From the NCBI GenBank assembly GCA_024137785.1, contig JAHRHZ010000063.1:21263281-21327280 (forward strand): DNA of 64,000 bases. The letters run 5' to 3'. The position numbers and the translations under genes were made by a program. Positions 1 through 64,000 of this stretch are shown here, piece by piece. The stretch is from Ginglymostoma cirratum. Taxonomy: Eukaryota. The stretch's first letter is position 1, and each line of letters opens with the position of its first letter. A model generated the notes under the pieces. It was not told the DNA's origin. It ran no database searches and worked only from the letters and a program-made list of their open reading frames with translations.

Positions 1-158
1 CGGGCCTAAACCCTTCATCAGAAATCATTTCTGATGAAGGGTTTAGGCCCGAAACGTCAAGTTTTCCTGCTCCTATGATGCTGCTTGACCTGCTGTGTTC
101 ATCCAGCCCCATGCTTGTTATCTCGGATTCTCCAGCATCTGCAGTACCTTTTATCTCT
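1..158. mobile_element. Penelope-like 3' terminal remnant in self-inverted arrangement with minimal hammerhead ribozyme core (left part cut by window edge)
   Basis: Perfect inverted repeat 1-25/27-51. Contains CTGATGA-agggtttaggccc-GAAACGTC. Sequence from ~27 to 158 is the reverse complement of the terminus (~38534-38663) of the GIY-YIG-encoding element. Confidence 0.85.
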
Positions 159-432
159 AATATTCTGGGGACCCAGGTTTGAATCCTGCCATGGCAGATG
201 GTGGAATTTGAATTCAATCAATATCTGGAACTGAGAGTCCAATGATGACCATCTGGTTCACTAGTGTCCTTTCGGGAAAGCAACTGCCATCCTTGCCTGG
301 TCTGACCTACATGTGACTCCGGACCCGCAGCAATATGGTTGACTCTTAACTGCCCTTTGGACAATTAGGGATGGGCAATAAATGCTGCCTGGCCAGTGAC
401 GCCCTCATCCAGTGAATGAATAAAGGAAAAAA
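159..432 (+). mobile_element. tRNA-derived SINE whose 3' tail matches the LINE at 33.6-34.8 kb
   Basis: B-box-like GGTTTGAATCC at ~177. Tail gggcaataaatgctg...cagtgacgccctcatcc...gaatgaataaa resembles 34740-34795. Confidence 0.7.
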
Positions 433-1870
433 TAACAAAGGTCCCAGGACCGACCCCTGTGGCACACCACTAGTCACAGGCCTTCAGTCCAAATAACAAC
501 CATCACCCTCTGCTTCCTACCATTGAGCCAGTTTTAAATCCAATTAGCTAGCTCTCCCTGGATCCCATGCGATCTAACCTTCAAGACTAACCTGCCATAC
601 AGGACCTTGTCAAAGGCCTTACTAAAGTCCATATAGACAACATCCACTGCCCTACCCTCATCTATCTTCTTGGATACCTCTTCGAGAAGCTCTAAAGAGA
701 TTTGTCAGACATGACTTCCCACACACAAATCTATGCTGACTATTCCTAATCACACCTTCATTATCCAAATGTTGGTTGATCCTGTCCCTAAGTACCCTCT
801 CCAATAACTTTCTTACGACGGACGTCAGGCTCACTGGCCTGTAGTTCCCTGACTTGTCTTTGCTATCTTTCATAAACAATGGAACAACATTACCCACCCT
901 CCAGTCTTCCGGAACTTCAGTGGCTAAAGATGAAGCAAAAATCTCTGCGAGGGCCTCTGAAATTTGTTCCCTAACCTCCCACAATGTACAAGGATGGACT
1001 TGATCAGGCCCAGGGGACTTATCCACATTAATGCGATCTAAGGCTGCAAACACCTTCTCTCTGGTAAAATGCATGCTGTCCAAAACATCCCCACTAGTTT
1101 CCCTTATTTCCTTAGCATCCATGATTTTCGCTTCAGTAAACATGGAGGAGAAATATTCATTAAAAATCTCCCCGTCTCATTTCTCTCCATACAGACGGCC
1201 ATGTTGATCTTTAAAGGGACCTATTCTCTCCCTAGCCACCCTTTTACTCTTAATATAGCTATAGAACCTCTTGGGATTACCTTCACCCCTATCTGCCAGA
1301 TCCATCTCATACCTTCTTTTTGCTCTTCTGATTTGGTAACTGTAATTTCCTTGACTTCCTCCATTCCATGACTTATAACTATTTCTGGGATGTTACTTAT
1401 ATCCTCCATTGTAAGGGCAAATGCAAAAAAGTTGTTCAATTCATCTGCAATCTCCTTCTATTCCATTACTACTCCCCAGATTCACTTTCAACAGGACCAA
1501 AGCTCACTTTGTTAACGCTTCTTAACTTTTCTATAGAAATTGTTACCATCTGTTTTTATATTTCCAGTTAGCTTTCTCTCATACCATGACTTTTCCTTCC
1601 TATTAATCCTTTAGCCAATCTTTGCTGTTTTTAAATCCCGTTCACCCTTCTGACCTGCCACCCATCTTTGTACCATTTTATTTCTTTAAATTCAATACTA
1701 ACATTTTTTTAGTTAACTGTGGATGTTAGGGCCTCCCTTGGAATTTATCCATCCTGTGTATTCTGAAATTTCCCCATAAATATTAATACTATATTTCTAT
1801 TCACCTATGCCTAACCTAATTTCCCAATTCATTCTCGCTACTTCTGCTTTTATGTCCTTATAAATGTATC
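433..1870 (-). mobile_element. CR1-clade LINE fragment (ORF2 RT region, decayed)
   Basis: ORF 658-1143 carries CR1 ORF2 motifs KSPGPDQVHP, VPEDWRVGNVVPLF, GNYRPVSLTSVVRKLLE, SQHRFVCGKSCLTNL. It is frameshifted, and more decayed CR1-like sequence continues to ~1.87 kb (possibly a second older copy). Confidence 0.9.
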
Positions 1871-2199
1871 TGTTTCTCTATCCCTCAAACTGAATATCAA
1901 AAGATTATCTGCCCATTAAGATTGTTTATGAGATCTTGTTATATGCAAATGGATGTCCTGTTTCCTACATTACAACTTTTCAAAAGTATTTAATTGATTG
2001 TGAGGCACTCTGGTAACATCTCAAGATTGTCAAATCCATTTATGTCTTCTCAAACCATTGTCCAAGCTTCAAAATTTTCCTTCTGCCAATTACAAGCCAA
2101 TAAAAACCGGTGATGCTAATAACCATCACCTGTTGTCAACAGTGCCACAGGTGTCCTACCAGAGTTTTTTTAAAAATTGCCAGCAGAACCTACGATTTT

Positions 2200-2570
2200 C
2201 TTTATTCTTTCATGTGCGTGGGCATTGGCTGACAAGGTAAATCTTTGGTACCCATCCCTAATTGCACTGGAACTAACAGCAGGGATTAAAAGTCAACCAC
2301 ATTACTGTGGGTGGGTCTGGAGTCACATGTAGTCTAAACCAGATAAGGATGGTAAATATCCTTCCTTAAAATGACATTTATGAATGAAATGGACTTTTGT
2401 AAGAATCATTGACGATCATCATGATCAAAATCATTGGGACTGAGTTTTCAATTGCAGATTTTACCAATTGAATTTAAAAATCGCTCCAATTGCCATGGCG
2501 AGATTTGAACACATGCCCAAGACTATAGCCTGGGCTCCTGAATGACTAAACCAATGACATTACTCAAATT
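2200..2570 (-). mobile_element. Decayed SINE, same family as 159-432
   Basis: Reverse-complement similarity to 159-432 (cccatccctaattg, ggagtcacatgtag, gccatggcgagatttgaac). Confidence 0.6.
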
Positions 2571-2779
2571 ATCTCGTCACACATTTTACAATGATACAAT
2601 GCTTCACACCCCGCTGTCTCTGCATCCCCAAATCATGGGGACTCTGCCATCTCTCTTTCAGACTTAGGTGGTATAGAATGGAAGGTGGTGGGAACAGCAC
2701 AACTGAAAGGGGCTTTGTATTTCCTCAGTCCTACAGAGATGTACTATATTAGCCAATCTCAGTAATATTGGCCAGGAAA

Positions 2780-3000
2780 CAGGAACTGATTGTTATAAAA
2801 ACCCATCTGGTTCATTATACTTTTTTTTAGGAAAGGAAGCATCTCATCTTTATCAGCCTGGTCTACATATGGCTCCAGATCCACAACAATTTAGTTGACT
2901 TTTGAATGGTGTAACAGTCACTCAGTTCCAGGACAATTAGGCACGGCACCAAATCCTGACCTTGCAAGTGACACCTACATCAAATAAAGGAATAATTTTC
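2780..3000 (+). mobile_element. Decayed SINE 3' half, same family as 159-432
   Basis: Blocks ccatctggttca, ggtctacatatggctccagatccaca and ggacaattagg are shared with 250-370. Confidence 0.55.
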
Positions 3001-3878
3001 TTTAACATTCTGATGTTTGAAAATGCTTTGCATTTTAAAAAAATCAAATTGGAGTTTTTACTTTCCACTATAAAATGGGCCATTCCACGAACATTATGTA
3101 TTTAGCTGTATCTTCTGCCAACACACAAGAAAAGGAAATTGATGCATTTGATACAATCATTGTGTAACACCACTGCAACTGGATCCATAGTAGTGTGGCC
3201 GGTGTTGCTCCTTCTTTCTCACCAAAGCATTTTCCAGTCCTTTTGATGCCTCACCTACAGCAACATTCTCCTCACCCCTTCCCACTCAGCTCACCATTAC
3301 CCTCACTGGTCTGTTCACTGCTCTGTTCTCCTCTCCCCTTCCCGACGTGTTCATTACAAGGTACATCCCAAATCCTGCAGCTAAATGTATTCATTCTTCT
3401 GCTTGAAACACTGCCTACATATCTACACATTTTAAAGAGTGGAGGATATGGGTGAATTGGTTGCTTCAGTATATTTATCAGTAATTTTTCATTAGTGAAC
3501 ATTTGTGGTGTTCCCCTAGAAGGTGTCATTGCAAAGTGTCCAACGATATCACAAGCATTGCAACTGCTCACCAAGTGTTGCATTGGCAACAAATTTATTT
3601 TTGTTGTTTTGTAGCATTTTAGAAAAATCTACATTTTGATGCAGTTGTACATTTTATTACCCAACATTTTCAGAATATATAATTGCACAGGTTTTGTGAT
3701 TGGAACAATATTTGGGCTGTGAATATTCATTACTATTCCGCAATAAATCAACAAGCAATACAGAAATCAGGAAGTTGCAGTACAATTTTACCTGCCCTTG
3801 CACGAACATCACAAAACTGTAGTTTGCGAATATTTTTGGCATTCAATCATGTGCAGACTGGTAACTTCATGTACTTAC

Positions 3879-3985
3879 CATTTGATCCCATTAAATACTA
3901 CAGGAAGAGTACAGGCTTGTCCATTCAAGAGTGAGCAAATTGTTAACATCTTGATCCTTCTTAATTACTGCCAACCTCTCAGGCC
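3879..3985 (-). ncRNA. Candidate non-coding exon of a minus-strand transcript
   Basis: Minus strand: acceptor ...atatttcaag|GCC and strong donor ATG|gtaagt. Stops in all three frames. Confidence 0.2.
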
Positions 3986-5699
3986 TTGAAATATTTACAA
4001 GAATAGGATCTTATTCCTTCAGATGTTAATTACTGTTCGAGGTTAAAAACATGGGTCTTATTTTACTTTCTCTTTGTCTCTTTTATCCCTTCACTTAATC
4101 CCATTTATCTTTCCCTCTGTATATAGTTTTAACTTGAATTAAATATTTTGGCTTACACTTCTCAGCTTAGTCTTTGCATGGCAAAACAAGTATTCTTCAA
4201 TCTATTTGGTTGCTAATGCTCATCCTGTTCACAGAGGGTCCCAAACCCTTGAAGAGGAAACTGCGCTGAACCAAATTCCTAATGATTCAAAATTGTTGCA
4301 CAGAAAACCATGACAAGCATGTGGAAAGCTACTAATGCAATCAAAGTCAAGTGCCAATTTTTGTTGCCATCTTGTATGGGTGGTAGAGGCAGAAATCCTC
4401 ATAACATTTGAGAAGTATTCAAATGTATGCCTTGGCATCACAAGTGTACAAGTCTACAGGCCAAGCGCTGGAAAATAGGATTAGAATAGTTAGGTGATTG
4501 AGTCTGTGCTGGTCAAAAACAATGGGCTGAAGGGTCTTTTTCTGTGCTGTAGATCTCTACAAGACTATGCCTTTAAAACCTGGTTTATTGATAAAATTGT
4601 AGAATCTTTCTTCTTCCCTGACAGCTGTGTATCTGTGCGAGCCTCTGAATCATAAATATGCACTTGACCCCACAACTCCAAAGACTCTAGACTGATAGTC
4701 CATGGCTGCAGTGTTGTAGCTATCACCCTTTGAATGAGATATTAAGCTAAGATCCTGCCTGCCTCCCATAGATCGAAAAAGTTTATCCAGGTTTTTCCCT
4801 CAAATTATATCACAAACACAAACCCGGTTTGTGGAAGCTTGCTCATGCCAATTGATTGCCACAAACCCTATGTTAGGCATTGGCCACATTTTAACGCACT
4901 TCATTCACTAAAATCAAGAAGGAAACAGTAGCCCCAATGTCCTTGTCACATTCCACTTTCAGTTCAGTGATAGCATGTTTCATCCCTCACAAGGAGCAAA
5001 ATTGAATGTTGTGCCCCTATTAGTGGTAGGAAGGCATTTAATCAAGCAGGAGAGTGGTCATTCATGGCCCTACCACATTCATGATGCAACGTGATGAACT
5101 CTGCGGCAAAAAGGCACTTGGATGGCCCTTCTCACCTGCCATTAATTGAGGCCTTTAGTTGAGCAATTAATGCCCACTTTAGAGCCTCATGTTGCTGCAA
5201 CTGGTATTAACACAGCAGTAGGCATGGAGCCTTGTCATCCAGGGAGCACAATAAGCAAACTCTAGCATGATTGCTTGGAGCGCTCGTTGGGCTGCACCTC
5301 ATTCAAAGACACCCTGATCAAGGAACCCAACTTTAGAAAGGTGTGCCTACTGAGAGTCACCACCCCTCACCTTGCTGCTGGCCTCCCTCACTATTCCCCT
5401 GGGTCTCCCACTCTGCAGCTCCTCCCACCATCACTCACCTCTGACCGAGAATGCAGAGGCGATCTATTGTCCCAGGTAGGTATAGCATCAGCAGCAGCCA
5501 CCGCCTCCCCGGTTCCCTGCAGTTCAATACTGCTCTCAGCCTTTAATTCGTAGGTGGACCTTCCACCCCCAGAGTCCTTGATCACAGTGAAAACCTACTG
5601 CTGCCCAGTTTGGTGCCTGTGTGTCACTTTATATGGCAATGCAAGGCTCTCTCTAGCTTTTGAGTTCCCTTTTACAATCTCCAAGCCTCCCAAACTGTT

Positions 5700-6060
5700 T
5701 AAAACAAAATGAAGAATAACCACTATTGCAATGGAAAGAAGCAGCAGCTAATTTCTTCATGGCACACTCACATAAAGAGCAATGTCATAAATGACCAGAT
5801 CCCCTGCTGCTGGTATTGCTTGAAGACATTGAGTGGATGGGTCCTACTCTTCTTTGAATAATGCAATGGAATATTTTACATACATTTGAGCAGGTAGCTT
5901 GCACCTTGATTCACTGCATCATTGAATGACAAAGTCAGAGAGTGGAGCACTCCATCAGTCCTGAATCAACCTAGGCTGAGTGCTCAAGACCCTTGAGTGA
6001 TGCATTGAACCTATGAACCTCTGACTCAGAAGTGAAAATGCTACCCATGGTTAGCACCTA
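5700..6060 (-). mobile_element. Deu-domain SINE (SacSINE1/AmnSINE1-like), decayed
   Basis: Reverse complement of the family at 32410-32850 (agcactccatcagt, gtgctcaag, ctctgactcagaagtgaaaatgctacc). Confidence 0.65.
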
Positions 6061-6452
6061 ACTTATCATCCAGAGGTAATTTATCCCTGCCTGATTGAAT
6101 ATGAGACAAAGTTACAATCTTTCTTGAATTAGCTCTCACTATCTTTGAGATCTGTGTTTTGGCCTTAAGATTGCCAATTTGTTGGCAGAATGGTAAGCAA
6201 GATCTGAATCTACAGCCAGCAACAATGTTGCAAAGTTAAATTTTACACAATATGTATTGCAAGCTCCTTCAACAAGTGAAAATATATTTTACAATGTCAG
6301 ATAGTATAGCAGGTACAATATAGATCTTAAATGGAAGAATCACAATATACTTAAGTCATTTCAATTGCATTGTAAACATTATTCACTTAAAACAGTGTTT
6401 ATAAAATTGATTTTGTGACAGTATGCACTAGCTAATGATTTCAAATTTCTAC

Positions 6453-6853
6453 CTTTGTTTGTCCCTTCTTCTTTTCCATCATCAGCTCTGAAATGTCACC
6501 CAGCCTGTCTGCTTCTTTGAAGTCTTTCTGTGTTTGTGAGCTGCCCACAAAAGCTTAGACATATTAAGATGTTCCTTCCAACAATCCCAGTGAATTCAGC
6601 TGCAACTTCATCGAAAGGTGACAGCATCGCGGCGCAGAATGGCAGGACATTGATTCACACCTCCAATTTCCCTTCGTGTTGAGATGCTCAATCTGAGCTG
6701 GGTCATCAGCCGAAAGCATCAAGCTGAGCTAAGGCCCTCCTCCTGCAGAGTGGGATAATTGAGGGCAAGTCAACCTGGTTTGCTCTGGTGCACCTGGTTA
6801 TGGAGTGGAGTTAGCAGACATCTTTTGGTAGGTCATCTGCTTCAGCTTCTTTG
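6453..6853 (-). ncRNA. Candidate 401-nt exon of a minus-strand transcript, mostly non-coding; last 30 nt could encode MMEKKKGQTK
   Basis: Strong acceptor ccttttactgtctgtctccccag|CAA and donor AAAG|gtagaa. Unique, non-repeat sequence richer in GC than its flanks. Stops in all frames before the ATG at 6482. Confidence 0.4.
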
Positions 6854-7108
6854 CTGGGGAGACAGACAGTAAAAGGTAGTATTAAGATTAAAAATATGAA
6901 AAATGAAGTGGTTGTAAAGAGGACAAATGAAACATGTTTTGAAAAGATCTTTAAACAGAACTTCATAACTTATATCTCCAAACAGCACACTATTTTTTAT
7001 CTGTCAAGTCGTTGAACATCTCTCATTTCAACTCCCTAAATTTCACAAGACATTTTGATTTTACAGGTTATAGATTATATAAAATTCAGGGGGTGAGATG
7101 TGGCATAC

Positions 7109-7284
7109 CTAACTGGGGTTCAATTAAGGTGTAAATCTAAAAATGTTGAAAGCCCTGGAATCAATAATATTCCGTTATTTATAGATGTGTATATCACAAA
7201 GCCATCAAAAATGAGAGAAATGCTTCCTCAGAAAAGACAAAAGCTCTCTAAGCCATCTTAGTATCGAGTGAATTCAGTAAGAAC
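7109..7284 (-). ncRNA. Candidate 176-nt non-coding exon of the same minus-strand transcript
   Basis: Acceptor ttttctaatcatttgcacag|G with a CTAAT branch-like motif, and donor TTAG|gtatgc. Stops in all frames. It would give a 255-nt intron to the 6853 exon. Confidence 0.3.
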
Positions 7285-7314
7285 CTGTGCAAATGATTAG
7301 AAAATAACTCTGTA

Positions 7315-7343
7315 GCTCCCTCTAGTAGGGGTTGCCTAGTAAC
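7315..7343. promoter_or_regulatory. Adjacent CTCF-like and RFX X-box motifs
   Basis: Minus-strand CTACTAGAGGGAGC (7315-7328), and GTTGCCTAGTAAC (7331-7343) matching the RFX consensus GTNRCC-N0-3-RGYAAC. Confidence 0.35.
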
Positions 7344-7639
7344 CACTGAAGGCCATCTACATTAACCATTCCCTTTCCATTTCTTTGCTGTTGCCATAAC
7401 TTGCATTTATTTGATGGTATAAATTCCTCCATTTTCACCCCAAGCTCCTAGGGTACAATTTCATCCATTGACTAATCTTACAATCAGACAAAACAAATAT
7501 ATTCGGCTATAAATATTTATATGCAGTAACAGGAACTAATCCTGAGGGGTGACGGCTTCTTAGAATTTATTCAGGGCTGTTTCATCAACTAGTATTCTGA
7601 ACAAAACATTGCAGAAAACACTATTAGATGTGGTACTGA

Positions 7640-9320
7640 GCCACGTCAGAGAACTAAGTGACCTGAAGGTAAAAGAACACTAAGTAAATAGTGACAATAG
7701 CTAATTAGTTTTGCATTGGAATAGTTAAAGGAGGAATCAGAAGTACGAGTAGTGGACTGGAAATGAGTTAATTTCAGTGGAGTGAAAAGGGATCTGGCAC
7801 AAATTAATTGATTGGAAAAATAGCAGATTAAACACAGATCAGCAGTTGGAGATATTTAAATATGGGATAGACAAGGCACTGGCGGATGATGTTCTGATTT
7901 TAGGCAACAAAAATGTGTCAGAGGTTAGGATTCTACATACGTAGCAATTACAGCAAAAAGCACCCTAAAAAGTGACATAAAGATACAGGTTACAAAAAAA
8001 AAGTGATAACCATAGAAGGTGTAAAATAGGAAGGACATGATATAATCAGGTTTAAGGCAGAAGATGCATAAAGCCTGCTGCTGAATGTGGAGAAAAATAA
8101 CAAGGCCTTTATAAGTATCTAGAAACATCTTTGCTTGAGGAGAAAGGGAAAGCAGAGATCCTGAATCGGTATTACTCCCATTTTCTTTTACAGAGGAGGT
8201 TGAAAGTGGAACTGTACAAGGACCTACTGATGTATTCAAATAGTCAATCATAGAAACCCTACAGTATGGAAGCAGGCCATTCGGCCCATCAAGTCAACAC
8301 TGACCCTCTGAAGAGCATGCCACCCAGATCCACCCACCCTATCACTCTGCATTTCCCATAGCTAATTCATCTAGCCCGTACATCTTTGGATTGTGAAACC
8401 GGAGCATCTGGAGGAAACCCATGCTGACATGGGGAGAATTTGCAAACATTACACGGTCACCCAAGGGTGGAATCAAACCCAGTTCCCTTACACTGTGAGG
8501 CCACCACACTGCCCAATGGGACAGAAAATAATATGGTCACGTAGCACAGCTGATGGACATTCCAGAGTACCGAGTGAGTTACAGAGCAGTTAGGGGAAAG
8601 TTGTGTCAAAAGCCAAGCCTAGAAGATGTCAAATATCACATCACTGTTTGAGAAAGTGAAAAAAATAAGCCTGGACATTTCTGGCCTGGTGTGTGTAAAT
8701 GTTGGAGTCTGAAACACTGGATGAAATTCACAAAGATTTTACTAATTGCGGCTAATGAGAGACAGTCAGAAAAGATTTGATGAGTCAAGTCATTCATGAG
8801 TAACTGAATTTTTCAAGGCAGTTGCAGAACATTTAGGTAAAGGAAATGAAGGTTCAGTATGTATAGTAATTTACAGAATGTTAATATCAATAATGTTTCA
8901 TTTAAATTAGGAATCATAGTATAAAAAAGGCAATGTAACTGCATGAACCAAAAGATAATTGGGGGACAAAATACAGCAGAGGGATATATGTTTGGCTTTG
9001 GATTGATAGCATGTTGATAATGTTGTTGTACACAGGGCTTTTTTCTGTAATCCAAAAGAATTATATTGAAACTGCATGATTATAACCTATTAGGAAGGAT
9101 AAGAAATAAAGAGAAAGCATGTTAGAGATAGCCAGTGGACACAGTATACCAGAGCATGCTGACAGATGGCCGAAATAGGGTCTCAGTGCAGAAAAAACGT
9201 GAACTGGTACATTTTAGGAAAATTAACAATGAAAGGAAGTGTACTCCAAATGGTAAGATTCTTAATGGAATGAAGTGAATCTAATGGAAGCTTTCAAATT
9301 TTGAAAAGGAAACATTGAGT
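7640..9320 (+). mobile_element. Highly decayed CR1-like LINE, interrupted by an HE1 SINE
   Basis: Scattered CR1-like blocks (aaggtttaaggcagaag, tctttacagaggagg, agtgcagaaaaaaacgtgaactggtacattttagg, aatctaatggaagctttcaaatt). No intact ORF. Confidence 0.45.
8247..8514 (-). mobile_element. HE1 SINE (V-SINE, elasmobranch)
   Basis: Reverse-complement match to 9864-10186 (gaaaccggagcatctggaggaaacccatgc, gtgagg...ccaccacactgccc) with CR1/HER1-type tail. Confidence 0.85.
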
Positions 9321-9863
9321 CGACTGGTGGATGGTGGGGGTGATTATTTCCATTGCAAGGAAAGGGAAAGTTTAAACAGATGCTTGCACATGGAGTTATT
9401 ACAACATGGTTAAACATAGTTATTAAAACAAGGACTAGAATATGAAACAAATTAGAAAAAAATAGCTGAAAGATGGTATTAGAATGGAAGGCTACAACTG
9501 AAGAACGAGCCACACATCATCTTCTGTGTTTCCTGTATTTTTCTTTAACATTTAATTTCTAATGTCCTAAAGAATCTTTGATTAAGATATTCTAATTCTG
9601 TCAGAATCACACAAAAATCTGCCTTTACAGAATAAATTTATTTTCAATCCCGAGACTTTCTGTTGAACAGTTTAGATGCAATGCAATACGTAAGTGTGGA
9701 ACTGGTTCAGAAATGTCTGTCAAGTTTGACGCAGCCCATGGATGTATCCTCTTCTACATGAACTTTATATTATGCATTTTCAATCAACACACCTACAATA
9801 TTTAAAAAACAAAAGAGAAATGTTTGGGTTTACAAAAAGAATTATGGATAATCAAAGTTCATA

Positions 9864-10186
9864 GACGGTGGCACAGTGGTTAGCACTGCTGCCTCACAGC
9901 ACCAGAGGCCCGGGTTCAATTCCACCCTCGGGCAACTGTCTGTGTGGAGTTTGCATACTCTCCATGTGTCTGCGTGGGTTTCCTCTGGGTGCTCCGGTTT
10001 CCTCCCACAGTCCAAAGATGTGCAGGCTAGATGAATTGGCCATGCTAAATTGCCCGTAGTGTTCAGGGATGTGTAGATTAGGTGGGTTATAGGGGAATGG
10101 GTTTGGGTGAGTGCTCTAAGGATCAGCGTGGACTTGTTGGGCCGCAGGGCCTGTTTCCACACTGTGGGGATTCTACGATCTATGAT
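9864..10186 (+). mobile_element. HE1 SINE (V-SINE, elasmobranch), near full length
   Basis: tRNA-like head GGTGGCACAGTGGTTAGCACTGCTGCCTCACAG...GGTTCAATTCC, V-domain GTGTGGAGTTTGCA...GGGTGCTCCGGTTTCCTCCCAC, tail GGGCCTGTTTCCACACTG. Confidence 0.92.
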
Positions 10187-12145
10187 GACCAGAATCTTAC
10201 ATTGATTTGGTTATTACACTGTAGAGTGGCACGGCTAGTAGTTTGCAAATCAAAGTAAAAGGGGTACATACAGACAGAAAAGTGATAAATAAATTCCATC
10301 TGCATATCACACACACACACAAATCCAAAATTGTAATTAATATATAAAAAAAGAGAAAATATTCCTAATAAATTTCCAATTCAAGGAATAAACTTAAATA
10401 CAAAACTGCAACCAAACATTGAATATATCCACATATTTTTGTCTTTGTTGCATTCTAAGCATTAAACATTGCAAATCTTTGCAAATTTTGTCTCATTGAA
10501 GAAGGTGACCGAAATTGACTTAATCTGAAATGGTGTTGAAGGTTTATATTGCCTTTGATTGAATCATTTCATGAATCATTACGTGGACTGTAGCACAAGG
10601 ACTTACAAATGAGCTATTTCTATCTTGGTAAACAAGCTGTCCATCTGACACAATTTCAGGTATATTCTATCTTTTGTCTCTTTCCAACTAGTTGTGTTTC
10701 TATTAATCTATCTATCTATAATTCAATTTTACATAGAATGTATAACACCAACATTCATCTGTATGTCAATGCTTATACTTCAAAACAGGTCTCTTCCCAC
10801 TCCAGTTATTTCATTACACCTTATCCACACATTCCTCTGTTCCTCTGTTCCTCTTTACCTAGCTTCTGCTTAAATGCACCCATACTTCGATCATTTTACT
10901 GGGCTTATATGTATTCCACACACAATCAGAAAATGAGCAGTTGCTGTAATTTTTCCAGGTTATTTTAGGCTGCTCACTCAGATACTGTATAGAGCAAAAA
11001 GACAAATGTAGAGAAGAATTCACCAGTTGTGTGCATATTTTATATAATTAGCAGATTTTACTAACAGAACATAACATTTCAGGTATTTTTTTCCCGTATC
11101 ATCGCAGCAAAAAAAAAAAATCACAATTAATGTCTTTCATTTTGCTATGATGCTATCAATGCAATAGAGTAAAGACTATGTATAGTTTTAAATTTTTACA
11201 TACAGACAGAAAGATCCAACATTATATCTTTTGTCAATCAGATGACTCACTCAGAAAAAGGTTTAACAATATTGACATGAAGCTGGTTGTTAAACAAAAC
11301 CACATTTCTCCTGTGCCCCTGGGGCTAGACAAAACTGTGATCCATCAAGGAGGACATGTTTCACATCGAACAGTTTCATCGACGGTGAATGTTTGGGCCA
11401 GGTTATCTAAGTAGGAAGCTTCATGTCTGTTAAAACAATAATGAACCCTCAACCCATTCCAGTATTTTTAAGAAGCACATGTCTGTTATGCCATGTGATA
11501 ATTAGATCCTGCATAAACATTGTATTAACTGAACCAGAAATTAGTCAGAGGTTCCATACCAATAGAAACATCCCAATTTAGTGTTGTGGGATTAGGAATG
11601 TTTAAACATATATCCACCTAAATTAAAATGCTTAATTTTGTTAGCTTTAATATCATAATAGTGATGTGTATAACAAAGTAATGAAACATGTAGTCTGATT
11701 AGGTTTTAAAAAAGATAATATTGTATTCAAAAAGAGTTAGATATTTCATTCTTCTGCAACACAGTTTTATGCTGCATAAAATGCATATTTCTGAAACATT
11801 TTTCCAGCCAAAACAAATATTTTTAATTTTAATGCTTATCAGATTGCATTATTGAAATCATTTTTGGTGTCTCAGTCAGTATGGTAGGATGATATTTGTT
11901 TATATACTACGGTTAGCAAGGTTCTCACTATTATTCATTTGTTAACAGGGTACCTTTAGCATCCTGCTAAACCAGACAGTCTTTCAGATGAGACATTAAA
12001 CCAAGCCCTCTCAGATAGAGAAAAGAGGTCCCACAGTAGTATTGTGAAGAACAGGTGAGCCATTCCAATACCCTGCCTAATATTTATCTCTAAACCAAAG
12101 TCACCAAAAAACCCGGTCATTTTCTAATTGCATTTCCCATCTATA

Positions 12146-12760
12146 TTACAGCAGTGATTGTGAATCATTGATACATGAAGGGGAGAGAAATCCCACCAGC
12201 AATGCCTGTACGGCATTTTCTGAATTCAATGGGAGGATCTTTGAACAAATGCTAGTGTCCTTCTTCAAGCTAACCCTACAAGCAATCAGGCAAAGCTCCT
12301 GCAAATCATCTACAAATGACTTGATACCATGTCCAGATGGCTGGGGAGGCATCTGGCCAGTCAGGTCCTGTTTCCTCAACTCTCCAATGGCAAGAGTTCC
12401 CAAGGAGAACAAAGAAAATGCTACAAAGACATTTTCATACTCTCCTTTAAGCACAGCAGCATTGACGTTAATGGCTGGGAGGAGCTTGCCACCAACTATT
12501 TGAAATGGTAACATTGTCCACCAAGCTGCATCATTTCTTGAGTCCAAGCACCCTACTGATGAGGCAGTGCACTAGCACAGAAAGAAAGAAAAGGAAGAAA
12601 GTTCTGCATTCTGAATCCCCCTATCTTATGGGAAGTTCTGCTCCATTTGCCCAAAGATCTACAGCCTGTTCAATCATCTGGCAGGAATGGCAGAAATTTG
12701 TAATCCTGAAAAGATATTATTTTCAAATCAAAGAACAGTTGATGACAAACGATACCTCAT
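12146..12760 (+). mobile_element. RTE-clade LINE 3' fragment
   Basis: Translation SQVLFPQLSNGKSSQGEQRKCYKD...IDVNGWEELATNYLKW resembles the RTE/BovB ORF2 C-terminus. Frameshifted. Confidence 0.7.
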
Positions 12761-14575
12761 TAGCCTCATTACTGACTAAAAAGAGAGTCAAAGGAAATTG
12801 GGGCTAAGCAGGAATGAGGAGTTGAAGCTGCAGTCAGTTGAGCCATGATTTTATTGAATGGTGGAGCCCTGTCAAAGGGCTAAATGGCCTATTCTTGGTC
12901 CTAATCCATATGTTTGTATGTAGATGCTTCTAGATGTCCTACGTTGTTCTGTTTAAATGTCTTCTACATTTCTTCCTTTAAATAGATCAGCTATGTCACT
13001 CATGTTATCAGGCAAACTTTGCTGATCTAATTGCTTCTTTGGATTCATGGTGATAGCAAAATTAGAAACACAATCAGACTCACAACATTCAAAAAAATAC
13101 TGCACCATAAAGACATGTTTCACAACTGTTGCATTGGTGTTCGGAAATGTGGATATAACATGATGCATCAGGAATGACATAATGCATTTGCTTAGTATAT
13201 ACACTACAATGCTCGATAATAGTGCGTAGTAACAGCCAAATCAAATTACCACATCCTTGGCACCAAATGAGTGAAATAGCAATTGTAATTGTGAATCATT
13301 GCAATTAGTACTATGTCTGTGTCCTTTGAACATTCACAAAACTATAAAATCATTAAGAATGGATCATCTTAGGATTCTATATGAACTTACTAAAAATGGA
13401 TGATTCTACGCCAAGTCTAATTGTTGGCACATTGCTGACAAATGGAAAGAGTAAAGACATGGCATTTCAAGACTAATATATATTGATTAATTAATTACCT
13501 CCTATTCTTTGAAACTTACAGTAATACAATGAATATCTGAACATTGCAACATACAACTTTTTAAGTTCCTTTGCCAGCATCAATTGACTTATCGTACAAG
13601 TCTAGTTACCTAGGAAAACAAGGAAAAGAATTTTTATTCAAAATTTTTTCCAGCATATCCATTTGTTACAATTTTGTTTAATTAATCTCTCCAAAAGGCA
13701 CAATTTAACAGAAAATACTTCTAAACAATTGTACTTGTGTTTACCAGTGACTAAGTGTAATTTGTATCACAAGACAAATGACAGGAAGACGAATGCTTGT
13801 ATTGAGCACCAAGTTACAAGACTATACTTACAATCTAGTAGTTACAAGTTATACCTGGAACAACATGAAAAACTGTAATGATTAACAGAAGACCTCTGAA
13901 CTGGTCTAATTATATAGACCTAGTCCATTCCTTAGTGTTTCTCAATTCGTATAATATAGAATACGTGCTGTCAGTTAGCAACATCTTGTCCTTACCGGCA
14001 AACAAAAGTTGAACTCAAGAGGGAACACACTTTATAAGCTGCTTGTCAATTTATGCCTTATCTTTTGCAGAAACATTTCAAGGTGCTTCACACACAATTA
14101 ATTCCATACAATTGCACAAACCAGATATTCCCACAGCTATTATGTGCATTGCAATATTCTGCAAATAGTGATCAATCCATTGTATTTATTTTAAAATAAT
14201 ATTGGATTAGGAATAGGAGCCCTGAGAAACCATTGCTGTTTTTCATAGCATGAAGGAGTTTAAATAAGCACAAGACAGTTGATTCTCCTATAAGATTTTT
14301 AGTACTTGCCATATATAAAAGCTTTTGATTTGGAAACTGAAACAGTAGAATGGGATGGGTCATTATTGCTTTGAGATCAACTAGCCACAGTATATGAAAA
14401 GTAACTCAGACATCCTCATTATGTGCTGATCAACCGATTGCAAAATACACCTGTACACACTACATTGCACCACATCAAGGTTTCAACACAGTTTACTGCA
14501 CATTAAAGATACTTATGTGCAAGTGCATTACTTAACAACCAATTAAAGATAGACACACAACTCTATTCATGATAT

Positions 14576-14772
14576 CAGAGATAAAAGGTACTGCAGATGC
14601 TGGAGAATCCGAGATAACAAGCATGGGGCTGGATGAACACAGCAGGTCAAGCAGCATCATAGGAGCAGGAAAACTTGACGTTTCGGACCTAGACCCTTCC
14701 CGAAATGACAAGTTTTCCTGCTCCTACGATGCTGCTTGACCTGCTGTGTTCATCCAGCCCCATGCTTGTTAC
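14576..14772. mobile_element. Self-inverted Penelope-terminus insertion with 15-bp TSD
   Basis: Arms ~14578-14687 and ~14701-14771 are inverted copies. Flanked by direct repeat CTCTATTCATGATAT at 14561-14575 and 14773-14787. Confidence 0.88.
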
Positions 14773-17700
14773 CTCTATTCATGATATATTATGTTCTTCA
14801 AGTATCTGGCAATTCAGAAACTCTGCAAATTTGAATTTTCTGAATTAAAAGTCATTACATTTAAATTTTGGCTCCTGGCATTACTCCATTCTGAGTCAAG
14901 CAAATAAAGTGTTTTGCCTTGTGTCGTGCACAATTGAAGAAGCATAACCTACAAATGACTCAATCTGATTCAATTTGGAAGATGACTCACTGAGCAGGAA
15001 CATTGCACTTTTGGGGTGGAAGGGCAGTAGTTGCAGATGTTATACTCGGGTGTATCTCAAATAATTATTGAATTTCTCATAAAAAATAATCAAGATTCCT
15101 GACCTGTTGCATCCTGGATTTAGTTTCATTGTTTGGTGACTTATTCGTAGCAAAAATAGGTTTCACCAGTGATCAAAGAACTTGCTGCGGAAAATTAGGA
15201 TTGCATTTTGCTGTCTTCTTCAAAATGTTACTCACAGTGAATTTTCTTTAATTGACTCCTGAAAAAAAATTCCATATTAAATTTCCCCTTATTTTCTTGG
15301 AAAGTTGCCAATTTATATTTATTTGCATTCGATTTTCAGGTTTCAATTCATCATCTCATAAACATTTATTAGATTTCCATGTCCATTAACCATTATAAAG
15401 CAAATTCCTGTGCATTTGTATGAAATTTCTAATTCAATCTGTATAAAGTACTTCAAACAATGTACATTCTTCATTCAATACTGCTTAGCCTAAATAAAAC
15501 TATAAGCAAACATTGGATAGTTAATCCATTAGCTATGCAAGATGGATATTTATTCACATCTAAAAAGGTTGCTACCTGACACACACACAAAATTGACAAA
15601 CAAGTAAAGGCCTAACGGTTCCTCATGATGGCTGAAGCATCATGATGCAGCACTTTCTGTTAGAAACATAGCAGCCTATTATTCTATCTAGCAAGTTGGC
15701 ATGTAAGCAGCTAGTTCAGCTGCTTCAGAGGACAGACAAGACTGAAGAACACCACTGTGGGTTAGAGATCACGTACAGGCCACCCTCGGCAAGGATGGAA
15801 GGTTTCCTACTCTAATAGAGATTTGCAAAGCTTTTCCTTAGACCTCAGGCTATTGCTTTCAGTTTTCAATGCTGTTTTGCTACCATCTATAATGTTTTTC
15901 ATTCCACACCTTGCGACACTTCAAATCAGAAAAAGCTAATACACTGGAAATAAGCTAGATGAAAGAAGAATAACAACTTGTCAATTAAAGCAACCAAGGA
16001 CTTAATGCTAGCTAATCACAGTAATATGGTATTTCAAGCATTCCTCACAACCTGCTATGAGATATGATACTGAGCAGGTGGGACTTGAACCCAGTCTTTC
16101 TGACCCAGAGATTCCTTCATACACATACTACAAGAACCCTTACATTGTCAGAGCAACTGACAATGCACATGAATGGTTTCATCTGGTTTAGATTGGAGGA
16201 GACTTTATCTATTTAATCAGTCCTATGAAGATGCATAATTTAGAATATTCTTGTAAACAGCCCATAAAAGGAGATTTCAATATGTTGACTATGTGGTCTT
16301 TTTCCTTTACAGACAAGCTATTTCAAATTCACACATAGAAACAGAAACACCACTCTTAATACCTGTTCCAGTTGTCAACTAATTAATTGAGATTGATTAC
16401 TATAATTAATCAACCACTCCATTCTAATTATATTATGCAACTAGCAGAATGTTAGAAAATGAATTAAGTGGAACTTTTTTCAAATAATAATTCCTATTTT
16501 CTAAAATATATCACATTATGGATGTCTAAGAGTCAATCTGATGTTACCTGAGATTCAGACTTATTATTACTTTTTGACATTCCACCATAGAACATGAATG
16601 TTGCTAGAGCATTTGTTGCCCATCTCTAATTGCCCTTGAGAAAATGCTGATGAGTGTTTCCTTGCACCACTGCAGTCCTTGGAATGTGAGTACATCCACA
16701 GTGCTGTTAGGAAGGGTGTTCCAGGATATGGACCCAACAACAATGAATATAATTCCTACACAGGTAATGGCTTGGATTGGAACTTGCAAGTGCAGATTCA
16801 ATCAATGTTTCTTAATTGAATTTCTGAAATTGCTTACATCTGCATAAAATGGCACAACTCATGACACCCTGATAATCCCAAAGTTGATTAAAGAAACATG
16901 CAAAACAAAATCTTAAAGATTCATTATCCAATAATTTTCAAGGCATATTTGCCTATTTCTGAGAGTTTGGTTGTATTTAAGTAGCTTTTGGGATGTGTTT
17001 TTTTTTTGCAGAAATAGCCATTGTCAGAGTTAGCACAAAAGTGTGTATGCAGAAAAGCTGAGCTCTGAATACTTTTACTACCTGGAAAATGTCCGAGGTT
17101 TTGTGTGAGCTTTCCCCATTTTTCACATGTAGACTGCCGGCTAGAGTTTGTGGTCAAGTGAAACGGCGTCAGTTCACTGTAGCATTTACTTGGATTTCTG
17201 AAATCCAAAGCAAACAATCAAGCAACTTGTGGTTTCTCCCTACCCATTAAAATTAAAACATCTGTCAGTACTGCCAGTCACGTTTATGTTATCTGTCTCC
17301 CAAATGCATTTAAACAGATCAAAAAATATCAATTGAAAATAAAGAAACTAAACTCCTTGCATTTAACTAAACGCAGTTGAAAATTTGGAATGTATCACTT
17401 CAGGCCGAACAGAAAATTAGTAAGTAAACAAAGCAACAAACCCAAACGTCAATCCTCTAAGTTTAATGTTGCCGCTGTGTGCTCCCGATAACTTGGCATC
17501 AATTAGTTTAATCAAGGTCCTGGAACTCGCTGTCTGAGACAGCTCCTTCATTCACCCGAGTGACTGCAGAGCCTTCAGGAAGATGGCCAATCACTAACCG
17601 CTCAAGGGAAACGAGGAACAGGCAGTCTTGCCACAATTCCCAAATCCCAAGGATTTTGTTTAGAAATTACATTGTAATAAGTGTCGTTACATATCGTCAC

Positions 17701-17879
17701 TGTTGGAAGTTAATGGGATACAGTAGAATGGCCTGTTACCGTATAAATGTCTTTAGAGTGAATCACATCAGACTGCGACCTACACTTAAGTGAACTACCA
17801 GAATTCTATTTGGAGTTTGTGATATTCCCACAGCTTCCACAGTAAAAGTTGCTGGGCTTCACTTTTTTGAACGCTGTTT

Positions 17880-18010
17880 TATATGTATATAATATATATA
17901 AGGACTGCACGATGACTGATGGTGGTGCTAATGTTCTGTGAGCTAGAGGTGTCAGGGAGGCAATATGTCCCACTAATTTGCCTACCGACGGGGCGTGTAT
18001 TGGGCGTGGT
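17880..18010 (-). promoter_or_regulatory. Candidate minus-strand promoter (two Sp/KLF boxes, CCAAT, TATA-like)
   Basis: GGGGCGTGT 17990-17998, ATTGG 17999-18003, TGGGCGTGG 18001-18009 and a TATA-rich tract 17880-17901, at the left edge of a CpG-rich block. Confidence 0.3.
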
Positions 18011-18219
18011 AAAACACCGCCAACAGCCATGATCGGCGGAGTATCGGCGTATTACCACCGGACGAGTGAATGCAAATATCTGGCTCAACTCAGTTTCACC
18101 TCCACGAGCGGTTGGCCGACAGTCAAATCCTCCCTACAAGAATGTTTGATAAATAACTTTCTTTTACCAAAAGGAAGGATTCTTTACTTGCTGGCTGAAA
18201 TTCCCCAATAAGCAGCTAA

Positions 18220-18800
18220 TGTTCGTGATTAATTTCCACTAAAGGGCGCAGACGTAAATCTATAGGGGCCTTCAGCAATCTCCCAGTGGCAAACTATCAA
18301 ACAGGGATTTTCTACATGTAGAACAATGTTGTCTATTTAAATGCTGCCACGGTTAGGTCAGTTTAACTGTGTTTAAACGAGTCTGAGTCACCTCCGTGCA
18401 ATCATGCAAAATATTAAATGTTCCCACCATTTCGCTTTTATGAATGATTGAGATCGCACACATAGCCTCAAATTGACTTCGCTGAAACAAGGTCTCCCCG
18501 TCGCACATTTGCATTAATATCCGTTTTGCCAGCGGTTGCCGTGACAATACAGCGCATCGGGACTTGTATTTTTCCAACTACCGTCTTTGTTTTGAATCCT
18601 CCTAAACTGCCTTCTATTTTCTTAAATATTGACATTTCGAGAAAAACGCAACGAGCGAGAGAACTAAAGTGTAATTTTAGACGCCAGTGAAGTGGTTCCC
18701 GCTCAGGCTCAGGTTCCAGCTCCCATGCTTCCGAACAGGCACCAAGAGAAGTAAATCGGTCTCCCATTTACTTGGGAAAATCCTTGACTCATCAGGTGTA
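18220..18800. promoter_or_regulatory. Candidate conserved enhancer (Sox/AP-1/Oct/RFX motifs)
   Basis: AACAAT 18322-18327, TGAGTCA 18384-18390, ATTTGCAT 18507-18514, GTTGCCGTGACAAT 18535-18548, TGACTCA 18785-18791. TE-free and CpG-retaining. Confidence 0.4.
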
Positions 18801-19323
18801 AATGAGTAAAGGATTGGCGTGTCCTAAACAAGATTTAGACGTTGGATTAACTAATCGCCACTAACAGACCTATCAAGAGTCAATAAAATAAATTTTGGAA
18901 GAGTACCACGGAATCTGCATTTTAAAAGCCAGCGACTGTACTGTTGAAATTATTGCACCTATGTGAGGGCTAAGTAACGCTGAGAGGAGTGTTTCGCGAT
19001 TCAATGATGTTGATCTTATTACAGTGCGTGAATGGTATCTGTCTTGTTAAATATGACTGAAGCAAACTCTTATTGTAAAATTTTTTTTCATCTGTTTGTG
19101 AGGCATAAGACACAAGGTTTGCGTACCTTCGAGAATTCCAATTTGTAAATCTACTGACCGAAGTGACTTCACTTTCACGTCAATGTCGTTTTCGTTGCAA
19201 TCCAATTGCGAACAAGTTCTCCTAGTTTATCTGCATTGCAGTACAATTCCCTCAAACTTTTTAATATGCTAATTATGGGCTTTTTATAAATGACCAAAAA
19301 TTGTACGTGGGCGAACAAACCAA

Positions 19324-19337
19324 CCGCCAGAGGGCGT
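19324..19337 (+). promoter_or_regulatory. CTCF motif
   Basis: CCGCCAGAGGGCGT is a close match to the CTCF core CCASYAGRKGGCRS. Confidence 0.55.
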
Positions 19338-19588
19338 CTCGATCATTCATTGCTAAACAACATGTCCACTGCTCGACCACTGGAGCGATTGGATTAAATT
19401 ACCAGATTTACGGGAAAAGAAAACTATACTTTAAATTGTGCTAATCGTTTGGCTGGACTTTTAGAAGGAGGAGTCTGTTCAAAACTCAATGGACTTACAA
19501 TGACAGGTGTACTTCAATGAGCATGTCTTTATCTCGACGGATTTGAAGAACCACCAGAGACCTTGACCCGTGCAGTGTTGGAACAATG

Positions 19589-20176
19589 ATAGAGTCATAG
19601 AGTCATGCAGCATGGAAACAGACCATTCGGTCCAACTAGTCCATGCAGACCATGTTCCAAAACTAATCTAGTCCCACCTGGCTGCGTTTGGCCGATATCC
19701 ATTCAACCTTTCCAATGCATAAACTGAACCAAATGTCTTTTAACGTTGTAATACTTGCATCCACCACTTCCTCTGGCAGTTCATTCCACACACTAACCAC
19801 TGTCTGTGTCAAAAAAGTTGCTACTCGTGCCTTTTTTAAACTTTATCCTCTTAAAAATATGCCCCCTAGTTTTGAACTCCCACGCTTTATGGAAAAGACC
19901 TTTGTTACTCACCTTGTATATGCCCCTTGTGATTTTATAAACCTGTTTCAGGTCACCCCTCAACCTCCTATCCTCCAGTGAAAAAAGTCCCAGCCTATCC
20001 AGCCTACTTTTATAACTGAAACCTTCCATTCCTGTCAACAACCTGGTGAATCTTTTCTGAACCCTCTCCAGTTTAATAATATCCTTCCTATAACACGGCG
20101 ACCAGAACTGCACACAGTACTCCAGAAAAAGGCCTCACCAACGTCCTGTATAACCTCAACATGAGGTCCCAACTCG
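19589..20176 (-). mobile_element. CR1 (HER1-like) LINE 3' end, relatively young
   Basis: ORF 19793-20113 QFWSPCYRKDIIKLERVQKRFTRLLTG...RLGLFSLEDRRLRGDL...YKITRG is the canonical CR1 ORF2 C-terminus, with a (atagagtc)n tail. Confidence 0.93.
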
Positions 20177-23100
20177 CCAAACTGAAACTCTCTTTAGTTT
20201 CAATTAGTGTTCAGGCTGCAGCTGTGGAAGTGGCCCTGACTGCACTAATAAAGACAATGTTAAAATAACTATAAATTGCATGTGGCCGACTTAAACAATG
20301 CTATGCTTGGCTTTGAAATCACATAAAAACGGGGTGATGTCTTTTGCAGGATACCAATTAAATTGTCTTATTATAATCTCCCTGGAGTCGCTATCTATAA
20401 ACTATAGCTGGTTGGCAAATAAAAAAAATCTCCGTGTGACAGACAAAACGGTTTCATTTGGTTCTGTTCAATGTCAGGGATGAATTAAGGATCAACTCAT
20501 TAACGGTGTTCATCAGCAAGGCGGGGGCTTTTTGAAGCTGGAACATTGTTCAGTATGAATATGAACTCGTACTTAGAACCTTGTTTTTTGAATTTTTTTT
20601 TAGTCTTTTTATCAGAAATATCGTAATCTGTAAGAGCAACTAGATCTGTTGTATTTCCCAGTTACAGAATGTCATAAAGATGGTTAGAATGTATTCAAAA
20701 TTTCTAGTTGAGATATTTCAACCACAAAATGTCTAATATGGGTTCAAGAATTAATGTCTGTGTTGAGATTATCTGAAATACATAGAATGGACAGAATTCT
20801 GGAACCCATGGCAAACACCATTAGCAATCGTTCTATTGCTGCAGAGTGAAGTCTGACTACGATGAAGCTTCAGTATCTAAAATTAAAACCGTGCTTGCCT
20901 GCTTGTTAACGACTCCCTTCCCTTACTGGAATGGAAATATCGATCTAGTGGATATTTCACTTGTGTTTACACTTGCGCTTACAACAATTTCAACTGTCAG
21001 TTTTGCAGCTCCACGGAAACTTTCAGTAACTGGCAACTTATAGTGGGATCAGATTTGAAAACCCTCAAGTTTAGATTTATTCCTAATTCGATCTGCTTTC
21101 GAATCAGTGCAACTTATTTCGCATTAGGTCTTTTCTCCATCCTATCTAAGTAGTCCCTCTCTCACTCTCTACCCAAGCAAAGCTGTTGTATGTAAACCTG
21201 CATTCACAGCGTGACAATGGGGCTGTTTTTTTTATATATCCACAAGCTATTTATTTTCCAATCAGAGGTATTGACTGTGAATTTCTTTGGTAAACTGGTA
21301 GCTTTGGGGGAGCTTTGAAGAATCACAAGTGGAGGGTTTTGTCTGGCCGAGATTTCCTAGCAGCGAAAGCCTTTATCCGTGCGTTTTATTGGCCTTCCTT
21401 TACATATGTATAGCGGGAATGGAGAGAGAAAAAAAACTGTTGTTAGTCAAGCATGGAGTCCATTTCCCTGTGGCTTTCAGAAGAAGAAAAAAAATTGTGT
21501 GGCTGTGTCCCGCTGTATAGTGGCTCCCAACACAACGTGGCAAGGGTTTGAAATTCTTCAGGTCATTTCTTGAGCAGACAGAAGTCGGTAACAAATTCAC
21601 AAGTTAGAATGGTGCTTGCCAAGAATGCTTACGAGTGGCGTTAAAATAAATCTAAGGCTATTCCGCTCGGGAAAGTGAAATCGGGATTCCAGTTTTCTCT
21701 CTCTTAAAGTTCAAATTGTAATTTAAAAAACACGTCAGGTTGCACTGGCGAATTAAAAGTGAAGCTGGCGTTCCTTCAAGTGACGAGCTGCACAGATGTT
21801 TGGAGGTCCCATCGTGTTTTTTTTTGTGTGTAAGAATGGATGCATTGTTTGCACCGATTTACAAAGGGCAGAATGGTCCTTTTTTAACGAAGGGAGTATC
21901 ATCCCATCTTTAAATGTTGATTTATTGAGGGAAGGTTGAATGAAAACGTAATTAGTATTTCTGAAGCATTAGAGTCTATTTAATTTAAATGCCAGTGAAT
22001 ATTTCACTCTCAGTTGCAAGTCACAATGTGTTCAGGATTGTTGGTGACTGCCTCTGCCATCTGTTACCTACTCTCGGAACAGAAGACATCAGAGAGCGAG
22101 GACATGGCTTGTGGCCTAACGTTTGCGTAACTTCAACACCCCTTTCTCCAACAAGGATCATTCTTTCGCCCCTGTGATTGTCCAGGGGAATGTATTGTGC
22201 ATTAGAACAGCGGTAGGAACTTTAGTGAAATAGGCCATAAGGAAAATGGGGGCGGGCTGGGGGGCAAAAAGTTAAGCAAAAGAAGAGGGCTCGGTGCTCA
22301 GAATGCAGTCAACGTTCAAAAGTGTTGTAATCTAGTTAAATCTGCAGTACCTTCCGGTCCCTCCACTCTTCTTTCAGCTGTGTGTCCGCTGCTGCTCCTG
22401 TGCATGAAATGTCAGCAACTCTTTTCACAATTGGGCAGCCAGTCACTACATTCCTAAAGTATAAAATAAATTACACATATAAATGGTAAAAAAAAATCGT
22501 TAAAAAGGGCACGGGACAAACAGTCAACATGTTAATGGAGTTTACTTAGTCAGTGAAATACCCATTCCAAAATTAATGTTTGGCTGGCTTGGGGTGGTGG
22601 TGAGATAAAACAATTGTACAATTCCAAAGAGGTATGCAGTTTGCAGCGAGTAAATGTCAGAGGGCAAGAAGAATGATTATCTCTGAACGGAGGGGGAAAC
22701 GAGTGCGATCCGTCCACACTCTAGATGTTAATGAGCCCAGTGGGCTTCCTGATAATTGGGATCATTTGTTTCCCTCTTCCCCCTCCCCCACACCCCCAAA
22801 CCCCTCTCACAAACTCATTTTATGCCATGAAAGTTCTGCGAACTACACCTCACCATGCCAAGTTAATGGCGTAAATTTGATACATTAATGTTGGGGCTGG
22901 AAACTTAAACACCTTGTGTTATAACCCTATTGCAAGTATACATTCACTCAGGAGCACTTTGTGGGTAAGGAGCTATTACAGCCCACATGTCTGTAGAGTA
23001 GCAATAAATTAACTGATGTTTTCCTTAAAGCTGTGATCCCCAGGGGAAACATTAAAATATGAGGGACTTTTTTTTAGGGAAAGCAATGCTTATATAAACT

Positions 23101-26100
23101 CTCCTAATTTAAGGTATTTTAAAGGCCCTTCGATTTTAGTTTCCTTGCAAGTTTTCCATCTTTTGATCACAGAAAATAGATCCTTGTCAGCTTACGGTGC
23201 AGATATATTCCTGACAAGTCTGTTTTTTATACAGAATCTTGGAGTTCCAGGAGCTTACTATTCAGTACATTAAACGTCTGTGAAAGTGACGCAGTGTCAA
23301 GTGTGTTATTTTAAGGTCATATCTTACAGTCTCGGTTTCAAGTTGGGCTCGGCTTGTTTCAAGTTCATGAGCTGTAATCGCATTCCTACCCCTCTTCATA
23401 CTATGGCTAATTTAGTAACAATTGTCGGTGGTATTAAAAACTTATCACGGCATTGATATCGAGAACAAATCTGCAAATTTAAAGCGCCATGGTCACAATA
23501 TGAAAGTACAAGTGCAACGTTAAGTTAAAGTTAATCGGGTTTAAAATAGTTTGAATAGTCCGAGTCATTACTTTATTCAGTGCAGCAACAGCTGAAACCG
23601 CCTGAGCACAGTATTCTTTGTATGAATGCATCTCAAAAAATACCACAGGCATCGTGCACCGAATGGAAAAGTTGTGTTTGTGGTAATTGAAAACACTTGT
23701 TTAGCAAACTTGATGTTCATTAATAAATAATATTTCGCCTTTTTTTTTGCTTCAGTCAATATTCCTTGAACTTACAGACGAGTCAGTGTCCCAAAACGAT
23801 AACATCTACAGTTATGCAAACGAAATGGGGTCTGCTTTCGCCATTTCCTCCATCCCATTGCTTTTTTTCAGTTATACGCCGAAAGCTAATATCTACTCCC
23901 CTTTGAACGTGAAACAGTACTTAAAAGTCTCACTTTTTCCCTGTAAAAGTGAGCCAGTAACAGCTGGCTCGTCATTTCCGTGTTTGTCCTTAGTGCTTTC
24001 AGTTTGTACTTTGAAAACATTTCGCAGTCATTGTGACTGACGGCGGGAAGTGACAGATTTAATTTTGATAATAGTTTTTAAAAAAGCTTTCTTGAAGACA
24101 GCGTCGTGAAGTACAATTTGGTGTTATTTTGAAGCTTTGCCATAGGTAACGTGTTTTGAATGTATCTATCATAACAGGAAGTAAAATGTGGTGGATTATG
24201 TATTCTGTGTAATAAGAAAACTCAATAGACACTTATCCCTCTTCAGTTCAAGTTGGAAGAGTTCATGTGTGTTCGAAGTAAAGTTTTTATTCATATATAT
24301 ACCGCTGCGCACCAAGAAAACAAAGCAAACGAGAACTAGAGGTCTTTGAGGAAAGCTTTCAAAAGTACCTGTCAAAGGTTAGTGATATCAATAAATCTAC
24401 ACACAAAATATTTTCTCGATATTAACAGGTAACCTATATACCAGACAAAATTATCTGTTAATATTACATTTTATCTTGTTGGTTGATAATAGTAAATCTC
24501 AATTTTGAGAGTAGTCCTTGTATTGATTGAAAGCGCAATGAAGGAGTTCGCTGGAAAGGGACACCTGCTCATAAGAATCATTTTGTTTCAAGCCCACCTA
24601 GCATTAAAAATAAGATTTTAATCTTGGATATTTTGTCAATTAGAACTTGCACGGTACTAGTCATAACATTAGGAGAAGATCAATGCTGTTGAATTGGACG
24701 AAAAGTGCTCTAATAAAAAGTAGATGGTTCCATAGTAACTGAGTCAGACAGAAGTGATTTTTTTTTCTGTTTTAACTAATAGCAACCTTTCGATTCACAC
24801 TTAACAAGTTATTTTGGGCGTTTCGACTTAACTCTTCCCCCCGCCCCTCATCCCTTATCGTTGCTTCAAAAGTTTGGGAACGAAATCTAGTGTCTGCACT
24901 TGTAAGATTCTTCAAATGACACTTTCAGATTTAGTTATAATTGGTGGGGCTTTATTTTAAAAGTCAACAGTATTTACATTGGGCGCATTTAATTAAATAT
25001 AAACAAGTAAAATATCAAATTTAAAGGTTCAAATTCGCTATACCAGGAAATAGTATAGAAGCTCATCTTCATGTCTTCTGCTTGAACGTACAGGAAATCA
25101 AAACAGTTAGAAGCTAATACCGTTAGATTTTTTTTGCGCTTGTTTCCTGGTAAGGTGTGTTTTGGATTCTAAATTGACTTCTATCGATGTTGCCACTGCA
25201 ATATGAGAATCAAACTGGAATTTCATTGCCAGTTAGATCATGCACTACTGTGTCAGCTTGACTCTAACAAAACAACCTACTGGAAGAAAAGCTAGAGCTT
25301 TATTAACCCCACAATGATGTGAAGTACTTTTCAGCAAATGAGCATGCAATAAAACGAAAGTTCAAATTATTGTGGAATCATTTTTTTGCGGACATGCCAT
25401 TTTTTTGTTGCTGGAACAGCCACTGCAGTTTCAAAAGAGATTGACATTAAATACGGGGAGCGAAACTATTGTCTTGCAACATTTCCTCATAACAATTGGA
25501 AGATAGTGAGAACATCGAAAAAGGTGCCTCACTGTAGGTGGCACAAATTGCTCAGGTTTTACTTTGCAGAATGATACTTGTGTTCTTTGCTCTTCATGCA
25601 CTACAGAGCAGCTCAAAATCCATTCAGTGCTGAAGATTTGATCAGATGTGTTACAAATAACTAGGGCAATTTTTTTTTTAAAAAAACGCTATGGATATTG
25701 CTATATGCAACGCCGTATTTCTCTGCAATATGCAAAATTTCTGGAAAACATTCTGTTCTGTTTAATTGTTTATATTGCAGACCATTTGAAATTAACAAAA
25801 AACCCTTTTTTCAGTCTACCTCACAAAATCCTCAACCGTGTAAGAGTTGATGCTTTAAGTGAACTGATAACCTGACATATCAATCTTATTTATAACGAGA
25901 CGGAAAGACACTGAGAAAATGGCTACTTTTGTCAAATACTCCCGTCATGCTGTTTAATCATTTTAAATGCTCTTTCTTAGGGAGAAAATTAAAAGGAAAG
26001 TCGAACTTTATATTATTTTTTAGAAAGTCAAATCTTCATACTTGCAGAGGTGCGTGAATAGGAAACACGTTGCAACGGGGAAAGGTGGTCAGACTAGTTG

Positions 26101-39600: not shown

Positions 39601-40339
39601 CCCAATGGCATCAATGTGGATTTCACAAGCTTCAAAATCTCCCCTCCAGGAGCACAAGGAGAACAGCTTTCAGAAATTAACTGAGTTACCATTAATGGAA
39701 TCCAATAGAATACGAGTGCCATAACCTCCAAATGAGGAACAAGAAATCTACTCTGTTTCTCCCAAAGCTTATTCTCCCCTTTAGTGCAGGCAATCTCCAA
39801 TTATTTGACTACAGAAGCCATTGACACAGAATTGTGACTTCAGGGTCTCACCACTTCTCTTTGGAAGGAAACTTTACAAGCCAGTCATAGGAATGCGATG
39901 ATAAAGGCTTGATCTTACTTTTAACTTTATAAGTATATCTTATCCATAGCCACTTTCAATTTTTGCATCTACAGTTTAGCTAATAACTTTATCACTCTGA
40001 ATAGCTTACATCAGTAATTTTGCAATAAACTAAACTTAAACATATTTAAGTCTAAAGTTCTGCTGGTGTTTATTTTTAAATTGGATTACTTGAAAGACTG
40101 AAAAAAGGGGGTTAAATGAGCCAATCAAATTTACAGCCTATGTACCACATTGTAGACATGCCTGCCATTGTTGTGACATAGCTCTTTGTTGCAATACATT
40201 TACTTGGTTCTAAAATATTTGTGGTATTTATTCAATGACCTCATGGTACCCAATTTTGAAAATTGTCCAAATACCAGTGTTAACGCAAGTGAATAACTTC
40301 CACCTACTAAAATTACTCAAACAATTGAAGAAACGGGCA

Positions 40340-40720
40340 GGTTAGAAAGGAACAGCTGCATTCATATGACACCTTCCACAATCAAAGGACATCCAAAGAA
40401 GTGTGGTCACTGTTGTTTTCTAGGCAACGTGGCAGCTAATTTTACACACCAAGGTTTTACAAACAGCAACAAGCTAAATGACCAGATAGTCTGTTACTAT
40501 TGCTCATGTAGGGATAGTTATTACCCAAGGCAAAGAGCAAACCTCTGTTGTTCTTCTTTGAAATAGTACCATTGGTCATCTTGCATTAACTCGAAATGGT
40601 TTCAGCACTTTTGAGTGGACATCCATTCATTCAGTAGTGCACTGAAATATGTGACGTGGACTGAACTTTGAACCAACATTCCCCTGACTCACAGAGAATG
40701 TTAACCACTGAGCCAAGAAC
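40340..40720 (-). mobile_element. Deu-domain SINE, decayed
   Basis: Reverse complement of the 32410/37020 family (cattcagtagtgcactgaa, ctgactcacagagaatgttaaccactgagcca). Confidence 0.65.
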
Positions 40721-41202
40721 ATGTCATGAGGTGTAGGAGGGAAATAAAAATAGATAACACAGCTAAATATGGTACATAAACTGACTGGCCTTTCATTGTT
40801 TCATTAAGACCTCCATGCTTATTGTTCAATACATGATGGCTCATCATCAATTTCATAATCTAGAATTTAACCATTGTGACTTTAAGGCCTGTGAAAAAAT
40901 ATTGTGGCAGTAAGGAATTTGTAAACTGTCATGCAATTTCGTGTTTTGTGCCTATGTTAAGAAATGACAAATGTCAAGGAAGGAACAGAAGACAAGTATA
41001 CTTATATACCATGTTCAGGGTGACATTTTGTAACTGTCTTGTACTTGCCTGATAGCCATTTATTATTACAGAGTGTATAAAGTGCTATTGTACAAGAGCC
41101 ACTTACTTCTGTATCTCTCACTGTGAGCTCATCTCCAGGCAGCTGTGTGAGAAAAAGGGCGATGGTGTTCAGTTCTATAACATCAACATAAACCCACTTA
41201 AA

Positions 41203-41405
41203 TAACAAGGTGTGGAGCTGGATGAACACAGCAGGCCAAGCAGCATCATAGGAGCAGGAAAGCTTGACATTTCGGGCCTAGATCCTTCTCTAGGCCCGAA
41301 ACGTCAAGCTTTCCTGCTCCTATGATGCTGCTTGGCCTGCTGTGTTCATCCAGCTCCACACCTTGTTATCTCGGATTCTCCAGCATCTGCAGTACCTATT
41401 ATCTC
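41203..41405. mobile_element. Self-inverted Penelope-terminus insertion with ~14-bp TSD
   Basis: 81-bp arms 41202-41282 and 41289-41369 (one mismatch) with a 6-nt loop. TAAACCCACTTAAA occurs at 41189-41202 and 41406-41419. Confidence 0.92.
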
Positions 41406-42829
41406 TAAACCCACTTAAAGATGTTTTTGAGTGGGGATGAATCATCTGACGAAACAGGAAAATATATTTAACCACATTATTGCTTGTCAAGCTGTCATTT
41501 CAGACTTTGCAACTCATTGATTGCTTCTTTTTCCCTCAAAGGAAGTCCAATGATCGGGCAATAGAACTACATTGTATTCTGAATTTGGCTCACCATTGGC
41601 CATATTTTGCAAGCATTAATCTAGAGCAAAAAGGAGTTCTATATTCCTGAGATTCATTAATGTTTGGAAAATAATATTACCTCCAATTTTGAAATCATAT
41701 AGTCTCTAATAGGCATGCTTTACTTTGTAATAATAATTGGAATATCCAAAAGATTTCTGGAGTAATAGAGAATATGATCAATAGATTTTGTCACTGTTCC
41801 CTTGTGTGTTTGCTTCCTTTAACCCAGGCTACGAAGGATTATAGTCAGCAATTCTGATCAATTCATAGAATCAAAGGTCGGTTATAGCACAGAAGAAGGC
41901 CATTTGGTCTGTCATGTCTATGCTGGCTTAATGCAAAAGCATTCACTTACTTCCACTCTGCTGCCTTTTGCCACAGTCCTGCAATTTTCTCCTCTACAGT
42001 TAATGATCAATTTTCTTTTAAAAACCAAGAATAAATCTACCTCAAAAATACTTTCAGACAGAAAATTATTATTTGAGCTGTCAACCCTTAACAATTTTAT
42101 ACGCATAGATCCCTGGTCTTTCGGCTTCTACACCCCTTTTAGAATTGTACCTTCTAATTTGTATTGCTTCTCACTACTGTCCTTATCAAATTAATCATTT
42201 TATTCTTCATTATGCTAAATTTCATCTGCCCCTTGTCCTTCCATTCTTTCAACTTAAGTCCCTTGGAAATTTAACACCATCCTCCTAACAATTCATACTA
42301 CTTCCAAGTCTTAAGTTATGACATCCTCATTACTGTTGTTTGCTTAATGCATTAATAAGGGTCATTAAGCCATTACAATTCAGACATAAGTTCATTTCCA
42401 TCAGTGAGAATTATCTGCTGGTTATTTTCAAATCAAGGATTTTAGTATGTATGGTTCCTACTGTTTGAAATGATACAAACATGCAACTAGTCTCCACAAC
42501 TGATGACTTGCTATAAAATATTTTTATTTACATTTTTGTGTGCTTTCTGTGCTGTACCTCCTTCTTCGAACCGTTATGAAATATACCATACATTTTCAGA
42601 CAGACAGGTTTATCACCTTTCCCAAGTTTTCTATTTCAATATAGAGCTTTTTAAATTCTTAAAACATCAACTAACATTTAGCAATGAAATTGACATTGAG
42701 TCAAAATTATATAAAATTCTATTGCATGAATTTACTGATCTAAGCATATTTTCTCCATTCTAGCACCACCAGCTTAGTTAAGTGATGCATTCATTCATTT
42801 ATTGCACAAACCTCCAGAAGAACATGTTA

Positions 42830-43565
42830 CACAGGATTTACAAAACAAACAGACCACTAGGTGCAATGGTTCTATGTAAGTGTTTGCGCTCCACACGAGC
42901 CTCTTCCCAATCTAGCTTCATTGCCTCACTCTATTAACATGTATTTCACTCCTTACTCCCACGTATAAAGAATGGATCTTTCCCCCAAATGCATCTTTGC
43001 TGTTCATTTCAACCATTGCATTTGATAACAAGTTTTATATTCTTACCACTCTCTCAGTTAAAATGTCTCCAATTGAATTCCTATATCTTATGATCTCTGG
43101 TTTTGGTTTCCCAGAAAAATGGAAACATCTCTACCTTTACTTATAGACCCCCTTCATAATTTTAAAGACATCTATTAAATTATTCTCAGTCTTCTCTGCT
43201 CCTGGGAAAAGAGCTCCAACATGTTCCATAATAGGAACAAAGAAAGCTGGGAAATTTCAGTAGGTCAGGCAGCATCTGTTGAGATAAATCATAGAATCAT
43301 AAACAGAGTTTAAAATTTTAATTTGATGACCTTACTTCAGAACTGTTGAACTGATTCCTCTCCAAAGCTGCTCCCTGACTTGCTGAGATTTTGTTTCTAG
43401 CCTTTTTGTCCTCATTTCGGGTTTCCAGCATCTGCAGTATTTTGCTCTTGTCCATCCTATTTAAGCCTTTCTGAGAGTTCTATCCTTCCAGTTCTGGTAT
43501 AGTCCACGCAAATCTTTTCTGCACTTTCTCTGGTGCTTCCATCTTTTCTTTATAACACGGACTAA
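42830..43565 (-). mobile_element. Decayed CR1 3' fragment with an old self-inverted Penelope remnant inserted at ~43230-43450
   Basis: CR1-like ccccttcataattttaaagacatctattaaat and aatcttttctgcactttctc flank ggtcaggcagcatct...ctgacttgctgag...tttccagcatctgcagtattttgct. Confidence 0.6.
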
Positions 43566-45019
43566 TTTTACTTATCGATGTGCCACTCTTTTGTGCATCA
43601 ATTACATAGTTTTGAACACAAAATGATTTTAAAATAGTCTTTGTAAAATATTTTTCCAGTATAATTTTGGAACATACTTAGTTTATCCTCTTTATTTGGT
43701 GCTCAGAGTTGTGGTTAGACATTGTCTGTACTCCAGTTTTCTGTGTCACATATAGAAACCAGAAGAAAACATAATGTATTTGTACCCAACTGTGCATAAG
43801 GTCACTATTTAGAGCATCTAACATAATACCTTGCAAAACTCTAATTCCAAACATTTCTTCAAATCCAATCACCATTTCAATGTACATTTGTTTTATTTTA
43901 CCTTCAAAAATCTAGTGAAACAGATAGAATATGGTTGAGGAAGGTGAACTGTTGTTGTTCACTCCTTAGATTGCAAAGAAAAAAATCTACTGCTGTATAG
44001 CTGTAACAGGAGATCAACTTAAGTCCAGTACATTCTTGAAATGACCCTGAAGTCAATAGAACATTAGTTTCTTTAGTCTTCAGGTTGTCTAGTGACTCAG
44101 CAATGGCACATTTACAGCTGCCCCAGCAGCAATAATGTGGTGATTGCGCTACTGGCATTAGTAACCTCAAAGGTTGTGAGTTTAAATCCTACCATCTCGA
44201 GTTTCGAAGTTGAATCCAATAAATCTGCGCCACCATCTGTATATTTCGCAGGTGATCTGAAGGCAAGGCATTAACAATGACTTCATTAGCTGGTTTAAAA
44301 AGAGTCGTACAGTTTGGTTTGGTTATCATTACAATCGGTGCGGTGTAATTGAGCATCACATTACCATTAACCACCTTCCTTTCTGACATCTCTCAGGCCA
44401 ATTTCCTAACCCTCTCTGAAGTTGTTCATGCTTTAAGGATTGGGGTATATGCCAGCTCTGTGCGTTATTTTGATATTGATGATAAGAGTGCAATCTGCAT
44501 CATTTCAGGCAGTAGTAAAAGCAGTTCTAGGATCTATAACGGGTGGCGGAATAGAAGAGGGAAACAGTTCTGACTCATGCACCAGTTAAACATTAGAGCT
44601 GAAGATACCGACATATGGAATTTTACTATTCTTGGCTTTAAACACAGGAATTAACCCAGTAACTGACGCTGGACGAGCAGAAATACCAGACATTGTGAGA
44701 ATAGATGCAGGTCCACTCTGAAGAATCCTAATCTGAAGACTTCAATCTCGCAACAATTTTGCTATTGACAGGAGCCCTTACAGGCAGATACGGCGTGGGC
44801 CGGATGAGCGGGAGAGGTAAGTTTTAATAGCCAACTTATCAATTAACTACTTAAAACATGTGAGGTTGTTTTCCTTAAATGTATAACCAGGATGGATGGT
44901 TGATTCTGCGTCACCATCTGAACGCATGTATTGTTTGCGTTTAGTTTGTTTCTTGTCAACTAACAGTTTGCCAAATATGCTAACTCCTTCTCCCTCGCTT
45001 TCTCTCCCTCTCTCCTGGC

Positions 45020-45250
45020 ATAGAAATGACAAGTATGCTGTTTTATCCATACAATTTATTTCATTATTGTTTCCAGCACCGGGAATTATAATCAATCACA
45101 AGGAAGTCAAGTTGGCAGGTGTCAATCTTGGTATATATATTTTTGGGTCTCCGTCTATATTTAATCCAATTACAAGGGTCAAGGAGTAAGTGCAGGTCCC
45201 CTTGTTACAGCTCAGTTGTTATTGGTGATTTATGGAAGAAGTTAAATCTG
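45020..45250 (+). promoter_or_regulatory. Pax6 pancreatic (P) enhancer homolog
   Basis: TCATTATTGTTTCCAGCAC...AATCAATCACAAGGAAGTCAAGTTGGCAGGTGTCAATCTTG resembles the mammalian element as recalled. Pbx site ATCAATCA at 45091-45098, Meis/Prep TGTCA at 45120-45124, Pbx-Hox TGATTTATGG at 45226-45235. Lies immediately 5' of the EE, as in mouse. Confidence 0.75.
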
Positions 45251-45289
45251 ATCATATTGAATTTTGAGGACAATAATTTCTGATCTGAA

Positions 45290-45570
45290 CGTACAGAGAC
45301 CGCCGCGGTGTCATTCATTAAACAGGTGCTCTTTGCTTGTTAATGGAATATTTATGAGTGTTTATGTGTAAATGAATCATCGTGTTATTTCCTAAAGGAG
45401 AGAGAGGCTTTAATGATGGAGACTGTGTCTCGGCTCACTGCGCTTTCGACTACAATTGTAGATCGAACTCAGACCTTGTCACGTCGGGAAACAGTGAATC
45501 TATAACATACAGGACATGCCTGTCGACATACAACAAATTGCATTCAGTCAGCCCCGGGGAATTCGGCTAA
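45290..45570 (+). promoter_or_regulatory. Pax6 ectodermal (lens/cornea) enhancer EE homolog
   Basis: CTAAAG...TTAATGATG...TACAATTGTAGATCGAA...CCTTGTCA...AGTGAAT...CAGGACATGCCTGTC...AATTGCAT is colinear with the mouse EE core as recalled. Meis/Prep TGTCA at 45477-45481. Confidence 0.85.
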
Positions 45571-48500
45571 TGCTTCAGCCTAAAACCCGGCATGGGGAGA
45601 AAAAAAAACAAATGAGTCTGTAGGCTGGCTTTGAGAGAAAAATAAATGTGCAAGTAACTACTAATACCAGTCTGCCACATGAAACGAAGTTTGTAGACAA
45701 ATTAATAAGGCGTTAGCCCCCAGAAACAACAAAATAGCCACCCAGATAGAATTTGGGAATTTATCATTTGATTTACATGTGTGCGTGTGTGTGAATCTGA
45801 ATGGATGTTTCAACACAAATTAACACGTCATGCACCTAGGCATCGATCAGATTTCGCAGGTTGATGTTTGTTTACAGCATCCTTGTCATTTGGATTGACA
45901 GATGTCAGTCATTTAGCAACAGCTTGTTAGTGCCTGGTTACTAAATGGAACATATATTGCTCATACAGGATGTTCTTAAACACATTGCCACAGTTGTAAC
46001 ATTGTAACATCGGAACCCTCCAGATCTGAACTTAGATTTAACTGAGGTTGGCTAGGTAACTCAAACCAGCCTTACCTTTTGAAAACGCGTGTTCGGGAAG
46101 AAAGGACTTAATTACGGCATTCTGACACCTAATGCAATTTTAAAAGCAAGCCTCTGTACCTGGCTATTGTTGTATATTACTTTAACAGAAGACAGAGTAA
46201 ACAGTAGAATCTTAGTTTCATTCTCAAGCGGTCTGCCTCGAATTGTCAATTTACAACGAATTATTAACATAGTCCTGCGTTTGTTGTAGATAACGCTAGG
46301 AGGTAGGAAATTTGTAAGACAATTGACAGCAGCATTTTGTAACTGGACAAGCGATTTAACATTCTCTGTGATCTTTTCCTGCAATATGTATCACGTTAAT
46401 TGATATGCATTTTATGAAATCACAAGCATGTTACTCATATAAAACGATCTATTGTAGCCTAGTTCCCCGATTTCTGCTGATGCTCCAAAGGTTACCGCAA
46501 GAAACAGCCTTTTTTTGTTATTTGAATATTTAAGGAACAAAAACTGTTTGTAAACGGCGGGTTTGAGTTAGAGTCGAGTTCGTCAGTGACAATAGGATTA
46601 ACTTTGGAAGCTGATCGTCCTGTAAAACATCACCAATGTCGAAATTAACCTAATACCACAAATCGGACTGAGGGGAGACTTGGATCATTTCGGGACTGTT
46701 TCATTCGATTCTCCATATTTTATTTTCGTTATTTTTTCCTGCTGCAGTGAAGGAGAGGAACGACGCAGGAGTTGTCCTGTTGCTTTTTACAGGTTCAATA
46801 TTGAAACCTTGCATTCCACCCCCCCACCCCCACCCCCGTTTAAAATATCTACCGTGGACTTCCTCTACCGACAGTGTAAAGAAAGCAGATGGACTCCCGA
46901 AACTTAAACAAACACTAATTGTTTGCATCCCGCTTTTGATGAAGGTGCAGATCAAAATGAGTCAGACCTTTTTTTTGAGATCGCTACATTTTCCGTTACT
47001 GTTTGGTTAAACGGACTCCTGGGGGATTCTAAATCCACCGAGCGATCGTAATCTGGTGGTACACTTATTACGGTTGCTCAGCATTTACCTTCGAGTTGGA
47101 TCACTGATTAAATACAGTGTGTGTCCGTGTCAGGGAGAATACTTTTCAATAAACTGGAGAGGGTGTCAGGAAGACCCCAGTCAGTCGAGTCAAATTGAGG
47201 GATCAGGAAGCCATGTTGGCAACTGCGGTCTTAGGATAGGGAGGTGGGAGAGGACATACGGATTACTAGACTGATAAGAGTTAATCGTTGTTTGCAGACT
47301 ATAAAACGCTTGTTTTATTTAGTTACGCATTTTGACGTTGCCTGCTGCAGTATGTAAAGGCGCAGTAGCACTCAATCTTAAAATGGATTTTTAGTCTATT
47401 TAGCTCACCTGTCGACCATTCGGGTCAAAATTTCGTTGCTACCCAGGTGGCTTTGCAAACACCCTTGTAGCAAAATTCCACTTTTCCTAGTCATTCCTGC
47501 CAAATTGAATAAAACAGTTCTTTTTCTTAAAAAAAAGGAAACTTTCTGCCGTTGCGTCCAACCCACTCGCATTGTCCAGGCATTCATTTTCTCAAATAAT
47601 TTTAGTACGCGCCAGCCAGGTTCATGTCATTATTTAAACTGCATGAATAGGCAGGTAATTAATTAAATTTCTGACAGGAGTCCTGCACCTCATGTTAAGA
47701 ATGCCATCATTAAAGAGACTGCAGCTCTCAGATTTGCGAGCCTACATGTGTAAACCGCGTAGATGGTCACACTCAGAAATGGAACTCTCATTTTCTTGAA
47801 GTCACCTATCGAGTCAGCACATTAATGCATTTGTAGAGATGTTTTGCCATGCTCGTTGCTTTCAAAAGGAAGTGGAAGATTAGAACCTTTGAAGGCATTT
47901 GGGAAGATGCGATTTCCTTTTATCAATTCCAATTGAAGGTGAAAGTCGACTGAAAAATATATAAGCTCCCTCAAAATACACTTTAAAAGAGCAATGTCGA
48001 GGCATCATGCAAACTGCAAATCGAGCAAACAGCTTGTTTGCCTTTCAGTAAAGTGGCATCATACAAAGAAATTTAAAATACGTAGAAAACATCTTAAACC
48101 CGCAGTATTGAACATGTTCTGTTAGCCAAGGAGGTATCTTCACCTATTTCTGACTTTTCAAAAAATCCGCAGTGTAAACACAACGAACATCTTTGAACAA
48201 ATGATTTGAATGCTAATTTCCATAGAATCAATGACATTTAATTGTGTCCAAATACTCTACACTTGTAATACAGTCTTGATGCTGCCATGTAAATTTCTAC
48301 CAACTGAAGGCAATCAATTTCCACCCGACATAACACACTGTTCATTGCACCCACAGGGACTGTGAAACGTACAAAAGGGTACTGATTTGACATCTTTCAT
48401 TCACACCGTAAAGCGAAGGACAAGAATTGCATCTTTTATGGGCAAAATGCACCGAAATATAATTGTCCAATTTAAAAGGTAGACAAAAAGCTTATCTATG

Positions 48501-48899
48501 TGTTTTGTTTACTTTATAACTCGACGCACAGTAACAAGCTTATTAAAACAATCACAGCGGCGACAAAAATGTGAGTTTTCTTTTAGATATGAATAACTTT
48601 AATATTTAAGTAACAACAGAATCGACACTAAAACAGTCACAATTTTATTCCCATTTCACTTTGGACACAACTCGCAACAGCACCTTAGGACAGCCAGGCA
48701 TTGGACAGACAGAACTGTATTAAGTCAGTGATGTCATCTGAATAAAAATTGACCCATGTTCTACCTATCACTTTCTTTCCGACTGCAATCACAGTGCAGA
48801 ACTTTTAACACAGAGAATGGAATAGATGTAACAGCCCCATGTCTGGAACACCACATTAACAATCAGTTAACATCCGCTCGCTCTGACACCTATCCACAA

Positions 48900-49210
48900 T
48901 TAAAACAAAAAATAAACTCATCAAATGCTCGTGATGGAGGCCATTTGAACAATCTTGCGCTCTGGCGACGGGTCTAGCGGCACAGATTGATTCACGGATG
49001 AGCTCCTTTTGGAGAGTTGTGCAGTTTGAAGAGAGCAAGGTAACACCTGGCTCTGTTTTAGCGGCGCTTGCCTTTGCCGAGAGACAGATAAGGGGCAGCG
49101 CGACCTTTCCAGCGCTTCCTTGGAGAACCCTGGTCGGTTGCACGGTTTCAGAGCTCCCACCCCCTAATAGCAACGGGTTGCATCATTAGCAAAACACTTT
49201 TCCCTCATAG
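48900..49210. promoter_or_regulatory. Candidate conserved element ~2.1-2.4 kb upstream of P0
   Basis: CpG-rich unique block with GATTGATTCACG (Pbx/Pax-like), GATAAG and GTTGC/GCAAC half-sites. The position is comparable to a reported second P0-proximal pancreatic element. Confidence 0.35.
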
Positions 49211-51129
49211 TTCCCCTTTTAAAAAAAATCTGTTGAAATAGTCACTTCCTGCTATACTTGCCAACATATTGTTCCACCAGATCCACAGTGGGAACAAACA
49301 CTACTTGCTTCTGTTTCCTTTCAAACACACACATTTATTTTAAACGCCTTTTGCTTCATTTAGGCCGATTTAGAAAAGTGACAGAGTATCCTACCTTTAA
49401 TAAAAACGAGGACAAGCCTGAGCAAGGACTTCTTAGAGGTGAATTTGGAACAATGAACATTCTCTCGTCACCGTAGCATTGCAACTGGTTGCATAAATCT
49501 CCAATAAGAAATCTTTTTTTCCCTAAATCAGGAACGCAGTGTGTTTTCGCCGTAAATTGCCCAAATGGGTCAGATTTGTCCTTCAGTCCCTCAATGCAAC
49601 TTTCATAGTGAAAGTCAGGCTCGTTCGGAGCACAACGTAGTTGCGGAATCAAGACAGTGAAACACGCATGAAGATCATTTTGCTGGAATGGTTCATGAGA
49701 AACCGCAAACCGTTGCTGAGAATGGAGGGTGTGAGGAAAGATCCTAATAAATTATTTACTCAACAAAATGTGTATAAATAATGGTCTTTGTGAAAACCAG
49801 CAAGACTGCAGGAAGTATGAGAGCGTGGTAAATTAAATGTCCAAACAGGCTGATAAATATTGTAAAGATAAATGTGCAAATGCACGCATTAAAGCTGATT
49901 AGAATTAACCAGCAAGAGATCAAAATACATATATGAACATGTATGTGCAGACACAATGAGGCCAATATATGCACGTGTCCTATGATTTTACATCTTTAAA
50001 CCAAATAATCCCGGATGTTCCTTTAACGATGAATAAGGTTCAAATGCATAAGTTAATTGTAATGAAGATATGCAAAGGTTTGCGCAGCTCGCTTTCAAAT
50101 CTTCCTGTATTTTGTGATATTCTGAAGAATAAAGAGAAAAAATGATTTTATTACAGCGCGTTACAGTAGACTGGAAATGTAAACCTTGATTTTATTCCTC
50201 TTGACAAGTATTTAAGACATTTTCATAGACTGTGTGTGCAATGGGTGTACTTTTCAAAGATAGGGGGTCAGGTAATACAGTTGGAGGGGTTACACTTTCG
50301 ATCTGTTTTCGCTGCGCTAAGGCTAGTTACCGTTTTAATGAAGGTATCCAGCCAGAAGCAGAAAGTTGATTTTTCTACCTGACTGAACCCATTCAACAAA
50401 CAGAACGGAGAACCAATGGATCAATGTTTACTTTATTGGTGACTACGGACTAAATCACGGAGACACGGCCGTAGACCTGAGGTGAATGATAAATTATATC
50501 AAGCAATTATTAGTTCTGGTGAATGTTTTCCCACTTAATGTCAGACTGTGGGACTTAATTGTGTGAATAATTGTTATATGAGGTCTGGTGTCTAATACTT
50601 CACACCAGATAAACATCACTTTCTTTACCCTGAAATACATGTGTACCACAAAGCACCCTTAGAAATATCAAAATAGGAAACATGCTGAGCAAAAATAATT
50701 CGCTGACAGGGAGTTCCAGTGCTAGTTTAAAATGTACTATTCTTACTGAATAAATGCAGTTTTGGAGTACACATAGAATCTGTCATTAAAATATCGCCAC
50801 AGTGCAAGTTTGCAGAATTCGCCGCTCCCATTCGTATGATATATCAGATATAGACTTTGGGACATATTTGCATATTCATATATTTATATAATGATGACTG
50901 AATCCATTATGCTGCCATCAACACTAATCTGAGTCAGAACTATGAAAACTTTATGGACTCATTACTTGCAATGTTGCTTTAGGATAAATGGCCTTATAAG
51001 GGAAACAACGCGAGGCCATTCTTTTCTTAAAGGGACATCGTAACGTTGGCGTAAGAAAATAATTCTTCAGCATTCACTGAGTGCTTCCGCACTTTCTGTA
51101 TGTCACAACACGGCGTTTCTTTAACGGAA

Positions 51130-51340
51130 GGAGATTGGGTTGGTGGGGTTGGGGTGGGGTTGGAGGTGGCGGTCACATCTAACCAGAAGGAAATCTCCAC
51201 TTGAAGCGAGAGCGGCGCTAGGCCTGGCGTGAAGTGCAGCCCTTGTGTTTGCACAGAGTGTCGTTGCGTCACGCAGGCGGCTGGTCCAATCAGCGTTGGC
51301 CTGACACTGATATTAAGGGGGAAAGTTTGTGTTTGAACGA
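51130..51340 (+). promoter_or_regulatory. pax6: Pax6 P0 promoter
   Basis: CCAAT at 51286-51290 and TATA-like ATATTAA at 51310-51316 followed by GGGGGAAAGTT, as recalled for mammalian P0. CpG-rich. Confidence 0.85.
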
Positions 51341-51491
51341 AAAGCCGTCCCATAGTCCCGGTGACATTTAAACTCTGAGCGAGAGCCCAATGTGAAAAAA
51401 AGAGACCAAAACCTCCCACCGTTCTTATACACCGACCGGACCGGGAAACCAAAGTAAACGTGTTGAATCGCCGATGTACGACTTGATTCAG
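51340..51491 (+). other. pax6: Pax6 exon 0 (5' UTR); both ends approximate
   Basis: TGACATTTAAACTCTG at 51362-51377 matches the human exon 0 start as recalled. Best donor is CAG|gtacta (51491/51492); AAA|gtaaac (51453/51454) is an alternative. Confidence 0.6.
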
Positions 51492-62932: not shown

Positions 62933-62987
62933 AACACACTAAACAAGCCACGTGGGACTCTGGTGTAACAGTTCAACATGCAGAACA
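62933..62987 (+). other. pax6: Pax6 exon 4 (55 nt; 45 nt UTR plus first 10 coding nt)
   Basis: Acceptor ttttattactattag|AACAC and donor AACA|gtaagt. Confidence 0.92.
62978..62987 (+). CDS. pax6: Paired box protein Pax-6, first coding segment (M-Q-N-S, phase 1); remainder beyond the window
   Basis: ATG CAG AAC A|gtaagt is the invariant vertebrate Pax6 start and intron position, preceded by exons 0-3 and the P/EE enhancers in the expected order. Confidence 0.95.
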
Positions 62988-63647
62988 GTAAGTGACGCTT
63001 CTTGTACTTCTATGAATCACGGAATTTATGCCAAATGCTCATGTGTCCGGAATAGGACGCTTCCCCAGCACTTCAAGTGTTAATGCCAAAGAATGCAGGT
63101 TCCGTCATCAATAGTAAAACACCTTGATTTAATTGCCCGGCCAGGACCTCACTAGCAATTTTCAGCGTCAGTATGAGATGTAACCGTAGTGACTGTTAGC
63201 CAGGGCCCTTGTAAGAGGGGTTACCAGCTTCAATTCATGTGACGCTAAACTCTCAATTAAAACGACTACCTAAATTTACTAACTCGGAGAGGAAAAAAAA
63301 ATGATCACCTCGATTACCTGTGGATCCATCTACTGTAAGAATACTTCCTCCGTTCAGGTTCATTGCCCCCCTACTCCACTACAAGACTGAATCAAGAGCT
63401 AACAAACCAACACTTTCTTTGTTCATTTCCATCCAGGATTTCTTTTTATCTTGCGGTCGTATGGCAAATTTGGTCCAAATTTCATGCTTCCAAAATAAAT
63501 AGAGATTATTTTCGTCTCTTAGAAAATGCATTTAGTTGCTAATGTAAATTAACCCTCCCCCCAACCCCCACCCCATCCTTCCGGGAGCGAAAAATAGAAA
63601 TAAAAGTTCAGATCCGTGTTTTCAATCTTCATGTGATTAATTGAATT

Positions 63648-63672
63648 TGTGTGTGTGTGTGTGTGTGTGTGT
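63648..63672. repeat. (TG)n microsatellite in intron 4
   Basis: Read directly. Confidence 0.95.
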
Positions 63673-64000
63673 ATGATCGAGTAAGCTGTTGTGCGAATTA
63701 CTGAGGAGATATCATTCGGGTGAAGCCTTTAGTTTGTTTAAAGGTCGCGGCGGGCTCTGCGGGCTTTGTGCTAATAACTCCTGGGTGTATATGCTGCATA
63801 ACATCCAAATTGCCACCATATGGTTTTGTATTAGATGACTCGCAATAGAATACAGGGCGCATAATCATTACCACTGGGCGATTCCTCCACGCCTCAGTAC
63901 AGAGACGAGTGTAGTGATTAAGTTGTGCCTTTTTTTTAAATGTTGCTTCTCTTGAAAAGTAAACCCGGAAAATTGCACGTGGAAGTTGTGGGGGAGGGGT

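Follow-up and report, generated by a model that had tools for sequence, protein, structure and literature searches.

Head-to-head hairpins of a Penelope-like element in shark DNA: probable one-off integration products whose arms stop just upstream of the hammerhead cut site

How does a retroelement come to leave, repeatedly, short hairpins in which its end faces an inverted copy of itself close to a ribozyme? Five such insertions lie within a 64-kb stretch of shark DNA (hereafter the window, meaning the whole stretch analysed), and the first-pass annotation had offered two answers: a non-autonomous hairpin family, or a stereotyped integration product in which reverse transcription folds back near the ribozyme. 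The origin of the inverted repeats and one-sided tails of Penelope-like elements, and in vivo cutting by their minimal hammerheads, are stated to be open in the available parts of the literature (PMC8557442, PMC11167929, PMC4209133).

A profile search of the window found eight loci, to which the counts of copies given here refer: the short hairpins A, B, C, D and F, the long inverted copy E, and the solo ends G and H (Table 1). Copy G is itself part of the search profile and its E-value is not independent; H, which is not in the profile, matched it with an E-value of 6e-4. The element is numbered on the long copy, read on the minus strand, where +1 is the first base after GAAACGTC (window position 38633), +100 is the common 3' end (38534) and the CTGATGA box begins at -28. 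The five hairpins listed by the first-pass annotation are all real, but the long copy and both solo ends had been overlooked.

Table 1. Penelope-like loci in the window and their parts; signed numbers are element positions
Feature	Window position	Strand	Description
Copy A	1..158	+	centre an almost perfect palindrome with a loop of 1 nt at 26; -32 is the start of each arm
Copy A, full arm	27-158	+	minimal hammerhead intact, with CTGATGA at 31-37 and the cut site following 58
Copy B	14561..14787	-	TSD 14561-14575 and 14773-14787, 15 bp
Copy B, full arm	14577-14699	-	-23 to +100
Copy B, tail-less arm	14699-14772	+	-11 to about +63
Copy C (older)	35218..35446	+	TSD 35218-35229 and 35435-35446, 12 bp
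Copy C, short arm	35230-35295	-	about -31/-34 to +33
Copy C, full arm	35304-35433	+	about -32 to +99; about 8 nt of filler between arms
Copy D, left TSD	41189..41202	.	14 bp; final base also fits arm
Copy D, tail-less arm	41202..41288	-	about -23/-24 to +63
Copy D, full arm	41289..41406	+	-17 to +100; without CTGATGA box
Copy D, right TSD	41406..41419	.	14 bp
Copy E	38522..39662	-	15-bp TSD 38522-38536 and 39648-39662; 3' end 38534
Copy E, hammerhead core	38634-38661	-	sequence motif
Copy E, GIY-YIG endonuclease	38878..39198	-	C-terminal 106 aa of Penelope-like ORF, open to stop; gap cuts upstream part
Copy E, inverted arm	39601-39647	+	ends at -290
Copy F (oldest hairpin)	43230..43450	+	no TSD detectable
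Copy F, tail-less arm	43230-43345	-	carries hammerhead core, extends to about -33
Copy F, full arm	from about 43346	+	begins at most about 3 nt from cut site
Copy G	31308..31440	-	old solo end without inverted partner, starts at about -32
Copy H	about 37790..37890	+	old solo fragment ending near tail site; upstream end uncertain

The hairpin at 41 kb illustrates the architecture. The inverted-repeat search returned arms of 81 nt that are 99% complementary and 6 nt apart, as had been described, and the duplication of about 14 bp reported around them is an exact one of 14 bp; folding of the whole insertion (41189-41419) gave -169.5 kcal/mol (z -24.9). In all four short hairpins in which this could be tested, only one arm extends as far as the common 3' end, the second being shorter, in agreement with the first-pass annotation. 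An inverted, 5'-truncated copy adjoins the 5' end at six of the eight loci (A-F). Copy A, whose left arm is truncated by the window edge, is identical to the long copy over its terminal bases (131/131). Side by side, the two arms of B (14699-14775 against the long arm) differ at 4 of 76 sites, two of them T>C, and those of D at 1 of 81, a CpG; the long arm of B is 98% identical to A and E, and the centre of C (35296-35303) holds a short additional reverse copy of the CTGATGA box between the arms.

Exact target-site duplications (TSDs) were found at four of the seven testable loci (B, 15 bp; C, 12 bp; D, 14 bp; E, 15 bp), whereas an exact match of at least 12 bp occurred in only 1 of 4,949 random flank pairs. 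The lengths of 15 and 12 bp given earlier for the insertions at 14.6 and 35.2 kb hold exactly. The statement that each hairpin carries its own duplication is borne out for three of the five named copies (B, C and D), but the window edge truncates A, and F, which is old, has none. Comparison of the flanks found no TSD in the old copies F, G and H; around F no exact match exceeded 5 bp, and the best 12-mer agreed at 8 of 12 positions, which is the mode of the null. Three of the four TSDs are 67-73% AT, and none of the four is a simple repeat, microsatellite insertion bias being a tendency reported for Neptune.

The long copy points to the source of the hairpins. Its endonuclease fragment is identical at 97 of 106 aa (92%) to P0001, a whale-shark protein with reverse transcriptase (RT) and endonuclease (EN), and is 87% identical to a zebra-shark protein, P0002; these closest relatives point to a carpet shark as host. 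In P0001 the RT precedes the GIY-YIG domain; Pfam placed GIY-YIG above the cut-off and RVT_1 below it (E 9e-5), and the protein also has YCIRCTRCGFLYIG, CCHH cysteines and a CX4CxxC linker. This linker reads CNRRKCYTC in P0001, is degraded in P0002 and lies outside the window copy, from which a 400-N gap (39201-39600) removes the RT; the 106-aa fragment alone had no Pfam match. A CX2-5CxxC linker before the EN is described as marking Neptune and Nematis rather than Penelope or Poseidon (PMC8557442). Judged by its sequence, the element is an EN+ Penelope-like element, probably of Neptune type by a linker motif that Nematis shares. The Penelope-like origin proposed by the first-pass annotation is supported by this GIY-YIG endonuclease tail and by the identity of A to E. 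The long copy folds inside the gap, beyond -567, and folding at the ribozyme is therefore a property of the short class only. The claim that the fold point always lies at the hammerhead applies to all five short hairpins, but not to this sixth inverted insertion, which folds more than 560 nt upstream.

Most of the architecture is a known Penelope-like signature. Complex insertions of EN+ Penelope-like elements have been described with an inverted, 5'-truncated pLTR, a one-sided tail of 30-40 bp and a TSD (PMC8557442; PMC3846280). With these, as far as the available text describes them, the loci in the window share head-to-head terminal repeats, a palindromic junction, a TSD, a minimal hammerhead, a partner with C-terminal GIY-YIG, a tail confined to a single arm (35-37 nt for B, D and F) and an assembly gap at the inverted long copy. 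They differ in lacking the body and in having arms that end sharply upstream, at -31 to -35, and their TSDs measure 12-15 bp compared with 8-10 bp in the rotifer examples. What is added here is that the arms stop sharply before they reach further than about 35 nt from the cut site on its upstream side. In Schistosoma mansoni, too, minimal hammerheads occur as close pairs on opposite strands, which were read as truncated elements; those pairs are 100-700 bp apart, whereas in the hairpins the cores abut and are often clipped (PMC4209133, in the part available). In our survey of the open literature, neither Penelope mini-hairpins of sharks nor an explanation by run-off had been described, and no account appeared of hairpins that lack the body and stop abruptly upstream at a promoter-like site; subscription papers may cover part of this. 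Pattern scans returned no further copies in metagenome contigs or in genome contigs. The gapped-pattern matches (9 viral and 10 metagenome loci) were dismissed as chance matches, since none of the 19 was BLAST-similar to the element at E 0.01.

The outer ends of the arms are the first clue to how a hairpin is built. Tail-less arms end at about +63/65 in three of the five copies (B, D and F), at +33 in C and at -290 in E. The one-sided tails accordingly measure 35-37 nt in the first three, 67 nt in C and 390 nt in E. Both outer end sites coincide with a TTATCTC motif in the young family, and folding detected no conserved stem-loop at the two sites (z -0.19 to 1.51). In vitro, the green anole Poseidon element PAc cuts and extends both target strands from two internal start sites that bound the tail; its protein is predicted to act as a dimer and uses uncleaved RNA (PMC11167929). 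The two systems would share internal starts bounding the tail and the cutting and extension of both strands; AT-rich targets are common to both, as is an ATG inside the CTGATGA box, the frame of which in the shark element closes after 13 codons. They differ in clade, the linker of P0001 pointing to Neptune or Nematis, and the available text on PAc discusses neither hairpin products nor run-off ends (PMC11167929).

By analogy with this work on another clade, it is fairly likely that the observed ends reflect two primers. The element protein would nick both target strands 12-15 bp apart, the spacing recorded by the TSD, and each nick would prime a cDNA at an internal start site on the RNA, one at +100 and the other usually 35-37 nt earlier, which would leave the tail on one side. 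Since initiation would be internal, it could occur on the transcript's 5' terminal repeat, where the RNA begins no more than about 130 nt away. From there each cDNA would be extended until its template ended, at an RNA 5' end set by a TATA-like and initiator-like promoter about 32 nt before the cut site, and the 3' ends of the two would be joined head-to-head with the loss of 0-25 nt. That the ribozyme lies close to the fold would mainly reflect its position immediately behind the start site. Priming on the 3' repeat would give rise to long copies such as E, which would fold at unrelated places.

The junctions bear on whether one cDNA or two were involved. Given as full arm/short arm, they lie at -32/-32 in A, with a 1-nt loop; at -23/-11 in B; at about -32/-32 in C, with filler; at -17/about -23 in D; and at about -1 (-2 to +1)/-33 in F. 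The overlap at the junction is about 1 nt in B and D. One alternative is that a single cDNA from +100 stalls in or just past the ribozyme, snaps back and copies itself, with EN or repair trimming the second strand at the tail site. Snap-back would explain why both arms of a copy carry the same variants, and the tail has been ascribed to EN-mediated resolution (PMC8557442, in the part available). However, a cDNA from +100 that snaps back must put the unpaired centre on the full arm, which fits B (full arm to -23, short arm from -11) and not D or F. In these two the tail-less arm extends further upstream than the full arm (-23/-24 against -17 in D; -33 against about -2 to +1 in F), while A and C are near-symmetric. 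The 1-nt loop of A and the overlaps of about 1 nt also speak against snap-back, as does the bounding of the tail by two RT start sites in vitro (PMC11167929). We consider this alternative unlikely. In its simple form, the earlier proposal that reverse transcription folds back near the ribozyme is accordingly doubtful, the extra centre being on the tail-less arm in two of the three asymmetric copies. All five short hairpins can be explained if a pair of cDNAs was joined at their ends, in a test weakened by possible later deletions at the palindrome centre.

The farthest upstream points of the arms are -32 in A, -23 in B, -32/-34 in C, -23/-24 in D, -33 in F and -32 in G. Thus, in this small sample, no short locus extends beyond -35, four of six reach -32 to -34, two stop at -23, and no end falls between -35 and the long copy E. 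An exponential-truncation null for seven loci (H left out) gave 7e-7 when the bin was fixed and no more than 0.025 when it could be placed anywhere. Near the ribozyme as the fold is, the hard limit of the arms is thus 31-35 nt upstream of the cut site and not the cut site itself, a refinement of the first-pass annotation.

Reads of relatives were aligned on 38500-39200: RNA from run X23 (poly(A), unstranded), run X24 with only 45 aligned reads, and DNA contigs from X1 and X5. No run listed contained half of the words, and the runs were taken as relatives because their best word share, 0.24, equals the element's share of the stretch. Among the best 15 of 251 joints in X23 by read support, 11 change strand; seven of these 11 (761 of 1,009 reads, counted in a related species and weighted by expression) have their upstream side at -27 to -35, and the other four at +5, -220, -388 and -426. 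Symmetric joints at -31/-31 and -32/-32 had 98 and 76 reads, and one X23 joint type also occurs in the DNA contigs of X1 and X5. Read depth in X23 was 10,891 at -16, 1,999 at -32, 2,467 at -49 and 3,708 in the coding part, a step that coincides with a 39-nt indel and a low-complexity tract, both of which also break alignments. In the DNA contigs of X1 and X5 the depth sums, which are no copy number, show no step at 38665 (about 2.5 million on either side). No place where many molecules begin or end was called in the unstranded X23 reads.

A candidate promoter lies next to the limit. The 39-nt segment is missing in E, whose 3' UTR is pyrimidine-rich, and is present in the relatives (725 reads in X23 and 9 in X24; loose ends in X1 and X5). 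The relatives have an A at 38665 (-32) in 1,012 of 1,073 first-mate reads, where E has T. Counted by hand, TATTTATT stands at -31 to -24 from this A, which itself lies within CCATTTC; the textbook elements are TATAWAAR at -31/-30 to -24/-23 and YYANWYY around +1 (PMC4581360, Table 1). The TATA-like motif, noticed after the fact, matches TATAWAAR at five of eight positions. Strict YYANWYY occurs in the right arm of A and the left arm of C, and not in F, G or E. The 213-nt UTR of E has no other TATA-like 6-mer, the frequency of which in the window is 0.56% per site; E, without the TATA-like segment, is still identical to A downstream. In the read-through tail of zebra-shark P0002, I-Y precedes L-M-K-G by nine codons, which with the codons inferred is the same spacing within 1 nt; a second protein search for further read-through tails returned P0002 only. 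Promoters within terminal repeats have precedents in rotifer Penelope, with a TATA and Inr pair (PMC3846280), and in a Drosophila element that starts in its own repeat (cited in PMC8557442). For arms that stop sharply at a promoter-like site, the simplest reading is run-off at the RNA 5' end, a reading with about an even chance of being right, given that the start site is deduced from the motifs.

The limit could also have arisen otherwise from two cDNAs, if -32 were an RT stop at the C-rich tract (G-rich in the cDNA), a splice acceptor, or the edge of helix I on its 5' side. The limit does fall where a long pyrimidine tract ends and where helix I has its 5' strand, and the intron of D. virilis Penelope has its 3' end at the 5' end of helix I (PMC4209133, in the part available). 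However, the arms of C and F keep a CAG that a spliced template would lose, the young family lacks an AG at this point, the tract is crossed by E and other long copies, and a TATA-like motif stands at the expected distance. Such a stop or acceptor is, in our judgement, a poor candidate beside run-off from a promoter.

Their junctions and sequence backgrounds bear on whether the hairpins multiply. The first-pass annotation proposed to tabulate fold points, unique ones indicating de novo formation, and in the window no two of the five short hairpins have the same junction. The hairpins also represent three or more sequence backgrounds, and both arms of each copy carry that copy's own variants. 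Distinct junctions on different backgrounds form the pattern of independent formation. A family of non-autonomous hairpins copied as a unit by a Penelope-like protein, the first of the two original proposals, is thus left without support and appears quite improbable. Each hairpin does have the presumed cis sites, symmetric joints recur in X23, and one joint type is found in both DNA runs. But symmetric joints are also expected of independent run-off, outer ends (+63, +33) and backgrounds differ as the junctions do, the upstream motif is lost, and a perfect hairpin would bury its cis sites. The shared junctions and termini expected of a SINE- or MITE-like replicating family were not found in the window, where TSDs measure 12-15 bp; in the hairpins the repeats are not terminal on both sides. 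The second proposal, a stereotyped integration product, is supported. Each hairpin is very probably a one-off product, formed de novo by an EN+ Penelope-like element, probably of Neptune type, and dead on arrival; without the upstream TATA-like motif it could not restart from its own promoter.

A last alternative, self-priming on an antisense transcript as proposed for palindromic head-to-head junctions in PMC3846280 (in the part available), could draw on the TATA-like segment, which reads AATAAA on the other strand and could end an antisense RNA nearby, but we think it very improbable, since it predicts a self-complementary primer at the junction, where B and D overlap by about 1 nt and A has a 1-nt loop, and the template in vitro was sense RNA (PMC11167929).

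Non-LTR retrozymes resemble the hairpins in being short, in coding for nothing and in deriving from terminal repeats of Penelope-like elements that contain type I hammerheads, but are head-to-tail tandems with a hammerhead per unit (10.64898/2026.07.22.740005, as far as available). No such tandem was found in the window, where all pairs are head-to-head and the core is lost in B and D. Taken as a whole, priming from two nicks, run-off and head-to-head joining is the explanation towards which we lean. It resembles the twin priming of L1, where a cDNA is started from each of the two nicks in the target and the pair is fused head-to-head, with little overlap, between the TSDs. L1 arms are consecutive parts of the RNA ending in poly(A), whereas hairpin arms copy the same stretch and have no poly(A).

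The ribozyme itself is a minimal type I hammerhead in A and E, with CTGATGA, one unpaired base, a stem II closed by G-C and GAAACGTC, the form described for Penelope-like elements (PMC4209133). The core had been reported as intact in A and partly deleted at 14.7 and 41.3 kb, and neither arm of B or D does retain the CTGATGA box. With about 3 pairs, helix I is weak; minimum-free-energy folds do not yield the ribozyme, and Rfam returned no hammerhead match at E 5; its matches to microRNA hairpins, all below threshold, were dismissed as generic hairpin scores. In the old copy F, the core had been read on the plus strand. The minus-strand reading of its centre exceeded all 300 shuffles when compared with copies A and G, and the plus-strand reading failed the same test.

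None of the young copies (A, B, D and E) ends at +1, in line with uncleaved RNA as the main template in vitro. Ends near the cut site occur in F, in an X5 DNA-contig joint from 38668 to 38633, the kind of which was not displayed, and in three X23 joints at +5/+6 (190 reads, with partners at -31/-35). The X23 joints may be cut-site ends or alignment breaks at a 1-nt indel at 38632, where 3,065 reads have loose ends. Together these cases hint at a minority of templates ending at the cut site. If so, the junctions at F, at +1 in X5 and at +5/+6 in X23 would be in vivo evidence of ribozyme cleavage and of reverse transcription of cleaved RNA. More tentatively, the hairpins could be regarded as 'double strong-stop' DNAs, in which a dimer primes both target strands on the 5' repeat and the junctions record the RNA 5' end in thousands of copies and, in a minority, the hammerhead cut site. 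If junctions do mark template 5' ends, any shark genome would be a natural data set for testing the two-primer model, mapping the promoter and counting cleaved templates; if they do not, the hairpins are ordinary truncated copies in a known arrangement.

In shark transcripts, long double-stranded RNA may often originate from such hairpins. Over 38500-39200, A>G or T>C differences were seen at 208 places in X23 RNA and G>A or C>T at 144, compared with 60 and 81 in the DNA contigs of X1 and X5 (Fisher p 0.001); the excess could be A-to-I editing of hairpins, in runs that differ in organism and data type. In X23, a joint going back 112 nt (38543-38654), seen in 47 reads, suggests that a relative has this terminal unit in tandems arranged head-to-tail, as in retrozymes. 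Elsewhere in the window, a Pfam search of 21 of 38 long open frames matched only a LINE-type RT fragment, at 658-1176 (minus strand; RVT_1, E 2e-6). A second LINE-like fragment (19793-20134, minus strand) and three host-exon-like open frames of 108-141 aa on the minus strand (12146-12571, 48856-49182 and 49356-49751) had no Pfam match. Another repeat forms an inverted pair about 1.5 kb apart (8351-8459 and 9937-10050; 77-84% complementary), probably two SINE copies.
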